Below are positions 1-64,000 of a stretch of DNA of 64,000 nucleotides, one piece after another; position 1 is the first letter of the stretch, and each line of letters begins with the position of its first letter. The position numbers and the translations under genes are program-made. The notes under the pieces are model-generated. The model had not been told where the DNA came from and did no database searches. It was given only the letters and a program-made list of their open reading frames with translations. Location of the stretch: assembly GCA_021469345.1 (NCBI GenBank), contig GCA_021469345.1_3049.1; one strand, given 5' to 3'. Source of the DNA: a phage.

Positions 1-84
1 TCCGGTTATGCAGTTCGCTTTAACTCTCTGACTCCGGAACAGCAGCGCGACGTTATCGCTCGTACCTTTACCGAGAGTTTGTAA
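1..84 (+). CDS. hypothetical protein, 3' end only (vs-region ORF)
   Basis: Open frame enters from window edge (...TPEQQRDVIARTFTESL); stop TAA 82-84 overlaps next ATG. Confidence 0.4.
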   Translation, partial: SGYAVRFNSLTPEQQRDVIARTFTESL

Positions 85-305
85 TGGCAAAGATAATTAT
101 TGAAGGTTCTGAAGATGTGCTAAATGCTTTCGCCGAATGGTTTAGTAATTCAGGCGAACAGCAATTTAACGAAGCATGGAACATGGGTGATATTAATGGA
201 ATTTATCCTACTACAGAAATTTCTGTTCAGGGATATGGCATTCATGAACCTATTCGTTTAGTTGAATACGATTTATGTACTGGTGAGGAAGTCAAATATG
301 ATTGA
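84..305 (+). CDS. hypothetical small protein (vs region)
   Basis: 73-aa ORF, start overlaps upstream stop (TAATG), same strand as neighbours. Confidence 0.5.
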   Translation: MAKIIIEGSEDVLNAFAEWFSNSGEQQFNEAWNMGDINGIYPTTEISVQGYGIHEPIRLVEYDLCTGEEVKYD

Positions 306-564
306 AGATATTAAAGGTTATAAGCCACATACCGACGAAAAAATCGGTAAAGTAAATGCTATTAAAGACGCTGAAGTTCGTTTAGGACTTATCTTTGATG
401 CTTTATACGATGAATTTTGGGAAGCATTTGATAGCTGTGAAGATGATGAACTCGCGAAGAATTACGCCGAAAGCCTCGATCAGTTAACTATTGCTAAAAC
501 GAAACTCAAAGAAGCCAGTATGTGGGCTTGCCGTGCAGTGTTTCAACCAGAGGAAAAATACTAA
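298..564 (+). CDS. hypothetical small protein at the vs.4 position; possible Acb2-like sponge (hypothesis)
   Basis: 88-aa ORF from ATG 298 (ATGA overlap with upstream stop); position relative to regB. Confidence 0.5.
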
Positions 565-842
565 TGGCTCAATTAAGCGCAGGGTTTGGTTATGAGTATT
601 ATACTGCCCCTCGTCGTGTATCTGTTGCTCCTAAGAAAATTCAAAGTCTTGATGACTTCCAGGAAGTAGTTCGTAACGCTTTCCAGGACTATGCACGTTA
701 TCTTAAAGAAGATTCACAGGACTGTCTCGAAGAAGATGAAATTGCTTACTATGAGCAGCGTCTTGAACAGCTCAAAAATCTACATGAGGTTCGTGCAGAA
801 GTTTCAAAGTCTATGAATAAATTGATTAGATTTAAAGAATAA
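564..842 (+). CDS. hypothetical small protein (vs.3 position)
   Basis: 92-aa ORF from ATG 564 with TAATG overlap; precedes regB promoter. Confidence 0.5.
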
Positions 843-843
843 C

Positions 844-873
844 TGTTTACTTTTCCTCTTGACTGTGGTATAA
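844..873 (+). promoter_or_regulatory. early sigma70-type promoter (GTTTAC-N18-TGGTATAAT)
   Basis: GTTTAC 844-849, extended -10 TGgTATAAT 868-873, upstream of regB RBS. Confidence 0.6.
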
Positions 874-901
874 TTTTTCTATCAGTTAAGAGGAGAATAA
901 C

Positions 902-1363
902 ATGACTATCAATACAGAAGTTTTTATCCGTCGAAATAAGCTTCGTCGTCACTTTGAGTCGGAGTTTCGTCAAATTAACAATGAGATTCGTGAGGCATCA
1001 AAAGCAGCAGGGGTCTCATCGTTTCATCTAAAATATTCTCAACATCTTCTTGATCGCGCAATTCAACGGGAGATTGATGAGACATACGTTTTTGAATTAT
1101 TCCATAAAATAAAAGACCATGTTTTAGAAGTTAATGAATTCCTGAGTATGCCTCCGCGTCCTGACATTGACGAGGATTTTATTGATGGGGTTGAATATCG
1201 TCCTGGACGTTTAGAAATCACAGATGGAAATCTTTGGCTTGGATTTACAGTTTGTAAGCCTAATGAGAAGTTCAAAAACCCGTCACTTCAATGCAGGATG
1301 GCAATTATCAATAGTCGTCGTTTACCAGGAAAGGCTTCTAAAGCAGTAATTAAAACTCAATGA
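902..1363 (+). CDS. regB: RegB site-specific endoribonuclease
   Basis: 153 aa, MTINTEVFIRRNKLRRHF..., length and sequence match remembered T4 RegB; RBS AGAGGAG. Confidence 0.9.
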   Translation: MTINTEVFIRRNKLRRHFESEFRQINNEIREASKAAGVSSFHLKYSQHLLDRAIQREIDETYVFELFHKIKDHVLEVNEFLSMPPRPDIDEDFIDGVEYRPGRLEITDGNLWLGFTVCKPNEKFKNPSLQCRMAIINSRRLPGKASKAVIKTQ

Positions 1364-1370
1364 GGTAAGC

Positions 1371-1916
1371 ATGAGAAAAGCACTACTCGCTGGTCTATTG
1401 GCCATTTCAATGATGGCACATAGCTCCGAGCATACTTTCAGTAATGTCCAACTCGATAACATGCGTTACGCATATCAATTCGGGGAACAATTTTCTAAGG
1501 ATGGAAAATATAAAACACATAAAAATATCCACAAGAGCGGATTAGGTCATATAATGGCTGCTATTTTATGGCAAGAAAGCTCTGGCGGAGTTAATTTAAA
1601 ATCTAAACCAAAGCATCACGCTTATGGAATGTTCCAAAATTATTTGCCTACTATGCGAGCAAGAGTTAAGGAACTTGGTTATAATATGACCGATGCTGAA
1701 ATAAAAAGAATGTTGAATAAACGATCCAATTCAGCTTCCTGGGCGTACATTGAACTTTCTTATTGGTTAAATATACATAAGGGCGATATAAGAAAAGCAA
1801 TATCCTCTTATAATTCGGGATGGAATGTTAAAGCTGGTTCTAAATATGCTTCTGAAGTCCTAGAAAAGGCTAATTACCTTAAAAATAATAAACTTTTGGA
1901 AATAGTAAATGACTAA
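1371..1916 (+). CDS. secreted protein Vs.1-like, possible transglycosylase-like fold
   Basis: 181 aa, N-terminal signal peptide MRKALLAGLLAISMMAHS, WQESSGG motif. Confidence 0.65.
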   Translation: MRKALLAGLLAISMMAHSSEHTFSNVQLDNMRYAYQFGEQFSKDGKYKTHKNIHKSGLGHIMAAILWQESSGGVNLKSKPKHHAYGMFQNYLPTMRARVKELGYNMTDAEIKRMLNKRSNSASWAYIELSYWLNIHKGDIRKAISSYNSGWNVKAGSKYASEVLEKANYLKNNKLLEIVND

Positions 1917-2256
1917 AATTTTGGTTTTATGTATAGGATTAATTTCATTTTCTGCTTCTGCGTCAGCAGATACATCATATACTGAAATTAGAGAATATGT
2001 AAACCGCACTGCGGCAGATTATTGTGGGAAAAATAAAGCATGCCAAGCTGAATTTGCACAGAAATTAATATATGCATATAAAGACGGAGAAAGAGATAAA
2101 TCAAGCAGATACAAAAACGATACATTATTAAAACGATATGCTAAAAAGTGGAATACCTTAGAATGTTCAGTTGCGGAGGAGAAAGATAAAGCCGCTTGTC
2201 ATTCAATGGTTGACCGTTTGGTAGATTCTTATAATCGAGGATTGAGTACTAGATGA
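1909..2256 (+). CDS. vs: Vs-like protein (valyl-tRNA synthetase modifier position), secreted
   Basis: 115 aa with signal peptide; position between vs.1 and tk.4 as in T4. Confidence 0.55.
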   Translation: MTKILVLCIGLISFSASASADTSYTEIREYVNRTAADYCGKNKACQAEFAQKLIYAYKDGERDKSSRYKNDTLLKRYAKKWNTLECSVAEEKDKAACHSMVDRLVDSYNRGLSTR

Positions 2257-2732
2257 TTGTAAAATATATCAAGGGCGATATTGTCGCCCTCTTTCTTGAA
2301 GGTAATATTATTGCGCACGGGTGCAATTGTTTTCATACAATGGGCAGTGGTGTAGCTGGTCAATTAGCAAGAGCCTATCCCAAAATTTTAGAAATAGATA
2401 AAACCACTACCGAGTACGGTTCTCGTGATAAATTAGGCGATATGTCTATTGTTTTTAAACATAAACCTAATGGTTTTGGCATATGTTATAACTTGTATAC
2501 GCAATACGAACCAGGTCCTAATCTTGATTATGGTGCTTTAGTAAACTGCATGATAGAATTAAATCTACAGGCAGAAACCCTTTTGTTTAAACCAGTAATT
2601 TACATTCCACGCATAGGTTGTGGTATTGCTGGCGGCGATTGGGATAAGGTTTCTAAATTAATCGACATGTTTACTCCTGATATTGATTTAATAGTGGTGG
2701 ATTATGAAAGTACATTACCCACATCCGTTTGA
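2253..2732 (+). CDS. macro-domain protein (ADP-ribose binding/processing), tk.4-like
   Basis: 159 aa; HGCNCF...MGSGVAGQ resembles macrodomain core. Confidence 0.65.
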   Translation: MIVKYIKGDIVALFLEGNIIAHGCNCFHTMGSGVAGQLARAYPKILEIDKTTTEYGSRDKLGDMSIVFKHKPNGFGICYNLYTQYEPGPNLDYGALVNCMIELNLQAETLLFKPVIYIPRIGCGIAGGDWDKVSKLIDMFTPDIDLIVVDYESTLPTSV

Positions 2733-2916
2733 TCCTAAAAACAAAGTGGAAATTATTCGTCAATGGGAACGCATTTGCCGTACTAAATGCCCAATTAATA
2801 GTCCACATGATGTAGATAAAGACTACATTGGAACATTCGTTGAATATACCTTTATTGATAAGAAAGGTCGTAAACAACATGTAGAAGAATATTGCTTAAA
2901 GGTTACATGGTTATGA
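2704..2916 (+). CDS. hypothetical small protein (tk.3 position)
   Basis: 70-aa ORF, overlaps neighbours at both ends. Confidence 0.45.
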   Translation: MKVHYPHPFDPKNKVEIIRQWERICRTKCPINSPHDVDKDYIGTFVEYTFIDKKGRKQHVEEYCLKVTWL

Positions 2917-3119
2917 GCCAAACTAGTATTCTTAAAAATGCCCATTGTGAAAAGTGTAAGTGGCCGGTTGTTTTTGCTTTATGCAACGATGAAATGGCTT
3001 GTGATTTCGATTATTGGTGCTATTGTTCTAATAAAGGATGTATCAATCATAAAGGTGAAGGATTTTATTCGGGATTTTATCCTTATCCAGATTTCGTTAA
3101 AGAAGGTAAACCAAAATGA
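2913..3119 (+). CDS. Cys-rich small protein (tk.2 position)
   Basis: ATG 2913 with ATGA overlap; CEKCK...CDFDYWCYC...C cysteine clusters. Confidence 0.5.
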   Translation: MSQTSILKNAHCEKCKWPVVFALCNDEMACDFDYWCYCSNKGCINHKGEGFYSGFYPYPDFVKEGKPK

Positions 3120-3289
3120 ATAGTTTTGAGTTACAATACGAAGTGTTACGTGAGCTTGATAATTTAATTGAACTCGCTGTTAATAAAGGTTTTGCCATTG
3201 GAATCGGTCAAAAAGATACTGGTCATTTAACTATGGAAATATTTAAGCAAAAGCGAATTATTTTAAAACTCCTGGAAATTAATATATGA
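3116..3289 (+). CDS. hypothetical small protein (57 aa)
   Basis: ATG 3116 overlaps upstream stop (ATGA), stop overlaps next start; below ORF-track cutoff. Confidence 0.4.
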   Translation: MNSFELQYEVLRELDNLIELAVNKGFAIGIGQKDTGHLTMEIFKQKRIILKLLEINI

Positions 3290-3471
3290 GTCTGAGTAAA
3301 GAACAAAAAGATAAATTGTTTGAGCTTATCCATGAACTTCTAGATGAGCATACAGAAGCAAACACCTTTTATGATGAATACGGCCCGTTATCTCCCGAAC
3401 AGCAGGAAGAATTTGCTGATCGGTTTGATAAGAAAGAAAATGAATTAATAACTTATGTGAATACGCTTTAA
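3286..3471 (+). CDS. hypothetical small acidic protein
   Basis: 61-aa ORF immediately upstream of tk. Confidence 0.5.
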   Translation: MSLSKEQKDKLFELIHELLDEHTEANTFYDEYGPLSPEQQEEFADRFDKKENELITYVNTL

Positions 3472-3480
3472 GAAGGTGAT

Positions 3481-4062
3481 ATGGCGAGTTTAATTTTTAC
3501 TTATGCAGCAATGAATGCTGGAAAATCTGCTTCTCTTTTGACTGCCGCACATAATTATAAAGAACGTGGAATGAGTGTATTAGTTCTTAAACCCGCTATT
3601 GATACTCGCGATTCTGTCTGTGAAGTCGTTTCTCGCATTGGAATTAAGCAGGAAGCGAATATTATTACAGATGATATGGATATTTTCGAGTTCTATAAAT
3701 GGGCTGAAGCACAAAAAGATATTCATTGTGTATTTGTAGATGAAGCTCAGTTTTTAAAAACTGAACAAGTGCATCAATTGAGCCGAATTGTTGATACATA
3801 TAATGTTCCTGTTATGGCTTATGGATTAAGGACTGATTTCGCTGGAAAATTATTTGAAGGTTCTAAAGAACTTTTGGCGATTGCAGATAAACTTATTGAA
3901 CTAAAGGCAGTTTGTCATTGCGGTAAAAAAGCGATTATGACAGCTCGATTAATGGAAGATGGAACACCAGTTAAAGAAGGTAATCAAATCTGTATTGGTG
4001 ATGAAATTTATGTTTCTTTGTGTAGAAAACATTGGAATGAATTAACTAAAAAGCTCGGTTAG
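3481..4062 (+). CDS. tk: thymidine kinase
   Basis: 193 aa; P-loop NAGKSASLL; C-terminal CxxC pairs; matches remembered T4 Tk. Confidence 0.95.
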   Translation: MASLIFTYAAMNAGKSASLLTAAHNYKERGMSVLVLKPAIDTRDSVCEVVSRIGIKQEANIITDDMDIFEFYKWAEAQKDIHCVFVDEAQFLKTEQVHQLSRIVDTYNVPVMAYGLRTDFAGKLFEGSKELLAIADKLIELKAVCHCGKKAIMTARLMEDGTPVKEGNQICIGDEIYVSLCRKHWNELTKKLG

Positions 4063-4071
4063 TGCAAAAGT

Positions 4072-4079
4072 TATAAATA
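4072..4079 (+). promoter_or_regulatory. late promoter core TATAAATA
   Basis: Exact TATAAATA 26 nt upstream of ATG 4105. Confidence 0.5.
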
Positions 4080-4104
4080 GGTTTATCTAACTAAAGGGGT
4101 ATAT

Positions 4105-4269
4105 ATGCTACAATTAACTGAAAAGCAACTTCGCAATCTTACTGTGCTTCAATTAGATGAAATTCGTAGGGAAGTTGGAAATATCATTTCAGCTTTGCGT
4201 CGAGAAGTATCACTCAACCAATCTCCGGCAGACTATACTAGATTGCGAAATTTTGAAAAATTACCTTGA
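4105..4269 (+). CDS. hypothetical small protein (rI.1 position)
   Basis: 54-aa ORF downstream of late-promoter motif. Confidence 0.45.
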
Positions 4270-4330
4270 TAAAGTTAAGGCCGTGCATCGGCATAAAGTA
4301 AATACAGGACAAAAATGATAGGAGGCCTTT

Positions 4331-4624
4331 ATGGCCTTAAAAGCAACGGCACTTTTTGCCATGCTAGGATTGTCATTTGTTTTATCTCCATCGATTGAAG
4401 CGAATGTCGATCCTCATTTTGATAAATTTATGGAATCTGGTATTAGACATGTTTATATGCTTTTTGAAAATAAAAGCGTAGAATCATCTGAACAGTTCTA
4501 TAGTTTTATGAGAACGACCTATAAAAATGACCCGTGCTCTTCTGATTTTGAATGTATAGAACGAGGCGCGGAGATGGCACAATCATACGCTAGAATTATG
4601 AACATTAAATTGGAGACTGAATGA
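4331..4624 (+). CDS. rI: lysis inhibition regulator RI (periplasmic antiholin)
   Basis: 97 aa with signal-anchor MALKATALFAMLGLSFVLSPS; position next to tk. Confidence 0.85.
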   Translation: MALKATALFAMLGLSFVLSPSIEANVDPHFDKFMESGIRHVYMLFENKSVESSEQFYSFMRTTYKNDPCSSDFECIERGAEMAQSYARIMNIKLETE

Positions 4625-5007
4625 AATTCAGCGACTTTTCACAAAGTGGAAAACCTTCAAAGGCAGATGAATACTTAGGTTTATTAATGGCTGCACAAGC
4701 TTATTTTCATTCTGCACATTTTGAAACTAAAAATTATGCTAGACACAAAGCATACGATTTTATTTTCTCCGAGTTGCCAGATTTGATTGATAAATTTGGT
4801 GAGCAATATTTGGGGTATTCTGGTAGAAAATACACACCTTCAATTCCAGATGCTAGTAAACTTCCTACCGACACAATTAAAATGATTGATCGCATACTAG
4901 ACCAATCTAACAGCATTTATAAAGAAATGCCTCCAGCCATCCAAAGCACGATAGATGATATTACTGGGATGTTTTACCAGAGTAAGTATCTTCTTTCCCT
5001 CGAATAA
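4621..5007 (+). CDS. hypothetical protein (rI.-1 position)
   Basis: 128-aa ORF, ATGA overlap with rI. Confidence 0.65.
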
Positions 5008-5011
5008 CATT

Positions 5012-5036
5012 AGTCTCCTTCGGGAGACTTTTTTCA
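5012..5036 (+). terminator. intrinsic terminator (UUCG tetraloop hairpin + T tract)
   Basis: AGTCTCC-TTCG-GGAGACT then TTTTTT. Confidence 0.65.
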
Positions 5037-5044
5037 TTTTACCG

Positions 5045-5074
5045 GTTTACTTTCCGTTTGAGCTGTGATACTAT
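5045..5074 (+). promoter_or_regulatory. early promoter (GTTTAC ... TGaTACTAT)
   Basis: GTTTAC 5045-5050, TACTAT near 5069-5074. Confidence 0.5.
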
Positions 5075-5102
5075 ACAACCATCGGATAAAGAGGAGAACA
5101 TC

Positions 5103-5291
5103 ATGAAAATTGAAGCACTTAATCAAGAAGGAAATATCTACGTCATCATTAATGGTGATTTTTTCGTCGACATGGATGAAGTTACTAGTGAAGAACTTGT
5201 AGAACTTCTTAAGAAACGTTATAATATGTGTGATGAAGTTGCAACTCATATGGCGTGTGCAATATTCTCTCTTTCATATGTGGTGGAATAA
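5103..5291 (+). CDS. hypothetical small protein
   Basis: 62 aa from ATG 5103 with RBS AGAGGAG. Confidence 0.5.
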
Positions 5292-5473
5292 TGATTAGTA
5301 TCGAACAAGCTGATAAAATTAAGGAATTGGTAGCTTTAATTCGTAAAGCAGACGAGGAGCGCATTAACTTTGCCTTATCAGGTATTGAAGAACTTGAAGC
5401 TAAAGTTGATAATGCTTTAGAAGCGTTAGATATGTTTCTTGATGAAATTATCGATCATAATACGAGAGTTTAA
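5291..5473 (+). CDS. small helical protein, member of tandem paralog set
   Basis: 60 aa; TAATG overlap; shares EQ..K..L...AK..L...IE pattern with next three ORFs. Confidence 0.5.
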   Translation: MISIEQADKIKELVALIRKADEERINFALSGIEELEAKVDNALEALDMFLDEIIDHNTRV

Positions 5474-5475
5474 TT

Positions 5476-5670
5476 ATGCTAACACGTGAACAGTTTGAAA
5501 AAATCATTAAATTAGCACGTGATATTGAAATAGATTCATACCAATTAGCAGTTGAGCATTGTGAAGGATATTCATACGATGGTATAGAATCAGCTAAAAA
5601 GGATTTGGATAAATCTAAAGCTAAGTTAGTTCAATATCTTGAAATGATTAGGTGGAACAATGAAAACTGA
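5476..5670 (+). CDS. small helical protein, paralog
   Basis: 64 aa; MLTREQFEKIIKLARD... Confidence 0.5.
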   Translation: MLTREQFEKIIKLARDIEIDSYQLAVEHCEGYSYDGIESAKKDLDKSKAKLVQYLEMIRWNNEN

Positions 5671-5833
5671 AAAGCAGATGTTTTTAATGAAGCTAATTGA
5701 AGAATATGCTAATGCAGTTTCTGACTATGAGTATTCTGCTCGGGAAAGAGGTATAGCTTTCGCCAAAGAAGAAATGAAAATCATGGTTGATGCTCACACA
5801 AAGCTTCAGAATTTTATTGAAAACGTCATTTAA
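5660..5833 (+). CDS. small helical protein, paralog
   Basis: 57 aa from ATG 5660; MKTEKQMFLMKLIEEYANAV... Confidence 0.4.
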   Translation: MKTEKQMFLMKLIEEYANAVSDYEYSARERGIAFAKEEMKIMVDAHTKLQNFIENVI

Positions 5834-5835
5834 CA

Positions 5836-5865
5836 GTTTACAAGTTGGCAAGGTTATGGTATAGT
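5836..5865 (+). promoter_or_regulatory. early promoter (GTTTAC-N18-TATAGT)
   Basis: GTTTAC 5836-5841, TGgTATAGT 5857-5865. Confidence 0.5.
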
Positions 5866-5997
5866 AATCTTGTCAACTGCCAAGGAGAAGAGAATGAAAG
5901 TTTTGTTTGTTGTGTATGTGATGATTCAATATAATTACCCAATGTTTACTTATAATCTGGTGAACAACATTATTGATATTATTCAAAGGAGTATGTA

Positions 5998-6183
5998 ATG
6001 ACAAGTGAGCAGGCTTTTAAATTAAGAGAATTAATTGAGACGTATAGTAAAGCTGTTCATACATCAACAATTATTGATGAATCAGCTTTCTCCGGACATG
6101 CTAACAAGATTAAATACAAAACTCTTATGGAAGAAGCTAAAGTAAATCTTGATTCTTATATTGAAACTTTAATTGGTGAATAA
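5998..6183 (+). CDS. small helical protein, paralog
   Basis: 61 aa; MTSEQAFKLRELIETYSKAV...; RBS AAGGAG. Confidence 0.5.
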   Translation: MTSEQAFKLRELIETYSKAVHTSTIIDESAFSGHANKIKYKTLMEEAKVNLDSYIETLIGE

Positions 6184-6184
6184 C

Positions 6185-6451
6185 ATGGGCTTTCCTAAAT
6201 TAGAAGTAGGTGATTTGGTCTTAACAAAATTATGGAATGGTGTTCAATCAGTAGAAATCTGCCAATATCGTGGAGCAACAGGTAATTTGATGTACACGAT
6301 TTATAATCCAGAAATTTTATTAGAGTGTCATTTGGAACGCTTTATAAAAGACACCGATAGTATGCCGTATAGTGTATCGATTGTACGTAAATCTGATACA
6401 AAGGAATATTCTAAAATTTTAGAACAAATTCGTGCCAATAAAAAGGATTAA
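6185..6451 (+). CDS. hypothetical protein
   Basis: 88 aa from ATG 6185 just after upstream stop. Confidence 0.5.
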   Translation: MGFPKLEVGDLVLTKLWNGVQSVEICQYRGATGNLMYTIYNPEILLECHLERFIKDTDSMPYSVSIVRKSDTKEYSKILEQIRANKKD

Positions 6452-6452
6452 T

Positions 6453-6971
6453 ATGAAACGATTAGTATTAGAAGTTAGTTCACTTTTTGGTGAATTGGCT
6501 ATAGAAAAAGTAAATAATATGTATCGTTTGACACAAGAAGACGATATGCTATATTTTACGCCTAGTGAAATCATTCATTTAACCCAAATTGAAAATCCTT
6601 ATACTGATAAAATTGTAAGCATTAATGATGAGCATAAAATTCATTTTTATTCTTCATGCCCAGGATTTAATATTGAAAGCGAGTCAATATGCTTATCAGT
6701 TATCCATTGGGATAGTTTTATAGATAAGATTAAATATTTTTATTATTCTAATGAAAGAAAACATAGTTTAAAATGGCTCAAAAATTGCAATGCTATTATT
6801 ACTAACGCTTGCAATCAGAATGATGAAACTATTTTAAATGTGTCAAAATGTTATGAAGAGGGAGATGTAGTATCTATTCGTCAAAACAATGGAGAAATTT
6901 CATTATCAAAATCAGAAGCTGAAGCTATGATTAAGTATTTAACAACCGTTACGCCTTCAATGAAAGGATAA
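6453..6971 (+). CDS. hypothetical protein
   Basis: 172 aa from ATG 6453, RBS AAGGAT. Confidence 0.5.
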   Translation: MKRLVLEVSSLFGELAIEKVNNMYRLTQEDDMLYFTPSEIIHLTQIENPYTDKIVSINDEHKIHFYSSCPGFNIESESICLSVIHWDSFIDKIKYFYYSNERKHSLKWLKNCNAIITNACNQNDETILNVSKCYEEGDVVSIRQNNGEISLSKSEAEAMIKYLTTVTPSMKG

Positions 6972-6973
6972 TT

Positions 6974-7435
6974 ATGATTATTAATGAAAACTCTTGGCAC
7001 TATAAATTATTCAAATTGTTTAACGATGAATGGCAACGACCTAAGACGCTGTGCGCATACTTTTGGTCTATTGTTATCCCTACATTTTTCGTTTCTTTTT
7101 TCGGATGTACTATACTCGTAGGTCTAACTATCATCTGCGCAGAAATCATGCAGAAATGGCTTATTTTTGGTAGTTTATGGACTCTTATTCCATCAGCATT
7201 TATACTTGCTATTTTGCTTGTTTTACTTATTATTGGTTCATTTGTTATTCCTGCACAACTGCATGAAAAATATAAAGATTATAAATGGAAAAAGGATTAT
7301 GCTTTACATGTAGAAAATATTGATAGGGCGTATAAAGGTTTACCTCCTATTCAACCCAAGAAATCTATTATCGTCGAATTTTTAAAAGCTCGTAAAGCTA
7401 AAGTATGTCCTGTTATTGAATATAAGGCTGAATGA
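6974..7435 (+). CDS. integral membrane protein (multi-TM)
   Basis: 153 aa; long hydrophobic stretches (FWSIVIPTFFVSFFGCTILVGL..., LILAILLVLLIIGSFVIPA). Confidence 0.6.
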   Translation: MIINENSWHYKLFKLFNDEWQRPKTLCAYFWSIVIPTFFVSFFGCTILVGLTIICAEIMQKWLIFGSLWTLIPSAFILAILLVLLIIGSFVIPAQLHEKYKDYKWKKDYALHVENIDRAYKGLPPIQPKKSIIVEFLKARKAKVCPVIEYKAE

Positions 7436-8445
7436 TGAAAACAGTAATGAAAAGCTATTTTGGTAGTTATCTTTATGGAACTTCTACCCCAGAATCTGAT
7501 GTAGATTTTAAAGAAATCTTTGTTCCTCCTGCTCGTGATATTCTTATTGGAAATGTTAAAGAGCACATGAGTAAAAACACTAACAACACATCATCTAAAA
7601 ACACTAAAGATGATATTGACCATGAACTATACAGTCTTAAATATTTCTTTAAATTAGCAGCAGATGGTGAAACTATAGCATTGGATATGCTTCACACTCC
7701 ACCTGAACTAGTGGTTAAATCTGATTTGCCTGATGTGTGGAAGTTTATTCAAGACAACCGTTCTCGTTTTTATACGACTAGCATGAAATCATATTTAGGA
7801 TATGTCCGCAAGCAGGCTTCTAAATACGGTGTCAAGGGTTCTCGTTTGGCTGCATTACGCGATGTATTGAAAGTAGTTAATCAAATCCCTGAGCAATGGG
7901 TTGATTACCAAGAAGACGGTTCCATTAAGCAGCGTCGTACTAAAGTTGAAGATATTAAGCATCGTCTTCCAGAAAACGAATTCTGTGAATGGGTGTTCCA
8001 TAATCATGAGAAAACAGGCCCGCAAACGTTCTACACTGTGTTGGGTCGTAAATATCAGACAACGCTTTCTCTTATTGAGCTTAAGCAGTCACTGAACAAA
8101 TTAGATGCTGAATATGGTGAACGTGCTCGTAAGGCCGAAGCCAATGAAGGCATTGACTGGAAAGCTCTGAGTCATGCTTGTCGTGGTGGACTTCAACTAT
8201 TGGAAATTTACAAAACTGGTGACTTGGTTTATCCACTTCAAGACGCTCCATTTATTCTCGACGTGAAGTTGGGTAAACATCCATTTAAAACGGTTCAAGA
8301 GTTTTTGGAAGATGTGGTTGATCAAGTAGAAGCAGCATCTACTGAAGCTTCTAAGAACGGTATGCAGCAAAAAGTAGACATGAGTTTCTGGGATGACTTC
8401 CTTGAGAAGGTGTATCTCGAAAACCATCGAAGTTATTATAAATGA
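7432..8445 (+). CDS. predicted nucleotidyltransferase (Pol-beta superfamily fold)
   Basis: 337 aa; N-terminal GS-x-YGTSTPESDVDF matches the [GS]-x9-13-D-x-[DE] NTase signature. Confidence 0.65.
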   Translation: MMKTVMKSYFGSYLYGTSTPESDVDFKEIFVPPARDILIGNVKEHMSKNTNNTSSKNTKDDIDHELYSLKYFFKLAADGETIALDMLHTPPELVVKSDLPDVWKFIQDNRSRFYTTSMKSYLGYVRKQASKYGVKGSRLAALRDVLKVVNQIPEQWVDYQEDGSIKQRRTKVEDIKHRLPENEFCEWVFHNHEKTGPQTFYTVLGRKYQTTLSLIELKQSLNKLDAEYGERARKAEANEGIDWKALSHACRGGLQLLEIYKTGDLVYPLQDAPFILDVKLGKHPFKTVQEFLEDVVDQVEAASTEASKNGMQQKVDMSFWDDFLEKVYLENHRSYYK

Positions 8446-8447
8446 TA

Positions 8448-8471
8448 GGGAGCCTTCGGGCTCCTTTTTTT
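8448..8471 (+). terminator. intrinsic terminator
   Basis: GGGAGCC-TTCG-GGCTCC hairpin then TTTTTTT. Confidence 0.65.
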
Positions 8472-8495
8472 ATTTCAAAAATTTTTCACAAAACT

Positions 8496-8525
8496 GTTTA
8501 CAAGCATAAAGCTTTATGGTACTAT
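8496..8525 (+). promoter_or_regulatory. early promoter (GTTTAC-N18-TGgTACTAT), member of repeated promoter family
   Basis: GTTTAC 8496-8501; TACTAT 8520-8525; conserved AAAATTTTTCACAAAACT upstream. Confidence 0.55.
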
Positions 8526-8561
8526 ACAACTATCAAAACAAACACTTAAACGGAAAACAAA

Positions 8562-8711
8562 ATGAAAATTACACCAATTGAAGTAAAAAAGTTGATTGAT
8601 ACAGAAGAAATTTCAGAGTGTTTTGAAAGTTTCTTAGAAGACGCAACTGAAGATAACGCGGTTTATCTTGCCCAGAAAATTATCGAAACTTATTTGGAGA
8701 AGAATCAATGA
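8562..8711 (+). CDS. hypothetical small acidic protein (49 aa)
   Basis: ATG 8562; stop overlaps next start (ATGA). Confidence 0.35.
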   Translation: MKITPIEVKKLIDTEEISECFESFLEDATEDNAVYLAQKIIETYLEKNQ

Positions 8712-8971
8712 CAGTTTACGTAGATGTTTTAATGAATCATGGATGGAAACTTCGCGGTCATCCAACTAAAAATTGTCATATGTTCACTGATGGAGATATT
8801 GAAGAGCTTCACGAAATGGCAGAAGCAATAGGAATGAAACGTTCTTGGTTTCAAGATAAACGCATTAAACATTATGACTTACACGCTCGGCGACGCCAAA
8901 AAGCTGTAGAACTTGGAGCTGTAGAAGTATCTCGTCGCGAAGCAGTAAAAATTTGGCAAACATTAAAATAA
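8708..8971 (+). CDS. hypothetical protein
   Basis: 87-aa ORF; MTVYVDVLMNHGWKLRGHPTKNCHMFTDGD... Confidence 0.55.
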   Translation: MTVYVDVLMNHGWKLRGHPTKNCHMFTDGDIEELHEMAEAIGMKRSWFQDKRIKHYDLHARRRQKAVELGAVEVSRREAVKIWQTLK

Positions 8972-8974
8972 ATT

Positions 8975-9004
8975 GTTTACAGCAGGGTAGTAGTGTGATA
9001 CTAT
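8975..9004 (+). promoter_or_regulatory. early promoter (GTTTAC-N18-TGaTACTAT)
   Basis: GTTTAC 8975-8980, TACTAT 8999-9004. Confidence 0.5.
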
Positions 9005-9040
9005 TACCCTATCAAAACAAATGTGAAATTGGAGAATAAA

Positions 9041-10009
9041 ATGAAAACTGTAACTATCAATAAGGGTATCTACTTCGGTAAAGAAATCTCTGGAACTTTT
9101 GAGCTCTTAGGTGAATGGTTCCCAGATAATGCTCCGGTAGATGCACAAGGAGATGGTAAAGTTTTTGTTGAAATTGACGGTAAACGTCGCGGTGTTTGGG
9201 TTTACAAATCAGACATTTCATATGATGGTGTAAAAGTTGAAGAAGTTAAAGAATCGTATGAAGATATGAAAACCCGCATTAATAAAAGATTTAATGTTAT
9301 GGGAATGATGACGAATGGTATTATTAATGGAAATATTCGTTCATTAATTATCTCTGGCGCAGCAGGTATTGGTAAAACGTATTCTTTAGATAAAGCTTTA
9401 AATAAAGCAAATGATAATGGATACATTGAATATAAAAGCATTAATGGTAAAATCTCTGGTATCGGTCTTTATGAACAGCTCTGGAATAATCGTGAAGAGA
9501 ATTCTGTCCTTTTGATTGATGATGTGGATGTTTTCTCTGATATGGACATTCTTAATCTTCTAAAAGCCGCTCTGGACACTGGAGAGACCCGTAAAGTCTG
9601 CTGGAGCACTGCATCTTCTTACTTAGAAGAAAAAGGCATTGACCGTGAGTTTGAATTTAAAGGAACGATTGTTTTTATCACAAACGTTGACATTGACCGC
9701 GAATTAGACCGCGGTACTAAACTTGCTCCACATTTACAAGCATTAGTGTCCCGCTCAGTTTATTTGGATTTGGGTGTTCACACCAATGAAGAAATTATGG
9801 TCAGGGTTGAAGATGTTATTCTTTCAACTGACATGATGCAAAAGCGCGGTCTTTCTGATGAAGAAACTTATAAAGCATTATCATGGATGAAAGTTAATGT
9901 TAATCGTTTACGCAATGTTTCACTGCGTACTGCTCTTTATCTTGCTGACTTTATTATGACCGACAAAAATCATTGGGAAGAAATTGCTGAAACGGTATTA
10001 TTAAAATGA
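9041..10009 (+). CDS. AAA+ family ATPase
   Basis: 322 aa from ATG 9041 (RBS GGAG); Walker A GAAGIGKT, Walker B LLIDDVD, sensor-1 like FITNVD. Confidence 0.7.
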   Translation: MKTVTINKGIYFGKEISGTFELLGEWFPDNAPVDAQGDGKVFVEIDGKRRGVWVYKSDISYDGVKVEEVKESYEDMKTRINKRFNVMGMMTNGIINGNIRSLIISGAAGIGKTYSLDKALNKANDNGYIEYKSINGKISGIGLYEQLWNNREENSVLLIDDVDVFSDMDILNLLKAALDTGETRKVCWSTASSYLEEKGIDREFEFKGTIVFITNVDIDRELDRGTKLAPHLQALVSRSVYLDLGVHTNEEIMVRVEDVILSTDMMQKRGLSDEETYKALSWMKVNVNRLRNVSLRTALYLADFIMTDKNHWEEIAETVLLK

Positions 10010-10725
10010 AAAAATATTTTACTATCTATAAAACTGAAATATTAAATTTAAAGACAGGTATTAAGAAATACTATTATGGTCGACATATAACTAATAACAT
10101 CAATGATTCGTATGTTGGTAGTGGAAATTATATAGAACGTGTAAAAGTGTCAAATGACCACATATTATCAAAAACGGTTTTAGAAGTTTTTGATAATTAT
10201 GATAAAATGGTACAAGCTGAAATATTATATATCATGGCAGGTAAATTGAAATATGGAAAAAACTGTGTTAACCTGTCATACGGGGGTGAAGGAGGAAAGG
10301 TTGCAGATGAAACTAGGATAAAATGCAAAAAGCATTCTATAAATTTATGGAAAAATCCTAATCATATACAGCATATGAAGAAAAAGATGAAAGAGGTCAC
10401 ATCCACGCCGGAAGCTAAATTAAACACTTCAATAAAAACTTCGCAACGATATAAGGACCCAGTTTTTGTTAGAAAAGTTAGTAATATTATTAAAAAGAAA
10501 CTAAGCAATCCTACAGTAAAAGAAAAGCATATTAATGGAATTAAAGCTGCAAAGCGTTCTCATTTAACTATATGGCAGTATGAAGATGAATTATTCGAGC
10601 TTTGGAAAGAAACTAAATATGGATGGAGAAAATTTACAAAGGAAGCTATAAAACACGGATATCCAAATGAACCGTATCGTAGTATGGTATCAACTTTTCA
10701 GAAAAGACATTTAGAAGAATCCTAA
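10006..10725 (+). CDS. GIY-YIG family homing endonuclease (Seg-like)
   Basis: 239 aa; N-terminal YFTIYKTEILNLKTGIKKYYYGRH...YVGSG matches GIY-x10-YIG module; basic C-terminal region. Confidence 0.75.
   Translation: MKKYFTIYKTEILNLKTGIKKYYYGRHITNNINDSYVGSGNYIERVKVSNDHILSKTVLEVFDNYDKMVQAEILYIMAGKLKYGKNCVNLSYGGEGGKVADETRIKCKKHSINLWKNPNHIQHMKKKMKEVTSTPEAKLNTSIKTSQRYKDPVFVRKVSNIIKKKLSNPTVKEKHINGIKAAKRSHLTIWQYEDELFELWKETKYGWRKFTKEAIKHGYPNEPYRSMVSTFQKRHLEES
10006..10725 (+). mobile_element. free-standing homing endonuclease gene (seg-type)
   Basis: GIY-YIG ORF embedded between accessory genes, ATGA-coupled to the upstream ATPase gene. Confidence 0.55.
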
Positions 10726-10807
10726 GACAAAAAGGCAGTTCAGAAATAGATTATATGGACTGCCATTAAAAAGATGACTAGAATTAAACTGGTAAACGGA
10801 GGTAGTG

Positions 10808-11110
10808 ATGTTATACTCAAAGGCTCGTGAAATTTACGAAACTAAAATTAAAGAAGCAGTATTTCAGTTCGCAACAACAATGCGATGGACAAATGACTGT
10901 GAGTATTCAAAAAATCATAAGAAGCCCATGGTGACAAGAAAGGCTCATATGTTAGTGTTAATAGACCGCGAGCAGATTAAAGCCCGAGAAGCCCTCCAGA
11001 ATCATAAAAAGGCTGCCTTTGAATGGTTTATGGATAACACTGCTCCTGAGACTAAGAAAGCAGTAAGCGCATGGTTCAGTGGAAAAAATTGCGAAAGAAG
11101 TTTCTTTTAG
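10808..11110 (+). CDS. hypothetical protein
   Basis: 100 aa from ATG 10808, RBS GGAGG. Confidence 0.5.
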   Translation: MLYSKAREIYETKIKEAVFQFATTMRWTNDCEYSKNHKKPMVTRKAHMLVLIDREQIKAREALQNHKKAAFEWFMDNTAPETKKAVSAWFSGKNCERSFF

Positions 11111-11112
11111 TG

Positions 11113-11142
11113 GTTTACAAGACTGTTCCTCTGTGGTACTAT
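11113..11142 (+). promoter_or_regulatory. early promoter (GTTTAC-N18-TGgTACTAT)
   Basis: GTTTAC 11113-11118; TACTAT 11137-11142; shares GGTACTATACAACTATCAAC with other copies. Confidence 0.55.
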
Positions 11143-11170
11143 ACAACTATCAACTACGGAGGAACACAAA

Positions 11171-11443
11171 ATGAACGCTAAAGATATTTTCAACCTGGTA
11201 AATTACAACGATGGTAAATTTAAATCTGAAGCACAAAGCAAGTTCTTTAATGACATCTCAATCGGAGGTGAAATCACTGTTGATGGAGGACAAATTTACA
11301 AATCCCGTTGGAATTGGATCGTTATTATCGATGAGATTGGTATTGTAGAAATTTATAAAAATACGAAAATCGTGCATTACACTGGTCTCGTGATACTAAC
11401 GAACAGTACAAAAAGGATAAAGCATCTAAATTATCTCGTGTAA
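11171..11443 (+). CDS. hypothetical protein
   Basis: 90-aa ORF, RBS GGAGGA. Confidence 0.5.
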   Translation: MNAKDIFNLVNYNDGKFKSEAQSKFFNDISIGGEITVDGGQIYKSRWNWIVIIDEIGIVEIYKNTKIVHYTGLVILTNSTKRIKHLNYLV

Positions 11444-11478
11444 CTCAAGAAGATATTGAGTTCATCAAGAAAGATATT

Positions 11479-11694
11479 TTGATGTATGATAACTTAATTG
11501 CTGAAGAGCAAGCTGTTATTGATAAATTTGATGAGATTAAAGCTTCTCGTGAAATTCCTGATTTTATGAAAGAATCAGTAAATGAACGATACACTCTCAT
11601 TTCAGAGCGTATTGAAACTTACAAAAAGCAAAGAGCTGAACGCCAAAATACTCTTCGGAAGTTTGAAGAACGGTTAAAGACGGTACTCGCATAA
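11479..11694 (+). CDS. hypothetical small protein
   Basis: 71-aa ORF. Confidence 0.45.
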   Translation: MMYDNLIAEEQAVIDKFDEIKASREIPDFMKESVNERYTLISERIETYKKQRAERQNTLRKFEERLKTVLA

Positions 11695-11749
11695 CCGCTT
11701 TATACCAAGGATGGTATAATGGTTCTAAGCCCTTTTAACTGAGATTATT

Positions 11750-11989
11750 ATGAAACAGTTGATAATTAAAAGATTGAATTTATTGATATGTTGTTTATGT
11801 ATAGTAATTGCATATGGTTATTACGCAATTAATGATTATATGCATTATAAAGATTATGATGTTACTGTAGTTAAACCCTTACAGGAACTCAAGGAAAGGG
11901 GTCTAGTTTATCGTTTATTGCTGTATATGAACTCAAAGACGGTTATAGATTTAGCGAATATATTTCGCCAGAGATGTATTCTTCAATAG
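11750..11989 (+). CDS. small membrane protein
   Basis: 79 aa, hydrophobic N-terminus LLICCLCIVIAYGYYAI. Confidence 0.4.
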   Translation: MKQLIIKRLNLLICCLCIVIAYGYYAINDYMHYKDYDVTVVKPLQELKERGLVYRLLLYMNSKTVIDLANIFRQRCILQ

Positions 11990-12156
11990 AAAAAGGTGAT
12001 AATATTACTGTAAGTTTACGTCCTTTCGACGTAAAACAGACATTGTTTGATAATATTGTTTGGTTCTTTGGAATGGTATTAGTTCAATCTATATGTGGTG
12101 CTTATATAGTCTGTTCCATCTTATTCTGTATATTTAGTAAAATTGAAATTGAGTGA
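11974..12156 (+). CDS. small membrane protein (possibly frameshifted continuation of previous ORF)
   Basis: 60 aa, TM segment VWFFGMVLVQSICGAYIVCSILFCIF; overlaps previous ORF in another frame. Confidence 0.35.
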   Translation: MYSSIEKGDNITVSLRPFDVKQTLFDNIVWFFGMVLVQSICGAYIVCSILFCIFSKIEIE

Positions 12157-12163
12157 GGAAAAT

Positions 12164-13051
12164 ATGTCAGTAGTAATTAATAATGTCAATGCAGTAATTA
12201 AATCTTTAGTTAATAAAAAATCAAATGAATGGACTGTACTTCAACACGACGAGTCAGATAAATTTTTTCATAAATTTAACCCAGTACTAAATTTAAATGT
12301 TATTGATAAAGATGTTCACGCCGAAATTTTAGATAAGTTTAAAGTTGATATTGGATTTGGATTAGAAAAACATTTACAACGAACAAACGGGTCTGGAATG
12401 CTTTTATCTAATCGCATTATGAAAGCCCTTAATAAAATTGGAGCATTGTCTCGTATTAACGCGAGTGAAATCCTTCGTAATTATAATAAAGGATATGACC
12501 TTTATGGTCGACTAATGCCGAAATTATCATTTGACCAAATGATCGCAGATTTGTGGGAAAATCAACGACGATTATTAGCATTAGGCGCTCGATTGGCTAA
12601 AGGTCTAGATAAACAAATGATTTTTAAAACTAATAATACAGAAGACCTTAAATGCTTTAAATTTAGCACTCGTGGAGATGATTATTACGTCAGAGCTCAC
12701 TCTACAGATTATGCTAATATGGGTCATCATCTCTGTTTAGCTTTTGAAGTTTTAAAAGAAGCCGGAACATTAGAATATGTGTCTGGTGCAAAATGCCCTA
12801 TTGGTTCAAGTTGTATTTTAATTTATCGCCCGGATGAATCCAGTTCAACTAAATTGCCTACAAAACCTGTACCAGTTCGCAGTAACGAAAAACATTCTGA
12901 ACAAATTGATTATTTTAATAAGCAAATTGAAGAGCTGAATATTTCTATTCAACAATATGACGATGAAATTTTCAGACTATCTGGACTGAGTAGTAAAGCT
13001 AAATCTGAGCGTGAAAAGTTAATTAAAATTGTTGATTTACTTAAATCTTAA
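12164..13051 (+). CDS. paralog 1 of four tandem proteins with C-terminal coiled coil
   Basis: 295 aa from ATG 12164 (RBS GAGGAA); C-terminal heptad-like EELNISIQQYDDEIFRL... Confidence 0.6.
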   Translation: MSVVINNVNAVIKSLVNKKSNEWTVLQHDESDKFFHKFNPVLNLNVIDKDVHAEILDKFKVDIGFGLEKHLQRTNGSGMLLSNRIMKALNKIGALSRINASEILRNYNKGYDLYGRLMPKLSFDQMIADLWENQRRLLALGARLAKGLDKQMIFKTNNTEDLKCFKFSTRGDDYYVRAHSTDYANMGHHLCLAFEVLKEAGTLEYVSGAKCPIGSSCILIYRPDESSSTKLPTKPVPVRSNEKHSEQIDYFNKQIEELNISIQQYDDEIFRLSGLSSKAKSEREKLIKIVDLLKS

Positions 13052-13059
13052 GGAACACT

Positions 13060-14088
13060 ATGAAAACTCGTTCTCAAATTGAAGATATGGTTCGTAATGC
13101 CAGTTATACTCGTGATGTTATGACATTTTTGTGTGAAAATAATTTAGACCCTGATAAAGTTAATCGTGTTATTCATCACTTTAAGTATACGAATAGCAGT
13201 GAATGGGTGCGTAATTTTAGTAAAGCAGGGTATATTACACAAATGACTGCTCGTGAACAGCTCACCGATTTCTGTAAAACTATTGATTATAAAAATCCTT
13301 TGATTGTTCAAGGCGTTGGTCAGAGTAAGGTTGATTTATCAACAGGATTTTTTAATCCAAATCATTATCGTCTTGAATGGAGATTTATTGCTCTATTCCG
13401 TAAACAATTAAAGCAAATTTTGTCTACTGCTAGTCGATTAAAAGGTTCTGATATTAACTTAAAGAATCTGAAATTTGATGGTTATACTCTTCAGATGGAA
13501 GTAAGACCGTTAAAAGAAAATAATAGAACTGCACGAATTAGCTTTAAGCCTAATACAAAAAATTCTCTTTCAATTTGTGAATGCCTTAAATCACAGTTGA
13601 CAGAAGCATTTAAGTATATGGATGTTGTTGCTGCTGTTCAATCTAAGATTTTACCTCGTTTTGAGCGAAATTGGGAACATACAACAACGTATGAACTTGA
13701 TATGATCGTTTCATTTAAATACGATTTTTTGAGAAAGGACGAAGTCACGCAAGAGAAAAAGCAGGAAGTACAAGATAACTTAAATTTAAATTTATCTAAT
13801 TACTTATCAAACGATCCTAAATTTTGGATGTATAGTTCAGGTAATAAAGATGCATGGAAATTCAATAAAGTGAATTTTCTTCCTATTGAAAATCCGAGTC
13901 TTAAACCTGTTGAAAAATGGCACGCGGATGCGATTGAGAAGTCCCTTAAGGCAGTAGATGATGAACTCGTTAAAGCGACCAATGAAGTGCTAAAAGCTGA
14001 AAAGGTGTTAGAACAAGCTCAGTCAAGGGTTCAAAATCTGACAAAGCAACGTTCTAAACTGAACAATGCACTAAATGCACTAAACTAG
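13060..14088 (+). CDS. paralog 2 of four tandem proteins with C-terminal coiled coil
   Basis: 342 aa; FRKQLKQILSTASRLKG resembles FRSFTKQILKSASKLCYG of the next gene. Confidence 0.6.
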   Translation: MKTRSQIEDMVRNASYTRDVMTFLCENNLDPDKVNRVIHHFKYTNSSEWVRNFSKAGYITQMTAREQLTDFCKTIDYKNPLIVQGVGQSKVDLSTGFFNPNHYRLEWRFIALFRKQLKQILSTASRLKGSDINLKNLKFDGYTLQMEVRPLKENNRTARISFKPNTKNSLSICECLKSQLTEAFKYMDVVAAVQSKILPRFERNWEHTTTYELDMIVSFKYDFLRKDEVTQEKKQEVQDNLNLNLSNYLSNDPKFWMYSSGNKDAWKFNKVNFLPIENPSLKPVEKWHADAIEKSLKAVDDELVKATNEVLKAEKVLEQAQSRVQNLTKQRSKLNNALNALN

Positions 14089-14117
14089 TTTACTTTGCCA
14101 CAAGGATGTGGTATAAT
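14088..14117 (+). promoter_or_regulatory. early promoter (GTTTAC-N18-TGGTATAAT)
   Basis: GTTTAC 14088-14093, TATAAT 14112-14117; near-identical to the promoter at 59522. Confidence 0.6.
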
Positions 14118-14145
14118 GTTCTTACTTTCTACTGAGGAGATTAAT

Positions 14146-15147
14146 ATGACTCGTAACGAATATATCAAATCATTCAATAGAGTTATTGATGATAAAGCTA
14201 TACCGATGTTTGGCCAAAATAGCGTTCTTTCTATTATCAATCAATGGCTCAATAGTGTTGATGCAGGTATTGTTTCTTCTACTAAATTTATTCATGAAAT
14301 TCGTAAAATTTCTAGCCGTGTAGATAAAGATCTTATCAAGAAAACCTTTAAAGAGTCTCGTCTTCTTTCATATTTGGTTAATCGGGATATTCTTGGTAAT
14401 TTTGGGAAAGAAATTAAACGAACCAAAGATGTAGTAGGATACAATTGGTTCGGTGATGTTAATACTTATCATCTTAATACTAAAGAAGACCCTGAGAATA
14501 TTTTTACTCGTCGTTGGGTTAGTGAATTTAGGAGTTTTACGAAGCAAATTCTAAAATCAGCTTCTAAATTATGTTATGGCGATTATCGTCAAATTCATCC
14601 TTTAGCTGATGATATGATTATAGCAGAAGAATATGAACTTGATAAAAACAAAGTAGCTATTTTTATTAATTACAGATTTTTTACACCAGAAACTAACCAA
14701 AAGAACATTAATAAATTTTTCTCAATTGCTAGCACTATAACTCGTCAATTAGAGACCGCATTACTTTGTATGGAAACAGTAGAAAATATTCATACTTATC
14801 CTTTTAAGAATATATGCGGTTGGGAAGGATATAAACTCGTAATTAGCCTTCGTGAAGTGAAATGTGCTTATTCACCTACTGATAAAGAAATTTACCAACA
14901 AAAATGCGAAGAAATTGTGAATACTCCTAAAGAAGAAACTACCCTTGAGGAACTAATGGAATGTCTTGATGATTCGCCTGAACCGGTAGAAATTCGTCCA
15001 GAAGTTATTGCATTAGAAAAAGCTTATAAAGAAGCTCTAGAAATTTCTAATAAAGCACAGAAAGAATATGAGAAGGCTAAAAGGATTTGGGAAGAATCTG
15101 TCAATCGCTTGGATCGTCTTGAACAAGCTTTACAATTAATTAAGTAA
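14146..15147 (+). CDS. paralog 3 of four tandem proteins with C-terminal coiled coil
   Basis: 333 aa from ATG 14146 (RBS GAGGAG). Confidence 0.6.
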   Translation: MTRNEYIKSFNRVIDDKAIPMFGQNSVLSIINQWLNSVDAGIVSSTKFIHEIRKISSRVDKDLIKKTFKESRLLSYLVNRDILGNFGKEIKRTKDVVGYNWFGDVNTYHLNTKEDPENIFTRRWVSEFRSFTKQILKSASKLCYGDYRQIHPLADDMIIAEEYELDKNKVAIFINYRFFTPETNQKNINKFFSIASTITRQLETALLCMETVENIHTYPFKNICGWEGYKLVISLREVKCAYSPTDKEIYQQKCEEIVNTPKEETTLEELMECLDDSPEPVEIRPEVIALEKAYKEALEISNKAQKEYEKAKRIWEESVNRLDRLEQALQLIK

Positions 15148-15199
15148 TTTAAAGCCAAGGATGGCTCGGAGTATAAACTATTAACCAAGTGAGAAGAAC

Positions 15200-16132
15200 A
15201 TGAAAACTCGTAAACATTATATTGATTATTTTGACAGTCTTATTACTAAACACCGTAATTATCAGATCGGGCACAGAGCAGTAATCAATAATATTCTTCG
15301 TGATTTCCTTCAATATGTTGGTCAGGAAAATCATATCTGTAAAGATACTCAAAACGCTTATTCTCATTCGTTAGGCAATTTGCTTGAATGGTTTAAACGT
15401 TCTCGTATGTTATCTTCTACTGTAGCTCGTGATAACATTAAAAACTTTATGAAACCGAGCTTTATTAAATCTGTGACATCTAAAACCGATTTGGTTGAAT
15501 TTACTATTATTAACGATGTTAAAAAGACTCATTTAGCTGATTGGTTATCTACCATTCCTGAAACTAAATTTGCTGATAAATTTGCTTGTGAATTCAATAA
15601 ACAAGTTAATATGCTTTTTAAACATTCATGTAAATTATTCACAGGCGGCGATGATCGTACAAATAAAGTTCATGTTAAAGATTGGGTTACTGCAGTGTTC
15701 AAACCAACTGGTAATGGTAACGCATCATTATCAATTGATATCCAGGTTCCTTATTACTACTCACGTAATCTCGGTACTATGAAAGCCGAAGAAATTAATA
15801 AGCGCAACAAAACCGTTCGTTCTCTGTCTTATAAACTTCGCATGATGTTACAGACTATGGATGTTGTTGAAATGTTCGACGAAACCGAAGATAACGGTTC
15901 AATGTTATATAGTTCTCGTACCCGAATTAAGTTGAAGAACCCTAACGAGTATAAACTTAAGACTATTAAAGAACCTAAAGTAGAAAAGGTTGATAACTTG
16001 AGCGAAGAACGTGAATATCTCAATTCTCGTTTGATTGAAGTTGAAGCCCAAATTGCAGAACACACCAAATTGTTAAAAGCTCTTAATGCAAAAGCAAATG
16101 GTTTACGTAATGCTATTGAGGTATTGAAATGA
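15200..16132 (+). CDS. paralog 4 of four tandem proteins with C-terminal coiled coil
   Basis: 310 aa; C-terminal [42 protein letters not shown]. Confidence 0.6.
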   Translation: MKTRKHYIDYFDSLITKHRNYQIGHRAVINNILRDFLQYVGQENHICKDTQNAYSHSLGNLLEWFKRSRMLSSTVARDNIKNFMKPSFIKSVTSKTDLVEFTIINDVKKTHLADWLSTIPETKFADKFACEFNKQVNMLFKHSCKLFTGGDDRTNKVHVKDWVTAVFKPTGNGNASLSIDIQVPYYYSRNLGTMKAEEINKRNKTVRSLSYKLRMMLQTMDVVEMFDETEDNGSMLYSSRTRIKLKNPNEYKLKTIKEPKVEKVDNLSEEREYLNSRLIEVEAQIAEHTKLLKALNAKANGLRNAIEVLK

Positions 16133-16443
16133 AAAAGCGTCTATTAGAAGACATTGCAGCTTCAAGTAATTCCAGTTTAATTAAAATTATTATGGCCGGT
16201 GAAGAAGACGATTTGGAAATGCGTGGAAAGATTCATGGTTGTGATGATTATAGCCCTCCTGTTAATTGGGATTCTGTAATGGTCATGGTTAAACGTCGCG
16301 AAAGGGCTTCTAAAAACGTTCCTAATTGTCCTGAATGCGGTACTGAACAGGTACAATTAGTTCATTGGCAGACTAGTAATCTTCGTTATAAATGTCGCCA
16401 TTGTAAACACCGATTTGACCGAGAAGAAAATGACCAAGCGTAA
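16129..16443 (+). CDS. zinc-ribbon protein
   Basis: 104 aa; CPECG...(x19)...CRHCKH four-Cys ribbon. Confidence 0.55.
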
Positions 16444-16672
16444 AGAATATATGGAGGCTGCTGAAAAGGCAGTCCGTGAATTAGCAATAGCTTATTATAA
16501 TGAACATGGTAAATTTCCTGATAGATATAGCGTGCTTAAATCTGCTTTAACTCGTTCATATAAAAATATGCTATCAGAAGTAAGTGATATTATATACAAA
16601 CATAAAGAACAAACGGGCCAAAGTCTTGATTACGACGAGACTTTTAAACAAGTACTAGGAATTAAGGAATAA
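16430..16672 (+). CDS. hypothetical small protein
   Basis: ORF in-frame from TTG 16415; first ATG 16430; start uncertain. Confidence 0.45.
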
Positions 16673-16673
16673 T

Positions 16674-16937
16674 ATGTTTAAAGTATATGGTTATGATAGC
16701 AACATCCACAAATGCGTGTATTGCGATAATGCAAAACGTCTCTTGACTGTGAAGAAACAGCCGTTTGAATTTATCAACATTATGCCGGAAAAAGGTGTTT
16801 TTGATGATGAGAAAATTGCTGAGCTTCTGACTAAACTAGGTCGTGATACTCAAATCGGCTTAACAATGCCTCAGGTATTTGCTCCTGATGGAAGTCATAT
16901 TGGTGGATTTGACCAATTGCGGGAATACTTTAAATGA
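16674..16937 (+). CDS. nrdC: thioredoxin/glutaredoxin NrdC
   Basis: 87 aa, MFKVYGYDSNIHKCVYCDNAKRLL..., CVYC active site; matches remembered T4 NrdC. Confidence 0.95.
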   Translation: MFKVYGYDSNIHKCVYCDNAKRLLTVKKQPFEFINIMPEKGVFDDEKIAELLTKLGRDTQIGLTMPQVFAPDGSHIGGFDQLREYFK

Positions 16938-17149
16938 TGCTCGAAGGAACTGATTATATCCATGATTATCGTGGAAGCGCGGTATATGTAGGTGATGAAG
17001 TTGCAGTTTACTATGGGTATGGAGCTTTGATGACAGCTAAGGTTATTCAAATTAAAAATAACCGTGCTAAACTTGAAGTTTATTATTCTAATGGCGAAAA
17101 GTCTATTTCTAAGTGGAAATATGGCGATTGTATGGTTAAACTGGGGTAA
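16934..17149 (+). CDS. hypothetical small protein
   Basis: 71-aa ORF with ATGA overlap to nrdC. Confidence 0.5.
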   Translation: MMLEGTDYIHDYRGSAVYVGDEVAVYYGYGALMTAKVIQIKNNRAKLEVYYSNGEKSISKWKYGDCMVKLG

Positions 17150-17151
17150 AT

Positions 17152-17322
17152 ATGATTTACGATATTAATGTAGCAAGAACTCCATTAATGGTTACTATTC
17201 CAGCTGAAGAATTAGATCGTCTTCAGAAAATTGAAGAACTTCTTTGGGAAATTGAATCTGATTTGCCATCAGGACTAGAATCCTGGATTGATTATGAAGA
17301 ACTTAATAAGCTTCGGGGTTAA
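17152..17322 (+). CDS. hypothetical small acidic protein (56 aa)
   Basis: ATG 17152 right after upstream stop. Confidence 0.4.
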   Translation: MIYDINVARTPLMVTIPAEELDRLQKIEELLWEIESDLPSGLESWIDYEELNKLRG

Positions 17323-17461
17323 ACCCTGGTGGGCGGTTAGATGGGAAACTGTAGAGCCAGAGCCGGAAGAACCGGTTTACACTGATGAAGAAACAGTATA
17401 TAATGAACCTACAATAAATGACTTAATTGATATGGAGATGGGACATGATTACAGTAGATAA
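17294..17461 (+). CDS. hypothetical small acidic/Pro-rich ORF
   Basis: ATG 17294 in third frame, overlaps both neighbours; weak RBS. Confidence 0.25.
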   Translation: MKNLISFGVKPWWAVRWETVEPEPEEPVYTDEETVYNEPTINDLIDMEMGHDYSR

Positions 17462-17930
17462 GTGGTTTAGAATTAATCGTGCTGATACAGGGCTGTGTAA
17501 TTACTGGCCGGAACTTAGTGCAGGTACTGTCTTTAAGGTTCGTGAACTTGCAAAAGAATGTGAAGATGATATAGAGCCTGATACTGGAATTATTGAAATT
17601 GAACTTTCCGACGGAAAGATTATTAACATCTATGATAAGCCAATTACGTATTGGTGCTTGTGGAATACTGAATCAGTCGCAACTGGCGAAATTGAAGAAG
17701 TCGTAGAACGAGTTGATCAAGCTATTCATAAACCTAAAGCCGATTTTCAAGGTGAACGTATTTCATACGCATTAGCTAAATTAGCTGCACAAGAAAATAA
17801 CGATGGCTATGAAGGTAACCTGATGCAAGCTGCCGCAGAGTACATTGAATGGCTTGAAACTCAAATTTCTTTTTCTGACCAAAAGATTCGGCAATATAAG
17901 CGATTGAATCAAATGTTTTACAATACTTGA
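17445..17930 (+). CDS. pin: Pin-like protein (host Lon protease inhibitor position)
   Basis: 161 aa from ATG 17445; length and position between nrdC and 49 as in T4. Confidence 0.6.
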   Translation: MITVDKWFRINRADTGLCNYWPELSAGTVFKVRELAKECEDDIEPDTGIIEIELSDGKIINIYDKPITYWCLWNTESVATGEIEEVVERVDQAIHKPKADFQGERISYALAKLAAQENNDGYEGNLMQAAAEYIEWLETQISFSDQKIRQYKRLNQMFYNT

Positions 17931-17941
17931 AAATAATAAAT

Positions 17942-17966
17942 ACCCTTATCTATTTAAGGTAAGGGT
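17942..17966 (+). promoter_or_regulatory. hairpin overlapping the gene 49 Shine-Dalgarno region (terminator and/or translational control)
   Basis: ACCCTTA...TAAGGGT inverted repeat; AAGG of the second arm is the only SD-like element before ATG 17972. Confidence 0.5.
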
Positions 17967-17971
17967 TTATT

Positions 17972-18445
17972 ATGTTATTGACTGGCAAATTATATAAAGA
18001 AGAAAAACAGAAATTTTATGATGCACAAAATGGTAAATGCTTAATTTGCCAACGAGAACTAAATCCTGACGTTCAAGCTAATCACCTCGACCATGACCAT
18101 GAATTAAATGGACCAAAAGCAGGAAAGGTGCGTGGATTGCTTTGTAATCTCTGCAATGCCGCAGAAGGTCAAATGAAGCATAAATTTAATCGTTCTGGCT
18201 TAAAGGGACAAGGTGTTGATTATCTTGAATGGTTAGAAAATTTACTTACTTATTTAAAATCCGATTACACCCAAAATAATATTCACCCTAACTTCGTTGG
18301 AGATAAATCAAAGGAATTTTCTCGTTTAGGAAAAGAGGAAATGATGGCTGAGATGCTTCAAAGAGGATTTGAATATAATGAATCTGACACCAAAACACAA
18401 TTAATAGCTTCATTTAAGAAGCAGCTTAGAAAGAGTTTAAAATGA
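17972..18445 (+). CDS. 49: endonuclease VII (Holliday junction resolvase)
   Basis: 157 aa; Cys cluster CLICQ...C...CNLCN; matches remembered T4 gp49. Confidence 0.95.
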   Translation: MLLTGKLYKEEKQKFYDAQNGKCLICQRELNPDVQANHLDHDHELNGPKAGKVRGLLCNLCNAAEGQMKHKFNRSGLKGQGVDYLEWLENLLTYLKSDYTQNNIHPNFVGDKSKEFSRLGKEEMMAEMLQRGFEYNESDTKTQLIASFKKQLRKSLK

Positions 18446-20259
18446 CAATTGAAAAAGAAATTGAAGGATTGATTCATAAAACTAATAAAGACCTTTTAAA
18501 CGAGAATGCTAATAAAGATTCTCGTGTTTTTCCAACTCAACGGGACCTTATGGCTGGTATTGTGTCTAAACACATTGCCAAAAATATGGTCCCGTCTTTT
18601 ATTATGAAAGCACATGAAAGCGGAATTATCCATTTCCACGATATTGATTATTCCCCTGCTCTTCCATTTACTAATTGTTGTTTAGTAGATTTAAAAGGAA
18701 TGCTTGAGAACGGGTTTAAGCTCGGTAATGCACAGATTGAAACTCCTAAATCAATTGGCGTTGCTACTGCAATTATGACACAAATTACTGCACAGGTTGC
18801 TTCCCATCAATACGGCGGAACGACTTTTGCTAATGTAGATAAAGTACTTTCTCCTTATGTTAAACGCACCTATGCAAAACATATTGAGGATGCAGAAAAA
18901 TGGCAAATCGCTGATGCGTTGAATTATGCTCAATCTAAAACAGAAAAAGACGTATACGATGCATTCCAAGCTTATGAATATGAAGTAAATACTCTCTTTA
19001 GTTCAAACGGACAAACGCCTTTTGTAACAATTACATTTGGTACGGGAACTGACTGGACTGAACGAATGATTCAGAAAGCAATTCTGAAAAATCGTATTAA
19101 AGGCCTTGGTCGCGATGGGATAACTCCTATTTTCCCTAAGCTTGTTATGTTCGTTGAAGAAGGTGTTAATCTTTATAAAGACGATCCAAACTATGATATT
19201 AAGCAGCTTGCTCTAGAGTGTGCAAGCAAAAGGATGTATCCTGATATTATTTCAGCTAAGAACAATAAAGCTATCACTGGTTCATCTATTCCTGTTTCTC
19301 CGATGGGATGCCGTAGTTTCTTGAGCGTATGGAAAGATTCGACTGGTAATGAAATTCTTGATGGACGTAATAATCTTGGTGTTGTAACATTGAATCTTCC
19401 TCGCATCGCGTTAGATTCTTATATTGGAACACAGTTCAATGAACAGAAATTTATCGAATTGTTTAATGAACGAATGGATTTATGTTTTGAAGCTTTGATG
19501 TGTAGAATTAGTTCCTTAAAAGGAGTTAAAGCGACTGTTGCTCCTATTCTTTACCAAGAAGGTGCATTCGGGGTTCGTCTTAAACCTGATGACGACATAA
19601 TTGAGTTATTTAAAAACGGTAGAAGTTCAGTGTCCCTAGGATACATTGGTATTCACGAATTGAATATTCTTGTCGGTCGTGATATTGGACGAGAAATTTT
19701 AACTAAAATGAATGCTCATCTTAAACAGTGGACTGAAAGAACTGGGTTTGCTTTTAGTTTGTATTCTACTCCTGCTGAAAACCTGTGCTATCGCTTCTGT
19801 AAACTTGATACCGAAAAATATGGAAGTGTAAAAGATGTTACCGATAAAGGCTGGTACACTAACAGTTTCCATGTTTCAGTAGAAGAAAATATCACTCCAT
19901 TTGAAAAGATTTCTCGCGAAGCACCGTATCATTTCATTGCAACAGGCGGTCACATTTCTTATGTTGAACTTCCTGATATGAAAAATAACCTAAAAGGTCT
20001 TGAGGCTGTATGGGATTATGCTGCACAACATTTAGATTATTTTGGTGTTAACATGCCGGTAGATAAGTGTTTTACGTGCGGAAGTACTCATGAAATGACT
20101 CCTACTGAAAATGGATTTGTTTGTTCTATCTGTGGAGAAACTGATCCTAAAAAGATGAACACAATAAGAAGAACATGTGGTTATTTGGGAAATCCGAACG
20201 AACGCGGATTTAATCTCGGCAAAAATAAAGAAATCATGCATAGGGTTAAACACCAATGA
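18442..20259 (+). CDS. nrdD: anaerobic ribonucleoside-triphosphate reductase, uninterrupted
   Basis: 605-aa continuous ORF; C-terminal Cys-rich tail and glycyl-radical region; no intron insertion. Confidence 0.95.
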   Translation: MTIEKEIEGLIHKTNKDLLNENANKDSRVFPTQRDLMAGIVSKHIAKNMVPSFIMKAHESGIIHFHDIDYSPALPFTNCCLVDLKGMLENGFKLGNAQIETPKSIGVATAIMTQITAQVASHQYGGTTFANVDKVLSPYVKRTYAKHIEDAEKWQIADALNYAQSKTEKDVYDAFQAYEYEVNTLFSSNGQTPFVTITFGTGTDWTERMIQKAILKNRIKGLGRDGITPIFPKLVMFVEEGVNLYKDDPNYDIKQLALECASKRMYPDIISAKNNKAITGSSIPVSPMGCRSFLSVWKDSTGNEILDGRNNLGVVTLNLPRIALDSYIGTQFNEQKFIELFNERMDLCFEALMCRISSLKGVKATVAPILYQEGAFGVRLKPDDDIIELFKNGRSSVSLGYIGIHELNILVGRDIGREILTKMNAHLKQWTERTGFAFSLYSTPAENLCYRFCKLDTEKYGSVKDVTDKGWYTNSFHVSVEENITPFEKISREAPYHFIATGGHISYVELPDMKNNLKGLEAVWDYAAQHLDYFGVNMPVDKCFTCGSTHEMTPTENGFVCSICGETDPKKMNTIRRTCGYLGNPNERGFNLGKNKEIMHRVKHQ

Positions 20260-20726
20260 ATTATGATAGATTTTATCCTTGCGATTTTGTGAATGGCCCT
20301 GGATGCAGGGTCGTTCTTTTCGTTACAGGTTGTTTGCATAAATGCGAAGGGTGTTATAATAAATCAACATGGAATGCTAGAAATGGCGTTCCATTCACTG
20401 GTGAAACACTGGAACAATTAATTGAATGTTTGAATAATGATTATATAGAAGGATTAACTATAACTGGAGGAGACCCTCTCTATCCTGATAACCGAGATGT
20501 TGTTCATTGCATTGTTCAAACAGTAAAAAATCTTTATCCCAATAAAAGCATTTGGTTGTGGACAGGATATAAATTTGAAGATATTAAACAACTAGAAATG
20601 CTTAAATATGTTGATGTTATTATTGATGGGAAGTATGAGAAAAATCTTCCGACTAAAAAGCTGTGGCGAGGATCAGATAATCAGCGACTTTGGTCAAATA
20701 CCGATGGGGTGTGGACACATGATTAA
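20256..20726 (+). CDS. nrdG: anaerobic RNR activating protein (radical SAM)
   Basis: 156 aa; CxxxCxxC-like cluster CLHKCEGCYN; ATGA overlap with nrdD. Confidence 0.9.
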   Translation: MNYDRFYPCDFVNGPGCRVVLFVTGCLHKCEGCYNKSTWNARNGVPFTGETLEQLIECLNNDYIEGLTITGGDPLYPDNRDVVHCIVQTVKNLYPNKSIWLWTGYKFEDIKQLEMLKYVDVIIDGKYEKNLPTKKLWRGSDNQRLWSNTDGVWTHD

Positions 20727-20841
20727 ATTGAATTACATTATGGATACTATAAATGATATGATTTTTCATTTTGGTCCAGAATTTTATTCCCAATATAGTT
20801 TAGTGCTTATCAATGCTTGGTTAATCAATTAAGGGTAAAAT

Positions 20842-21057
20842 ATGTATAAATTTCGTAAAGGTTTAGCTGATTTTCTTACAACTGTAACATTCTTTCTGTT
20901 TATGGCAGTTGGAGCTATTTTCCTTATTCCTTTTATTGCTATATTTTTCGTGATTAGCTTAATTTCTCCAGAAAAAGGCTTATCTTCTAGTGAGTTTAAT
21001 GAGCGTCTGGATAAAATTACTAACAAGCTGAATGCTGTTCTTGATAAAAAGGCTTAA
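20842..21057 (+). CDS. small membrane protein
   Basis: 71 aa; TM helix FFLFMAVGAIFLIPFIAIFFVISLI. Confidence 0.5.
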   Translation: MYKFRKGLADFLTTVTFFLFMAVGAIFLIPFIAIFFVISLISPEKGLSSSEFNERLDKITNKLNAVLDKKA

Positions 21058-21059
21058 TT

Positions 21060-21371
21060 ATGATTAGTTTTGAGCGGTATGTAGTAGAGAGTTGGAATGG
21101 TTTTGATATGTTCGGTAATGACTATTATTTCTATGAATGTAGTCTGAACCCAAGCTTCTGGGCTGGACGTGAACAAGACCTCGAAGAAATCAACGCTCGT
21201 GCCGATTTGTTAGGTGAACTGCCTACTACTTATTTCACCTTTGATGAATCCGGCTTCGTTATCCAGGTTTATTTTCCTGAAGAAAACTCTGGTGAGGATT
21301 CTGTTAACCCGCCATACTGGGCTTATCAAGGAATTATTTCTCGTGGAACAAAACTCGAACTTAAAGAATAA
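21060..21371 (+). CDS. hypothetical acidic protein
   Basis: 103-aa ORF. Confidence 0.5.
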   Translation: MISFERYVVESWNGFDMFGNDYYFYECSLNPSFWAGREQDLEEINARADLLGELPTTYFTFDESGFVIQVYFPEENSGEDSVNPPYWAYQGIISRGTKLELKE

Positions 21372-21372
21372 G

Positions 21373-21666
21373 ATTGAAATCTATGGCATCCCCGAAGAAG
21401 TAGGTCGTTGTCCTGGATGTCAATCAGTTACAAAACTTCTAAAGGAGCTCAATGCTCCTTTTACTTTCTATAAAGTTCTTACAAATAACGGTAAGATTGA
21501 GTATGATCGTCCACTGATTGTATCTCTTGCTAAACGCGCTGGATTCACATCTCTTAACATTCGTTATCCAGTCATTTTCATTAATGATTCCAGACAAAAG
21601 AACATTAAACACTTCAAAGAAACCCTCATTTCACTTGGATATGATAGAGATATCATAGAAGACTAA
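21373..21666 (+). CDS. glutaredoxin/NrdH-like redoxin with non-canonical or missing start codon
   Basis: KIEIYGIPEEVGRCPGCQ... with CPGC motif; no ATG/GTG/TTG between upstream stop and this N-terminus; tentative start at ATT 21373. Confidence 0.45.
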   Translation: MEIYGIPEEVGRCPGCQSVTKLLKELNAPFTFYKVLTNNGKIEYDRPLIVSLAKRAGFTSLNIRYPVIFINDSRQKNIKHFKETLISLGYDRDIIED

Positions 21667-21668
21667 GA

Positions 21669-21692
21669 TGGGCCCTCTGGGCCTTTCTTTCT
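21669..21692 (+). terminator. intrinsic terminator
   Basis: GGCCC-TCT-GGGCC hairpin then T-rich run. Confidence 0.5.
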
Positions 21693-21764
21693 TACATTCT
21701 GTATATTACCATTCTAAGCTATCGTTCCCTTCTTATCATTCCCTAAAATATTTTTCACAAAGTT

Positions 21765-21794
21765 GTTTACAACAAGTTCAAACCGTGGTATTAT
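21765..21794 (+). promoter_or_regulatory. early promoter (GTTTAC-N18-TGGTATTAT)
   Basis: GTTTAC 21765-21770; TATTAT 21789-21794. Confidence 0.5.
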
Positions 21795-21824
21795 TAACAT
21801 ATGAATTGCCTTTGAGGAATTGAT

Positions 21825-22001
21825 ATGGTTGATAAAGAGATTAAAAGGGATCAGTATTATCGTGTTAACGGACATATCGTTATTGTTACAGCAGTCGATG
21901 ATTTAGATGTTCATTATACTGTGATTAAATGGAACAAACGCATGATTTGTGATCGTGCTGTATTTAGTTCAGTTGCTAAGGAAATTAAACTCCATGGGTA
22001 A
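21825..22001 (+). CDS. hypothetical small protein (58 aa)
   Basis: ATG 21825 with RBS GAGGAA. Confidence 0.4.
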   Translation: MVDKEIKRDQYYRVNGHIVIVTAVDDLDVHYTVIKWNKRMICDRAVFSSVAKEIKLHG

Positions 22002-22287
22002 AACGTATCGTCGTAAAGACTTGAAAGTTCGTGATTATGACTATTTCGGAAAGCGTAAAGCTCCTGATGGGGTAAGTCATAAAGATATGGTTGAAAACAT
22101 TTTTCGCTCAGATAAATGGCGTAGAATGAAAGGTATTGATTCAGAAGTTAAAGATGAGCTAAATCGTCAATTACGCGGTGAAGTAAGAAAGTTGAAAAAA
22201 TCAGTTTACATTGACGATGATTTTGATTATAATACTTCTCAACGAGTTGCTAAACGTAAATCAAACGAGTGTTATCGTTATAGCTGA
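21994..22287 (+). CDS. hypothetical basic protein
   Basis: 97 aa from ATG 21994 overlapping upstream stop. Confidence 0.5.
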   Translation: MGKTYRRKDLKVRDYDYFGKRKAPDGVSHKDMVENIFRSDKWRRMKGIDSEVKDELNRQLRGEVRKLKKSVYIDDDFDYNTSQRVAKRKSNECYRYS

Positions 22288-22294
22288 GGAAAAT

Positions 22295-22426
22295 ATGAAT
22301 ATCAAACGAATGCTTTTTAAGCAGGGGTTATATACTTTAAATGTTACTCCAAAAGGCGATACAACTAAGTGGTCAGTAAATGACTGGATTAAATTTATTG
22401 ATGAAAATGGTAATTGGGAAATTTAA
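22295..22426 (+). CDS. hypothetical small protein (43 aa)
   Basis: ATG 22295 with RBS GAGGAAAA. Confidence 0.35.
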   Translation: MNIKRMLFKQGLYTLNVTPKGDTTKWSVNDWIKFIDENGNWEI

Positions 22427-22627
22427 ATGAATCCTGAATCTAAATTATCGCAGCGAATTGCTGAAGAACGCGCCAAATTTTTCCAGAACATGAAACACAA
22501 TGGTATTGAGGATGAAGTTTTTCTAAATTGGTTCTGGAATAATAAGTATGCAGCATGTGAAGGAGCTTTGTCATTGTCAGTCGCAATGATGTACGAAGGC
22601 TGGAAGGGTGCCAAAAAGTTTAGCTAA
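22427..22627 (+). CDS. hypothetical small protein
   Basis: 66-aa ORF followed by terminator. Confidence 0.45.
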   Translation: MNPESKLSQRIAEERAKFFQNMKHNGIEDEVFLNWFWNNKYAACEGALSLSVAMMYEGWKGAKKFS

Positions 22628-22646
22628 GGGCTTCGGCCCTTTTTTT
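22628..22646 (+). terminator. intrinsic terminator GGGCUUCGGCCC + U tract
   Basis: GGGCTTCGGCCC then TTTTTTT. Confidence 0.7.
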
Positions 22647-22681
22647 GGATAATAAAATTTTAACGTAATTGAGGATAATGT

Positions 22682-23008
22682 ATGACTATTCAAATTAAAA
22701 ACGTCATTAATTCTTACGCATATGATAAAGTAGTTTCTTTGCTAGAAAAAGGCGATATTGTAACTCCTCAAATTTTGGATAAATGGGAAAAAGAGCTTCA
22801 TCAGATGATGAAACAGAATGATCAGAAGATTGGACGCAATACTGTCCGTGAATTGTTGGTTCAATATATCTTGTCAGAATTTGATGTTAAAGCTTTTGGT
22901 GTAGAATCTAAAGCTTATCAAAAGCATGAAATTTCCGATAAAACTATTCGTCGCATGAAAAATCAACGCAAGAAAAAATTTGCAGACCTGAAAATTACTA
23001 AGGTATAA
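22682..23008 (+). CDS. hypothetical protein
   Basis: 108-aa ORF. Confidence 0.55.
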   Translation: MTIQIKNVINSYAYDKVVSLLEKGDIVTPQILDKWEKELHQMMKQNDQKIGRNTVRELLVQYILSEFDVKAFGVESKAYQKHEISDKTIRRMKNQRKKKFADLKITKV

Positions 23009-23010
23009 TT

Positions 23011-23226
23011 ATGAACGAAGCTCTTATTAACGATTTGCGTCTTGCTGGATATGAAGTAAATACAAATGGCATTGGTTTAACTCAAATTGAAGGAAATGGA
23101 TTCATCCTTGAGTATGAATTTAGCCAATGGTGGTTATATGCCAATTATGGCGAATTGATTGAATATGTTGACCAATTTGATTCACTAGATGCAGCTCTTG
23201 AAGCGGCTAAGTTGATGAATGTATGA
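23011..23226 (+). CDS. hypothetical small acidic protein
   Basis: 71-aa ORF. Confidence 0.5.
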   Translation: MNEALINDLRLAGYEVNTNGIGLTQIEGNGFILEYEFSQWWLYANYGELIEYVDQFDSLDAALEAAKLMNV

Positions 23227-23492
23227 AATTAATTAATATTTCTATTGCTATTGAAAATTTTGGTATTTTCTATGTTGACCAATACATGAAAATTTCATTT
23301 TTCCCAAATAAAACTGGTGTTGGATATTGGGAAAGCCATGTTTCTGAATTAACTGGAAGTAAATATTCTAATACCCATAAAAAGTTTTTAGACTTTTTAT
23401 ATCGCGCTGATATTAATGATCATTACATAGATATTCATGAATTTAAAAAGATGATGGAGAAAGTATTCCAAGCATACTGTTTACTTAGATAA
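23223..23492 (+). CDS. hypothetical protein
   Basis: 89-aa ORF. Confidence 0.5.
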   Translation: MKLINISIAIENFGIFYVDQYMKISFFPNKTGVGYWESHVSELTGSKYSNTHKKFLDFLYRADINDHYIDIHEFKKMMEKVFQAYCLLR

Positions 23493-23570
23493 CTGATATC
23501 CTCTATGCTTTAAGATAGATCTTCAAATATTATGATATAATAGATCTATGAATTGAGCTAAGAGGTGAAA

Positions 23571-24128
23571 ATGTCAGAAACTAAGCCTAAATATAATTAC
23601 GTAAACAATAAAGAGCTTTTACAAGCTATTATTGATTGGAAAACAGAATTAGCAAATAATAAAGACCCAAATAAAGTAGTTCGTCAGAATGATACTATCG
23701 GATTAGCCATTATGCTTATTGCAGAAGGCTTATCTAAACGTTTCAACTTTTCAGGATACACCCAGTCTTGGAAACAAGAAATGATTGCAGATGGTATAGA
23801 AGCTTCTATTAAGGGGCTTCATAATTTTGATGAAACGAAATATAAAAACCCACATGCGTATATAACTCAAGCTTGTTTTAATGCATTCGTCCAACGTATT
23901 AAAAAAGAACGTAAGGAAGTTGCAAAGAAATATAGTTACTTCGTTCACAATGTCTATGACAGCCGTGACGACGATATGGTTGCGTTAGTAGATGAAACTT
24001 TTATTCAAGACATCTACGATAAAATGACGCATTACGAAGAATCAACCTATAGAACACCGGGGGCTGAAAAGAAAAGTGTTGTAGACGATTCTCCTAGTTT
24101 GGATTTTTTATATGAGGCTAACGATTAA
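23571..24128 (+). CDS. 55: late-transcription sigma factor gp55
   Basis: 185 aa from ATG 23571 (RBS AGAGGTGA); [20 protein letters not shown]... matches remembered T4 gp55. Confidence 0.95.
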
Positions 24129-24330
24129 CCTCTCCGGATTCTTGGAAGAAATACCTGAAGTTGAAGCTATTCCCTATTTACTTAAAATGTATCTCAGGGA
24201 AGTTTTAGCTCTTGACATTGATATTGATCCAGAAAATCCGTATGATACCGCTTTTAAATCTAATGGTGTAGAATTAAACTATCGGTATCATTTAACAGAT
24301 GATGATTTTTATTTTATATTAGAGAAATAA
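24112..24330 (+). CDS. hypothetical small acidic protein
   Basis: 72-aa ORF overlapping the end of gene 55. Confidence 0.45.
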
Positions 24331-24331
24331 T

Positions 24332-24649
24332 ATGACTGATAAACCCGAAATTAATGATGAAGTGGAAAAGCTTATTTCTTCTATTGAAGAAAAGAACCGT
24401 CTTGAAGCAGAAAGAAAAGCAAATAAGTTATTGTCTAAAAACAAACGCGAACTGAACCGTCTTTATAAACACGCTCAGATTGCAGCTGAAAACAATAATT
24501 TTGCTCAATACGAATATGCTATCAAGAAAAGTCGGGATATTCTAAAACAGCCATATAATGATGAACTCATTAGTATTCTTTGGAAGACTACTAGATCACA
24601 GATTGAGGATATGATTGATGCTTACACACGTAAAATTCAAGCGTCTTAA
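24332..24649 (+). CDS. hypothetical protein
   Basis: 105-aa ORF. Confidence 0.5.
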   Translation: MTDKPEINDEVEKLISSIEEKNRLEAERKANKLLSKNKRELNRLYKHAQIAAENNNFAQYEYAIKKSRDILKQPYNDELISILWKTTRSQIEDMIDAYTRKIQAS

Positions 24650-24821
24650 AATTAATGCAGGATTTACTGAATCTTTGAATGGTCATCTTTGTGTGAAAAT
24701 TTCTGAAAAAGAATACCATGATAGTTCAATTAAAGAAGTTAATCCTCCTATTGTAAGAGCAGACCCTAATATGAAAGTGTGGGTTGATTCTTATCAAGTC
24801 AAAAAATGGTGGCAACTGTGA
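24618..24821 (+). CDS. hypothetical small protein
   Basis: 67 aa from ATG 24618; overlaps upstream ORF. Confidence 0.35.
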   Translation: MLTHVKFKRLKINAGFTESLNGHLCVKISEKEYHDSSIKEVNPPIVRADPNMKVWVDSYQVKKWWQL

Positions 24822-24997
24822 AAGATGAACACCAGACTTCTGAAATAGATTATAATAAAATTCGTTCCTCTAGAGAGGAAATGATGAGACGCTTTAAAGA
24901 GTCTCATGATAAAGCTAAAGCAGAAGGAACTATAACATATAAGCGCATAAAATTTAGAAGCTCTAATGAGCCTCTGTATGGTGTATTATGTGGATAG
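24806..24997 (+). CDS. hypothetical small protein
   Basis: 63-aa ORF. Confidence 0.4.
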   Translation: MVATVKDEHQTSEIDYNKIRSSREEMMRRFKESHDKAKAEGTITYKRIKFRSSNEPLYGVLCG

Positions 24998-25014
24998 GAG
25001 CTTCGGCTCCTATA
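24995..25014 (+). terminator. stem-loop (UUCG tetraloop), probable terminator
   Basis: ATAGGAGC-TTCG-GCTCCTAT. Confidence 0.45.
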
Positions 25015-25063
25015 TTGCTTTATAAATTTTTGGTAAAATAAACCAAAACAATGAGGATATTAA

Positions 25064-26266
25064 ATGAAAGTATGTATTTTTATGGCTCGAGGTCTTGAAG
25101 GTTGCGGTGTAACTAAATTTTCTCTTGAGCAGCGTGATTGGTTTATTAAAAATGGTCATGAAGTAACTTTGGTTTATGCTAAAGATAAATCATTTACCCG
25201 TAATTGCGCGCATGATTATAAATCATTTTCAATTCCGGTTTTATTGGCAAAAGAATACGATAAAACACTTAAGCTGGTAAATGATTGTGATATTCTAGTT
25301 ATCAATTCAGTTCCTGCTACTTCAGTTGAAGAAGACACTATTAATAACTATAAAAAAATTATTGATAACATTAAGCCTTCGGTTCGTGTTGTAGTTTATC
25401 AGCATGACCATTCTTCTCTTTCTTTGCGTCGAAATTTGGGATTAGAAGAAACTGTTCGTCGAGCTGATGTTATTTTTAGCCATTCTGATAATGGTGATTT
25501 TAATAAAGTTTTAATGAAAGAATGGTATCCGGAAACTGTTTCTTTGTTTGATGATATTGAAGAAGCACCGACCGTATATAACTTTCAGCCTCCTATGGAT
25601 ATTGCGAAGGTTCGATCAACCTACTGGAAAGATGTTTCTGAAATTAACATGAATATCAACCGTTGGATTGGTCGTACTACTACATGGAAAGGTTTTTATC
25701 AGATGTTTGATTTTCACGAAAAACATCTTAAACCCGCAGGACTAAGTACTATTATGGAAGGTCTGGAACGTTCTCCAGCGTTCATTCCTATTAAAGAAAA
25801 AGGAATTCCATACGAGTATTATCGTCTTCATCAAGTAGACCAAATTAAAATTGCTCCTAATTTGCCAACGCAAATTCTTGACCGTTATGTAAATAGCGAA
25901 ATGCTTGAACGCATGAGTAAATCCGGATTTGGTTATCAGTTGAGTAAGTTGGATAAAAAATATCTACAGCGCTCTTTAGAATATACTCATCTCGAGCTTG
26001 GTGCATGTGGAACAATTCCGGTATTTTGGAAATCTACTGGCGAAAATTTAAAATTCCGTGTTGATAATACTCCGTTAATTTCACATGATAGCGGTATCGT
26101 TTGGTTTGATGAAAATGACATGGAATCAACATTTGAACGTATTAAAGAACTGTCATCTGACCGAGCTCTTTATGACCGTGAACGTGAAAAAGCATATGAA
26201 TTTTTGTATCAGCATCAAGATTCAAGCTTCTGCTTTAAAGAACAGTTTGACATTATTACAAAATAA
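25064..26266 (+). CDS. a-gt: DNA alpha-glucosyltransferase
   Basis: 400 aa; MKVCIFMARGLEGCGVTKF...; matches remembered T4 alpha-gt along its length. Confidence 0.95.
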   Translation: MKVCIFMARGLEGCGVTKFSLEQRDWFIKNGHEVTLVYAKDKSFTRNCAHDYKSFSIPVLLAKEYDKTLKLVNDCDILVINSVPATSVEEDTINNYKKIIDNIKPSVRVVVYQHDHSSLSLRRNLGLEETVRRADVIFSHSDNGDFNKVLMKEWYPETVSLFDDIEEAPTVYNFQPPMDIAKVRSTYWKDVSEINMNINRWIGRTTTWKGFYQMFDFHEKHLKPAGLSTIMEGLERSPAFIPIKEKGIPYEYYRLHQVDQIKIAPNLPTQILDRYVNSEMLERMSKSGFGYQLSKLDKKYLQRSLEYTHLELGACGTIPVFWKSTGENLKFRVDNTPLISHDSGIVWFDENDMESTFERIKELSSDRALYDREREKAYEFLYQHQDSSFCFKEQFDIITK

Positions 26267-26267
26267 A

Positions 26268-26284
26268 GGGCTTCGGCCCTTTAG
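26268..26284 (+). terminator. intrinsic terminator GGGCUUCGGCCC
   Basis: GGGCTTCGGCCC then TTTAGCTTT. Confidence 0.6.
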
Positions 26285-26307
26285 CTTTATACGGAGTTTG
26301 ATATAAT
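26283..26307 (+). promoter_or_regulatory. putative middle promoter (MotA-box-like aGCTTTA + TATAAT)
   Basis: AGCTTTA 26283-26289, 12-nt spacer, TATAAT 26302-26307. Confidence 0.4.
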
Positions 26308-26446
26308 GATATTTCTTGGATATGTGATACTTTTTCTAGCGTTTTATTTGTTCACCAGAGCATGTTGGATTGGGTTCTTTAGCACTCCAGATGGATTTAT
26401 TTCAATAATTTTATTTTGCATTTCAATGACGGTTCTTGATATATGA
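26306..26446 (+). CDS. small hydrophobic protein (47.1 position)
   Basis: 46 aa, two hydrophobic segments; stop overlaps gene 47 start. Confidence 0.35.
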   Translation: MIFLGYVILFLAFYLFTRACWIGFFSTPDGFISIILFCISMTVLDI

Positions 26447-27462
26447 AAATTTTAAATTTAGGTGATTGGCATTTAGGCGTTAAAGCTGATGATGAGTGGA
26501 TTCGCGGTATTCAAATTGATGGAATTAAGCAAGCGATAGAATATTCTAAGAAAAATGGAATTACGGTATGGATTCAATATGGTGATATTTTTGATGTGCG
26601 AAAAGCAATCACACATAAAACTATGGAGTTTGCCCGTGAAATAGTTCAAATGCTTGATGACGCTGGAATCACATTACATACTATTGTAGGAAATCACGAT
26701 CTCCACTACAAAAATGTAATGCATCCAAATGCTTCTACTGAGCTTTTGGCTAAATATCCTAATGTTAAAGTATATGATAAGCCTACTACAGTAGATTTTG
26801 ACGGATGTTTAATTGATTTAATTCCGTGGATGTGCGAAGAAAATACTGGTGAAATTCTTGAACATATCAAAACTTCATCTGCTTCTTTTTGTGTTGGTCA
26901 CTGGGAACTGAATGGATTTTATTTTTATAAAGGAATGAAATCTCACGGTCTTGAACCTGATTTCCTTAAGACTTATAAAGAGGTGTGGTCTGGTCACTTC
27001 CATACTATCTCTGAGGCTGCTAACGTTAGATATATTGGGACACCATGGACACTAACTGCAGGTGACGAGAATGACCCTCGCGGGTTCTGGATGTTTGATA
27101 CAGAAACAGAACGAATGGAATTTATTCCAAACAATACTACCTGGCATCGTAGAATTCATTATCCATTTAAAGGAAAAATTGACTATAAAGATTTTACAAA
27201 TCTATCAGTACGTGTTATAGTAACTGAGGTAGACAAAAATCTGACGAAGTTCGAATCTGAACTAGAAAAAGTTGTGCATTCATTACGAGTTGTGTCAAAG
27301 ATTGATAACTCTGTCGAGTCAGATGACAGTGAAGAAGTTGAAGTTCAATCGCTTCAGACGTTGATGGAAGAATACATTAATGCAATTCCAGACATCACTG
27401 ATTCTGATCGCGAAGCACTTATTCAATATGCAAATCAGTTATATGTAGAGGCAACACAATGA
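26443..27462 (+). CDS. 47: recombination endonuclease subunit gp47 (Mre11-like)
   Basis: 339 aa; phosphoesterase motifs DWH, GDIFD, GNHD. Confidence 0.95.
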   Translation: MKILNLGDWHLGVKADDEWIRGIQIDGIKQAIEYSKKNGITVWIQYGDIFDVRKAITHKTMEFAREIVQMLDDAGITLHTIVGNHDLHYKNVMHPNASTELLAKYPNVKVYDKPTTVDFDGCLIDLIPWMCEENTGEILEHIKTSSASFCVGHWELNGFYFYKGMKSHGLEPDFLKTYKEVWSGHFHTISEAANVRYIGTPWTLTAGDENDPRGFWMFDTETERMEFIPNNTTWHRRIHYPFKGKIDYKDFTNLSVRVIVTEVDKNLTKFESELEKVVHSLRVVSKIDNSVESDDSEEVEVQSLQTLMEEYINAIPDITDSDREALIQYANQLYVEATQ

Positions 27463-27722
27463 CTTTTGATGAATTTAAAAATGTTATGATGAGTCAGCAT
27501 TTTGAATGCGAAGTAAAAGATGATATTGGACATAAAGAAATTATTGAATATTGGTTTGAACCACTAGAAGTTGAAGATAATTGTATTAAAAAGGTTACAG
27601 TCTGCACTGACTGGGCAGTATCTTTTAACTTCAACATTTTAGATAATGACACACCTAAATCATTGCGAGATATGGCCGTATCTTGTATTAAGGATGCATA
27701 CTGTGAAGTTTTCGACATTTGA
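27459..27722 (+). CDS. hypothetical protein
   Basis: 87-aa ORF between 47 and 46. Confidence 0.5.
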   Translation: MTFDEFKNVMMSQHFECEVKDDIGHKEIIEYWFEPLEVEDNCIKKVTVCTDWAVSFNFNILDNDTPKSLRDMAVSCIKDAYCEVFDI

Positions 27723-27909
27723 TATTAATGATGAATTCATAGCAAACATTGATTACACCGAAGAAGATTCTAGATATGTTGGAATAATTTATATTACATC
27801 AAAAACAGCACAAGGTGTTGTTTGCATGGCTGAATTTGATGAATACTTTTTAGATTATGATGATATGATAGAATGGTCTAAAAGATACATTAAAAGGAAT
27901 CTTTTGTGA
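27694..27909 (+). CDS. hypothetical small protein
   Basis: 71 aa from ATG 27694 (RBS AAGGA). Confidence 0.45.
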   Translation: MHTVKFSTFDINDEFIANIDYTEEDSRYVGIIYITSKTAQGVVCMAEFDEYFLDYDDMIEWSKRYIKRNLL

Positions 27910-29588
27910 AGAATTTTAAACTAAACCGAGTTAGGTATCAAAATATAATGTCAGTAGGTGGAAATCCTATTGACATTCAATTAGATAAGGTTCAAAAAAC
28001 TCTTATTACTGGACGAAATGGCGGTGGTAAGTCTACTATGTTAGAAGCCATCACATTTGGGCTTTTTGGTAAACCATTTCGTGACGTAAAGAAAGGCCAA
28101 TTAATAAACAGTACAAATAAGAAAGAACTTTTAGTTGAACTGTGGATGGAATATGATGAGAAAAAGTACTATATCAAAAGAGGACAAAAACCGAACGTTT
28201 TCGAAATCACCGTTAACGGTACACGTCTTAATGAATCTGCCAGCAGTAAAGATTTCCAAGCAGAATTTGAACAGCTTATCGGAATGTCATATGCCAGTTT
28301 CAAGCAGATTGTTGTCCTTGGTACAGCAGGGTATACCCCTTTCATGGGTTTGTCGACCCCTGCGCGAAGAAAGCTTGTGGAAGACCTGCTCGAGGTAGGA
28401 ACATTAGCTGAAATGGATAAGCTTAATAAAGCACTAATACGTGAATTAAATTCACAAAACCAAGTGCTTGATGTTAAAAAAGATAGTATTATCCAACAAA
28501 TTAAAATATATAATGATAATGTTGAACGCCAGAAAAAATTAACGGGTGACAACCTTACTCGTCTGCAAAATATGTATGATGATTTGGCAAAAGAAGCTAG
28601 AACGCTAAAATCGGAAATAGAAGAAGCTAATGAAAGATTAGTTAATATTGTTTTAGACGAAGACCCGACTGATGCATTTAATAAAATCGGTCAAGAAGCA
28701 GTTTTAATTAAATCAAAAATTGACTCGTATAATAAAGTCATTAATATGTATCACGAAGGTGGATTATGTCCAACCTGTTTGTCACAATTAAGTTCCGGTG
28801 ATAAAGTTGTTTCTAAAATTAAAGATAAAGTTTCTGAATGTACGCATTCATTTGAACAGCTTTCAACACACCGTGATAATTTAAAAGTTCTTGTTGATGA
28901 ATACCGAGATAATATTAAAACCCAGCAGTCGTTGGCAAATGATATTCGCAATAAAAAGCAATCTCTAATCACGACGGTAGATAAAGCTAAAAAAGTTAAA
29001 GCAGCTATAGAAAAAGCATCATCTGAGTTTATTGACCATGCTGATGAAATAGCACTGCTTCAAGAAGAACTTGATAAAATTGTTAAGACAAAAACTAATT
29101 TAGTAATGGAAAAATACCATAGAGGAATTTTGACTGATATGCTCAAAGATTCTGGTATTAAAGGCGCTATTATTAAAAAGTACATTCCATTATTTAATAA
29201 GCAGATTAACCATTATCTTAAAATAATGGAAGCGGATTATGTGTTTACATTAGATGAAGAATTTAATGAGACAATTAAATCCCGTGGTCGTGAAGATTTT
29301 AGTTATGCTTCATTTAGTGAAGGTGAAAAAGCACGAATTGATATTGCTCTTTTATTTACTTGGCGTGATATTGCTTCTATTGTATCTGGTGTTAGTATTA
29401 GTACATTAATACTCGATGAAGTGTTTGATGGGTCATTTGATGCCGAAGGTATTAAAGGTGTAGCTAATATTATAAATTCAATGAAAAACACTAATGTTTT
29501 TATAATTTCGCATAAAGACCATGACCCACAAGAGTATGGTCAGCATCTTCAAATGAAGAAAGTTGGTCGATTTACTGTAATGGTTTAA
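27906..29588 (+). CDS. 46: recombination endonuclease subunit gp46 (Rad50/SbcC-like ATPase)
   Basis: 560 aa; Walker A GRNGGGKST, central coiled coil with CPTC hook, C-terminal signature/Walker B LILDEVFD; GTG start. Confidence 0.95.
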   Translation: MKNFKLNRVRYQNIMSVGGNPIDIQLDKVQKTLITGRNGGGKSTMLEAITFGLFGKPFRDVKKGQLINSTNKKELLVELWMEYDEKKYYIKRGQKPNVFEITVNGTRLNESASSKDFQAEFEQLIGMSYASFKQIVVLGTAGYTPFMGLSTPARRKLVEDLLEVGTLAEMDKLNKALIRELNSQNQVLDVKKDSIIQQIKIYNDNVERQKKLTGDNLTRLQNMYDDLAKEARTLKSEIEEANERLVNIVLDEDPTDAFNKIGQEAVLIKSKIDSYNKVINMYHEGGLCPTCLSQLSSGDKVVSKIKDKVSECTHSFEQLSTHRDNLKVLVDEYRDNIKTQQSLANDIRNKKQSLITTVDKAKKVKAAIEKASSEFIDHADEIALLQEELDKIVKTKTNLVMEKYHRGILTDMLKDSGIKGAIIKKYIPLFNKQINHYLKIMEADYVFTLDEEFNETIKSRGREDFSYASFSEGEKARIDIALLFTWRDIASIVSGVSISTLILDEVFDGSFDAEGIKGVANIINSMKNTNVFIISHKDHDPQEYGQHLQMKKVGRFTVMV

Positions 29589-29643
29589 TTTATAAGAGAT
29601 TATGCTTTAATTTATTAGAGTATAATCTCTGTGGAGGAAAAAC

Positions 29644-29832
29644 ATGGAATATTCAACTGGACAACATCTATTAACTATTCCTGAAATAAAACGATATATT
29701 CTGAGAAATAATTTTTCTAATGAAGAGCATATAGTTACTGAATCTATGCTTAAGAATGCATTTAAATCAGAATATACGAAAATAATGTCCAACAGAAATG
29801 AAGCTTGGACTGTTACTGATTATTATGACTAA
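29644..29832 (+). CDS. hypothetical small protein
   Basis: 62 aa, RBS GGAGGAAAA. Confidence 0.5.
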   Translation: MEYSTGQHLLTIPEIKRYILRNNFSNEEHIVTESMLKNAFKSEYTKIMSNRNEAWTVTDYYD

Positions 29833-29841
29833 AGGTGTATT

Positions 29842-30231
29842 ATGACTAAAATTACTGTGAATTATACTGTTGATGTAAAAGATATTCAGCCAAAACACGT
29901 GCGTTCTGAATCAAATCCACAAAACCAAAATAAAATTCGTCGCGCATGGGTTTTGTCTCTTTCTGATAACGCAATGGAAGTTATTCAGAACAAAATTAAA
30001 TCTGCACCTGCTCGTCATGCGTATTATGAAGCTATCGATCGTGAAGTAAGTAATAAATGGATTGAACTAATGCGCAAACATACTACAGAATCCCTAAACG
30101 CCGGTGCTAAATTTATTATGACTTCATGCGGTGAACGTTTAGAAGATGAATATTGCGGTAATGCAGATGAACGTCTAATTGCTGCTGCTCAAATTGTTGC
30201 GAAAACAATTGCGGCTGATTTTAATCGTTAA
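29842..30231 (+). CDS. rpbA: RNA polymerase-binding protein RpbA
   Basis: 129 aa; position between 46 and 45. Confidence 0.8.
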
Positions 30232-30286
30232 TTGCTTTATTAAATTAGTTATAAAATTAAATCTCATTTGAATTGAAGGAAATTAC

Positions 30287-30973
30287 ATGAAACTGTCTAA
30301 AGATACTACTGCTCTGCTGAAAAATTTCGCTACTATTAACTCTGGCATTATGCTTAAATCCGGTCAATTTATTATGACTCGCGCGGTTAATGGTACAACT
30401 TATGCAGAAGCAAATATTTCTGACACTATTGATTTTGATGTAGCAATTTACGATTTGAACGGTTTTCTCGGTATTCTGTCTCTAGTTAATGATGATGCAG
30501 AAATTTCGCAATCAGAAGATGGAAATATCAAAATTGCAGATGCTCGCTCAACAATTTTTTGGCCAGCAGCCGATCCGAGTACAGTAGTTGCTCCTAATAA
30601 ACCAATTCCATTCCCGGTAGCATCTGTTGTTACTGAAATTAAAGCTGAAGACCTTCAACAGCTGTTGCGTGTATCTCGTGGTCTGCAAATTGATACAATT
30701 GCTATCACAGTAAAAGAAGGTAAAATCGTAATTAACGGTTTTAATAAAGTAGAAGATTCTGCTTTGACCCGTGTTAAATATTCTTTGACTCTTGGTGATT
30801 ATGATGGTGAAAATACATTTAATTTCATTATCAATATGGCAAATATGAAAATGCAACCAGGAAATTATAAACTTCTGCTCTGGGCAAAAGGTAAACAAGG
30901 TGCTGCTAAATTTGAAGGTGAACATGCGAATTATGTAGTAGCTCTTGAAGCTGATTCTACCCACGATTTTTAA
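30287..30973 (+). CDS. 45: sliding clamp gp45
   Basis: 228 aa; MKLSKDTTALLKNFATINSGIMLKSGQFIMTRA... Confidence 0.95.
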   Translation: MKLSKDTTALLKNFATINSGIMLKSGQFIMTRAVNGTTYAEANISDTIDFDVAIYDLNGFLGILSLVNDDAEISQSEDGNIKIADARSTIFWPAADPSTVVAPNKPIPFPVASVVTEIKAEDLQQLLRVSRGLQIDTIAITVKEGKIVINGFNKVEDSALTRVKYSLTLGDYDGENTFNFIINMANMKMQPGNYKLLLWAKGKQGAAKFEGEHANYVVALEADSTHDF

Positions 30974-30977
30974 TAGA

Positions 30978-30992
30978 GGGCTTCGGCCCTTT
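30978..30992 (+). terminator. intrinsic terminator GGGCUUCGGCCC
   Basis: GGGCTTCGGCCC then TTTATAATTT. Confidence 0.55.
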
Positions 30993-31024
30993 ATAATTTA
31001 CACTAAAACTTGAATGAGGAAATT

Positions 31025-31984
31025 ATGATTACTGTAAATGAAAAAGAACACATTCTTGAACAGAAATATCGTCCATCTACTATCGATGAATGTATTCTTC
31101 CCGCCTTTGATAAAGAAACCTTTAAATCTATTACAAGTAAAGGTAAGATTCCACATATTATTCTTCATTCTCCTTCTCCAGGAACAGGTAAAACAACTGT
31201 AGCGAAAGCATTGTGTCATGATGTAAATGCTGATATGATGTTTGTGAATGGGTCAGATTGTAAAATTGATTTCGTTCGTGGTCCTTTGACTAATTTTGCT
31301 AGTGCAGCTTCATTTGATGGTCGTCAAAAAGTAATCGTTATTGATGAATTTGACCGCTCAGGATTAGCAGAGTCTCAGCGACATCTTCGTTCCTTTATGG
31401 AAGCTTATAGTTCAAACTGTAGTATTATTATTACTGCTAACAATATTGATGGTATTATTAAACCACTTCAGTCACGTTGCCGAGTTATTACATTCGGTCA
31501 ACCAACTGATGAAGATAAAATTGAAATGATGAAGCAGATGATTCGTCGATTGACTGAAATCTGCAAGCATGAAGGAATTGCTATAGCTGATATGAAAGTT
31601 GTAGCAGCTTTGGTTAAAAAGAATTTTCCTGATTTTCGTAAAACTATTGGCGAGCTCGATAGTTATTCATCTAAAGGTGTTTTGGATGCTGGTATTTTAT
31701 CACTGGTTACTAACGATCGTGGTGCTATTGATGATGTTCTTGAGTCTCTCAAAAATAAAGATGTTAAACAACTCAGAGCTTTAGCACCAAAATATGCAGC
31801 CGATTATTCGTGGTTCGTGGGTAAACTTGCAGAAGAAATCTATTCACGTGTAACTCCACAGAGTATTATTCGTATGTACGAAATTGTCGGCGAAAATAAT
31901 CAGTATCATGGTATTGCAGCTAATACTGAATTGCATCTAGCTTATCTTTTCATTCAGTTAGCATGTGAAATGCAGTGGAAGTGA
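31025..31984 (+). CDS. 44: clamp loader large subunit gp44 (AAA+)
   Basis: 319 aa from ATG 31025; Walker A SPGTGKTT, Walker B IVIDEFD. Confidence 0.95.
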
Positions 31985-31985
31985 T

Positions 31986-32549
31986 ATGAGCTTATTTGAA
32001 GATGATATTCAATTAAACGAGCATCAAATTGCTTGGTATTCAAAAGATTGGACAGCTGTCCAATCCGCTGCTGATTCTTTTAAAGAAAAAGCTGAAAATG
32101 AGTTTTTTGAAATAATTGGAGCTATTAATAATAAAACTAAATGCTCTATTGCTCAAAAAGATTATTCAAAATTCATGGTTGAAAATGCATTATCACAATT
32201 TCCAGAGTGCATGCCAGCTGTATATGCTATGAATTTAATCGGTTCTGGATTAAGTGATGAAGCTCATTTTAATTATCTGATGGCTGCAGTTCCTCGTGGT
32301 AAAAGATATGGTAAATGGGCAAAACTGGTTGAAGATTCTACCGAAGTATTGATTATTAAGTTACTTGCTAAACGGTATCAAGTTAACATAAATGATGCAA
32401 TTAACTATAAATCAATTCTTACTAAAAATGGAAAACTACCTTTAGTATTAAAAGAACTAAAAGGTTTAGTCACGGATGATTTTTTGAAAGAAGTGACTAA
32501 GAACGTAAAAGAACAGAAACAACTCAAAAAACTAGCATTGGAATGGTAA
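31986..32549 (+). CDS. 62: clamp loader small subunit gp62
   Basis: 187 aa from ATG 31986 overlapping gene 44 stop. Confidence 0.9.
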
Positions 32550-32550
32550 A

Positions 32551-32919
32551 ATGATTGAAATTACTCTTAAAAAACCTGAAGATTTTCTGAAAGTAAAAGA
32601 AACTCTGACTCGTATGGGAATTGCTAATAATAAAGATAAAGTTCTGTATCAGTCCTGTCATATTCTCCAGAAAAAAGGACTATACTATATCGTTCATTTT
32701 AAAGAAATGCTTCGTATGGATGGTCGCCAGGTTGAAATGACAGAAGAAGATGAAGTTCGTCGTGATTCGATTGCATGGCTGTTAGAAGATTGGGGACTGA
32801 TTGAAATCGCTCCCGGTCAAAGAACTTTTATGAAAGATTTAACTAATAACTTCCGAGTTATTTCTTTTAAGCAAAAACATGAATGGAAACTCGTTCCTAA
32901 ATATACGATTGGTAATTAA
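32551..32919 (+). CDS. regA: translational repressor RegA
   Basis: 122 aa; MIEITLKKPEDFLKVKETLTRMGIANN... Confidence 0.9.
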   Translation: MIEITLKKPEDFLKVKETLTRMGIANNKDKVLYQSCHILQKKGLYYIVHFKEMLRMDGRQVEMTEEDEVRRDSIAWLLEDWGLIEIAPGQRTFMKDLTNNFRVISFKQKHEWKLVPKYTIGN

Positions 32920-32923
32920 GCAA

Positions 32924-32945
32924 GGGGCTTCGGCCCCTTATTTGG
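32924..32945 (+). terminator. intrinsic terminator GGGGCUUCGGCCCC
   Basis: GGGGCTTCGGCCCC then TTATTTGG. Confidence 0.6.
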
Positions 32946-32997
32946 AGTATAATATATCAAGAGCCTAATAACTCGGGCTATAAACTAAGGAATATCT

Positions 32998-35694
32998 ATG
33001 AAAGAATTTTATATCTCTATTGAAACAGTCGGAAATAACATTGTTGAACGTTATATTGATGAAAACGGAAAGGAACGTACTCGTGAAGTAGAATATCTTC
33101 CGACTATGTTTAGGCATTGTAAGGAAGAGTCAAAGTACAAAGACATCTATGGTAAAAACTGTGCTCCTCAAAAATTTCCATCAATGAAAGATGCTCGAGA
33201 TTGGATGAAGCGAATGGAAGACATCGGTCTCGAAGCTCTCGGTATGAACGATTTTAAACTCGCTTATATCAGTGATACATACGGTTCAGAAATTGTTTAT
33301 GACCGAAAATTTGTTCGTGTAGCTAACTGTGACATTGAGGTTACTGGTGATAAATTTCCTGACCCAATGAAAGCTGAATATGAAATTGATGCTATCACTC
33401 ATTACGATTCAATTGATGATCGTTTTTATGTTTTCGACCTTTTGAATTCAATGTACGGTTCAGTATCAAAATGGGATGCAAAGTTAGCTGCTAAGCTTGA
33501 CTGTGAAGGTGGTGATGAAGTTCCTCAAGAAATTCTTGACCGAGTAATTTATATGCCATTCGATAATGAGCGTGATATGCTCATGGAATATATTAATCTT
33601 TGGGAACAGAAACGACCTGCTATTTTTACTGGTTGGAATATTGAGGGATTTGACGTTCCGTATATCATGAATCGCGTTAAAATGGTTCTCGGTGAACGTA
33701 GTATGAAACGTTTCTCTCCAATCGGTCGAGTAAAATCTAAACTAATTCAAAATATGTACGGTAGCAAAGAAATTTATTCTATTGATGGCGTATCTATTCT
33801 TGATTATTTAGATTTGTACAAGAAATTCGCTTTTACTAATTTGCCGTCATTCTCTTTGGAATCAGTTGCTCAACATGAAACCAAAAAAGGTAAATTACCG
33901 TATGATGGTCCTATTAATAAACTTCGTGAGACTAATCATCAACGATACATTAGTTATAACATCATTGACGTAGAATCAGTTCAAGCAATTGATAAAATCC
34001 GCGGGTTTATCGATCTAGTTTTAAGTATGTCTTATTACGCTAAAATGCCTTTTTCTGGTGTAATGAGTCCTATTAAAACTTGGGATGCTATTATTTTTAA
34101 CTCATTGAAAGGTGAACATAAGGTTATTCCTCAACAAGGTTCGCACGTTAAACAAAGTTTTCCAGGTGCATTTGTGTTTGAACCTAAACCAATTGCTCGT
34201 CGATACATTATGAGTTTTGACTTAACGTCTCTGTATCCTAGCATTATTCGTCAGGTTAACATTAGTCCTGAGACTATTCGTGGTCAGTTTAAAGTTCATC
34301 CAATTCATGAATATATCGCAGGAACAGCTCCTAAACCGAGTGATGAATATTCTTGTTCTCCGAATGGATGGATGTATGATAAGCATCAAGAAGGTATCAT
34401 TCCAAAGGAAATCGCTAAAGTATTTTTCCAGCGTAAAGATTGGAAAAAGAAAATGTTCGCCGAAGAAATGAATGCCGAAGCTATTAAAAAGATTATTATG
34501 AAAGGTGCAGGGTCTTGCTCAACTAAACCAGAAGTTGAACGATATGTTAAGTTCAATGATGATTTCTTAAACGAATTATCAAATTACACCGAATCTGTTC
34601 TTAATAGTCTGATCGAAGAATGTGAAAAAGCAGCTACACTTGCTAACACAAATCAGCTAAACCGTAAAATTCTTATCAACAGTCTTTATGGTGCTCTTGG
34701 TAATATTCATTTCCGTTACTATGATTTGCGAAATGCTACTGCTATCACAATTTTTGGTCAAGTTGGTATTCAGTGGATTGCTCGTAAAATTAATGAATAT
34801 CTGAATAAAGTATGCGGAACTAATGGCGAAGATTTCATCGCAGCAGGTGATACTGATTCGGTATATGTTTGTGTAGATAAAGTTATTGAAAAAGTTGGTC
34901 TTGGCCGATTCAAAGAGCAGAACGATTTAGTTGAATTCATGAATCAGTTCGGTAAGAAAAAGATGGAACCTATGATTGATGTTGCATATCGTGAGTTATG
35001 TGATTATATGAATAACCGCGAGCATCTGATGCATATGGACCGTGAAGCTATTTCTTGTCCTCCGCTTGGTTCAAAGGGCGTTGGTGGATTTTGGAAAGCG
35101 AAAAAGCGTTATGCTCTAAACGTTTATGATATGGAAGATAAGCGATTTGCTGAACCACATCTAAAAATCATGGGTATGGAAACTCAGCAGAGTTCAACAC
35201 CAAAAGCAGTACAAGAAGCTCTCGAAGAAAGTATTCGTCGTATTCTTCAGGAAGGCGAAGAGTCTGTCCAAGAATACTATAAGAACTTTGAGAAAGAATA
35301 CCGTCAACTTGACTATAAAGTTATTGCTGAAGTAAAAACCGCGAACGATATAGCGAAATATGACGATAAAGGTTGGCCAGGGTTTAAATGCCCGTTCCAT
35401 ATTCGTGGGGTGCTAACTTATCGTCGAGCTGTTAGCGGTCTGGGTGTAGCTCCAATTTTGGATGGAAATAAGGTAATGGTTCTTCCGTTACGTGAGGGAA
35501 ATCCATTTGGTGACAAGTGCATTGCTTGGCCATCAGGTACGGAACTTCCAAAAGAAATTCGTTCTGACGTACTATCTTGGATTGACTACTCAACTTTGTT
35601 CCAAAAATCGTTTGTTAAACCGCTTGCGGGCATGTGTGAATCGGCAGGTATGGACTATGAGGAAAAAGCTTCGTTAGACTTCCTGTTTGGCTGA
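32998..35694 (+). CDS. 43: DNA polymerase gp43 (family B)
   Basis: 898 aa; exonuclease motifs, polymerase motifs LYPSII and GDTDS. Confidence 0.97.
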   Translation: MKEFYISIETVGNNIVERYIDENGKERTREVEYLPTMFRHCKEESKYKDIYGKNCAPQKFPSMKDARDWMKRMEDIGLEALGMNDFKLAYISDTYGSEIVYDRKFVRVANCDIEVTGDKFPDPMKAEYEIDAITHYDSIDDRFYVFDLLNSMYGSVSKWDAKLAAKLDCEGGDEVPQEILDRVIYMPFDNERDMLMEYINLWEQKRPAIFTGWNIEGFDVPYIMNRVKMVLGERSMKRFSPIGRVKSKLIQNMYGSKEIYSIDGVSILDYLDLYKKFAFTNLPSFSLESVAQHETKKGKLPYDGPINKLRETNHQRYISYNIIDVESVQAIDKIRGFIDLVLSMSYYAKMPFSGVMSPIKTWDAIIFNSLKGEHKVIPQQGSHVKQSFPGAFVFEPKPIARRYIMSFDLTSLYPSIIRQVNISPETIRGQFKVHPIHEYIAGTAPKPSDEYSCSPNGWMYDKHQEGIIPKEIAKVFFQRKDWKKKMFAEEMNAEAIKKIIMKGAGSCSTKPEVERYVKFNDDFLNELSNYTESVLNSLIEECEKAATLANTNQLNRKILINSLYGALGNIHFRYYDLRNATAITIFGQVGIQWIARKINEYLNKVCGTNGEDFIAAGDTDSVYVCVDKVIEKVGLGRFKEQNDLVEFMNQFGKKKMEPMIDVAYRELCDYMNNREHLMHMDREAISCPPLGSKGVGGFWKAKKRYALNVYDMEDKRFAEPHLKIMGMETQQSSTPKAVQEALEESIRRILQEGEESVQEYYKNFEKEYRQLDYKVIAEVKTANDIAKYDDKGWPGFKCPFHIRGVLTYRRAVSGLGVAPILDGNKVMVLPLREGNPFGDKCIAWPSGTELPKEIRSDVLSWIDYSTLFQKSFVKPLAGMCESAGMDYEEKASLDFLFG

Positions 35695-35707
35695 TAGAAT
35701 AAATCTA

Positions 35708-35728
35708 GGGACCTCCGGGTCCCTTTTT
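35708..35728 (+). terminator. intrinsic terminator
   Basis: GGGACC-TCCG-GGTCCC then TTTTT. Confidence 0.7.
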
Positions 35729-35810
35729 CATACAAGTAATATAAATCTATACTTAGGAAAAATAGATGATTCTAGGTCCTGTAAATTCATTAAAATTTTT
35801 TCACAAAACT

Positions 35811-35840
35811 GTTTACATCCCCGTTCTTCCATGGTACTAT
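35811..35840 (+). promoter_or_regulatory. early promoter (GTTTAC-N18-TGgTACTAT), master copy of repeated promoter
   Basis: GTTTAC 35811-35816; TACTAT 35835-35840; upstream AAAATTTTTTCACAAAACT. Confidence 0.6.
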
Positions 35841-35874
35841 ACAACTATCAACTGATACGGATTTGGAGAATGAA

Positions 35875-36255
35875 ATGAAAATCGCTATTTTGGTTATTGC
35901 ATTAGGTCTTACTGGTTGTGTAGCTCAAGGACCAGTAGTAAATCAGTCTGATGTAGGAAAAATTGTAAACTGTTCAAGCAAATTTTATAATCCTAATGTC
36001 AAGTGTTATAAAGAAGCTCCAAAGCAAACAGTAGAACAAATGCAGGCGAATTTTGACGAAGCTATTCGTCCAGATGAATCTGCTCAAGCATATCGTAATT
36101 CTGATGTAATTACACGCAAAGAAAAAATTGAAAACTACTGCGCCGAAATTTGGGCTAATTGGGCTAATAATTATCAATGGCGTACTGGTAAAAATGCTCC
36201 GATGGAGTATGTAGTGAATTCTTATAATTCATGCGTAAAAAATTTGACTAAGTGA
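35875..36255 (+). CDS. lipoprotein (imm.1 position)
   Basis: 126 aa from ATG 35875; signal peptide with lipobox LTGC. Confidence 0.6.
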   Translation: MKIAILVIALGLTGCVAQGPVVNQSDVGKIVNCSSKFYNPNVKCYKEAPKQTVEQMQANFDEAIRPDESAQAYRNSDVITRKEKIENYCAEIWANWANNYQWRTGKNAPMEYVVNSYNSCVKNLTK

Positions 36256-36262
36256 GGAAAAC

Positions 36263-36514
36263 ATGGAAACTTTAGTAGCAGGTTCAATTTTTATGGTTTT
36301 AGTTTCAGGTGTGTTGGCTATTATTATATACATGCTTCCATGGTTTATCGCCTTGATGCGTGGGTCAAAATCGACAGTAGGAATCTTTTTCACATCTTTA
36401 CTGTTTAACTGGTCAATTATTGGTTGGTTTATTACATTTATTTGGTCAATTGCAGGTGAAACTAAAAAGTCTGCACAACCAAATCAAGTAATTATCATCA
36501 GAGAGAAGGAATGA
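36263..36514 (+). CDS. imm: superinfection immunity membrane protein Imm
   Basis: 83 aa, two TM helices; size and position between 43 and 42. Confidence 0.8.
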   Translation: METLVAGSIFMVLVSGVLAIIIYMLPWFIALMRGSKSTVGIFFTSLLFNWSIIGWFITFIWSIAGETKKSAQPNQVIIIREKE

Positions 36515-36660
36515 AAAGCAAAATTATAACAGTGTTGCTTTTAATCTTGATGATTATAATAAGTATATACTATAGTGTAACGGTTCCTCTTATGATTCCA
36601 ACTATTATTTTAGGTTGGGGTTTATTACTGTTACAAGTTAAATATGAATGTATCAATTGA
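36511..36660 (+). CDS. small membrane protein (49 aa)
   Basis: ATG 36511 overlaps imm stop; strongly hydrophobic. Confidence 0.4.
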   Translation: MKSKIITVLLLILMIIISIYYSVTVPLMIPTIILGWGLLLLQVKYECIN

Positions 36661-36667
36661 GGTTTAA

Positions 36668-37408
36668 ATGATTAGTGACTCTATGACAGTTGAAGAAATC
36701 CGTCTTCGTTTGGGGCTTGCATTAAAAGAAAAAGATTTCGTAGTTGATAAAACCGGTGTTAAAACTATTGAAATTATTGGCGCATCATTTGTAGCAGATG
36801 AACCGTTTATTTTTGGCGCTCTTAATGATGAATACATTCAGCGTGAACTTGAATGGTACAAGTCTCAAAGTCTGTTTGTTAAAGATATTCCAGGTGAAAC
36901 ACCAAAGATTTGGCAGCAGGTAGCATCTTCTAAAGGCGAAATTAACTCGAATTATGGCTGGGCTATTTGGTCAGAAGATAACTATGCCCAGTATGATATG
37001 TGTTTAGCTGAACTTGGTCAAAATCCTGATTCTCGACGTGGTATCATGATTTATACTCGTCCATCCATGCAATTTGACTACAATAAAGATGGTATGTCAG
37101 ATTTCATGTGTACTAATACAGTACAGTACCTGATTCGTGATAAAAAAGTCAATGCAGTAGTAAGCATGCGCTCAAATGACGTGGTCTTCGGATTCCGTAA
37201 TGATTATGCATGGCAAAAATACGTATTAGATAAATTAGTATCTGATTTGAATGCCGGCGATTCAACTCGTCAGTATAAAGCAGGTTCTATTATATGGAAT
37301 GTTGGAAGTCTTCATGTATATTCTCGTCATTTTTACTTGGTTGATCATTGGTGGAATACTGGCGAAACTCATATTGTGAAAAAAGATTATAACGGTGAGT
37401 GGAAATGA
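36668..37408 (+). CDS. 42: dCMP hydroxymethylase gp42
   Basis: 246 aa; thymidylate-synthase-like fold; matches remembered T4 gp42. Confidence 0.95.
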   Translation: MISDSMTVEEIRLRLGLALKEKDFVVDKTGVKTIEIIGASFVADEPFIFGALNDEYIQRELEWYKSQSLFVKDIPGETPKIWQQVASSKGEINSNYGWAIWSEDNYAQYDMCLAELGQNPDSRRGIMIYTRPSMQFDYNKDGMSDFMCTNTVQYLIRDKKVNAVVSMRSNDVVFGFRNDYAWQKYVLDKLVSDLNAGDSTRQYKAGSIIWNVGSLHVYSRHFYLVDHWWNTGETHIVKKDYNGEWK

Positions 37409-38247
37409 TTCAATTCGTAATTCCAAGCTATCAGCGTGTTGGGGCAGTTTCTGCCCTTGATATGTTTCCAACTGATTATGAACCTCATATTGTAGTGCGT
37501 GAACACGAAGAAAAAGCTTATTATGATGCCTATGGGTCTAAAGCTAAAATTGTAACTATTCCTGATGATGTAAACGGAATTGCCGGTACTCGTAAAGCAA
37601 TTACTGATATGTATGCAGGTCAACGAATCTGGATGATTGACGATGATACTACTATTCGTATGAGTTCAATGCGAAAAAGAGATGATCGTCGTTGCGTAGA
37701 TAAAGTCAATCAATTAACCCGTGAACAATTCTACGAATTGATTCAATACGTTGAAGATGCTATGGATTGCGGGTATTATCATGGTCATGCTCGTCTACCT
37801 ATTTTTAAAATTACTTCATCTTGGGGTAATTATCGTGAAAATTCATATGGATTCACGAATACATGGTATGACCTTGGAAAACTTACGACAGAACAAATTG
37901 GGTATGGAAAAATTGATTTGTGCGAAGATATGTATGCATTTCTCAATTTAATTAATCAAGGTTATCCGCATTTGGCTTTGTTCAAATATCTGGTTGTATC
38001 TGGAAAAGCACAAGCTCCTGGCGGGTGTAGTTCAATTCGTAGTAATTCTAAACATAATAGAGCGCTTGAGCAAATCAATAGAGAGTTTCCAGAGCAAGCT
38101 CGTTGGAAAACATCGAATATTGAAAAACGAAAATCGTTGGGTGAAGAAGACGAGCCATTAAAGGTTCTTCGCATGTGTGTTTCGCGTAAAGAAAAATCAG
38201 AAGCATTTCATAAGTTTAATGCTATTCATCCAATAGCAGTTGATTAA
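37399..38247 (+). CDS. glycosyltransferase (GT-A like, DxD) at the beta-gt locus; possibly a beta-alpha glucosyltransferase as in T2/T6
   Basis: 282 aa; IWMIDDDTT acidic motif; not alignable by eye to T4 beta-gt (351 aa, MKIAIINMGNN...); locus is about 0.2 kb shorter. Confidence 0.65.
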   Translation: MEMIQFVIPSYQRVGAVSALDMFPTDYEPHIVVREHEEKAYYDAYGSKAKIVTIPDDVNGIAGTRKAITDMYAGQRIWMIDDDTTIRMSSMRKRDDRRCVDKVNQLTREQFYELIQYVEDAMDCGYYHGHARLPIFKITSSWGNYRENSYGFTNTWYDLGKLTTEQIGYGKIDLCEDMYAFLNLINQGYPHLALFKYLVVSGKAQAPGGCSSIRSNSKHNRALEQINREFPEQARWKTSNIEKRKSLGEEDEPLKVLRMCVSRKEKSEAFHKFNAIHPIAVD

Positions 38248-38302
38248 TGCCTAAATTTATTGTGTTATAATTACTCTATCTTTAACCAGTGAGGAAAATA
38301 TA

Positions 38303-38359
38303 ATGATGCCTATGGAAAAAATGAATGTCTATTGCAGATTTAAAATCCCGTTTGATTAA
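38303..38359 (+). other. 18-codon upstream ORF overlapping the uvsX start
   Basis: Strong SD GAGGAAAATATA + ATG 38303, out of frame with uvsX, ends TAA 38357-38359. Confidence 0.3.
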
Positions 38360-39506
38360 AGCTTCCACTTCTAAAATGACTGCTGAACTGACTACATCTA
38401 AATTCTTTAATGAAAAGGATGTAATCCGTACAAAAATTCCAATGCTCAATATCGCTATTTCAGGTGCGATTGACGGTGGTATGCAGTCTGGTTTAACTAT
38501 TTTCGCAGGGCCTTCTAAACACTTTAAATCAAATATGTCTTTGACTATGGTTGCGGCATATTTGAACAAATATCCTGACGCGGTTTGTCTATTCTATGAT
38601 AGTGAATTTGGTATTACTCCAGCTTATTTGCGATCCATGGGAGTTGACCCGGAACGAGTAATTCATACGCCAATTCAGTCAGTTGAACAGCTGAAAATTG
38701 ATATGGTGAACCAGCTTGAAGCTATTGAGCGCGGTGAAAAAGTCATTGTATTCATCGACTCAATCGGTAATATGGCTTCTAAGAAAGAAACTGAAGATGC
38801 CTTGAATGAAAAATCTGTGGCAGATATGACTCGTGCTAAATCACTGAAGTCATTATTCCGTATTGTTACTCCTTATTTTAGTATTAAAAACATTCCATGT
38901 GTTGCGGTTAACCACACAATTGAAACAATTGAAATGTTTAGTAAAACCGTGATGACAGGTGGTACAGGCGTAATGTATTCGGCTGATACCGTATTCATTA
39001 TCGGTAAGCGTCAGATTAAAGATGGTTCTGATCTTCAGGGGTATCAATTTGTTCTAAATGTAGAAAAATCTCGTACCGTTAAAGAAAAAAGTAAATTCTT
39101 TATTGATGTTAAATTTGATGGTGGTATCGATCCTTATTCTGGATTGTTAGATATGGCTCTAGAATTAGGATTTGTAGTAAAACCTAAAAATGGCTGGTAT
39201 GCTCGTGAATTTCTTGATGAAGAAACCGGCGAGATGATTCGCGAAGAAAAATCTTGGCGTGCAAAAGATACCAATTGCACTACATTCTGGGGTCCTTTAT
39301 TTAAGCATCAACCATTCCGAGATGCTATTAAACGTGCTTATCAGTTAGGTGCTATTGATAGTAATGAAATTGTTGAAGCTGAAGTTGATGAATTGATTAA
39401 CTCAAAAGTTGAAAAATTTAAATCTCCAGAAAGTAAAAGTAAATCAGCAGCTGATTTAGAAACTGACCTCGAGCAGTTAAGTGATATGGAAGAATTTAAT
39501 GAATAA
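38325..39506 (+). CDS. uvsX: recombinase UvsX (RecA-like)
   Basis: 393 aa; Walker A GPSKHFKS; N-terminus MSIADLKSRLIK vs remembered T4 MSDLKSRLIK. Confidence 0.95.
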   Translation: MSIADLKSRLIKASTSKMTAELTTSKFFNEKDVIRTKIPMLNIAISGAIDGGMQSGLTIFAGPSKHFKSNMSLTMVAAYLNKYPDAVCLFYDSEFGITPAYLRSMGVDPERVIHTPIQSVEQLKIDMVNQLEAIERGEKVIVFIDSIGNMASKKETEDALNEKSVADMTRAKSLKSLFRIVTPYFSIKNIPCVAVNHTIETIEMFSKTVMTGGTGVMYSADTVFIIGKRQIKDGSDLQGYQFVLNVEKSRTVKEKSKFFIDVKFDGGIDPYSGLLDMALELGFVVKPKNGWYAREFLDEETGEMIREEKSWRAKDTNCTTFWGPLFKHQPFRDAIKRAYQLGAIDSNEIVEAEVDELINSKVEKFKSPESKSKSAADLETDLEQLSDMEEFNE

Positions 39507-39843
39507 AGATGATTTAGACTTAGATCTAGAAATTATCGATGAATCCCCCTCTTCGGAGGGGGAAGAAGAAAGAAAAGAACGTCTTTTTAATGAGTCTCTT
39601 AAGATAATTAAATCTGCCATGGAAAATGTTATCCAGGAGATTGTCATTAAACTAGAAGATGGTTCTACACACATTGTGTATGTGACAAAATTAGATTGGG
39701 TTGATGGAAAAGTCGTAATGGACTTTGTTGTTCTTGACCAAGAAAGAAAAGCTGAGTTAGCTCCTCATGTAGAAAAATGTATTACAATGCAACTACAAGA
39801 TGCATTTAATAAAAGGTCAAAGAAAAAGTTTAAATTCTTTTAA
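39499..39843 (+). CDS. 40: head vertex assembly protein gp40
   Basis: 114 aa from ATG 39499 (RBS GGAAG); position between uvsX and 41. Confidence 0.7.
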   Translation: MNKDDLDLDLEIIDESPSSEGEEERKERLFNESLKIIKSAMENVIQEIVIKLEDGSTHIVYVTKLDWVDGKVVMDFVVLDQERKAELAPHVEKCITMQLQDAFNKRSKKKFKFF

Positions 39844-39852
39844 GGAGTAAGT

Positions 39853-41280
39853 GTGGTAGAAATTATTCTTTCTCATCTTATATTTGATCAAGCTTATTTT
39901 TCAAAAGTTTGGCCATATATGGATTCAGAATATTTTGAAAGTGGTCCAGCTAAAAATACGTTCAAATTAATTAAATCTCATGTTAATGAGTATCATAGCG
40001 TTCCATCTATTAATGCGTTAAATGTTGCATTAGAAAATAGTTCATTTACTGAAACAGAATATTCTGGTGTAAAAACACTTATTTCAAAACTAGCTGATTC
40101 TCCGGAAGACCACAGCTGGTTAGTAAAAGAAACAGAAAAATATGTTCAGCAAAGGGCGATGTTTAATGCTACGTCTAAAATAATCGAAATTCAAACTAAT
40201 GCTGAGCTTCCTCCGGAAAAACGAAATAAGAAAATGCCGGATGTTGGTGCTATTCCTGACATTATGCGTCAAGCATTATCAATTTCATTTGATAGCTACG
40301 TTGGTCATGATTGGATGGATGACTACGAAGCACGTTGGCTATCTTATATGAATAAAGCTCGTAAGGTTCCATTTAAACTCAGAATTCTAAACAAAATTAC
40401 TAAAGGCGGAGCTGAGACTGGAACGCTGAACGTTTTAATGGCTGGCGTTAACGTTGGTAAATCATTAGGACTTTGTTCATTAGCAGCAGATTATTTGCAG
40501 CTTGGTCATAACGTTCTTTATATCTCCATGGAAATGGCAGAAGAAGTCTGTGCTAAGCGTATTGACGCTAATATGCTTGATGTTTCTCTTGATGACATTG
40601 ATGATGGACATATTTCTTACGCTGAGTATAAAGGAAAAATGGAAAAATGGCGTGAGAAATCTACTCTCGGTCGTTTAATTGTTAAACAGTATCCTACTGG
40701 TGGAGCAGATGCTAATACATTTCGATCACTTTTAAACGAATTGAAGCTCAAAAAGAATTTTGTTCCAACAATCATTATTGTCGACTATCTAGGTATTTGT
40801 AAATCTTGCCGCATTAGAGTTTATTCAGAAAATAGTTACACAACTGTTAAAGCTATTGCAGAGGAATTGCGGGCTCTGGCTGTTGAAACCGAAACTGTTC
40901 TTTGGACTGCAGCGCAGGTTGGTAAACAAGCTTGGGATTCTTCCGATGTTAACATGAGCGATATTGCAGAATCTGCCGGTCTTCCAGCGACAGCCGATTT
41001 TATGCTTGCGGTCATTGAAACCGAGGAGCTAGCAGCTGCTGAACAACAACTCATTAAGCAAATCAAATCACGATATGGTGATAAGAACAAATGGAATAAG
41101 TTTTTGATGGGTGTTCAAAAAGGAAATCAGAAATGGGTAGAAATTGAACAAGATTCTACTCCAACTGGAGTGAGTGAAGTAGCAGGTTCACAACAGATTC
41201 AGGCTGAGCAGAATCGCTATCAAAGAAACGAATCGACTCGAGCTCAGTTAGATGCTTTGGCAAATGAATTAAAATTTTAG
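39853..41280 (+). CDS. 41: replicative DNA helicase gp41 (DnaB-like)
   Basis: 475 aa, GTG start after RBS TAAGGAG; Walker A GVNVGKS. Confidence 0.95.
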   Translation: MVEIILSHLIFDQAYFSKVWPYMDSEYFESGPAKNTFKLIKSHVNEYHSVPSINALNVALENSSFTETEYSGVKTLISKLADSPEDHSWLVKETEKYVQQRAMFNATSKIIEIQTNAELPPEKRNKKMPDVGAIPDIMRQALSISFDSYVGHDWMDDYEARWLSYMNKARKVPFKLRILNKITKGGAETGTLNVLMAGVNVGKSLGLCSLAADYLQLGHNVLYISMEMAEEVCAKRIDANMLDVSLDDIDDGHISYAEYKGKMEKWREKSTLGRLIVKQYPTGGADANTFRSLLNELKLKKNFVPTIIIVDYLGICKSCRIRVYSENSYTTVKAIAEELRALAVETETVLWTAAQVGKQAWDSSDVNMSDIAESAGLPATADFMLAVIETEELAAAEQQLIKQIKSRYGDKNKWNKFLMGVQKGNQKWVEIEQDSTPTGVSEVAGSQQIQAEQNRYQRNESTRAQLDALANELKF

Positions 41281-41309
41281 TTTACAAGCTGACGAGACTA
41301 TGGTATAGT
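41280..41309 (+). promoter_or_regulatory. early promoter (GTTTAC-N18-TGGTATAGT)
   Basis: GTTTAC 41280-41285 overlapping gene 41 stop; TATAGT 41304-41309. Confidence 0.55.
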
Positions 41310-41338
41310 AGTCTTGTTGGTTAAATGAGGAGATTTTT

Positions 41339-41521
41339 ATGGAATTGGTAAAGGTAGTTTTTATGGGGTGGTTTAAGAATGAAAGCATGTTTACTAAAGA
41401 AATCACAATGATGAAAGATGACGTTCAATGGGCTACTACTCAATATGCTGAAGTTAATAAAGCATTAGTTAAAGCTTTCATTGATGACAAGAAAGTATGT
41501 GAAGTGGATTGCCGAGGATAA
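41339..41521 (+). CDS. dmd: Dmd antitoxin (inhibitor of RnlA/LsoA RNase toxins)
   Basis: 60 aa; size and position immediately after gene 41. Confidence 0.8.
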   Translation: MELVKVVFMGWFKNESMFTKEITMMKDDVQWATTQYAEVNKALVKAFIDDKKVCEVDCRG

Positions 41522-41522
41522 T

Positions 41523-41780
41523 ATGCATATTGTTTTATTTAAACCTACACCGTATAACATCAGGAAAAATACTCAATTCAAAGCACTTATTGCAGATACG
41601 TGGGAATTGGTGTTAGATATTCCACCAGAAGAAAGTCCTCCATCTGGTCGAGTGGAATTTATTAAGTTTGCTGTACGTCCTACGAAACGACAGATTCGTC
41701 AGTGTAAAAGGTATTTTCGTAAGATCGTTAAGCTAGAGAAACAGTTTGTAACATGTGATTACGCAAAAGTTTTAAAATAA
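41523..41780 (+). CDS. small basic protein at the 61.4 position (TifA-like, putative RNA-binding toxin-antitoxin inhibitor)
   Basis: 85 aa from ATG 41523; Lys/Arg-rich; adjacent to dmd. Confidence 0.55.
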   Translation: MHIVLFKPTPYNIRKNTQFKALIADTWELVLDIPPEESPPSGRVEFIKFAVRPTKRQIRQCKRYFRKIVKLEKQFVTCDYAKVLK

Positions 41781-41782
41781 CT

Positions 41783-41812
41783 GTTTACTTTTATTGGAAA
41801 TTGAGATACTAT
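41783..41812 (+). promoter_or_regulatory. early promoter (GTTTAC-N18-TACTAT)
   Basis: GTTTAC 41783-41788, TACTAT 41807-41812. Confidence 0.5.
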
Positions 41813-41841
41813 ATAAACATAAACTACTGAGGAGATTAATC

Positions 41842-42135
41842 ATGAAAAAATTTATCTTTGCTACAATTTTTGCTTTGGCTTCTTGTGCTGCTCAGCCTGC
41901 TATGGCAGGTTATGATAAAGATTTGTGCGAATGGTCTATGACTGCGGATCAGACTGAGGTTGAAACTCAAATTGAAGCAGATATTATGAATATCGTTGAG
42001 CGCGATCGTCCTGAAATGAAAGCTGAAGTGCAAAAACAACTTAAGTCTGGTGGTGTAATGCAGTATAATTATGTTCTGTATTGCGATAAAAACTTTAATA
42101 ACAAAAATATCGTAACCGAAATCACAGGTGAATAA
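41842..42135 (+). CDS. sp: Spackle periplasmic protein (superinfection exclusion)
   Basis: 97 aa from ATG 41842 (RBS GAGGAG); signal peptide MKKFIFATIFALASCAAQPAMA. Confidence 0.8.
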   Translation: MKKFIFATIFALASCAAQPAMAGYDKDLCEWSMTADQTEVETQIEADIMNIVERDRPEMKAEVQKQLKSGGVMQYNYVLYCDKNFNNKNIVTEITGE

Positions 42136-42136
42136 T

Positions 42137-42769
42137 ATGATTTATTATATGCACAAAAATCCACCGTTTAAATACGGTAAATTTCCTGATGCACAATGTT
42201 ATAATATAACGCCTGATGAAAATAACCGTGGATATCTTATTGGCACAATTTTTGTAATTGTTAAAGATAACGAAATCGTTGCCTGGGCAGATTTTAAAGG
42301 TACAACACATGATGTTAATCCGGTGCCTTTCACATATTACAATATAATGGATTTGGCATATGATTATAATTGGTTTAATCATGACAATTTAGTTCATATT
42401 GAAGGCGTAGGATTTGACATCTCTTATTCTAGTTATTCGTTGTGCCCTATGAGCCGAGCTTATAAAGAGCCTGAATATTTTTCATTTCGTCGGCGTGTAG
42501 ACTTTAAACGCAGTACAGAGTATGTCGGTGGAATCTTTGTTAAAGATAATCGAATTACTCGCATTATTTATCCTTTGGGCTTTGGTCAAAAAGATATTGA
42601 TGTTGATTTAGACTTTACTGAAAACAGCATTAATCATATTGCTTCTGTGTATTTTGATATTGATCACAAAATTGTAATATGTGGATATGAATTACCATCC
42701 GAAAAACAGTCTAAAGTAAATGTTTCTATTGATGACCAAATTTTTAATGCTTTTATGAATAGAGGTTAA
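42137..42769 (+). CDS. hypothetical protein at the 61.2 position (AdfA-like, reported anti-DarTG factor)
   Basis: 210 aa from ATG 42137; positional correspondence only. Confidence 0.55.
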   Translation: MIYYMHKNPPFKYGKFPDAQCYNITPDENNRGYLIGTIFVIVKDNEIVAWADFKGTTHDVNPVPFTYYNIMDLAYDYNWFNHDNLVHIEGVGFDISYSSYSLCPMSRAYKEPEYFSFRRRVDFKRSTEYVGGIFVKDNRITRIIYPLGFGQKDIDVDLDFTENSINHIASVYFDIDHKIVICGYELPSEKQSKVNVSIDDQIFNAFMNRG

Positions 42770-42770
42770 T

Positions 42771-42935
42771 ATGAAAACATTTAAAGAATTTATCAAAGAA
42801 GATATGGTCGCTGGAGATTCAGGTGGTAATCCTGAAAATATCTCTACTGGAACAACATCAGGTGCTGTAGTAAATAAAGGTCCTGAACAGATTCCTAAAA
42901 AGAAAAAAGAGGAATCTAAAGAAAAAGAAGAGTAA
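42771..42935 (+). CDS. hypothetical small Lys/Glu-rich protein (61.1 position)
   Basis: 54 aa from ATG 42771. Confidence 0.4.
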   Translation: MKTFKEFIKEDMVAGDSGGNPENISTGTTSGAVVNKGPEQIPKKKKEESKEKEE

Positions 42936-42937
42936 AA

Positions 42938-43966
42938 ATGTCATCAATACCTTGGATTGATAATGAGTTTGCATACCGTGCATTAGCTCATTTACCTAAA
43001 TTCACACAAGTAAATAATAGTTCAACTTTTAAATTGCGGTTTAGATGCCCAGTGTGTGGAGATTCAAAAACCGACCAAAATAAAGCCCGTGGATGGTATT
43101 ATGGTGATAATAATGAAGGAAATATTCATTGTTATAACTGTAACTATCATGCACCAATCGGAATATATTTAAAGGAGTTTGAACCTGATTTATATCGTGA
43201 GTATATCTTTGAAATAAGAAAAGAAAAAGGTAAAAGTCGTCCAGTAGAAAAACCTAAAGAACTTCCTAAACAACCTGAGAAGAAAATAATTAAATCTCTT
43301 CCGTCATGTGTTCGATTAGATAAACTGGCGGAAGACCATGCAATTATAAAATATATAAAAGCTCGTTGTATTCCAAAGGATAAATGGAAATATCTTTGGT
43401 TTACAACTGAATGGCCTAAATTAGTTAATAGCATAGCACCGGGAACATATAAAAAGGAAATACCTGAGCCTCGTCTTGTTATTCCAATTTATAATGCTAA
43501 TGGAAAAGCTGAGTCTTTTCAAGGACGTGCATTAAAGAAAGATGCTCCTCAAAAATATATCACCATCAAAGCTTATCCTGAGGCAACAAAAATCTATGGA
43601 GTCGAACGAGTTAAAGATGGTGATGTATATGTTCTAGAAGGACCTATAGATTCACTTTTTATTGAAAATGGTATAGCTATTACGGGCGGTCAATTAGACC
43701 TAGAAGTTGTTCCATTTAAAGATAGACGTGTGTGGGTTTTAGATAATGAACCTCGTCATCCTGACACTATTAAGCGAATGACTAAATTAGTTGATGCAGG
43801 AGAAAGGGTTATGTTTTGGGATAAATCTCCCTGGAAATCAAAAGATGTTAATGATATGATTAGAAAGGAAGGTGCAACCCCTGAACAAATTATGGAATAT
43901 ATGAAAAATAATATTGCCCAGGGGTTAATGGCTAAAATGCGGTTATCTAAATATGCTAAGATTTAA
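42938..43966 (+). CDS. 61: DNA primase gp61
   Basis: 342 aa; N-terminal zinc ribbon CPVCGDS...CYNC; TOPRIM-like core. Confidence 0.95.
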   Translation: MSSIPWIDNEFAYRALAHLPKFTQVNNSSTFKLRFRCPVCGDSKTDQNKARGWYYGDNNEGNIHCYNCNYHAPIGIYLKEFEPDLYREYIFEIRKEKGKSRPVEKPKELPKQPEKKIIKSLPSCVRLDKLAEDHAIIKYIKARCIPKDKWKYLWFTTEWPKLVNSIAPGTYKKEIPEPRLVIPIYNANGKAESFQGRALKKDAPQKYITIKAYPEATKIYGVERVKDGDVYVLEGPIDSLFIENGIAITGGQLDLEVVPFKDRRVWVLDNEPRHPDTIKRMTKLVDAGERVMFWDKSPWKSKDVNDMIRKEGATPEQIMEYMKNNIAQGLMAKMRLSKYAKI

Positions 43967-44163
43967 ATTAACCCAACTAAAGCAAATGCTAAATCTACAA
44001 ATGTATCAAGAGTAACTACTGGAATACTAACGCCATGAGCAATAGCAACTGGCGATAAAACAAAATTCCAAAGTAAAATTCCTACCATAGCAGAAATAGT
44101 AAAAGCTATACGCTTTTTATTACCTTTGATGGCATTAACAAGTGCCATTAATTTTTGTACCAT
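43963..44163 (-). CDS. small membrane protein, only minus-strand gene in the window
   Basis: 66 aa; minus-strand RBS AAAGGAGG 4 nt before ATG; two hydrophobic segments; stop overlaps gene 61 stop convergently. Confidence 0.5.
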   Translation of the reverse strand: MVQKLMALVNAIKGNKKRIAFTISAMVGILLWNFVLSPVAIAHGVSIPVVTLDTFVDLAFALVGLI

Positions 44164-44265
44164 ATGTCCTCCTTTAAATTAATATTTATCGCAAAACGTG
44201 TTAGTATTACTATCAAATACATATGATGAAGAATTGTATAATTCGTTTTTTGCTGCAATAAATGA

Positions 44266-45054
<789 letters not shown>

Positions 45055-45114
45055 TTGCTTACATACTCAAATGATATAATTATTTAACTTATTAATGAAT
45101 TGAAAGGAAAACTA

Positions 45115-45633
45115 ATGGCTCACTTTAATGAATGTGCTCATTTGATCAAAGGTGTTGATAAAGCAAATCGTGCATATGCTGAGAATATTATGCACAATAT
45201 TGACCCACTGCAGGTTATGCTTGATATGCAGCGGCATTTACAGATTCGTTTGGCTAATGATAAACCAGAAACAAATCGTCATCCCGATTCACTTGAAACT
45301 GCAGGAGAAGTTCTTGCTTGGCTGCGAAACCAAGACGATTATATCGCAGACGAAACTCGCGAGTTATATACTTCTCTTGGCGGTATGAGTAATGGCGAAA
45401 AAGAAGCTTCTGCTGTATGGAAACCTTGGAAGAAACGTTATTCTGAAATGCAATCCAAGAAAATTCAAGATTTATCTCCTGAAGATCAGCTTGAAATTAA
45501 ATTTGAACTGATTGACCAATTTCACTTTTTCATGAATAAATTTATTGCTCTTGGAATGTCAGCTGAAGAAATCTTTAAACTTTATTATCTGAAAAATGCC
45601 GAGAACTTTGCTCGTCAGGACCGAGGTTATTAA
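45115..45633 (+). CDS. 56: dCTP pyrophosphatase gp56
   Basis: 172 aa from ATG 45115 (RBS AAAGGA); MAHFNECAHLIKG... Confidence 0.85.
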   Translation: MAHFNECAHLIKGVDKANRAYAENIMHNIDPLQVMLDMQRHLQIRLANDKPETNRHPDSLETAGEVLAWLRNQDDYIADETRELYTSLGGMSNGEKEASAVWKPWKKRYSEMQSKKIQDLSPEDQLEIKFELIDQFHFFMNKFIALGMSAEEIFKLYYLKNAENFARQDRGY

Positions 45634-45833
45634 TGGCTCGTTTAAATAAACGCCAGCTCAAGAAAGCCCATAAGAAACGTATTGACCAGCTATTTAAAGA
45701 TTATAACAAGGAGCTCGTATGTGAGCTCTTATCTAATCAGCTTCGTATGGTTGATTGGATTGTAGAAAAAGGTCCTGACGAAATTTTTGTCAGTGAAGAA
45801 GCCTTAAAATTAATTATAGAGCATTCAAAATGA
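45633..45833 (+). CDS. hypothetical small basic protein
   Basis: 66-aa ORF, TAATG overlap with gene 56. Confidence 0.5.
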   Translation: MARLNKRQLKKAHKKRIDQLFKDYNKELVCELLSNQLRMVDWIVEKGPDEIFVSEEALKLIIEHSK

Positions 45834-46003
45834 AAATATCCAAAGAAGAATTTATTAGACGTCAAAAAGCTTTAATTAATTTACATGAGTGGTATGCTTA
45901 TCAACTTAAAGTAGATAGCTCTAACATAAATGCTGTAATGGCTTTATATAAACAAATTCAAGATGAGCATGAATTCCTGGCACAAGTTTTCATTGAAGAT
46001 TGA
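45830..46003 (+). CDS. hypothetical small protein (57 aa)
   Basis: ATG 45830 with ATGA overlap. Confidence 0.4.
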   Translation: MKISKEEFIRRQKALINLHEWYAYQLKVDSSNINAVMALYKQIQDEHEFLAQVFIED

Positions 46004-46011
46004 TATAAATA
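46004..46011 (+). promoter_or_regulatory. late promoter core TATAAATA upstream of soc
   Basis: Exact TATAAATA about 30 nt upstream of soc ATG. Confidence 0.55.
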
Positions 46012-46042
46012 CACCTGTAATTAAACAATAAAGGAGTTTATT

Positions 46043-46279
46043 ATGGGTGGTTTCGTTAATATAAAGACCTTTACTCATCCAGCAGGTGAAGGCAAAGAAG
46101 TTAAAGGTATGGAAGTTTCTGTTCCGTTTGAAATCTATTCTAACGAGCATCGTATTGCAGATTCTCATTATCAGACCTTTCCTTCTGAAAAGGCAGCATA
46201 TTCTACTGTAGTTTCTGATGCAGCTGACTGGAAAACTAAGAATGCTGCAATGTTTACGCCTACAGCAATAGGTGGTTAA
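46043..46279 (+). CDS. soc: small outer capsid protein Soc
   Basis: 78 aa; YQTFPSEKAAYSTV shared with remembered T4 Soc; RBS AAGGAG; late promoter upstream. Confidence 0.75.
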   Translation: MGGFVNIKTFTHPAGEGKEVKGMEVSVPFEIYSNEHRIADSHYQTFPSEKAAYSTVVSDAADWKTKNAAMFTPTAIGG

Positions 46280-46287
46280 TAATTCAA

Positions 46288-46311
46288 GGACTCCTTCGGG
46301 AGTCCTTTTTT
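46288..46311 (+). terminator. intrinsic terminator
   Basis: GGACTCC-TTCG-GGAGTCC then TTTTTT. Confidence 0.7.
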
Positions 46312-46320
46312 CATTTTATG

Positions 46321-46350
46321 GTTTACATATCAAAATGAGTATGGTATAAT
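46321..46350 (+). promoter_or_regulatory. early promoter (GTTTAC-N18-TGGTATAAT)
   Basis: GTTTAC 46321-46326; TATAAT 46345-46350. Confidence 0.6.
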
Positions 46351-46376
46351 AGAATTATCTTATAGAGGAGAGCACT

Positions 46377-46583
46377 ATGTTAAATCGTTGGATTAAACCG
46401 AATGAAGATTTAGATATTATCATTTCACGACATGTAATGAAGAAATATGAACTACAACCATGGTCTACAGAAGTTGTTGTGCATTCATTTATGATGTACG
46501 CAGATGGTTCTGTCGAATTTAATGCAGAGATTCGATATGATTATGGTGAAAAGCAAGTCGAATTCAAAAGAGGCTTTTTGTGA
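46377..46583 (+). CDS. hypothetical small protein
   Basis: 68 aa, RBS AGAGGAGAG. Confidence 0.5.
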   Translation: MLNRWIKPNEDLDIIISRHVMKKYELQPWSTEVVVHSFMMYADGSVEFNAEIRYDYGEKQVEFKRGFL

Positions 46584-46921
46584 TGTTTATCTTTAATTGG
46601 TTTAAAAGTTTCTTTACGGATTTTTTCTCTACAGTTCCTGGGGAAGGTGTAGTTCCTATTTCAAATGACTACCTTCCTTTAACTGTAGTTGAGTATGTTT
46701 ATATGGGAGATGGAACAGTAGAAGCAGTTACTATGACTTATGAAGAAGCCCAGGAATATTATAAAAATCCTTGGCGCTGGTCAACACCTACATCATCTAA
46801 TACGCAGAATACACAGTCTAGTTCTGATTCATATGATACTAATGTTCCTGTTCATGTATGGACTGGCGATTCATGTGGAAGTTCTTGTGATTCTAGTTGT
46901 TCATCTACATCTTGTGATTGA
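46580..46921 (+). CDS. hypothetical protein with Ser/Cys-rich C-terminal tail
   Basis: 113 aa; C-terminus [18 protein letters not shown]. Confidence 0.5.
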
Positions 46922-46929
46922 GGAAAATT

Positions 46930-47415
46930 ATGGAAGCGATTTTGTTTGAAATGTATATTAGCAGTAATAGTTTGTCGTTTGCTAAAGACGTTCCAATTAC
47001 CGTAGCAGTAATGATTGATAAGGGTTATTGTGACCCAATGTATCTCGTAGAAAATTTTGTTTCAATGCCAGTTCCAGAAGATGCTGAAATAAAACTTAAA
47101 AAGATTGGTATTATTGAAACTGTACCAAATATTCCGTTTAGAGCAATTGAAGCATTTACTAAATCCGAATACATTAATGTTAGCGCAGAACAATATAATG
47201 ATAAACCTTTATCTTTTTATTCGTACGATTCAGTATATAGTTGGAAAATAGATAAAGGAAATAAATTTATAATTGTGGACGAAGATGCTTTATCATACTT
47301 TATTTCTTCTGTATGGAATAGTTTACATCCAAATTTGCTAAAAATTCATGAATTTGATGATGCTCCTACTGTTGTTTTAGGTAAAACAAATGAAAGTTCT
47401 GAAGAAAATGCTTGA
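46930..47415 (+). CDS. hypothetical protein
   Basis: 161 aa from ATG 46930 (RBS GAGGAAAA). Confidence 0.5.
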
Positions 47416-47593
47416 ATGGTTCAATAGACCAAACTCAATGTATATTGATGACGGTTGGGTTGAACAGGCAAATAAAGAAATGCAGAACGAATCAGAAGAA
47501 TGGATGAAATCAATGATTAGTGCTGAGAAAGAAAAGAAATTAGAGCGCTCAGCGCTTAGATTGATGAGAGACATCTATGGAGATAAATCATGA
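47390..47593 (+). CDS. hypothetical small protein
   Basis: 67-aa ORF. Confidence 0.4.
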
Positions 47594-47754
47594 ACAGATA
47601 TATGACGCTAGAAGAGGCTAAAGCTAAAGCAAATGAAGCAATGGATTTGCTTCTTAAAATTGGCAGTAAAATGATGGAAGAAAATGAGAAATATATCCAG
47701 GAAAACAAAATTCCTGACGGTCCATTAGTAGGCAAAAGGAAATCACATGATTGA
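47590..47754 (+). CDS. hypothetical small protein (54 aa)
   Basis: ATG 47590 with ATGA overlap at both ends. Confidence 0.35.
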
Positions 47755-48217
47755 AGTAGCAAAACACTATTCAATAGAATTTATGTCTAAAGAAGGTAAA
47801 TCAGTAAATACACTTGATAAAAAGTGCTCATTAATTATTCCTTTAGCAGAAAATCCGGATCTTTTAATTAAAGATATAAAAGAAAGAAAATATCCAGAAA
47901 ATATTATTCTAATTATAAAGCATACTGAAGATATTTTGCAGAATACTGATTCACCGTTTTCTTCTTCTGAAGCTTTAACTATTAAAGGCTATAAAAGAGC
48001 CCATGAATATGGTCTTTTTGACATGTTTGAAGACGATAAAGTTAAATTAGCGAGTCAACCTTCTAAAAGTAAAACATTCATTATTGAAGATATTAAAGAT
48101 ATAAATGCATTTGTTAGGATGGTCTGGGCTCATTTTGATGTTGGACTACGCTGGAGAATGTCCGAAGAAGAAAGAAAGATCATTGAAACTAATCGTAAAT
48201 TTGGTTTTTATCGCTAG
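47747..48217 (+). CDS. hypothetical protein (mrh position)
   Basis: 156-aa ORF upstream of modB. Confidence 0.5.
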
Positions 48218-48225
48218 GAATTAAT

Positions 48226-48408
48226 ATGGATTTATTTGAGATGTTAGAAGATAATCATTCTACGAATAACCAGAATGATTCTAGTGATTATAAGAAAGAA
48301 TACCGTATAGTATTACAGAATTATGGAATTGAAGCCCCAGATGCTCTTCTAGAAGAACTAGCTTCATACCATCTTGACCCTCCGCCCTGGGCTCCCTGGG
48401 CAAAATAA
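48226..48408 (+). CDS. hypothetical small acidic protein
   Basis: 60-aa ORF. Confidence 0.45.
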   Translation: MDLFEMLEDNHSTNNQNDSSDYKKEYRIVLQNYGIEAPDALLEELASYHLDPPPWAPWAK

Positions 48409-48418
48409 TTCAAAAAGT

Positions 48419-48449
48419 TGTTTACTTTCCTTTCTAACGATGATATGAT
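48419..48449 (+). promoter_or_regulatory. early promoter (GTTTAC ... TATGAT)
   Basis: GTTTAC 48419-48424; -10 like element 48443-48449. Confidence 0.45.
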
Positions 48450-48475
48450 AGCTTCTGAAGTATACGGAGGCTATC

Positions 48476-49099
48476 ATGATTATTAATCTTGCAGATGTTG
48501 AACAGTTATCTATAAAAGCTGAAAGCGTTGATTTTCAATATGATATGTATAAAAAAGTCTGTGAAAAATTTACTGACTTTGAGCAATCTGTTCTTTGGCA
48601 ATGTATGGAAGCCAAAAAGAATGAAGCTCTTCATCGGCAATTGAATAAAATCATTAAAAAGCATTTAACTAAATCGCCTTATCAGTTATATCGTGGTATA
48701 TCAAAATCAACAGAAGAACTTATTAAAGATTTACAAGTTGGAGAAGTGTTTTCAACGAACAGAGTAGATTCATTTACTACTAGTTTGCACACAGCATGTG
48801 GTTTTTCTTATGTTGAATATTCCACTGAAATAATATTTCGCTTAAAAACTGATAAAGCTTTTAATTATTCTGACCATATCAGCGATATTATACTTTCTTC
48901 TCCTAATACTGAGTTCAAGTACACGTATGAAGATACTGATGGGCTAGATTCAGAGCGTACTGATAACTTAATGATGATTGTGCGTGAACAAGAATGGATG
49001 ATTCCAATTGGAAAGTATAAAATAACTTCTATTTCAAAAGAAAAATTACACGATTCATTTGGAACATTTAAAGTTTATGATATTGAGGTAGTTGAATGA
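48476..49099 (+). CDS. modB: ADP-ribosyltransferase ModB
   Basis: 207 aa; R (YRG), S-x-S and E (QEWMIP) catalytic triad pattern. Confidence 0.8.
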   Translation: MIINLADVEQLSIKAESVDFQYDMYKKVCEKFTDFEQSVLWQCMEAKKNEALHRQLNKIIKKHLTKSPYQLYRGISKSTEELIKDLQVGEVFSTNRVDSFTTSLHTACGFSYVEYSTEIIFRLKTDKAFNYSDHISDIILSSPNTEFKYTYEDTDGLDSERTDNLMMIVREQEWMIPIGKYKITSISKEKLHDSFGTFKVYDIEVVE

Positions 49100-49698
49100 A
49101 ATACTCAGTAATGCAACTAAAAGATTTTAAAATAAAATCAATGGATGCATCGGTGCGTGCTTCTATTCGTGAAGAATTACTTTCTGAAGGGTTTAATTTA
49201 TCTGAAATTGAACTTTTAATTCATTGTATTACTAATAAGCCAGATGACCATACTTGGTTAAATGAAATAATCAAATCTCGTTTGGTTCCAAACGATAAAC
49301 CTCTTTGGAGAGGTGTTCCAGCTGAGACTAAGCAGGTGTTAAATCAAGGAATTGATATTATTACATTTGATAAAGTCGTATCAGCTTCATATGATAAAAA
49401 TATAGCTCTACATTTTGCTTCCGGTTTAGAGTATAACACACAAGTTATTTTTGAATTCAAAGCTCCCATGGTATTCAATTTCCAGGAGTATGCTATAAAA
49501 GCTCTACGCTGTAAAGAATACAATCCAAACTTTAAGTTTCCGGATAGCCATCGTTATCGTAATATGGAATTAGTTTCAGATGAACAAGAAGTAATGATAC
49601 CAGCTGGAAGTGTATTTAGAATTGCAGATAGATATGAGTACAAAAAGTATTCAACATATACTATCTATACTCTTGATTTTGAAGGATTTAATCTATAA
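49096..49698 (+). CDS. modA: ADP-ribosyltransferase ModA
   Basis: 200 aa; LWRG, SAS, EQEVMIP motifs; paralog of modB. Confidence 0.8.
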   Translation: MKYSVMQLKDFKIKSMDASVRASIREELLSEGFNLSEIELLIHCITNKPDDHTWLNEIIKSRLVPNDKPLWRGVPAETKQVLNQGIDIITFDKVVSASYDKNIALHFASGLEYNTQVIFEFKAPMVFNFQEYAIKALRCKEYNPNFKFPDSHRYRNMELVSDEQEVMIPAGSVFRIADRYEYKKYSTYTIYTLDFEGFNL

Positions 49699-49755
49699 TG
49701 GAAGGACTTAGATTCATTATACCATGAAATTTTTAAAGCATTTTTACATAAAGTT

Positions 49756-49785
49756 GTTTACAATCTGAAGTAAAAATGTTATAGT
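49756..49785 (+). promoter_or_regulatory. early promoter (GTTTAC-N18-TATAGT)
   Basis: GTTTAC 49756-49761; TATAGT 49780-49785. Confidence 0.5.
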
Positions 49786-49821
49786 ATAAGTAGTTAACCG
49801 TCCGTAAGATGTGAGAAAAAT

Positions 49822-50571
49822 ATGAAACTGTCTAATAATCAAATTCGTAAAATTAAACGTCGTTTAGAGCATACTCAGGCATCTGCCAAAAGACGTTCTA
49901 AAGATTTTAACTTAGACTTCAATTACATTAAGAACATTTTAGATCAGAAAGTTTGCGCTTACTCGGGTGAATCTTTCAATAACTCTGTTGAAGGTGAGAA
50001 ATTATCCTTAGAACGTTTTAATAACGATATCGGCTACATTAAAGGTAATGTTATCCCAGTTAAGAAAAAATATAACACGGCTCGTTCTGATTTAACATTA
50101 GAAGAACTTATTGAGAAACGTGATGCCATTGCAAGACGTATCGCTAATCCTTCTGCCCGTAAAGTAGAGAAACTTAATCTCGACGAGAAGAAGTGGGCCC
50201 AAATTAAAAAGGTTTATGGCACTATTTTAAAAATCCGAGCAAAACGTGAAAATCGTGTTAAGCATATGGCGAACATGATGAAAAATCAACCTTTATCTAA
50301 CGAATCTAAACTTAAAATTGTTGCTTTGAAAGCACGCATTAATGGCTCACATCAAGCAGAAGGTCATGAACTTACTAAACTCAACGTTCTTCTTAAAGGC
50401 TCTGACTGGAAAACTAAAACTAAATTAACTAACGCTGAATCGCTTTTCGAAACATATGATAAAGTTATCCAAGGTCTGCAACGTTTTGAAAAGATTGGTT
50501 TCATTGGTAAATTAAAATTGAAACGTGGCTTACCACTTAGCGCATCATTATTCCAACTGATTAAAGGTTAA
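49822..50571 (+). CDS. srd: Srd-like protein (sigma-related)
   Basis: 249 aa; position between modA and dda. Confidence 0.65.
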   Translation: MKLSNNQIRKIKRRLEHTQASAKRRSKDFNLDFNYIKNILDQKVCAYSGESFNNSVEGEKLSLERFNNDIGYIKGNVIPVKKKYNTARSDLTLEELIEKRDAIARRIANPSARKVEKLNLDEKKWAQIKKVYGTILKIRAKRENRVKHMANMMKNQPLSNESKLKIVALKARINGSHQAEGHELTKLNVLLKGSDWKTKTKLTNAESLFETYDKVIQGLQRFEKIGFIGKLKLKRGLPLSASLFQLIKG

Positions 50572-50573
50572 TT

Positions 50574-50885
50574 ATGGTTTATGTATATGCAATAGTTTAT
50601 CGAGATATGGAAGGATTTACTGTCCCGGTTCCACTTGATGAGCATCGTCCTGCAGTATTTTTTAGAAAGGATATTGCAGATAAAGTTTTCGATACTTTGA
50701 AAACGCAGTATAAAACAGATTTAAAAATGGGAGTTCTAAGAATGGTCGAAACTCCGCGTAAGTTCTGGTTTAATAAGCTTGAAATGAAACACGTTAAACT
50801 AGATGCGGAGACACAAAGATTATATCAGCGAATTTTAGATACTGGGCGTATTGTTAGTATTCCAATTGCAGGGACTTTCCGATGA
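50574..50885 (+). CDS. hypothetical protein (dda.1 position)
   Basis: 103-aa ORF. Confidence 0.55.
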   Translation: MVYVYAIVYRDMEGFTVPVPLDEHRPAVFFRKDIADKVFDTLKTQYKTDLKMGVLRMVETPRKFWFNKLEMKHVKLDAETQRLYQRILDTGRIVSIPIAGTFR

Positions 50886-52201
50886 CATTTGATGATTTGA
50901 CAGAAGGCCAGAAAAATGCCTTTAACATTGTTATGAAGGCTATTAAAGAAAAGAAACATCATGTAACTATTAATGGACCTGCCGGTACCGGTAAGACTAC
51001 TCTTACTAAGTTCATCATTGAAGCTTTAATATCTACGGGTGAAACTGGTATTATTTTAGCAGCTCCTACGCATGCGGCTAAAAAGATTCTTTCAAAACTA
51101 TCAGGGAAAGAAGCGAGTACTATTCACAGTATTCTTAAAATTAACCCAGTTACGTATGAAGAAAACGTTCTTTTTGAACAGAAGGAAGTGCCAGATTTAG
51201 CTAAATGTAGGGTATTAATCTGCGACGAAGTGTCAATGTATGATAGAAAGCTATTTAAAATTCTGCTTTCAACTATCCCGCCGTGGTGTACTATAATTGG
51301 AATAGGTGATAATAAGCAAATTAGACCTGTTGATCCAGGAGAAAACACTGCTTATATTAGTCCATTCTTTACACATAAAGATTTTTATCAGTGTGAACTC
51401 ACTGAAGTTAAACGCAGTAATGCTCCTATTATTGATGTAGCTACTGACGTTCGTAACGGTAAGTGGATTTATGATAAAATTGTTGACGGGCATGGAGTAC
51501 GTGGATTTACTGGTGATACCGCTTTACGTGATTTTATGGTAAATTATTTTTCAATCGTCAAATCTCTAGATGATTTGTTTGAAAATCGCGTAATGGCATT
51601 TACGAATAAATCTGTTGATAAGTTAAATAGCATTATTCGTAAAAAGATTTTTGAAACTGATAAAGATTTTATTGTCGGTGAAATTATTGTAATGCAGGAA
51701 CCATTAATTAAAACATATAAAATTGATGGAAAGCCTGTGTCAGAAATTATTTTTAATAACGGACAGTTAGTTCGTATTATAGAAGCAGAGTATACATCAA
51801 CCTTTGTTAAAGCTCGTGGTGTTCCTGGAGAATATCTAATTCGTCATTGGGATTTAACAGTAGAAACTTACGGCGATGATGAATATTATCGTGAAAAGAT
51901 TAAAATAATTTCATCTGATGAAGAACTGTATAAGTTTAACCTATTTTTAGGTAAAACGGCAGAAACTTATAAAAATTGGAACAAAGGCGGAAAAGCTCCG
52001 TGGAGTGATTTTTGGGATGCTAAATCACAGTTTAGTAAAGTGAAAGCACTTCCTGCATCAACATTCCATAAAGCTCAGGGCATGTCTGTAGACCGTGCTT
52101 TCATTTATACGCCTTGTATTCATTATGCAGATGCTGAATTGGCCCAACAACTTCTTTATGTTGGTGTTACCCGTGGTCGTTATGATGTATTTTATGTATG
52201 A
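50882..52201 (+). CDS. dda: DNA helicase Dda (SF1B)
   Basis: 439 aa; Walker A GPAGTGKTT, Walker B LICDEVSM. Confidence 0.95.
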   Translation: MTFDDLTEGQKNAFNIVMKAIKEKKHHVTINGPAGTGKTTLTKFIIEALISTGETGIILAAPTHAAKKILSKLSGKEASTIHSILKINPVTYEENVLFEQKEVPDLAKCRVLICDEVSMYDRKLFKILLSTIPPWCTIIGIGDNKQIRPVDPGENTAYISPFFTHKDFYQCELTEVKRSNAPIIDVATDVRNGKWIYDKIVDGHGVRGFTGDTALRDFMVNYFSIVKSLDDLFENRVMAFTNKSVDKLNSIIRKKIFETDKDFIVGEIIVMQEPLIKTYKIDGKPVSEIIFNNGQLVRIIEAEYTSTFVKARGVPGEYLIRHWDLTVETYGDDEYYREKIKIISSDEELYKFNLFLGKTAETYKNWNKGGKAPWSDFWDAKSQFSKVKALPASTFHKAQGMSVDRAFIYTPCIHYADAELAQQLLYVGVTRGRYDVFYV

Positions 52202-52222
52202 TTAAATTTGAGGAAGCTATTC

Positions 52223-52468
52223 ATGGAAATAACTAAAGATCAGTTTTATCTTCTTCAGGATAAAGTAAGCGAAATTTATGAAATTGCTTATAGCAAAAAT
52301 CGTGAAACTGTAAAAATAGAATCTAGTAAGTTGAGGCTTCAATTAGAAGAAATTGAACGAGATTTAATTGCGTTAGAATTCTTTTGTGGTGAAGTGAAAA
52401 CTGTTACAATTAATGATTATGTTTTAGGCGAAATTAGCTATCTTTATGAGGCGATTATTAATGATTGA
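52223..52468 (+). CDS. small helical protein (dexA.2 position)
   Basis: 81 aa from ATG 52223 (RBS GAGGAAG); paralog of next ORF. Confidence 0.5.
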   Translation: MEITKDQFYLLQDKVSEIYEIAYSKNRETVKIESSKLRLQLEEIERDLIALEFFCGEVKTVTINDYVLGEISYLYEAIIND

Positions 52469-52703
52469 GTTGAGTTGGTACCAGTTTAAATCTCTTATGA
52501 CAAATGTTAAAGCTGTCATTGAAGAAAATCCAGGTCCTGAAAATATTACTATTCGCGAAAAAGCTTTAAAGATAGTATACAGTCTTGAAGAGATACAAAA
52601 AGATATTGAATCTATGGCAAAATTTATTGACGAGCCTATTAATAAAGTTTATATCCAAGACTATACTGTAGGTCAAATTCGCGATTTAGCAAGGAAAATT
52701 TAA
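52461..52703 (+). CDS. small helical protein (dexA.1 position)
   Basis: 80 aa from ATG 52461. Confidence 0.5.
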   Translation: MIELSWYQFKSLMTNVKAVIEENPGPENITIREKALKIVYSLEEIQKDIESMAKFIDEPINKVYIQDYTVGQIRDLARKI

Positions 52704-53386
52704 TGTTTGATTTTATTATAGATTTTGAAACAATGGGAAGCGGTGAAAAGGCAGCTGTTATTGATTTGGCTGTTATTGCCTTTGACCCTAATCCAGAAGT
52801 AGTTGAAACATTCGATGAACTAGTTTCACGTGGCATTAAAATCAAATTTGATTTAAAAAGCCAAAAAGGACATCGTCTTTTTACTAAAAGCACTATCGAA
52901 TGGTGGAAGAATCAATCCCCTGAAGCTCGAAAAAATATTGCACCATCAGATGAAGATGTAAGCATCATTGATGGTATTGCAAAATTTAATGATTACATCA
53001 ATGCACATAATATCGATCCTTGGAAATCTCAGGGTTGGTGTCGTGGAATGTCGTTTGATTTTCCAATTTTAGTCGATCTCATTCGCGATATTCAACGTCT
53101 TAATGGCGTTTCTGAGAATGAGCTTGATACATTTAAGTTAGAACCGTGTAAATTTTGGAATCAGCGTGATATTCGTACCAGAATTGAAGCACTTCTGCTT
53201 GTTCGTGATATGACCACGTGTCCTCTTCCAAAAGGAACCTTAGATGGATTTGTTGCGCATAATTCTATTCATGACTGTGCGAAAGACATCCTGATGATGA
53301 AGTATGCTTTGCGATACGCTATGGGTCTTGAAGATGCTCCATCAGAGGAAGAGTGCGATCCTCTATCTCTTCCAACAAAACGATAA
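52703..53386 (+). CDS. dexA: exonuclease A (DEDD family)
   Basis: 227 aa; N-terminal DFETMG acidic exonuclease motif. Confidence 0.9.
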   Translation: MFDFIIDFETMGSGEKAAVIDLAVIAFDPNPEVVETFDELVSRGIKIKFDLKSQKGHRLFTKSTIEWWKNQSPEARKNIAPSDEDVSIIDGIAKFNDYINAHNIDPWKSQGWCRGMSFDFPILVDLIRDIQRLNGVSENELDTFKLEPCKFWNQRDIRTRIEALLLVRDMTTCPLPKGTLDGFVAHNSIHDCAKDILMMKYALRYAMGLEDAPSEEECDPLSLPTKR

Positions 53387-53392
53387 AAAGTT

Positions 53393-53422
53393 GTTTACTT
53401 CCTCAGTTAGTTGTGGTATTAT
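53393..53422 (+). promoter_or_regulatory. early promoter (GTTTAC-N18-TGGTATTAT)
   Basis: GTTTAC 53393-53398; TATTAT 53417-53422. Confidence 0.5.
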
Positions 53423-53449
53423 AACACCATAGCTACTGAGGATAATAAA

Positions 53450-53950
53450 ATGAAAATTTATCGTGTTGAATCATCGTTTAGTATTCTTAATTATGAAGAT
53501 GCTATAACAATACGTCGAAATCTTTGTGTTCAAATAACGCCGTACAGGAGTATAATAGATTCATGGAGCGAAGAGTGGCTATTACACGTAGGTTATGACA
53601 GACCTAATTTTATGCATCATAGCGATAATAATAAAAGAATTCCTTTACCACACGAAGATAAACTATTAGTTAAAAACGCTAATAAAGTAATTAATACTAA
53701 GTTCAAGAAAGATTATGTTGGAGTAGAATATCATATTCCAGGATGGTTTATAGGTCTTTATCATTTTGCTTTCGCTAGCGAATATGATATGATGAGATGG
53801 TTCACGCGAGAAGAGCGGGAAGAATTATCTTCTAAAGGATTTTATCTCGCTGTATACGAAGTTCCTGAAGATGAAGTTATCATTGGTGGGCACCAAGTAA
53901 TGTTCCGCAAATCGCATGCTGAATTAAAAGGCTTTATTACTTTAGATTAA
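53450..53950 (+). CDS. hypothetical protein (motB-region)
   Basis: 166 aa from ATG 53450 (RBS GAGGATAA). Confidence 0.55.
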   Translation: MKIYRVESSFSILNYEDAITIRRNLCVQITPYRSIIDSWSEEWLLHVGYDRPNFMHHSDNNKRIPLPHEDKLLVKNANKVINTKFKKDYVGVEYHIPGWFIGLYHFAFASEYDMMRWFTREEREELSSKGFYLAVYEVPEDEVIIGGHQVMFRKSHAELKGFITLD

Positions 53951-53960
53951 AGAGAAAATC

Positions 53961-54398
53961 ATGATTAAAAATAATGCTGTTTATCAATTGAAAAAATTTG
54001 ATGAAATTAAGAATTTTTCGGTACTGTCTAATACAGCTCATAATAAGTTTTGTGAACTTCTTGGTTTAACTGGCGGATATCCTTTTACTGTTATTAGTGT
54101 TAATAGCGGAATTCTTATCGATATGATGTATATTGAAATTAGAAACTATTATGGAATGGTATCACCGCTTATTATTTATGAAAAAGATTTTAGTCTATTG
54201 ACAGAAATTGAAAAACCTGAAGATCCAACTGATCTACTGTGTAAGGCAGTTTATATTCGTCGTCCATTCGCGAATCCTGTGGGTGGATGGGTGACTGATC
54301 AGTGGATTGAAGATGGTGTTGAACTTCTGAACGTAGTTCATGCTGGAGAGTACTCTGTAGTTCCTCGCAGCGCAGTGATTAATGTTCGTGTAAGCTAG
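53961..54398 (+). CDS. hypothetical protein, paralog of the following gene
   Basis: 145 aa; C-terminal DQWIEDGVELLNVVHAGEYSVVP. Confidence 0.55.
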   Translation: MIKNNAVYQLKKFDEIKNFSVLSNTAHNKFCELLGLTGGYPFTVISVNSGILIDMMYIEIRNYYGMVSPLIIYEKDFSLLTEIEKPEDPTDLLCKAVYIRRPFANPVGGWVTDQWIEDGVELLNVVHAGEYSVVPRSAVINVRVS

Positions 54399-54427
54399 TT
54401 TACAAACTCTTGGGACCAGAGTATAAT
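54398..54427 (+). promoter_or_regulatory. early promoter (GTTTAC-N18-TATAAT)
   Basis: GTTTAC 54398-54403; TATAAT 54422-54427. Confidence 0.55.
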
Positions 54428-54471
54428 GGTCCCGTGGAGTATAAAATCTTTTTAACAAGTGAGAGATAACT

Positions 54472-54969
54472 ATGATTATTAATATTGGTGAATTAGCTCG
54501 TGTATCTGATAAATCCCGTTCTAAAGCAGCAGGAAAATTGGTCGAAATTGTAAGCATTCAGCTTAAACACGGCGTTAAAGATGAAGATTCTGAAGTAAAA
54601 GTGCGTATCATTCCTAAAGATGGAAAGTCTAAACCTCAGTTTGGTTATGTTCGCGCGAAATTTCTTGAATCTGCGTTTTTGAAAGCTGTTCCCGCTAAAG
54701 GAATTGAAACGATTGATACTTCGCATGTAGGTGTAGACTTTAAGTGGAAACTCGGTCAGGCTATTAAGTTCATTGCTCCTTATGAATTCGAATTTACCGA
54801 AGATGAGGAAGGGGTTGTTCAAAAACATCGTACTCGTGCTATGTGTGCATACATTACCGATCAATGGGTAGAAGATGGCGTTAAGTTGTACAACGCGGTA
54901 TTTTTAGGAACATACAAAGTCATTCCTGAAAGTTGGATTAAACACTATAGCAAAGCTCGCTGTGCATAA
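54472..54969 (+). CDS. hypothetical protein (MotB-like position), paralog of previous gene
   Basis: 165 aa; C-terminal DQWVEDGVKLYNAVFLGTYKVIP. Confidence 0.55.
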   Translation: MIINIGELARVSDKSRSKAAGKLVEIVSIQLKHGVKDEDSEVKVRIIPKDGKSKPQFGYVRAKFLESAFLKAVPAKGIETIDTSHVGVDFKWKLGQAIKFIAPYEFEFTEDEEGVVQKHRTRAMCAYITDQWVEDGVKLYNAVFLGTYKVIPESWIKHYSKARCA

Positions 54970-54974
54970 AGTTT

Positions 54975-55095
54975 AAAATTTTTTCATAAAACTATATACA
55001 TCAGTAGTTGATTATGGTACTATATCAATATCAACTACTGATACAGAAAACAACTTGGAGAATAAAATGGAAATTCGCCAAAGGTGCTGATACTC
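54975..55095 (+). repeat. degenerate copy of the early promoter plus 5' gene segment found at 35792-35895
   Basis: Shared AAAATTTTTTCA, TATGGTACTATA, ATCAACT, TTGGAGAATaAAATGgAAATtCGC; -35 hexamer mutated; residual ORF is 7 codons. Confidence 0.5.
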
Positions 55096-55140
55096 TTCTG
55101 AAACGCATCGCTCCAATGTTTAATTAATGAGGAAATTGTA

Positions 55141-55356
55141 ATGAAACGTAAAATTGTTCAGAACTGCACTAATGATGAATTTGAAGATGTATTATTTGAT
55201 CCAAATTTGGTAGTAGTTCAAAAGGAACATACTAGCAAGTTTACTCACTTGACTTCGGTTTATGTGTATGAGAAAGTCGGTGATAAACAGCCAATTTACG
55301 GTGTATTTCGTGAAATTACTGAAGATGGCACAACTTACTGGAAGGAAATTTATTAA
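55141..55356 (+). CDS. cef: Cef-like protein (modifier of suppressor tRNAs position)
   Basis: 71 aa; size and position. Confidence 0.55.
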
Positions 55357-55775
55357 TGGCTATTAAATTTGAAGTTAATAAATGGTATCAATTTAAAAAT
55401 AAACAAGCTCAAGAAAATTTTATTAAAGACCATACTGATAACGGAATCTATGCACGACGTTTAGGTATGGAGCCTTTTAAAATTTTAGATGCTGATTATC
55501 TTGGGCGTCCTACTAAAATTATGACATCCATAGGTGTGCTCAAACGTTGTGCCGGTGGTGATATCCTTGACGAAAACTTTATCTGGCTCTCTACTAACGA
55601 AGCTGGGTTCTTTGATGAAGTTGAAAATCCATATCAGGCTGCTGAAGAACAAGAGCAGGAAGAGCAAGAACAAATAGAAGATTTCACAGAATTCCCGGTA
55701 ATGAAAGTTACTATTGAAAATAATGAACAAGCATGGTCCTTGTATCAAATGTTGAAAGCCCACTTTAAGGAATAA
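55356..55775 (+). CDS. goF: GoF/ComC-alpha-like protein
   Basis: 139 aa; acidic [10 protein letters not shown] tract; position before 39. Confidence 0.55.
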
Positions 55776-55777
55776 TT

Positions 55778-55954
55778 ATGCCTCTTTATGATTATAAATG
55801 TCAATCCAAAGACTGCGCAAAAGAATACGAAAAAATCAAGAAAATTTCTGAAATGGATACTGATGTATGTCCTGATTGTCATCGGATTGCTATTCGGTTA
55901 GTTTCCGCTCCTAAGCATGTGAATGGTGGTTTTTACGACTTACTTAAAGGGTAA
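55778..55954 (+). CDS. FmdB-type zinc-ribbon small protein
   Basis: 58 aa; MPLYDYKCQSKDC...CPDCH. Confidence 0.45.
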   Translation: MPLYDYKCQSKDCAKEYEKIKKISEMDTDVCPDCHRIAIRLVSAPKHVNGGFYDLLKG

Positions 55955-55956
55955 TT

Positions 55957-56328
55957 ATGTTTAAAATCGGTAAGAAATATCGTATTCGCGAAGGCGAAGA
56001 AAAGAAATATCTAATGTCTGCTATTTATAGGAATGGTTCTATTAATGCTGTAATATCTACAAGCGAATTTATCGTTGAAGATATGAAAGGTAATAATGTT
56101 ACAATGATTAGTACAGCATCTGGAAATGATGGAAAAATTCTTCACAGTTTTCAGAGTAATGTTCTAATTTATGATGAAGAATTTGACCTATTCGAAGAAG
56201 TTACAGAAGATTTTGATTTTGAATGCACCATCACTATGAAATCTGGCGACCCTCTTTCTTTTACAGTTAAAGATGAAAGAAGCCGTTTGAGAATTATTAG
56301 TCTTCTTCAAGCCATTAAATTTAAGTGA
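55957..56328 (+). CDS. hypothetical protein
   Basis: 123-aa ORF. Confidence 0.5.
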   Translation: MFKIGKKYRIREGEEKKYLMSAIYRNGSINAVISTSEFIVEDMKGNNVTMISTASGNDGKILHSFQSNVLIYDEEFDLFEEVTEDFDFECTITMKSGDPLSFTVKDERSRLRIISLLQAIKFK

Positions 56329-56594
56329 AAATTATGAAATATGTTAATCGTTCTATCGCGGCATTAGTATTAACAGTATCTTTAGTAGGATGTACTGATG
56401 CTGATAATGCAACCAAAGTTTTGTCTTCAAGCGGTTTTACTAATATTGAAATCACTGGATATAATTGGTTCGGTTGCTCTGAAAATGATTTCCAACATAC
56501 TGGATTTCGTGCTATTGGACCTACCGGGCAGAAAGTAGAAGGAACAGTATGTTCTGGGCTGTTCTTTAAGGATTCAACTATCCGTTTTAAATAA
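56325..56594 (+). CDS. putative lipoprotein
   Basis: 89 aa; signal peptide with lipobox LVGC. Confidence 0.5.
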   Translation: MKIMKYVNRSIAALVLTVSLVGCTDADNATKVLSSSGFTNIEITGYNWFGCSENDFQHTGFRAIGPTGQKVEGTVCSGLFFKDSTIRFK

Positions 56595-56595
56595 A

Positions 56596-56610
56596 GGCCT
56601 TCGGGCCTTT
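56596..56610 (+). terminator. intrinsic terminator GGCCUUCGGGCC
   Basis: GGCCTTCGGGCC then TTTAGCTTT. Confidence 0.55.
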
Positions 56611-56635
56611 AGCTTTATGATTATTGGAGTATAAT
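56611..56635 (+). promoter_or_regulatory. putative middle promoter (MotA-box-like aGCTTTA + TATAAT)
   Basis: AGCTTTA 56611-56617, 12-nt spacer, TATAAT 56630-56635. Confidence 0.4.
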
Positions 56636-56662
56636 ATTCCCGAAACCAAACGAGGATAAGTG

Positions 56663-58213
56663 ATGATTAAGAATGAAATTAAAATTCTGAGCGATATTGA
56701 ACATATCAAAAAGCGTAGCGGCATGTATATTGGCTCTTCTGCTAATGAAATGCATGAGCGCTTTCTGTTTGGTAAATGGGAAAGTGTTCAGTATGTACCT
56801 GGTCTTGTTAAGCTTATTGATGAAATTATCGATAACTCAGTAGATGAAGGTATTCGTACTAAGTTTAAATTCGCAAATAAAATTAATGTTACTATTAAAA
56901 ACAATCAAGTAACAGTTGAAGATAACGGTCGTGGTATTCCACAAGCGATGGTTAAAACACCTACTGGTGAAGAAATTCCTGGCCCTGTTGCTGCATGGAC
57001 TATTCCAAAAGCAGGTGGTAACTTCGGTGATGATAAAGAGCGCGTCACTGGCGGTATGAACGGTGTTGGTTCTAGTTTAACTAATATTTTTTCTGTGATG
57101 TTTGTCGGTGAAACTGGCGACGGTCAAAATAATATTGTAGTTCGTTGTTCAAACGGCATGGAAAATAAATCGTGGGAAGATATTCCTGGAAAATGGAAAG
57201 GAACTCGTGTTACTTTCATTCCTGATTTTATGTCATTTGAAACTAATGAGCTGTCCCAAGTTTATCTTGACATTACACTAGATCGTCTCCAGACACTTGC
57301 TGTTGTTTATCCTGATATTCAATTTACCTTTAATGGTAAAAAGGTTCAGGGCAATTTTAAGAAATATGCACGACAGTATGATGAACATGCTATCGTTCAA
57401 GAACAAGAAAATTGTTCTATTGCGGTTGGTCGTTCACCGGATGGTTTTCGTCAGTTGACGTACGTCAATAACATTCATACTAAGAATGGTGGCCATCACA
57501 TTGACTGTGTTATGGATGATATTTGTGAAGACCTTATTCCACAAATCAAACGCAAGTTCAAAATTGATGTAACTAAAGCGCGTGTTAAAGAATGTTTGAC
57601 TATCGTTATGTTTGTTCGTGATATGAAAAACATGCGATTTGATTCTCAAACTAAAGAGCGTTTGACTTCTCCATTTGGTGAAATCCGTAGTCATATTCAA
57701 CTTGATGCTAAAAAGATTTCACGTGCTATTCTAAATAATGAAGCGATTTTGATGCCGATTATTGAAGCTGCACTAGCTCGTAAATTGGCGGCAGAAAAAG
57801 CAGCAGAAACTAAAGCAGCTAAAAAGGCTTCTAAAGCTAAGGTTCATAAACATATTAAAGCGAATCTTTGCGGTAAAGATGCTGACACTACTCTTTTCTT
57901 GACTGAGGGTGATTCTGCTATCGGATATCTTATTGATGTTCGTGATAAAGAACTTCATGGTGGTTATCCATTACGTGGTAAAGTTCTTAACAGCTGGGGT
58001 ATGTCATATGCTGATATGCTTAAAAACAAAGAACTGTTTGATATTTGCGCAATCACTGGATTAGTTCTCGGTGAAAAGGCGTTTGAAGAAAAAGAAGATG
58101 GCGAGTGGTTTACTTTCGAACTAAATGGCGATACAATTATCGTAAATGAAAATGATGAAGTACAGATTAATGGTAAATGGATAACAGTAGGTGAATTACG
58201 AAAAAATCTATAA
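56663..58213 (+). CDS. 39: DNA topoisomerase II large subunit gp39 (GyrB-like ATPase)
   Basis: 516 aa from ATG 56663; GHKL ATPase motifs; ends where the mobA insertion begins. Confidence 0.95.
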   Translation: MIKNEIKILSDIEHIKKRSGMYIGSSANEMHERFLFGKWESVQYVPGLVKLIDEIIDNSVDEGIRTKFKFANKINVTIKNNQVTVEDNGRGIPQAMVKTPTGEEIPGPVAAWTIPKAGGNFGDDKERVTGGMNGVGSSLTNIFSVMFVGETGDGQNNIVVRCSNGMENKSWEDIPGKWKGTRVTFIPDFMSFETNELSQVYLDITLDRLQTLAVVYPDIQFTFNGKKVQGNFKKYARQYDEHAIVQEQENCSIAVGRSPDGFRQLTYVNNIHTKNGGHHIDCVMDDICEDLIPQIKRKFKIDVTKARVKECLTIVMFVRDMKNMRFDSQTKERLTSPFGEIRSHIQLDAKKISRAILNNEAILMPIIEAALARKLAAEKAAETKAAKKASKAKVHKHIKANLCGKDADTTLFLTEGDSAIGYLIDVRDKELHGGYPLRGKVLNSWGMSYADMLKNKELFDICAITGLVLGEKAFEEKEDGEWFTFELNGDTIIVNENDEVQINGKWITVGELRKNL

Positions 58214-59009
58214 TGACTTAATAGTGCGGGGTAAAACCCGCGTTTCTAAATTTAAGGGTGAAATTCATCATATCCTTCCAAGATCAATGGGAGGTTCTGA
58301 TGATAAAGAAAATTTGGTGAAACTGACTTTTCGTGAACACTTTTTAGCACATTTTCTACTATATAAAATTCATCGTAATCGTGAAATGGCATATGCGATG
58401 AATAGAATGTTAAACACTGAAAAATATTTACGTTCTAGTAAATTATATGAAATTGCTAGAATTTACCATCAAAGAGCAGTATCTGAATGGTCAAAAAACT
58501 TTATGAAAGATAAAGTTTTAATGAGAAGTATTAAATCGGGTAAATGCGCCTTATTAATTAAAGGATCATTTAACTCAAAGGAATGGTGCGGTGTTAATAA
58601 AGGTGTTAAGCTTCCTGGAATTAAAGGCATGACATGCTTTAAAAATGAAAAAGGCGAAGTTTTTCGTCTTCATGTTAATGATCCACGCATTAAAGCTGAA
58701 AAATTAGTTGGTATTGGAAATACTGTTGCTGCTACTGCAAAAGCAGCTGAACTTGAAAAAGCGAAACCATGGTATAATAAATCAGCGACAAATCCAGAGG
58801 CTGTAAAATTAATACCAAATTTATATGAATGGTACGTCACGAAATATGACCCCGATCATTATAAACGAACGGGAGTTGCTAAATGGAAATCAGTTAATAA
58901 TATAACTGTGAATTCAAAATTATTCGGCCGAGCATTTAATGAATTTAAACGCGGTTGGATTCCTGATGAAAAGTTCTATGAGGTGTATAATGAAATTTGT
59001 AAAAATTGA
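58191..59009 (+). CDS. mobA: HNH homing endonuclease MobA
   Basis: 272 aa; GEIHHILPRSMGGSDDKENLVKLTFREHFLAH HNH motif; GTG start overlapping gene 39 end. Confidence 0.8.
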   Translation: MNYEKIYNDLIVRGKTRVSKFKGEIHHILPRSMGGSDDKENLVKLTFREHFLAHFLLYKIHRNREMAYAMNRMLNTEKYLRSSKLYEIARIYHQRAVSEWSKNFMKDKVLMRSIKSGKCALLIKGSFNSKEWCGVNKGVKLPGIKGMTCFKNEKGEVFRLHVNDPRIKAEKLVGIGNTVAATAKAAELEKAKPWYNKSATNPEAVKLIPNLYEWYVTKYDPDHYKRTGVAKWKSVNNITVNSKLFGRAFNEFKRGWIPDEKFYEVYNEICKN

Positions 59010-59522
59010 TTCTTCTAGCGTTGATATGAAAAAATATAAATTGCAGAACAATGTTCGTCGTTCTATTAAATCCTCTTCAATGAACTATGCTAATGTCGCT
59101 ATTATGACAGACGCAGATCACGATGGATAGCCTTCGGGCTATCTATAGAAATACCTCATAATTAAGAGATTATTGGATTAGGTTCTATTTATCCTTCTCT
59201 GCTCGGATTTTTTAGTAATTGGCCAGAATTGTTTGAGCAAGGACGAATTCGCTTTGTCAAAACTCCTGTAATCATCGCTCAGGTCGGTAAAAAACAAGAA
59301 TGGTTTTATACAGTCGCTGAATATGAGAGTGCCAAAGATGCTCTACCTAAACATAGCATCCGTTATATTAAAGGACTTGGCTCTTTGGAAAAATCTGAAT
59401 ATCGTGAGATGATTCAAAATCCAGTATATGATGTTGTTAAACTTCCTGAGAACTGGAAAGAGCTTTTTGAAATGCTCATGGGAGATAACGCTGACCTTCG
59501 TAAAGAATGGATGAGCCAGTAG
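58990..59522 (+). CDS. 60: DNA topoisomerase II subunit gp60, translated with a 50-nt ribosomal bypass (coding gap 59128-59177)
   Basis: MKFVKIDSSS...DADHDG, take-off GGA 59125-59127, UAG, hairpin; landing GGA 59175-59177, then LGSIYPSLLGFF... in frame to stop 59520-59522. Confidence 0.85.
59128..59177 (+). other. translational bypass (hop) element, 50-nt untranslated coding gap
   Basis: GAT GGA TAG CCTTCGGGCTATCTATAG...ATTATT GGA TTA; matching GGA codons 50 nt apart; stem-loop at the take-off site. Confidence 0.85.
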
Positions 59523-59551
59523 TTTACTTTACCACAAGGATGTGGTATAAT
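59522..59551 (+). promoter_or_regulatory. early promoter (GTTTAC-N18-TGGTATAAT)
   Basis: GTTTAC 59522-59527; TATAAT 59546-59551. Confidence 0.6.
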
Positions 59552-59576
59552 TAATTGGGCAAATGAGGATATTGAA

Positions 59577-59780
59577 ATGAAATCATATAAAGTAAATTTA
59601 GAACTTTTTGATAAAGCAGTTCATCGAGAATATAGAATCATTCAACGCTTTTTCGATATGGGAGAAGCCGAAGAATTTAAAAACCGCTTTAAGGATATTA
59701 GAGATAAAATTCAATCCGACACCGCAACTAAAGATGAACTACTAGAAGTTGCTGAAGTTATTAAGCGTAATATGAATTAA
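59577..59780 (+). CDS. hypothetical small protein (rIIA.1 position)
   Basis: 67 aa, RBS GAGGATATTGAA. Confidence 0.5.
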
Positions 59781-59790
59781 TGAGGAAATT

Positions 59791-61968
59791 ATGATTATCA
59801 CCACTGAAAAAGAAACAATTCTTGGTAATGGTTCTAAATCAAAAGCATTTAGCATCACAGCATCTCCTAAAGTATTTAAAATTCTGTCATCTGATTTGTA
59901 TACAAACAAAATTCGCGCAGTAGTCCGTGAATTGATTACTAACATGATTGATGCCCATGCACTCAATGGAAATCCTGAAAAATTTATCATACAAGTTCCT
60001 GGACGTTTAGATCCACGATTTGTTTGTCGAGATTTTGGTCCGGGTATGAGTGATTTTGATATTCAGGGTGATGATAATTCTCCTGGTCTGTATAATTCAT
60101 ACTTCAGTTCATCTAAGGCTGAATCTAATGATTTCATTGGCGGATTTGGTTTAGGTTCTAAATCTCCATTTAGTTATACTGATACATTTAGTATTACTTC
60201 GTATCATAAAGGTGAAATTCGTGGTTATGTAGCTTACATGGATGGCGATGGCCCACAGATTAAACCTACATTCGTAAAAGAAATGGGTCCAGATGATAAA
60301 ACTGGTATTGAAATCGTAGTTCCAGTTGAAGAAAAAGACTTTAGAAACTTTGCTTATGAAGTTTCTTATATCATGCGACCATTCAAAGATTTGGCTATCA
60401 TTAATGGCCTTGACCGCGAAATTGATTATTTTCCGGATTTTGATGACTATTACGGTGTAAATCCAGAAAGATACTGGCCTGATCGTGGTGGATTATATGC
60501 TATCTACGGCGGTATTGTTTATCCTATCGATGGTGTTATTAGAGACCGTAACTGGTTAAGCATTCGCAATGAAGTGAATTACATTAAGTTTCCAATGGGT
60601 TCACTGGATATTGCTCCATCTCGCGAGGCTCTTTCACTGGATGATCGTACTCGTAAAAATATCATTGAACGAGTTAAAGAACTCAGTGAGAAAGCATTTA
60701 ATGAAGATGTAAAACGATTTAAAGAATCTACATCTCCTCGTCACACATATCGTGAATTGATGAAGATGAGGTATTCTGCTCGAGATTATATGATTAGTAA
60801 TTCAGTCAAATTCACGACTAAAAATCTGTCATATAAGAAGATGCAGAGCATGTTTGAACCTGACAGTAAGTTATGCAATGCAGGAGTTGTGTATGAAGTA
60901 AATCTTGACCCTCGGCTGAAACGTATTAAGCAAAGCCATGAAACTTCAGCCGTTGCATCAAGCTATCGTCTGTTTGGTATTAATACAACAAAAATTAATA
61001 TCGTTATTGATGATATTAAAAATCGTGTTAATATTGTCCGTGGATTAGCACGTGCGTTAGATGATAGTGAATTTAATAATACTTTAAATATTCATCACAA
61101 TGAGCGTCTTCTGTTTATTAACCCAGAAGTAGAATCGCAGATTGATTTGCTTCCTGATATTATGGCAATGTTTGAAAGTGATGAAGTTAACATTCATTAT
61201 TTGTCAGAAATCGAAGCTTTAGTTAAAAGCTATATTCCAAAGGTAGTTAAAAGTAAAGCTCCTCGTCCTAAAGCTGCTACAGCATTTAAATTTGAAATTA
61301 AAGATGGGCGATGGGAAAAAGAGGAACTATTTACACTTACGTCAGAAGCAGATGAAATTACTGGTTATGTAGCGTATATGCATCGTTCTGATATTTTCTC
61401 TATGGATGGTACTACATCTCTTTGTCATCCATCTATGAATATTTTGATTCGTATGGCTAATCTTATTGGCATTAATGAATTTTATGTTATTCGTCCGCTT
61501 TTACAGAAAAAGGTAAAAGAGCTTGGTCAGTGCCAATGTATTTTTGAAGCTTTGCGTGATTTATATGTAGATGCTTTTGATGATGTAGATTATGATAAGT
61601 ATGTAGGTTATTCAAGTTCAGCTAAACGATATATTGATAAAATTATCAAGTATCCTGAGTTAGATTTTATGATGAAGTACTTCAGTGTAGATGAAGTTTC
61701 TGAAGAATATATACGACTCGCTAATATGGTTAGTTCATTACAGGGTGTATATTTTAATGGTGGAAGAGATACCATCGGTCATGACATCTGGACAGTAACT
61801 AATCTTTTTGATGTATTATCAAATAATGCTTCAAAAAACAGTGATAAAATGGTTGCTGAGTTTACCAAGAAATTCCGTATTGTTTCCGACTTCATCGGTT
61901 ATCGCAGCTCTTTAAGTGATGATGAAGTTTCCCAAATCGCTAAAACTATGAAGGCCCTTGCGGCCTAA
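59791..61968 (+). CDS. rIIA: rIIA protein (membrane-associated, GHKL ATPase-like N-terminus)
   Basis: 725 aa; size, N-terminal ATPase-like motifs and position match T4 rIIA. Confidence 0.95.
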
Positions 61969-61979
61969 TAAGGAAAATT

Positions 61980-62918
61980 ATGTACAATATTAAATGCCTG
62001 ACCAAAAACGAACAAGCTGAAATTGTTAAGCTGTATTCAAGTGGTAATTACACCCAACAGGAATTGGCTGATTGGCAAGGTGTATCAGTTGACACAATCC
62101 GTCGTGTTTTGAAAAATGCTGAAGAAGCTAAACGCCCTAAAGTTACTATTAGCGGTGATATTACAGTTAAAGTTAATAGCGATGCAGTTATTGCTCCAGT
62201 TGCTAAATCTGACATTATTTGGAATGCATCTAAAAAATTCATTTCAATTACTGTTGACGGTGTAACTTATAACGCAACTCCTAATACTCATTCAAACTTC
62301 CAGGAAATTCTTAATCTGCTTGTAGCGGATAAGCTGGAAGAAGCTGCGCAAAAAATTAATGTTCGTCGCGCTGTTGAAAAATATATTTCCGGCGATGTTC
62401 GAATTGAAGGTGGAAGCTTGTTCTATCAAAATATCGAATTGCGGTCCGGTTTGGTTGATCGTATTCTCGATTCGATGGAAAAAGGTGAAAACTTTGAATT
62501 TTATTTTCCGTTCTTGGAAAATCTGTTGGAAAACCCAAGCCAAAAAGCGGTATCTCGACTCTTTGATTTCTTGGTAGCAAACGATATTGAAATTACAGAA
62601 GATGGTTACTTCTATGCTTGGAAAGTAGTTCGTGACAACTACTTTGACTGTCACTCAAACACCTTTGATAACAGTCCTGGTAAAGTAGTTAAAATGCCGC
62701 GTACTCGTGTGAATGACGATGATACACAAACTTGTTCTCGTGGTCTGCATGTGTGTTCTAAATCTTATATTCGTCACTTTGGCAGTTCAACCAGCCGAGT
62801 TGTAAAAGTTAAAGTACATCCGCGTGATGTAGTATCAATTCCGATTGATTACAACGATGCTAAAATGCGTACCTGCCAATACGAAGTAGTTGAAGACGTT
62901 ACTGAACAATTTAAATAA
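61980..62918 (+). CDS. rIIB: rIIB protein
   Basis: 312 aa immediately downstream of rIIA. Confidence 0.95.
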   Translation: MYNIKCLTKNEQAEIVKLYSSGNYTQQELADWQGVSVDTIRRVLKNAEEAKRPKVTISGDITVKVNSDAVIAPVAKSDIIWNASKKFISITVDGVTYNATPNTHSNFQEILNLLVADKLEEAAQKINVRRAVEKYISGDVRIEGGSLFYQNIELRSGLVDRILDSMEKGENFEFYFPFLENLLENPSQKAVSRLFDFLVANDIEITEDGYFYAWKVVRDNYFDCHSNTFDNSPGKVVKMPRTRVNDDDTQTCSRGLHVCSKSYIRHFGSSTSRVVKVKVHPRDVVSIPIDYNDAKMRTCQYEVVEDVTEQFK

Positions 62919-62933
62919 GGGCTTCGGCCCTTA
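62919..62933 (+). terminator. stem-loop GGGCUUCGGCCC, probable terminator
   Basis: GGGCTTCGGCCC then TTATCATATT. Confidence 0.5.
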
Positions 62934-62950
62934 TCATATTAAGGAAAATT

Positions 62951-63145
62951 ATGTTAGGTTATCAAGCACGAGTAAAAGAAGAATACGATCAATTAATGCT
63001 CAAAATTAATGCACTGAGCAAATTTTTAGAAAGCACAAAGTTTCTAACAGTTAATGCAGTTGAGCAAGAACTTCTACTTTCACAGTTCATCTCAATGAAA
63101 TCTTATGCTGAGTGTCTAGAGAAAAGAATTGCACAATTCAAATAA
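62951..63145 (+). CDS. hypothetical small protein
   Basis: 64 aa, RBS AAGGAAAA. Confidence 0.5.
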   Translation: MLGYQARVKEEYDQLMLKINALSKFLESTKFLTVNAVEQELLLSQFISMKSYAECLEKRIAQFK

Positions 63146-63150
63146 AATAA

Positions 63151-63170
63151 GGGCTTCGGCCCTTTTGTTT
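63151..63170 (+). terminator. intrinsic terminator GGGCUUCGGCCC + U tract
   Basis: GGGCTTCGGCCC then TTTTGTTTT. Confidence 0.65.
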
Positions 63171-63182
63171 TAAGGAAAAATT

Positions 63183-63512
63183 ATGATTTATTGTATGAAT
63201 ATCGGTGATTCCGACATAAAAGAGATTAAACTGCACGGAAATCATCACGCTAATATTGTGTACTGTAATAAATTTGAGTTTGGTCACGAAAAACTTGGGT
63301 TTCTTTACTGTAATGATGTTATAGTCATGGATAAAAAGGAGCTCGATGAACTTGACCGTGAGTCTTTAGATGAAAATGACCGAATTTATTACGGCACTCT
63401 TAAAGTATATAACGCTTATCTCAGCGGCAAAAAGGAAAGTCTAAATGCAGAAAACGAATCCGGGTTTACAGAGACTATTTCAGATTCCGACATTTACCCT
63501 ATCGAACAGTGA
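63183..63512 (+). CDS. hypothetical acidic protein
   Basis: 109-aa ORF. Confidence 0.5.
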   Translation: MIYCMNIGDSDIKEIKLHGNHHANIVYCNKFEFGHEKLGFLYCNDVIVMDKKELDELDRESLDENDRIYYGTLKVYNAYLSGKKESLNAENESGFTETISDSDIYPIEQ

Positions 63513-63525
63513 CTTGACTAGTGAA

Positions 63526-64000
63526 ATGAAGGTCAAAATTGCTGATACAGCAAGATACTCTTTAAAACAAAACCCGAACCAGGATAAAGCAGAAGTTATC
63601 GAAAGATGTCGTATCGCTGTGTACGCAGAATTTTTTGTAGCAGATTGGCTAAGCGGGTATGTTAACAAAGGCCAAGAGGACGTTAATGACCCGTATACAT
63701 ACGCATGGGATGTATTGGCGCATCCAAGATACTGCGGGCTTCGTGTAGAAGTTAAGACACATCAAACTGACTCACGTTGGATTTCTGTAACAACAGGATG
63801 CAGCGGAGAGTATCCATATGGTTCTGGAATAAATCTAGGGCCCATTCTGAATCATCAGATCGCTGACTGTATAATTATATTCAACACTAAAGAAATTCAC
63901 CCAGGTGTCATCCAGTACACTCCGAAGTTCATCGGTGATAGAGAAGACCTTCGTAAGGTTGTAAGAAAAAGCAACTACAACGGATGGTATCTTTCCATTT
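63526..64000 (+). CDS. hypothetical protein, 5' part only; DenB (endonuclease IV)-like by position
   Basis: Open frame from ATG 63526 runs to window end (MKVKIADTARYSLKQNP...); lies downstream of rIIB. Confidence 0.4.
   Translation, partial: MKVKIADTARYSLKQNPNQDKAEVIERCRIAVYAEFFVADWLSGYVNKGQEDVNDPYTYAWDVLAHPRYCGLRVEVKTHQTDSRWISVTTGCSGEYPYGSGINLGPILNHQIADCIIIFNTKEIHPGVIQYTPKFIGDREDLRKVVRKSNYNGWYLSI

Follow-up and report, generated by a model that had tools for sequence, protein, structure and literature searches.

Two adjacent early genes of a T4-like phage predicted to encode the immune-nucleotide sponges Acb2 and TadIV-1

Introduction

Upstream of the regB gene in the 64,000-nucleotide stretch of phage DNA analysed here (the window) lie two small open reading frames (ORFs), encoding proteins of 88 and 92 amino acids. 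Their presence raises the question of what these two proteins are, and of which bacterial defence systems they would be expected to counteract or to provoke. The original prediction had placed both ORFs, by synteny, at the vs.4 and vs.3 positions of T4 and had proposed, from position, that the first of them is the orthologue of vs.4, which encodes Acb2. Published work already covers both proteins, including their ligands and structures, and nothing reported below is new to biology; this study adds an assignment for the second ORF and a predicted defence profile of the phage.

Results and discussion

The two genes lie in the early region of a Tequatrovirus distinct from T4

Positions 1–4100 of the window correspond to a T4-like early region, oriented along transcription and beginning with the 3' end of vs.6. 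All the genes described here are located on the plus strand. The first complete one, vs.5 (84–305), encodes a 73-aa protein of PHROG 1986, a group of unknown function, and is found just upstream of vs.4/acb2 (298–564; ATG at 298, TAA at 562–564; 88 aa). This is followed by vs.3/tadIV-1 (564–842; ATG at 564, TAA at 840–842; 92 aa) and by the gene of the endoribonuclease RegB (902–1363), which served as the synteny anchor, as its product matches Pfam PF10715 (REGB_T4) with 231 bits and is identical to T4 RegB at 152 of 153 positions. Further downstream are vs.1 (1371–1916), with an SLT domain, vs (1909–2256), tk.4 (2253–2732), with a macro domain, and, after several small genes, tk (3481–4062). 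The order vs.6'-vs.5-vs.4-vs.3-regB-vs.1-vs-tk.4...tk is also found in the annotated T4 record when the minus strand is followed, in agreement with the placement of the two ORFs next to regB in the original prediction.

The best phage record for the 1.4 kb around the two genes is that of Escherichia phage BF15, with 99.1% identity at most, and the first 25 kb of the window are approximately 95–96% identical to the best phage records. Since neither stretch reaches full identity, the source phage is assigned, from these comparisons, to a Tequatrovirus distinct from T4, and not to T4 itself.

Both vs.4 and vs.3 are genuine genes rather than chance ORFs. In tblastn searches, 1232 phage records contained a match to the 88-aa protein, and 652 contained one to the 92-aa protein. 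Most of the nucleotide differences between vs.4 and its T4 counterpart fall at third codon positions (16 out of 21), with 13 codons differing synonymously and 5 non-synonymously; in vs.3, three codons differ synonymously and one non-synonymously. The ATG-started frame of vs.3 is nested in a longer, GTG-started ORF (522–842) in the ORF list.

Coupled translation and upstream transcription of the pair

The stop codon of vs.4 and the start codon of vs.3 have one base in common, the A in the middle of TAATG (562–566), and the start codon of vs.4 is in turn embedded in the final codons of vs.5, the two frames overlapping in ATGATTGA (298–305) up to the end of vs.5 at position 305. In the T4 reference, by contrast, vs.5 carries a frameshift and terminates 36 nt before vs.4. 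A GAGG Shine-Dalgarno sequence precedes both ATGs at a distance of 9–10 nt (285–288 for vs.4 and 550–553 for vs.3), and regB has a Shine-Dalgarno sequence of its own (GGAG at 892). The overlap between vs.5 and vs.4 is interpreted as translational coupling, and the TAATG arrangement suggests that vs.4 and vs.3 would also be translated as a coupled unit.

A putative sigma-70-like promoter (TTTACT-17-TATAAT, with a TG), recognised as a consensus match only, is located between vs.3 and regB (846–874) and appears to mark the 3' boundary of the unit that contains the pair. The case for this site is made from its position and not from the number of hits, because the scan of the region gave 8 matches when 8.7 were expected from shuffled sequence. 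Within the window, the consensus scan found no promoter-like site ahead of vs.4 or vs.3, which makes transcription of the two genes from farther upstream probable. The vs.8 promoter was used by Chen et al. (PMC13243611).

The 88-aa protein is identified as an orthologue of T4 Vs.4 (Acb2)

The 88-aa protein matched over its full length the T4 Vs.4 protein crystallised with cGAMP (PDB 7UQ2; E 4.4e-53), being identical to T4 Vs.4 at 83 of 88 residues (94%). It scored 71 bits against the Pfam profile PF24729 (Acb2_Tad1_hairpin), for which the cut-off is 27, with all 58 profile positions covered, and it was assigned to PHROG 717 (E 5.6e-32), the group by which Jenson et al. defined Vs.4 homologues (PMC10097602). 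A single-sequence AlphaFold2 model (pLDDT 87) consists of a hairpin of two long helices (residues 11–45 and 50–81). When this model was compared with known structures by Foldseek, 7UQ2 was found in first place (E 8e-10, TM 0.74), followed by Acb2 of the Pseudomonas phage PaMx33 (8H2X/8H2J; TM 0.71–0.72), and among the top ranks only Vs.4 and Acb2 structures exceeded a TM of 0.7. In this comparison of a single-sequence model with crystal structures, the rmsd amounts to 5–7 Å because the crystal helix is kinked.

The window protein shares with PaMx33 Acb2 (8H2J, 8H2X, 8IXZ; PMC10312549) the PF24729 family, the helical hairpin and, by prediction, the mechanism of a dinucleotide sponge. Nevertheless, the two proteins are distant in sequence, with 23–26% identity over the Foldseek alignments and an E value of 0.09, marginal in itself, in a phmmer comparison. 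The likeness to T4 Vs.4 (7UQ2; PMC10097602) is much closer, and comprises the length of 88 aa, the position between vs.5 and vs.3, and the identity of all the residues that contact cGAMP or form the subunit interface. The match to 7UQ2, the 83 identical residues, the PF24729 score, PHROG 717, the fold and the functional residues described below identify the protein as an orthologue of T4 vs.4, and give substance to a proposal that had been made from position; indeed, the check that came with it, an alignment to the Acb2 family, succeeds with 7UQ2, with PF24729 and with PaMx33 Acb2, and the proposal was not refuted.

Residues of the cyclic-dinucleotide pocket are retained and a second pocket is probably blocked

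T4 Vs.4 is a hexamer that holds three cGAMP molecules with a Kd of about 30 nM (PMC10097602), the reported values ranging from about 30 to 84 nM (PMC10097602, PMC10312549). In this protein, Y8 and F82 engage in pi-stacking, Y8, H11, K23 and R79 make polar contacts, L29, A66, A73 and A77 belong to the interface, and mutations at T12, S74 and A77 cause loss of function (PMC10097602). Every published functional residue was found in the window protein: Y8, H11, T12, K23, L29, F33, L60, A66, A73, S74, A77, R79 and F82. Among them are those of the hexamer interface (L29, F33, A66, A73 and A77) and those of the pocket, namely the base-stacking Tyr8, whose codon TAT is at 319–321, K23 (364–366), R79 (532–534) and F82 (541–543), together with H11 and S74. 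In the alignment with PaMx33 Acb2, Y8 and K23 correspond to the essential residues Y11 and K26 of that protein. On the basis of the 94% identity to T4 Vs.4, we infer that the window allele binds 3',3'-cGAMP and rescues phage from CBASS.

PaMx33 Acb2, a member of the broad-spectrum subgroup (PaMx33/JBD67 type), has a second pocket that involves a kinked helix and in which R67 and T74 serve to bind cyclic trinucleotides as well, whereas T4-Acb2 binds cyclic dinucleotides and not cA3 or cAAG (Cao et al., PMC10312549). In T4-Acb2 the helix is unkinked and is crowded by Y37, A57, L60, D61 and T64, with D61 in place of the essential R67 of PaMx33 (PMC10312549). The window protein likewise lacks this arginine; it has D61 and T68, as in T4-Acb2, and it keeps Y37, A57, L60 and T64 as well. 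Since the residues that block the trinucleotide pocket of T4 are kept, the window Acb2 probably binds cyclic dinucleotides only, and it would be grouped with the T4/CHI14 type.

The Panoptes system is triggered by T4 Acb2 through its binding of the decoy 2',3'-c-di-AMP; the protein is both required and sufficient for this triggering, which is abolished by F82C or Y8A (Sullivan et al., PMC12657218). As the pocket of the window Acb2 is intact, sensitivity is predicted, by analogy with T4, and the protein should expose its phage to the Panoptes decoy system.

The 92-aa protein is identified as an orthologue of T4 Vs.3 (TadIV-1)

Phage mating singled out Vs.3 as the only protein of T4 that inhibits type IV Thoeris, and the name TadIV-1 was given to it (Chen et al. 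2026, PMC13243611). It binds N7-cADPR, the type IV Thoeris signal, with a KD of about 216 nM and releases it intact; its deletion makes T4 sensitive to type IV Thoeris, and it has no clear action on type I or II Thoeris, CBASS or Kongming (PMC13243611). The 92-aa protein of the window is identical to T4 Vs.3 at 91 of 92 residues (99%), is likewise encoded between vs.4 and regB, and belongs to PHROG 2037. The only difference is at residue 64, which is E in the window protein and in the active protein of phage UPEC07 and T in T4 and T2. A full-length match was also obtained with PDB 9WIW, UPEC07 TadIV-1 (E 5.6e-38), and no Pfam family was matched above the cut-off. These matches identify the protein as an orthologue of T4 vs.3, a second characterised sponge that had been missed by the original prediction.

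TadIV-1 is a dimer of two-helix protomers, as seen in the structure of the UPEC07 homologue (9WIW), and its N7-cADPR pocket relies on a disordered N-terminal segment, a view based on truncations, mutants and Boltz2 models and not on a structure (PMC13243611). UPEC07 TadIV-1 is a full-length homologue that likewise adjoins an Acb2 homologue and regB; it differs from the window protein in its length of 101 aa, 9 residues being inserted in the flexible loop near the N-terminus, and in sequence (70–75% identity), and its 32 N-terminal residues are invisible in 9WIW (PMC13243611). Only long homologues (>80 aa) are active, the short ones of about 70 aa being inactive against type IV Thoeris, and mutation of R17, R18 and K24 impairs the function of T4 TadIV-1 (PMC13243611). 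With its 92 aa, the window protein is of the long form. It has R17 and R18 (CGT CGT, 612–617) and K24 (AAG, 633–635), in T4 numbering, within the N-terminal flexible segment (612–635), and its residues 1–24 have no counterpart in the 69-aa homologue of Kosakonia phage 305. From the 99% identity to the T4 protein, the window Vs.3 would be expected to bind N7-cADPR and to protect against type IV Thoeris.

The single-sequence model of Vs.3 has helices at residues 29–50 and 57–91 with low confidence (pLDDT 67, pTM 0.36), and a Foldseek search with this low-confidence model gave no structural match, 9WIW not being among the hits. Nonetheless, the fold of an antiparallel helix pair is very likely present in the C-terminal part of the protein, because residues 24–92 align without gaps to the ordered part of 9WIW.

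A model for two adjacent sponges

The explanation favoured here, to which we assign a probability of about 0.93, is that two neighbouring early genes of a Tequatrovirus, coupled in their translation, each code for a small oligomeric sponge that binds an immune second messenger without degrading it. Orthology, family membership, the fold of Vs.4, the retention of the published functional residues and the gene arrangement are established here, and experiments with the T4, UPEC07 and PaMx33 proteins provide the oligomeric state, ligand binding, protection from CBASS and type IV Thoeris, and liability to Panoptes that are attributed below to the window proteins.

According to this model, the 88-aa helical hairpin of Vs.4 would assemble into a hexamer whose dimer interfaces form three pockets. 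There, the purine bases would be stacked upon by Y8 and F82, while Y8, H11, K23 and R79 would contact 3',3'-cGAMP and other cyclic dinucleotides. Through this sequestration, the CBASS effector would be deprived of its signal. The same protein would also bind 2',3'-c-di-AMP and thereby trigger the Panoptes decoy system. The 92-aa Vs.3 would form a homodimer of two-helix protomers, whose flexible N-terminal segment, with R17, R18 and K24, would sequester N7-cADPR, so that the caspase-like effector of type IV Thoeris would not be activated. Sequestration of an immune nucleotide by a small homo-oligomer, without cleavage, is a feature shared with Tad1, Tad2, Acb4, sequestin and lockin (PMC13243611), which have other folds and other ligands. 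Indeed, no sequence match of the window Vs.4 or Vs.3 to these other sponges was seen in Pfam and PDB, apart from the "Acb2/Tad1 hairpin" name that Vs.4 shares in Pfam.

The phage is thus predicted to resist type IV Thoeris as well as cGAMP-type CBASS of low output, and to be detectable by Panoptes, a profile that would be useful for host-range prediction and for the design of phage therapy.

Conservation of the pair and the surrounding block in relatives

The order acb2-tadIV-1-regB is shared by T4, T2, UPEC07 (Gaprivervirus) and Kosakonia phage 305 (Kanagawavirus), and in all four the two sponge genes abut, with stop and start codon overlapping by one base. The vs.3 homologue of Kosakonia phage 305 is the 69-aa short form, which aligns solely to residues 25–92. 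In Klebsiella phage KP01 (Jiaodavirus), the Acb2 homologue is found directly before regB and vs.3 is missing. In T6, regB adjoins the lysozyme gene e, and the whole block from vs.3 to ipIII is absent. T6 is sensitive to type IV Thoeris, and a T4 segment of roughly 3 kb rescues it (PMC13243611); the absence of the block fits both observations.

A broader reading is that the block from vs.8 to vs.3, ahead of regB, constitutes a dispensable counter-defence cassette, in which the 73-aa Vs.5 would be a further counter-defence protein. We regard this as rather unlikely. Vs.5 gave no Pfam match above the cut-off, and its best PDB hit was at chance level (E 0.045); neither these searches nor its PHROG group pointed to a sponge. 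Two observations touch on this reading. Whereas T6 is devoid of the whole block, other members of the Straboviridae vary in the parts that they retain, have in shortened form or lack; and vs.5, whose last codons overlap the acb2 start here, is frameshifted in the laboratory T4 reference. In a weaker version of the cassette reading, a diverged patch at the hairpin tip of Vs.4 may tune its ligand specificity, for instance away from the Panoptes decoy.

The diverged hairpin tip of Vs.4

Five substitutions separate the window Vs.4 from that of T4 (E13D, L44F, N46S, C50D and F52L), and four of them are concentrated in a patch at the tip of the hairpin (401–500, about codons 35–68). Nucleotide identity to T4 falls there to 86%, compared with 95–100% in the adjacent 100-nt bins between 201 and 1200, and vs.4 as a whole is 92.1% identical to T4, compared with 98.2–98.7% for vs.3 and regB. 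Such a local contrast could suggest that a recombined hairpin tip (F44, S46, D50 and L52) has given the window allele a ligand range shifted from that of T4 Acb2, with, for example, a weaker binding of 2',3'-c-di-AMP, the Panoptes decoy, or a partly opened trinucleotide pocket. In line with this possibility, only a few helical residues separate the patch from Y37 and A57, which are part of the lining of the trinucleotide pocket, occluded in T4-Acb2 (PMC10312549), decoys have been argued to press sponges into tuning their specificity (PMC12657218, PMC12393519), and the allele is common, with 60 phage records at least 99% identical by tblastn.

Nevertheless, a shifted range appears quite improbable. 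Every residue reported to contact dinucleotides or to clash with cA3 is unchanged, and the D61R replacement, by itself, conferred no cA3 binding on T4-Acb2 (PMC10312549). The changes in vs.4 are mostly synonymous (13 codons against 5), which fits the acquisition of an older allele by recombination and not an adaptive change. Moreover, the hairpin tip is generally variable and tolerant of indels in this family: it is both variable and indel-bearing in the Vs.4 homologues of UPEC07 and Kosakonia phage 305, and all five substituted positions vary as well in one or other of these homologues. A T4-like range restricted to dinucleotides is thus the preferred expectation for the window allele.

Natural loss of sponge function in relatives

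The presence of a gene does not ensure that it is functional, and examples of natural loss are known among the closest relatives. The Vs.4 of T2 has a rearranged N-terminus (MKILRD--KPHT) without Y8 and constitutes a natural negative example; this alteration agrees with a remark in PMC12657218. As described above, T6 is devoid of the vs.3-to-ipIII block, and TadIV-1 homologues of the short form have no activity against type IV Thoeris (PMC13243611). It could be proposed on these grounds that one or both of the window genes are present yet functionally decayed, as is thought for T2 acb2. This is very improbable here, since both frames are intact and of full length and every mutationally validated residue is kept. 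Only 5 of 88 and 1 of 92 residues differ from the active T4 proteins, all at variable positions, and the single difference in Vs.3, E64, is the residue of the active UPEC07 protein. Two functional sponges are therefore retained as the preferred reading. Type IV Thoeris nevertheless acts on T2, although the TadIV-1 homologue of this phage is active when expressed from a plasmid (PMC13243611), and an intact tadIV-1 gene is therefore no guarantee of protection.

Annotation of the locus and minor observations

An endoribonuclease function of the 92-aa protein, suggested by the molecule name "Endoribonuclease" of PDB 9WIW and by the same label on UPEC07 QUL77637.1 and on slur phage records, can be practically dismissed, since 9WIW is apo TadIV-1 of UPEC07 according to the data-availability statement (PMC13243611), and the true RegB is the product of the next gene, which alone matches PF10715, Vs.3 being without a Pfam match above the cut-off. 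The label on vs.3 homologues was rejected as an annotation carry-over from the adjoining regB, and it is refuted by PMC13243611. In terms of annotation, two "hypothetical protein" labels, as well as the wrong "endoribonuclease" of vs.3 homologues, can be replaced by experimentally grounded functions: an anti-CBASS cyclic-dinucleotide sponge for vs.4/acb2 and an anti-type IV Thoeris N7-cADPR sponge, in its long (active) form, for vs.3/tadIV-1.

An Rfam scan of positions 1–3000 returned no family at threshold, and a sub-threshold match to a eukaryotic lncRNA model in the same interval was judged to be due to chance. The sole sizeable antisense ORF of the locus is found at 749–973, starts with TTG and encodes 74 aa.

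Allelic variation of vs.4 and vs.5

Nucleotide identity to T4 fell to 86% in window positions 401-500, inside vs.4, compared with 95-100% in the adjoining 100-nt bins. This segment is a mosaic patch within vs.4, and it accounts for four of the five amino acid differences between the Vs.4 (Acb2) proteins of the window and T4, all four located at the tip of the Acb2 hairpin. The window allele was found, at a protein identity of at least 99%, in approximately 60 phage records. T2 vs.4 (L003, PV648363, 941-1201) encodes an 86-aa protein whose N-terminus (MKILRD-KPHT) is devoid of the IKGY motif and thereby of Tyr8, the residue that stacks on the ligand, which is consistent with the published remark that the binding site of T2 Acb2 is disrupted (PMC12657218). 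The adjoining T2 Vs.3 is intact.

Upstream, and overlapping the vs.4 start, vs.5 (84-305, + strand) encodes 73 aa in the window, and T2 carries the same 222-nt form. In the T4 reference (L002, 5382-5558), a 1-nt deletion (window GCCGAATGG versus T4 GCGAGTGG) puts the C-terminus of Vs.5 out of frame, and the annotated protein is therefore just 58 aa long. Vs.5 belongs to PHROG 1986, to which no function is attached, and gave no match in Pfam or the PDB.

Variability and annotation of the acb2-regB interval

The acb2-regB interval is variable among the Straboviridae compared. A long TadIV-1 lies between both genes in T4, T2, UPEC07, and the window, a short 69-aa form devoid of the N-terminal loop occupies the slot in Kosakonia phage 305 (L007, 1232-2226), and the slot is empty in Klebsiella phage KP01 (L006, 1495-2292). 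In T6 (L005, MH550421, 2495-3512), regB is directly followed by the lysozyme gene e, and the whole T4 block comprising vs.3, vs.4, vs.5, vs.6, vs.7, vs.8, denV, ipII, and ipIII is absent; T6 therefore lacks both sponges at the regB locus.

The UPEC07 TadIV-1 homologue (L004, MW250787, 1201-1506) is labeled "endoribonuclease" in GenBank and in PDB 9WIW, and three genes at the vs.3/regB locus are named RegB in some slur-phage records. These labels on TadIV-1 homologues were rejected as annotation carry-over from the adjoining regB.

Upstream of regB, a putative sigma-70-like promoter with an extended -10 element (TTTACT-17-TATAAT, with TG) was recognized by consensus match within window positions 846-900. 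GGAG, the cleavage motif of RegB, occurs at position 892 within regB's own Shine-Dalgarno sequence; vs.4 and vs.3 instead have GAGG as their Shine-Dalgarno sequence, and GGAG is absent from both.

Divergence in the tk.4-tk region

Downstream, identity to T4 drops to about 50-76% in tk.4, which encodes a 159-aa macro-domain protein, and in the small genes located from tk.3 to tk (window 2300-2700 and 2900-3500), between flanks that are 96-100% identical, a pattern that points to a putative replacement of alleles or genes. Matches of the small proteins encoded between tk.3 and tk were to DUF7202, a phage zinc-binding domain, and DUF7438. A GC-rich perfect hairpin, AGGGCGATATTGTCGCCCT, at positions 2271-2291, just inside the tk.4 start, received a terminator-like score on each strand in the scan.

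What the first reader, a model, noticed from the sequence alone, without database searches (positions are those of the whole stretch)
2253..2732. Macro-domain protein in the tk-vs region alongside phage ADP-ribosyltransferases
The 159-aa protein has a macrodomain-like core (HGCNCF...MGSGVAGQ), predicted to bind or hydrolyse ADP-ribose. The same window encodes ModB and ModA (48476-49698), which are ADP-ribosyltransferases. Host defences such as DarTG and NAD-depleting effectors also act through ADP-ribose chemistry, so this is a candidate reversal or scavenging enzyme.
Basis: partly seen in the sequence, partly recalled or inferred. Interest (0 to 1): 0.4.

Follow-up and report, generated by a model that had tools for sequence, protein, structure and literature searches.

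The report
Phage T4 tk.4 (AdfM) macrodomain gene
This is the T4-family gene tk.4, a small ADP-ribose-removing (macrodomain) enzyme that in phage T4 has already been shown genetically to protect the phage from the bacterial DarTG2 defence, so the finding is real but essentially already known.

Summary
The ORF at 2253-2732 (+, 159 aa) is real and is a macrodomain. It scores 33.1 bits on Pfam Macro (cut-off 22). An alignment-based AlphaFold2 model has pLDDT 94, and its best PDB matches are TARG1, Poa1p, BT1257 and DarG.

By synteny (regB, vs.1, vs, this gene, tk.3 ... tk) and 58% identity it is the ortholog of T4 tk.4. That gene has been annotated as an A1pp/macro "phosphatase" since 2006. A November 2025 preprint named it adfM after showing that its knockout sensitises T4 to DarTG2.

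The link to ModA/ModB, which lie 46 kb away, is not supported, and neither is NAD scavenging.

Two refinements come from this work:
- The protein is not DarG-type. Gln84, invariant in 118 homologs, sits where DarG has Lys80 and TARG1 has Lys84. This matches SCO6735, whose Gln85 is essential for removing ADP-ribose from thymidine in DNA. The protein also lacks DarG's C-terminal domain.
- The gene body is an island of 40-75% nucleotide identity to T4, between flanks that are 98-100% identical. This indicates allele replacement.

Enzymology of this allele remains untested. Interest is low.

The parts
2253..2732 (+). tk.4 / adfM ortholog: a 159-aa stand-alone macrodomain protein of the ALC1-like class
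   Evidence: ORF. Pfam Macro 33.1 bits. 58% identical over 155 aa to T4 Tk.4. AF2 model pLDDT 94.2, pTM 0.89. Foldseek top PDB hits are TARG1, Poa1p, BT1257 and DarG, all with probability 1.00 and TM 0.67-0.77.
2316..2363 (+). First ADP-ribose-binding loop, residues H22-Q37 (HGCNCFHTMGSGVAGQ). It contains Asn25, which aligns with DarG N22 and PhiKZ AdfM N23, and the GxG motif G31-S-G33.
   Evidence: H22, G23, N25, C26, G33 and A35 are invariant in 118 homologs. Column alignment with DarG, TARG1, SCO6735 and PhiKZ gp104. The PhiKZ AdfM N23A mutant has reduced activity (PMC13309987).
2502..2504 (+). Codon for Gln84, at the position of the catalytic Lys of DarG (K80), TARG1 (K84) and PhiKZ AdfM (K78), and of the essential Gln85 of SCO6735
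   Evidence: MAFFT alignment A2. Q84 is invariant in 118 homologs. SCO6735 Q85A/E is inactive (PMC9411070).
2607..2642 (+). Second glycine-rich (diphosphate-binding) loop, residues P119-W130 (PRIGCGIAGGDW). Ala126 occupies the position of TARG1 Asp125.
   Evidence: P119 and W130 are invariant. I121, G122, G124, A126, G127 and G128 are conserved in at least 90% of homologs. Alignment with PRIGCGLAGG of BT1257 and SCO6735.
1909..2256 (+). vs (valyl-tRNA synthetase modifier), the upstream gene. Its stop codon overlaps the tk.4 start (ATGA), which indicates the same transcription unit.
   Evidence: PHROG 1256, 1.7e-39. 100% identical to T4 Vs. Sequence read.
2704..2916 (+). tk.3 (DUF7202), the downstream gene. 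It overlaps the 3' end of tk.4 by 29 nt in another frame.
   Evidence: Pfam DUF7202, 1.2e-37. 92.9% identical to T4 Tk.3.
846..874 (+). Sigma-70-type promoter-like site (TTTACT-17-TATAAT with extended TG) upstream of regB. It is the candidate early promoter for the regB-vs.1-vs-tk.4 unit.
   Evidence: Best consensus match in 1-4300 (10 of 12). The scan is not enriched over shuffles, so this is an inference only.

Best explanation
The gene is the tk.4 (adfM) ortholog of a T4-like phage. It is an early-expressed, stand-alone macrodomain that acts as an orphan antitoxin against the host DarTG2 defence. DarT2 puts ADP-ribose on thymidines of single-stranded phage DNA and so blocks replication. This enzyme binds the ADP-ribose in its two glycine-rich loops and hydrolyses the thymine-ribose bond, restoring clean DNA. 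The active site is not DarG-like. Instead of the catalytic lysine it has an invariant glutamine (Gln84). I therefore predict a lysine-independent mechanism like that proposed for Streptomyces SCO6735, in which water is the proton donor and the Gln positions the substrate. What is shown: the fold, the conserved residues, the orthology, and the genetic phenotype of the T4 allele (from the literature). What is inferred: activity of this 58%-identical allele, the DNA-thymidine substrate, the mechanism, and the early timing of expression.
For: Macrodomain membership: Pfam Macro; AF2 pLDDT 94.2; Foldseek top hits TARG1, Poa1p, BT1257 and DarG, all probability 1.00. Orthology to T4 tk.4: 58% identity over the full length in identical synteny, with regB, vs.1, vs and tk at 99-100% identity. 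Function of the T4 allele: tk.4 was the single significant transposon hit under DarTG2, and a clean knockout sensitised T4 to DarTG2 (bioRxiv 10.1101/2025.11.20.689424). Active site: N25, Q84 and both Gly loops are invariant or nearly so in 118 homologs that include T4-type alleles. Q84 aligns with SCO6735 Q85 and with DarG K80 and TARG1 K84. SCO6735 removes DarT-made thymidine ADP-ribose, rescues cells from DarT, and is dead as Q85A (PMC9411070). That paper describes thymidine de-ADP-ribosylation as a unifying activity of the ALC1-like class. An unrelated phage macrodomain, PhiKZ gp104, hydrolyses T-ADPr ssDNA in vitro and counters DarTG2 (PMC13309987). The only PADLOC family hit is DarG, at 27.7 bits.
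Against: No biochemistry exists for T4 Tk.4 or for this allele; the preprint itself says enzymatic removal only 'seems likely'. This allele is only 58% identical to the tested one. The SCO6735 features linked to high DNA activity are absent: the extended mobile loop with Lys89/Lys93 and Lys34. The loop here is about 5-6 residues shorter, and Ser32 replaces Lys34. The shared His22-x-Cys-Asn-Cys motif also matches Poa1p (HSCNC), an ADP-ribose-1''-phosphate phosphatase. A catalytically dead SCO6735 still inhibits DarT by binding it, so protection need not be purely enzymatic.
Confidence: 0.7

Rival explanations
1. The protein neutralises DarT2 mainly by binding the toxin (stoichiometric inhibition) rather than by hydrolysing ADP-ribosylated DNA.
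For: Catalytically inactive SCO6735 Q85A, DarG K80A and TARG1 K84A all inhibit DarT in vitro, and SCO6735 does so most strongly (PMC9411070). The sharp allele replacement at this locus would fit co-evolution with toxin variants.
Against: The protein lacks DarG's C-terminal DarT-binding domain; only positions 2-142 of the 338-position DarG profile are matched. The strictly conserved residues are those lining the ADP-ribose pocket, which points to selection on ligand chemistry. PhiKZ AdfM needs its active-site Asn.
Confidence: 0.1
2. It processes a soluble ADP-ribose derivative, such as ADP-ribose-1''-phosphate (as Poa1p does), O-acetyl-ADP-ribose, or a TIR-made immune signal. Anti-DarTG2 activity would then be secondary or specific to the T4 allele.
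For: Current database labels are 'phosphatase' (PHROG 335; RefSeq T4 note 'A1pp phosphatase motif'). Poa1p is among the best sequence and structure matches and shares the H-x-C-N-C motif. [quoted passage not shown]
Against: The only phenotype on record for the ortholog is against DarTG2, a DNA-modifying system. Neither the window nor, to my knowledge, T4 biology contains a pathway that generates ADPr-1''-phosphate. The Poa1p match is split into two pieces (3-79 and 116-148), with a divergent middle.
Confidence: 0.12
3. It reverses or limits the phage's own protein ADP-ribosylation or RNAylation by Alt, ModA and ModB.
For: ModB and ModA are encoded in the same window. SCO6735 and TARG1 also act on protein substrates.
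Against: The genes are 46 kb apart and not co-transcribed. From my own knowledge, Alt, ModA and ModB modify arginine, a linkage not known to be cleaved by TARG1/DarG-class macrodomains. The T4 screen gave tk.4 a phenotype only under DarTG2. No paper linking tk.4 to Mod proteins was found.
Confidence: 0.03
4. It removes ADP-ribose from RNA, countering RNA-targeting transferases such as CmdT.
For: RNA ADP-ribosylation defences and macrodomain reversers exist (PMC11833690 and PMC11618068, listed).
Against: CmdTAC gives robust defence against T-even phages, which carry tk.4 (abstract of PMC11618068). tk.4 therefore does not neutralise that system.
Confidence: 0.05

Closest known systems
T4 Tk.4 = AdfM (anti-DarT factor Macrodomain), bioRxiv 10.1101/2025.11.20.689424
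   Same: Same locus between vs and tk.3. Same length class (159 vs 155 aa). 58% identity over the full length. Same invariant residues (H22, N25, Q84 and both Gly loops).
   Different: It is a divergent allele: 40-75% nucleotide identity inside the gene against 98-100% in the flanks. It has four extra C-terminal residues and a 29-nt overlap with tk.3. This allele has not been tested against DarTG2.
Streptomyces coelicolor SCO6735 and Bacteroides BT1257 (Gln-type ALC1-like macrodomains; PDB 5E3B, 2FG1)
   Same: Best PDB sequence matches (2e-10 and 9e-8). Gln at the DarG/TARG1 catalytic-Lys position. PRIGCG(L/I)AGG loop with Ala at the TARG1 Asp125 position. Stand-alone protein with no toxin partner.
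   Different: About 26% identity. The mobile loop after the Gln is about 5-6 residues shorter and lacks Lys89/Lys93. Ser32 replaces Lys34.
DarG antitoxin macrodomain (T. aquaticus 5M31/5M3E, M. tuberculosis 5M3I)
   Same: Same fold (TM 0.71-0.76). Asn25 equals DarG N22. Presumably the same substrate (DarT2-modified thymidine).
   Different: Gln replaces the catalytic Lys80. There is no C-terminal DarT-binding domain and no adjacent darT. The DarG profile score is 27.8 bits against a cut-off of 250.
Chimallivirus AdfM (PhiKZ gp104), Cell Rep 2026, PMC13309987
   Same: A phage-encoded stand-alone macrodomain that counters DarTG2, with the same published name.
   Different: It belongs to a different lineage. 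PhiKZ gp104 is DarG-type (9e-25 to 5M3I, 133 bits on the DarG HMM, Lys78 present). It shares only a 23-bit local match with the window protein. It is expressed late and imported into the phage nucleus.
Human TARG1/OARD1 and yeast Poa1p
   Same: Top structural matches. Shared His22 and PRIGCG loop. Poa1p shares the H-x-C-N-C motif.
   Different: The TARG1 Lys84/Asp125 dyad is replaced by Gln84/Ala126. The Poa1p match is partial in sequence.

Membership tests
Macro domain superfamily (Pfam PF01661) | Profile score above the curated gathering threshold across the whole domain | tested here: met
   33.1 bits against a cut-off of 22; profile positions 2-117 of 118.
Macro domain superfamily (Pfam PF01661) | Three-layer alpha/beta/alpha macro fold | tested here: met
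   AF2 model pLDDT 94.2, pTM 0.89. In the Foldseek PDB search, 171 matches had E<=0.001. The 50 listed are macrodomains or designed proteins that matched the query's macrodomain alignment, led by TARG1, Poa1p, BT1257 and DarG with TM 0.67-0.77.
Macro domain superfamily (Pfam PF01661) | GxG motif after the second strand, plus a second glycine-rich diphosphate-binding loop | tested here: met
   G31-S-G33 and G122-C-G124-I-A-G127-G128 are invariant or at least 90% conserved in 118 homologs.
T4 Tk.4 / AdfM orthologous group | Syntenic position between vs and tk.3, with full-length similarity to T4 Tk.4 | tested here: met
   58% identity over 155 of 155 aa. Neighbours vs at 100% and tk.3 at 93% identity. 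T4 annotation.
T4 Tk.4 / AdfM orthologous group | Required for growth on a DarTG2-expressing host | not testable with these tools
   Shown only for the T4 allele.
DarG antitoxin (NCBIfam NF048014) | Catalytic lysine (T. aquaticus K80) | tested here: not met
   Gln84 occupies that column and is invariant in the family.
DarG antitoxin (NCBIfam NF048014) | C-terminal DarT-binding domain and a score above the equivalog cut-off | tested here: not met
   27.8 bits against a cut-off of 250. Only profile positions 2-142 of 338 are matched, and the protein ends at residue 159.
DarG antitoxin (NCBIfam NF048014) | Encoded next to a darT toxin gene | tested here: not met
   The neighbours are vs and tk.3. 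A bacterial homolog (P0095) also has no DarT neighbour.
SCO6735/BT1257 subclass of ALC1-like macrodomains | Glutamine in place of the DarG/TARG1 catalytic lysine, and Ala in place of TARG1 Asp125 | tested here: met
   Q84 and A126 align with SCO6735 Q85 and A130 (residue numbering checked against PMC9411070).
SCO6735/BT1257 subclass of ALC1-like macrodomains | Extended lysine-bearing mobile loop after the Gln, and Lys34 in loop 1 | tested here: not met
   The loop is about 5-6 residues shorter and has no Lys. Ser32 sits at the Lys34 column.
SCO6735/BT1257 subclass of ALC1-like macrodomains | Hydrolysis of thymidine-linked ADP-ribose on ssDNA | not testable with these tools
   Needs an in vitro assay.
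TARG1 (OARD1) | Lys84/Asp125 catalytic dyad | tested here: not met
   Gln84 and Ala126 occupy those columns.

The most novel reading that the evidence does not exclude
T-even AdfM (Tk.4) proteins form a lysine-less, Gln-type lineage of anti-DarT2 macrodomains. This lineage is independent of the DarG-type AdfM of jumbo phages. Phages would swap whole alleles by recombination at the conserved gene ends, because different alleles match different DarT2 variants or extend to other ADP-ribosylated substrates. If so, the locus would be a natural panel for mapping what sets nucleic-acid de-ADP-ribosylase specificity.
Probability: 0.3. Interest if true: 0.45.

Novelty: already known. Interest (0 to 1): 0.22.

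Why it matters
The finding confirms that T-even phages carry a dedicated eraser of DNA ADP-ribosylation next to their nucleotide-metabolism genes. T4 has two other anti-DarT factors, both described in the literature (PMC11825919): AdfA (gene 61.2), whose ortholog lies in this window at 42137-42766, and AdfN (gene 30.3), which was not located here.

The practical value is small but concrete:
- Databases still label this gene 'phosphatase' or 'hypothetical', and that label could be updated.
- The Gln-for-Lys active site gives a directly testable mechanistic prediction: Q84A should be dead, with an SCO6735-like lysine-independent chemistry.
- The sharp allele replacement marks the locus as a place where phage and defence are co-evolving.

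Tried and rejected
- Single-sequence AlphaFold2 gave an unusable model (pLDDT 37). It was replaced by an alignment-based run.
- Pfam has no model for ModA/ModB. PHROGs and direct comparison with T4 were used instead.
- phmmer with only the C-terminal 98 residues did not align the Gln region to SCO6735. I recovered the BT1257, SCO6735 and DarG sequences from printed alignments and aligned them with MAFFT.
- I considered filing the protein as a DarG homolog, as the preprint describes it. I rejected membership because the catalytic Lys, the C-terminal domain, the toxin neighbour and the profile cut-off all fail.
- I considered a functional pairing with ModA/ModB and rejected it because of distance, linkage chemistry and the lack of any literature support.
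- The promoter and terminator scan around the gene was not enriched over shuffles, so expression timing rests on synteny with T4 early genes only.
- Literature searches for biochemical work on Tk.4 found none.

Full report
**Observation.** The window is a T4-like (Tequatrovirus) genome segment. A 2.8-kb stretch around the finding is 98-99% identical to many Escherichia and Shigella T4-like phages. The + strand corresponds to the T4 early transcription direction.

An ATG-to-stop ORF occupies exactly 2253-2732 and encodes 159 aa with the quoted motifs HGCNCF and MGSGVAGQ. It matches Pfam Macro at 33.1 bits (cut-off 22) over essentially the whole profile. It matches PHROG 335 at 1.6e-71. At sequence level it also matches solved macrodomains: BT1257, Poa1p, SCO6735, M. 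tuberculosis DarG and TARG1.

**Fold.** A single-sequence AlphaFold2 run failed (pLDDT 37). With an alignment of 118 homologs (alignment A1), the model reached pLDDT 94.2 and pTM 0.89. Foldseek against the PDB returned macrodomains. The top ranks were all ALC1-like class members: TARG1, Poa1p, BT1257, and T. aquaticus and M. tuberculosis DarG, with TM 0.67-0.77 and probability 1.00. Against viral models it hit tk.4-type and other phage macro proteins.

**Identity of the gene.** The gene order is regB (902-1363), vs.1 (1371-1916), vs (1909-2256), this ORF, tk.3 (2704-2916)... tk (3481-4062). This is the T4 order regB-vs.1-vs-tk.4-tk.3-...-tk. The protein is 58% identical to T4 Tk.4 over all 155 residues.

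The macro domain of tk.4 is not new:
- It was reported in 2006 under its older name, A1pp (PMC1524935).
- RefSeq calls T4 tk.4 'phosphatase; contains A1pp phosphatase motif'.
- 2,774 phage records encode a relative, variously labelled phosphatase, macro domain protein or hypothetical.
- A 2022 survey already noted that about 41% of myoviruses carry a macro domain (PMC9503650).

**Function known from the literature.** A transposon-sequencing preprint (bioRxiv 10.1101/2025.11.20.689424, November 2025) found tk.4 to be the single T4 gene depleted on a DarTG2-expressing host. It showed that a clean knockout becomes DarTG2-sensitive, and it renamed the gene adfM. Enzymatic removal of ADP-ribose from DNA was described only as likely, on the basis of structural similarity to M. 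tuberculosis DarG.

Independently, a jumbo-phage macrodomain was also named AdfM. This protein, PhiKZ gp104, removes ADP-ribose from a DarT2-modified oligonucleotide in vitro and protects against DarTG2 (PMC13309987). I found no biochemical study of Tk.4 itself.

**What this analysis adds, part 1: the active-site type.** I recovered the sequences of BT1257, SCO6735 and the two DarG macrodomains from printed alignments. I aligned them with the window protein, T4 Tk.4, TARG1 and PhiKZ gp104.
- Asn25 aligns with DarG N22 and PhiKZ N23.
- The catalytic lysine column (DarG K80, TARG1 K84, PhiKZ K78) holds Gln84 in both the window protein and T4 Tk.4.
- TARG1 Asp125 aligns with Ala126.
- This is the arrangement of SCO6735 (Gln85, Ala130) and BT1257.

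SCO6735 efficiently reverses DarT-made thymidine ADP-ribosylation and rescues cells from DarT. It is inactivated by Q85A/E, and its authors propose a water-mediated, lysine-independent mechanism (PMC9411070).

Gln84 is invariant across 118 homologs spanning 38-96% identity, together with H22, G23, N25, C26, G33, A35, D49, N80, Y82, P119 and W130.

By profile score the T-even proteins are only distant relatives of DarG. On PADLOC DarG the window protein scores 27.7 bits and T4 Tk.4 scores 36 bits. On NCBIfam DarG the window protein scores 27.8 bits against a cut-off of 250. PhiKZ gp104 scores 133-138 bits and matches M. tuberculosis DarG at 9e-25. The window protein and PhiKZ gp104 share only a 23-bit local match.

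The two 'AdfM' proteins are therefore separate recruitments of ALC1-like macrodomains, one Gln-type and one Lys-type. The window protein does not carry the other SCO6735 specialisations. Its mobile loop is about 5-6 residues shorter and lacks the lysines, and Ser32 replaces Lys34. It is SCO6735-like in chemistry but not a close family member. A bacterial homolog (P0095, 40% identity) is a stand-alone gene with no DarT neighbour.

**What this analysis adds, part 2: allele replacement.** Compared with T4, the flanking proteins RegB, Vs.1, Vs and Tk are 99-100% identical and Tk.3 is 93% identical, but Tk.4 is 58% identical.

In 60-nt windows, nucleotide identity is 97-100% up to position 2288. 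It falls to 37-75% between about 2290 and 2750, then returns to 95-100% from 2756 to 2905. A gene-sized block that divergent, between nearly identical flanks, indicates exchange of a whole allele by recombination rather than local fast evolution.

Both allele types are common. 272 phage records carry a protein at least 95% identical to this one, and many other Tequatroviruses carry the T4 type. The ortholog of the anti-DarT1 factor AdfA (gene 61.2; window 42137-42766) is likewise more divergent (80%) than its neighbours (95-98.5%).

**Mechanism proposed.** The vs stop codon overlaps the tk.4 start (ATGA), and tk.3 overlaps the tk.4 end. Together with the T4 synteny, this suggests co-transcription in the regB-tk early unit. 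The only good promoter-like site is upstream of regB at 846-874, and it is consensus-level evidence only.

The protein is then available when replication exposes single-stranded DNA. DarT2 ADP-ribosylates thymidine in ssDNA. The macrodomain binds the ADP-ribose through loops 22-37 and 119-130. With Asn25 and Gln84 positioning the distal ribose, it hydrolyses the N-glycosidic bond.

The fold, the residues, the orthology and the T4 genetics are shown. The substrate, the chemistry and the activity of this allele are inferred. My confidence is about 0.7.

**Rivals.**
- Toxin binding without catalysis is possible, because dead SCO6735 still inhibits DarT. However, the conserved residues line the ligand pocket, and the DarG toxin-binding domain is absent.
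- A small-molecule role (ADPr-1''-phosphate, OAADPr or TIR signals) underlies the database label 'phosphatase'. It is compatible with the Poa1p-like H-x-C-N-C motif, but it has no phenotypic support.
- Reversal of ModA/ModB/Alt modification is unlikely. The genes are 46 kb apart. From my own knowledge, these transferases modify arginine, a linkage handled by ARH-type enzymes rather than by this macrodomain class. The T4 screen showed a tk.4 phenotype only under DarTG2.
- Reversal of CmdT-type RNA modification is unlikely, because T-even phages remain sensitive to CmdTAC (abstract of PMC11618068).

**Verdict.** However, the domain has been annotated for two decades, and the anti-DarTG2 role of the T4 ortholog was reported in 2025. 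The ModA/ModB association is coincidental. The residual novelty is modest: the lysine-less active site, the distinction from the PhiKZ protein of the same name, and the allele swap. Interest is 0.22, and novelty is 'already known'.

Noticed in passing
window 2290-2750 (flanks 1900-2288 and 2756-2905): The tk.4 gene body is an island of 37-75% nucleotide identity to T4 between flanks that are 95-100% identical. This indicates whole-allele replacement by recombination at the conserved gene ends.
   Followed up: partly
window 2272-2290: A perfect 8-bp inverted repeat (AGGGCGATATTGTCGCCCT) followed by a T-rich run lies inside codons 7-13 of tk.4. It sits exactly at the left boundary where identity to T4 collapses. 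It scores as terminator-like on both strands, and its significance is unknown.
   Followed up: no
window 2906-3471: The region where T4 has tk.2 and tk.1 holds three small ORFs instead (2892-3119, 3116-3289, 3286-3471). Only the last resembles T4 Tk.2, at 54% identity. This is a second replaced block next to tk.4.
   Followed up: no
window 42137-42766: This is the ortholog of T4 gene 61.2 (AdfA, an anti-DarT1 factor). It is 80% identical to T4, whereas its neighbours sp, 61.1 and 61 are 95-98.5% identical. A second anti-DarT gene in the window is thus also unusually divergent.
   Followed up: partly
window 4105-4318: The T4 rI.1 protein (70 aa) matches in two pieces: 100% over 52 aa at 4105-4260, then 66% over 35 aa at 4220-4315. 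The mechanical ORF list shows two overlapping ORFs there (4105-4269 and 4157-4318). This may be a frameshift or a variant C-terminus of rI.1.
   Followed up: no
literature; L002 12518-13006 (PhiKZ gp104) vs window 2253-2732: The name AdfM is used for two different proteins. T4 Tk.4 is Gln-type and scores 36 bits on the DarG HMM. PhiKZ gp104 is Lys-type and scores 133 bits. They are barely alignable to each other.
   Followed up: yes
window 1371-1916: The vs.1 ortholog (100% identical to T4) has an N-terminal hydrophobic, signal-like segment and an SLT lytic transglycosylase domain (Pfam, 25.1 bits). In RefSeq T4 it is annotated only as hypothetical.
   Followed up: no

Follow-up and report, generated by a model that had tools for sequence, protein, structure and literature searches.

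A long-form RlaP-family nucleotidyltransferase and a separate AAA+ ATPase in the variable early region of a T-even phage

The window analyzed here, a 64,000-nucleotide stretch of DNA from a T-even (Tequatrovirus) phage, encodes between positions 6,974 and 10,009 a small membrane protein, a nucleotidyltransferase (NTase), and an ATPase, which a first-pass annotation made from the letters alone had grouped into one block with no assigned function. The locus thus raises the question of whether these genes form a single system and, if not, what the individual proteins might do. Our overall reading, which we consider probable, is that they are independent accessory genes, namely, an RlaP-type NTase acting on RNA ends and a separate AAA+ ATPase.

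Gene identities and transcription signals

The features previously described are all present, with small corrections, and are given here with the signals and neighboring genes that bear on their interpretation.

6974..7435, + strand: membrane protein, 153 aa, 2-3 transmembrane segments, translationally coupled to the NTase gene (ORF, hydropathy; phrog_944, E 3.5e-50)
7435..8445, + strand: NTase, 336 aa, ortholog of T4 nrdC.11, long-form RlaP (PF10127); alternative ATG at 7432
7462..7506, + strand: NTase catalytic motif G10-S11 ... S21-D22-x-D24 (conservation in 78 homologs)
7612-7620, + strand: third acidic motif of the NTase, D60-x-D62 (conservation in 78 homologs)
8447..8466, + strand: intrinsic terminator directly 3' of the NTase stop (8-bp stem with 5 GC pairs, then a T run)
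8496..8525, + strand: T4-type early promoter, GTTTACA-N17-TGgTACTAT, 5' of two small ORFs
8562..8711, + strand: 49-aa ORF, first gene of a two-gene variable cassette (phrog_6888, E 5.5e-31)
8708..8971, + strand: DUF4031 protein, 87 aa (PF13223, E 1.1e-21; phrog_4887, E 2.8e-44)
8975..9004, + strand: second T4-type early promoter, GTTTACA-N17-TGaTACTAT, driving the ATPase gene
9041..10009, + strand: AAA+ ATPase, 322 aa, ortholog of T4 nrdC.10 (phrog_1250); ORF open from GTG 9023
9356..9379, + strand: ATPase Walker A, G106-AAGIGK112-T113 (conservation in 28 family members)
9506..9529, + strand: ATPase Walker B, VLLID160-D161-V-D163 (conservation in 28 family members)
10006..10725, + strand: free-standing homing endonuclease, 239 aa (phrog_314, E 1.9e-30; PADLOC HEase, 5e-8)

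These ORFs are not chance, given that the 3.2 kb region shares 96-98% identity with many T-even phages already sequenced and that each of its ORFs has a PHROG family match (E values from 1e-166 to 1e-30). The NTase and the ATPase are each 98% identical to their T4 counterparts, NrdC.11 (NP_049709) and NrdC.10 (NP_049708), respectively, which have been annotated in T4 as a COG3541 NTase and an AAA ATPase since 2006 (PMC1524935), so that the description of the block as lacking any assigned function does not hold. Both are long-catalogued, dispensable T4-type genes, and the observation as such is already known. The region is part of the stretch of variable early genes that T-even phages have from mobD to nrdC. 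The database label "thioredoxin," common for both proteins, was discarded as an artefact of the neighboring nrdC gene, since neither matches a thioredoxin family in Pfam. The Rfam scan of the window returned no RNA families, and PADLOC and NCBIfam scans of the NTase, ATPase, and membrane protein yielded nothing useful.

The promoter motif (GTTTAC-N17-19-TAYWAT) has 16 matches across the window, where chance would give 0.33, and every one is on the + strand. The two small ORFs and the early promoter initially placed between the NTase and ATPase genes are there, but this interval contains two such promoters as well as a strong terminator. The DUF4031 gene overlaps the 49-aa ORF by ATGA, and the two genes travel together, their position differing among T4-like phages; T4 has neither of them, nor the membrane gene. 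At the other end of the NTase gene, the TGA stop of the membrane gene (7433-7435) overlaps in-frame ATGs at 7432 and 7435 within gaATGATGAaa, which confirms the stop/start overlap from which translational coupling had been proposed. The ORF previously reported as a 337-aa protein stands, with the start at 7435, located 7 nt after AAGG, giving the 336 aa of T4 nrdC.11.

The nucleotidyltransferase and RNA-end repair

The NTase belongs, as a long form, to the RlaP family of Pol-beta nucleotidyltransferases (PF10127 / COG3541), of which PfRlaP and PaRlaP of Pseudomonas are the characterized members. Its Pfam match to RlaP (residues 7-135) scores 42.2 bits against a cutoff of 23 (E 1e-10), and RlaP was the only family matched by its diverse homologs (78/78). 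The motif region reads FGSYLYGTSTPESDVDF; in the 78 homologs (34-54% identity), G10, S11, S21, D22, D24, N56, and D62 are invariant and D60 is conserved in at least 90%, and these motifs align with the GS / SDxD / DDxD of canonical RlaP, a family with three strictly conserved Asp residues (PMC12776372). The AlphaFold model (pLDDT 94) has a Pol-beta NTase fold, with an N-terminal NTase domain followed by a C-terminal helical domain that resembles HEPN-like helical bundles, and its Foldseek neighbors include small-molecule NTases (KNTase, ANT). In RlaP enzymes, the NTase and helical domains form a cleft. The first-pass call of an NTase, which had been staked on the predicted fold and on conservation of the catalytic Asp residues in homologs, is thus upheld on both counts, and T4 NrdC.11 itself has been named as a member of the RlaP family in a preprint (PMC12776372). 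The protein differs from canonical RlaP in length (336 aa versus about 250) and in its C-terminal half, which is unmatched by the canonical RlaP model and includes a beta-rich insert (residues ~154-208). Sequence searches of the PDB with the NTase, with its 78-sequence profile, and with canonical RlaP gave no match.

The role of the protein was approached through the genomic context of 80 cellular homolog loci (32-53% identity, nearly all full length). A canonical RlaP paralog lies beside the homolog in 26 of the 80, immediately downstream in 24 of these; the bacterial long form often adjoins canonical RlaP and is not a replacement for it. An RNA ligase occurs within 6 kb in 17 loci in total, being a Pnkp-type kinase-phosphatase-ligase in 8 and RtcB in 11; in five of the eight loci, the Pnkp-type gene stops no more than about 15 nt from the start of the NTase gene. 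This association is seen in the cellular homologs and not locally in the phage window: in contrast to the homologs in Pnkp/RtcB repair cassettes, the phage gene is not adjacent to ligase or kinase genes, which in T4 are presumably located outside the ~64-kb stretch corresponding to the window. The neighbors of the NTase gene in distant phages (NAD-salvage, SPFH, cytosine methylase, and antiholin genes) represent ordinary T4-like synteny with no functional link.

Pseudomonas RlaP adds 1-2 NMP to the 3'-OH of RNA, with cleaved tRNA preferred, and the RlaP enzymes tested take RNA, not DNA or protein, as substrate (PMC12776372). According to a published prediction, phage RlaP enzymes put back, ahead of ligation, the nucleotides that RloC removes (PMC7824862). 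The direction that the first-pass annotation had indicated, RNA or tRNA repair against anticodon nucleases, is the one to which the family and the genomic context of the NTase point (PMC7824862, PMC12776372), and we infer that the phage NTase most likely adds nucleotides to broken RNA 3' ends in support of phage tRNA repair, a role already predicted by others for T4 NrdC.11. By extension from the characterized Pseudomonas enzymes, the GS/DxD/DDxD active site with a divalent metal would add one or two untemplated nucleotides to a broken RNA 3'-OH; the enzyme would most likely complement the polynucleotide kinase/phosphatase (PseT) and RNA ligase 1, replacing, before the ends are joined, the nucleotide that a RloC-type anticodon nuclease of the host has trimmed from the tRNA.

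RNA repair was discovered in T4, and a more specific proposal, put forward tentatively, is that the classic T4 pathway of tRNA repair has in the NrdC.11-type long RlaP a third enzyme dedicated to it: the beta insert would hold an anticodon loop that has lost a nucleotide in place for the missing base to be added back, after which Pnk and Rnl1 would close the break. In bacteria, the three-gene cassette in which Pnkp is combined with a long and a canonical RlaP would be the cellular counterpart of this pathway, and NrdC.10 would stay a separate phage AAA+ family. If this is true, T-even phages could defeat RloC-type nucleases, previously thought to be repair-proof. A candidate third repair enzyme, present in every T-even genome, makes it directly testable with available reagents whether phages can answer anticodon nucleases that, like RloC, take out a nucleotide. 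The new element here is the context result, that is, the finding that the NrdC.11-type long form adjoins Pnkp/RtcB ligases and canonical RlaP in many bacteria, which strengthens the published prediction and suggests that labor is divided between the long and canonical forms.

Published transposon (HIDEN-SEQ) data bear on this role. The T4 nrdC.10 and nrdC.11 genes tolerate insertions, and so do the orthologs of the membrane, NTase, and ATPase genes in phage Bas37 (94-98% identical). On the clinical strain CFE299, T4 strongly needs pseT (log2FC -5.27) and does not need nrdC.11 (log2FC +0.15, adj p 1.0), which indicates that the phage RNA-repair enzymes do not always require the NTase as a partner. 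The suggested counter-defense role left no sign in these screens under the conditions considered here (T4 reference, delta-rnlA, and CFE299; Bas37 reference and CFT073).

The dispensability of nrdC.11 where pseT is required is also compatible with a role other than anticodon-loop repair, such as repair or maturation of the tRNA 3' (CCA) end, RNA tagging, or nucleotidylation of proteins or small molecules. In vitro, RlaP enzymes are not very selective for either the NTP or the RNA (PMC12776372), the structural resemblance to KNTase, ANT, and HEPN-like bundles fits such activities, and the beta insert, together with the frequent co-occurrence of the long form with canonical RlaP in bacteria, suggests a distinct sub-function. 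We nevertheless consider this unlikely: the cellular context is specifically that of RNA-ligase repair cassettes, the substrate preference of the tested enzymes speaks against protein, and nothing in the analysis points to one particular alternative substrate.

The AAA+ ATPase

The ATPase almost certainly starts at ATG 9041 (322 aa) rather than at GTG 9023, because GGAG lies upstream of this ATG and the homologs and the PHROG family begin there. A conserved N-terminal beta domain (residues 1-62) is followed by the AAA+ core with an intact ATP site, and Walker A (GAAGIGKT), Walker B (VLLIDDVD), sensor 1 (N215), arginine finger, and sensor 2 come in canonical order. Across 28 family members, down to 29% identity, the residues G106/G109/G111/K112, D160/D161/D163, N215, R238, and R296 are invariant, and the alpha-beta-alpha core with its helical lid is that of AAA+ proteins; motifs, conservation, and fold hence bear out the earlier AAA+ assignment. 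The family, found in 1312 phage records from T4-like and some jumbo phages and with 55-60% identity between coliphages and Aeromonas phages, is genuinely AAA+, highly conserved, and so far recorded from phages. The gene itself does not differ from T4 nrdC.10, its product having the same length and motifs.

The signals for assignment to an AAA+ clade conflict, with the fold nearest to MoxR, MCM, and NtrC and the sequence profile nearest to clamp loader, helicase loader, and Cdc6. Alignment with hhalign to the phage's own clamp loader, gp44, gave a probability of 95.8% from Walker A through the lid, and PDB profile matches included the helicase loader 5he8 (E 1.3e-4) and RFC4/5 (about 5e-4). The clamp-loader clade (RFC, gp44) is defined by the SRC motif, a core without inserts, and work on sliding clamps; the ATPase has SRS aligned to the SRC arginine-finger motif of gp44 and an extra hairpin-like insert before sensor 1. 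Its Walker B carries DD rather than DE, resembling the DD of 5he8, and DD-type Walker B motifs are also present in DnaA and DnaI. The combination that defines MoxR-type AAA+ chaperones, a MoxR core with a helix-2 insert and a partner gene encoding a VWA domain, was not found.

Clustering of the neighbors of distant homologs revealed no conserved partner. An SF2 helicase is encoded within about 5 kb downstream in 11/34 loci, which we take as a weak hint only of an ATPase-helicase link; RecA-like and methylase genes lie near some distant homologs, and the Aeromonas, Vibrio, and Agrobacterium phages each show a different annotated context. We infer that the ATPase would act as an ATP-switched loader or remodeller of a nucleic-acid or protein complex early in infection. 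NrdC.10 is among the better-conserved T4-like genes without an assigned function, although phages can do without it in the laboratory. Screens on host panels could reasonably target it, but nothing found here indicates a specific role.

The membrane gene and the independence of the neighbors

The membrane protein has two long hydrophobic stretches (approximately residues 25-60 and 62-98), from which 2-3 transmembrane segments are deduced, in agreement with its first description as a multi-TM protein, followed by a basic C-terminal tail. The gene was found in 847 phage records and evolves fast, with 27-50% identity where the NTase shows 65-84%; in T4, mobD occupies its place, and the 94% identical Bas37 ortholog is non-essential in the transposon data. 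A sequence search of the PDB with this protein found no similar solved chain, HalA included. We read it as a fast-evolving gene restricted to certain lineages, whose link to the NTase gene is no more than a common transcript.

That membrane protein, NTase, and ATPase nonetheless make up one functional module, for instance a counter-defense or repair machine, is distinctly improbable. All three genes are early and on one strand, the stop codon of the membrane gene overlaps the start of the NTase gene, and the order of the three is kept in enterobacterial and Acinetobacter T4-like phages, down to identities of 23-31% (membrane protein), 52% (NTase), and 60% (ATPase), which could reflect function rather than inherited synteny. 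T4-like gene order is, however, broadly inherited, so that adjacency alone carries little weight. The strong terminator 3' of the NTase gene and the ATPase gene's own early promoter define separate transcription units, T4 has the NTase and ATPase without the membrane gene, and gene content varies among close relatives, with other genes inserted between NTase and ATPase, such as an additional ADP-ribosylase gene that one relative carries after the NTase gene and before the two small ORFs. In Aeromonas-type and other more distant T4-like phages, over 10 kb separates the NTase and ATPase genes, or ~40-105 kb on the same genome; they are also far apart in Vibrio relatives, and many phages carry one without the other within 10 kb. 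Among the 80 cellular NTase loci, none (0/80) carries the ATPase or membrane gene. The cluster of the first-pass annotation therefore dissolves, and these genes are neighbors, not one machine.

Scarcely credible is a Hailong-like pair, in which the membrane protein would be an effector checked by an oligodeoxyadenylate-making NTase, or the NTase a decoy keeping a host Hailong channel closed: the top rank of HalB may be due only to the apparent absence of the PfRlaP crystal structure from the PDB set compared (an absence suggested by the lack of any PDB sequence match for canonical RlaP and the NTase profile), whereas by sequence the NTase belongs to RlaP and not with HalB, its cellular homologs adjoin Pnkp/RtcB ligases and canonical RlaP rather than membrane proteins, and the membrane protein, with only 153 aa and no resemblance to HalA or another solved chain, is missing from T4. 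The pair here, encoded by a lytic phage, has no sequence-level relation to HalA/HalB. In Hailong, loss of the NTase unleashes a toxic membrane effector, and HalB inactivation is reported to be toxic, in contrast to Bas37, which has the same layout and in which 67/70 TA sites of the NTase gene tolerate insertion with the membrane gene intact, both genes being non-essential.

The free-standing homing endonuclease gene abuts the ATPase gene with an ATGA overlap but forms no system with it. This gene is carried by only some close relatives and has no counterpart at that spot in T4; in phage RB68, the corresponding feature is annotated as segE.

Layout of the region and its transcription signals

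All of the features that the first-pass annotation had described between 6974 and 10009 are present in the sequence, and the motifs GS...SDVDF, GAAGIGKT, and LLIDDVD were found as it stated. The genes exist and had been read correctly; they correspond to T4 ORFs that were catalogued before. The window has a G+C content of ~35%, with all long ORFs on the + strand, and the 3.2 kb analyzed here match many sequenced genomes of T-even (Tequatrovirus) phages at 96–98% identity. The elements of this stretch and its 3' flank are as follows.

6974–7435 (+): membrane protein, 153 aa, with a basic tail and two long hydrophobic stretches
7435–8445 (+): Pol-beta nucleotidyltransferase (NTase)
8447–8466: strong intrinsic terminator, immediately 3' of the NTase gene
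8496–8525: early promoter, ahead of the small ORFs
8562–8711: small ORF, 49 aa
8708–8971: small ORF, DUF4031
8975–9004: early promoter, ahead of the ATPase gene
9041–10009 (+): AAA+ ATPase
10006–10725 (+): free-standing homing endonuclease, with an ATGA overlap with the ATPase stop codon

The TGA of the membrane protein gene overlaps the NTase start within ATGATGA, and translation of the NTase from the second ATG (7435) yields 336 aa, the length of the T4 protein; for the ATPase, the most likely start is ATG 9041, with GGAG upstream, rather than GTG 9023. The early promoter previously noted between the NTase and ATPase genes is present, but there are two rather than one, and the terminator had gone unremarked in the first-pass annotation. 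The underlying motif, GTTTAC-N17-19-TAYWAT, is the reiterated T4 early promoter; the window has 16 copies of it (0.33 expected by chance), exclusively on the + strand.

Comparison with the annotated T4 genome identified nrdC.11 as the ortholog of the NTase (a 337-aa protein in the first-pass annotation) and nrdC.10 as the ortholog of the ATPase, each at 98% identity. T4, however, carries the homing endonuclease mobD at the place of the membrane protein gene and lacks both the two small ORFs between the nrdC.11 and nrdC.10 orthologs and the homing endonuclease 3' of the ATPase gene. The latter, recognized by PHROG and PADLOC homing-endonuclease profiles and matching no Pfam family at E ≤ 0.1, occurs in only some close relatives, and in one other close relative, an additional ADP-ribosylase gene separates the NTase gene from the small ORFs. 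Given these differences in gene content among T4, the window, and the relative with the ADP-ribosylase, the region is a mosaic, variable early region.

The 49-aa and DUF4031 ORFs move together. Some T4-like phages have both between the NTase and ATPase genes (94–100% identity); others have both, or only the DUF4031 ORF, ~2.7 kb 3' of the ATPase gene (45–76% identity). The two behave as a small cassette, mobile or variable, that has an early promoter of its own. The gene 5' of the membrane protein gene (6432–6971) matches Pfam T4_y05I_N (E 7e-38) and T4_y05I_C (E 9e-23), “putative transcription factor,” and phage Bas37 encodes two tandem copies of this type of gene, 84% and 40% identical to that in the window.

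The nucleotidyltransferase and its predicted role in RNA repair

In a Pfam search, the NTase was assigned to RlaP (PF10127, “RNA repair pathway DNA polymerase beta family”; 42 bits, cutoff 23), and an exhaustive homology search yielded relatives in 3302 representative clusters. RlaP was the sole Pfam family matched by 78 of 78 full-length relatives (34–54% identity), among which G10, S11, S21, D22, D24, N56, and D62 are invariant and D60 nearly so, and profile comparison with a canonical 254-aa RlaP aligned the GS, SDxD, and DDxD motifs. The AlphaFold model (pLDDT 94.4) has a core of the NTase type, helices in its C-terminal half, and an insert rich in beta structure at approximately residues 154–208; its top Foldseek matches were all Pol-beta NTases (3c18, kanamycin NTase, and Hailong HalB; probability 0.92–1.0). 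The two points on which the sequence-based NTase call had been staked, the fold and the conservation of the catalytic aspartates, are thereby borne out.

The family and predicted role of this protein are already published. A 2006 comparison of T4-like genomes related the nrdC.11 orthologs to the COG3541 NTase (PMC1524935), and a comparison of jumbo phages led to the prediction that RlaP enzymes of phages restore nucleotides removed by RloC ahead of ligation (PMC7824862). A December 2025 preprint, in which T4 NrdC.11 was assigned to the RlaP family, reported the addition of one or two NMPs to an RNA 3'-OH by Pseudomonas RlaP, which prefers cleaved tRNA and acts best with Mn2+ (PMC12776372).

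To this, we add a quantified association of the long-form RlaP subfamily with Pnkp, RtcB, and canonical RlaP. In 80 bacterial and archaeal loci containing relatives of the NTase subfamily (32–53% identity, nearly all full length), neighbors were clustered, and the recurrent ones were annotated and counted. A canonical RlaP paralog was present in 26 of the 80 loci, and 24 of these paralogs directly follow the NTase homolog on its strand. A Pnkp-type kinase-phosphatase-ligase was encoded within 6 kb of the NTase homolog in 8 loci, and in 5 of these, the end of its gene fell within ~15 nt of the NTase start; RtcB was found in 11 loci, and an RNA ligase within 6 kb in 17. For a random gene, we estimate, given 0–1 copies per genome, that a neighbor of this kind is expected in far less than 1% of loci. 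The cellular context ties the long, NrdC.11-type form to RNA-repair cassettes, in agreement with the published work (PMC1524935, PMC7824862, PMC12776372).

One three-gene cassette of bacteria consists of a Pnkp-type kinase-phosphatase-ligase followed by the long RlaP and the canonical RlaP, on one strand and with the genes nearly abutting (locus L217, 3338–7643; also L223, L186, L199, and L233), with RtcB additionally present in some loci. The tandem of the two RlaP forms suggests a division of labor.

Dispensability was assessed from published data, in supplementary tables to the HIDEN-SEQ preprint (bioRxiv 10.1101/2025.11.20.689424). On K-12, T4 nrdC.11 and nrdC.10 are both non-essential, with insertions at 65 of 68 and 69 of 71 TA sites, respectively. 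On the clinical strain CFE299, T4 requires pseT (log2FC −5.27, adjusted p 0) but not nrdC.11 (+0.15) or nrdC.10 (+0.42; adjusted p 1.0 for both). Because pseT is needed on CFE299 and nrdC.11 is dispensable, the NTase is not a partner on which the phage repair enzymes strictly depend; if involved in repair, it would be needed only against particular damage, and the HIDEN-SEQ conditions were not designed for a nucleotide-excising nuclease. In Bas37, where the layout is exactly that of the window (94% identity for the membrane protein, 97.6% for the NTase, and 98.4% for the ATPase), all three genes are non-essential, with no significant effect in CFT073 (bioRxiv 10.1101/2025.11.20.689424).

The AAA+ ATPase

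The AAA+ call for the ATPase is upheld by the AF2 model (pLDDT 90.4), which comprises a beta domain (residues 1–62), an AAA+ core, and a helical lid, and by the motifs that are invariant in an alignment extending down to 29% identity, in which jumbo phages and metagenomic viral contigs are also represented, namely, Walker A, Walker B (D160-D161 plus D163), and sensor 1 (N215). Also invariant are the “LN-LLKAALD” helix, R184, H231, R238 in “SRS,” and R296. The family is found in 1312 phage records, with 55–60% identity between coliphages and Aeromonas phages.

Clade assignment is ambiguous: the fold is nearest to the MoxR/MCM/NtrC types, whereas sequence profiles retrieved a helicase loader (5he8, E 1.3e-4), RFC4/5 (~5e-4), and Cdc6 (0.01). 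Comparison with the phage's own gp44 clamp loader using hhalign gave 95.8% probability, with SRS aligned to SRC. The hairpin-like insert of ~30 residues that precedes sensor 1 is foreign to clamp loaders. Its DD Walker B, together with a profile resembling loaders, hints that the protein may be an ATP-switched loader or remodeler rather than a processive motor. No conserved partner emerged from 34 distant loci, and the named contexts in three other phage groups were all different; an SF2 helicase was encoded within ~5 kb downstream of the ATPase homolog in 11 of the 34. In metagenomic viral contigs (L077–L079, ~12614–15406), the homolog lies ~1.8 kb upstream of an SF2 helicase gene that is split, with a Hint/intein-like segment ending the first part.

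The 2006 comparison matched the nrdC.10 orthologs to AAA (PMC1524935). The earlier statement that the block has no assigned function is not supported for the NTase; the ATPase has been recognized as AAA since 2006 and is functionally unassigned. Many GenBank and UniRef entries label both nrdC.10 and nrdC.11 orthologs “thioredoxin”; neither protein matches a thioredoxin family in Pfam, so the label most likely spread from the nearby nrdC gene.

Probable independence of the three genes, and their neighbors

That the membrane protein, NTase, and ATPase genes form a single system, as their description as a cluster implied, is favored by their order, which is kept in T4-like phages of enterobacteria and Acinetobacter. 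The evidence against it is stronger: the genes belong to separate transcription units, the membrane protein gene is missing from T4, and the NTase and ATPase genes lie ~40–105 kb apart in the same genome in phages of the Aeromonas type and in other, more distant T4-like phages, all of which speaks against the cluster reading. Moreover, inserts of 0.1–3.3 kb separate the two genes in relatives, several phages carry one without the other within 10 kb, and none of the 80 cellular NTase loci contains the ATPase or membrane protein gene. We therefore take the adjacency as inherited synteny. Besides this evidence for independence, the analysis contributes a test of a Hailong-like interpretation, with a negative outcome.

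Hailong pairs an NTase with a transmembrane effector. Among solved folds, HalB is the closest to the phage NTase, probably ranking first because the PfRlaP structure is absent from the searched PDB copy, in which RlaP sequences and profiles matched no entry by sequence search. Against a Hailong-like pair stand the assignment of the NTase to RlaP, the ligases near its homologs, and the tolerance of Bas37 to NTase disruption with the membrane protein gene intact; the membrane protein showed no similarity to solved chains in a PDB sequence search.

Further downstream, the orthologs of T4 nrdC.8 (11171–11691) and nrdC.7 (11750–12147) are each split by a frameshift (~11366 and ~11875). Compared with T4, Bas37, and four further close relatives, one of them lacks 4 bp (AATA) and the other 1 bp; either both are genuine pseudogenes of this phage, or the sequence is in error here. 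In Bas37, the nrdC.8 counterpart (bas37_0203) is a reported Druantia type III inhibitor. At 16430–16669, the window encodes an ortholog (98.8% identity) of T4 nrdC.1, reported in a 2025 preprint to inhibit the Septu defense system; proven anti-defense genes are therefore located in the mobD–nrdC region, near the genes analyzed here.
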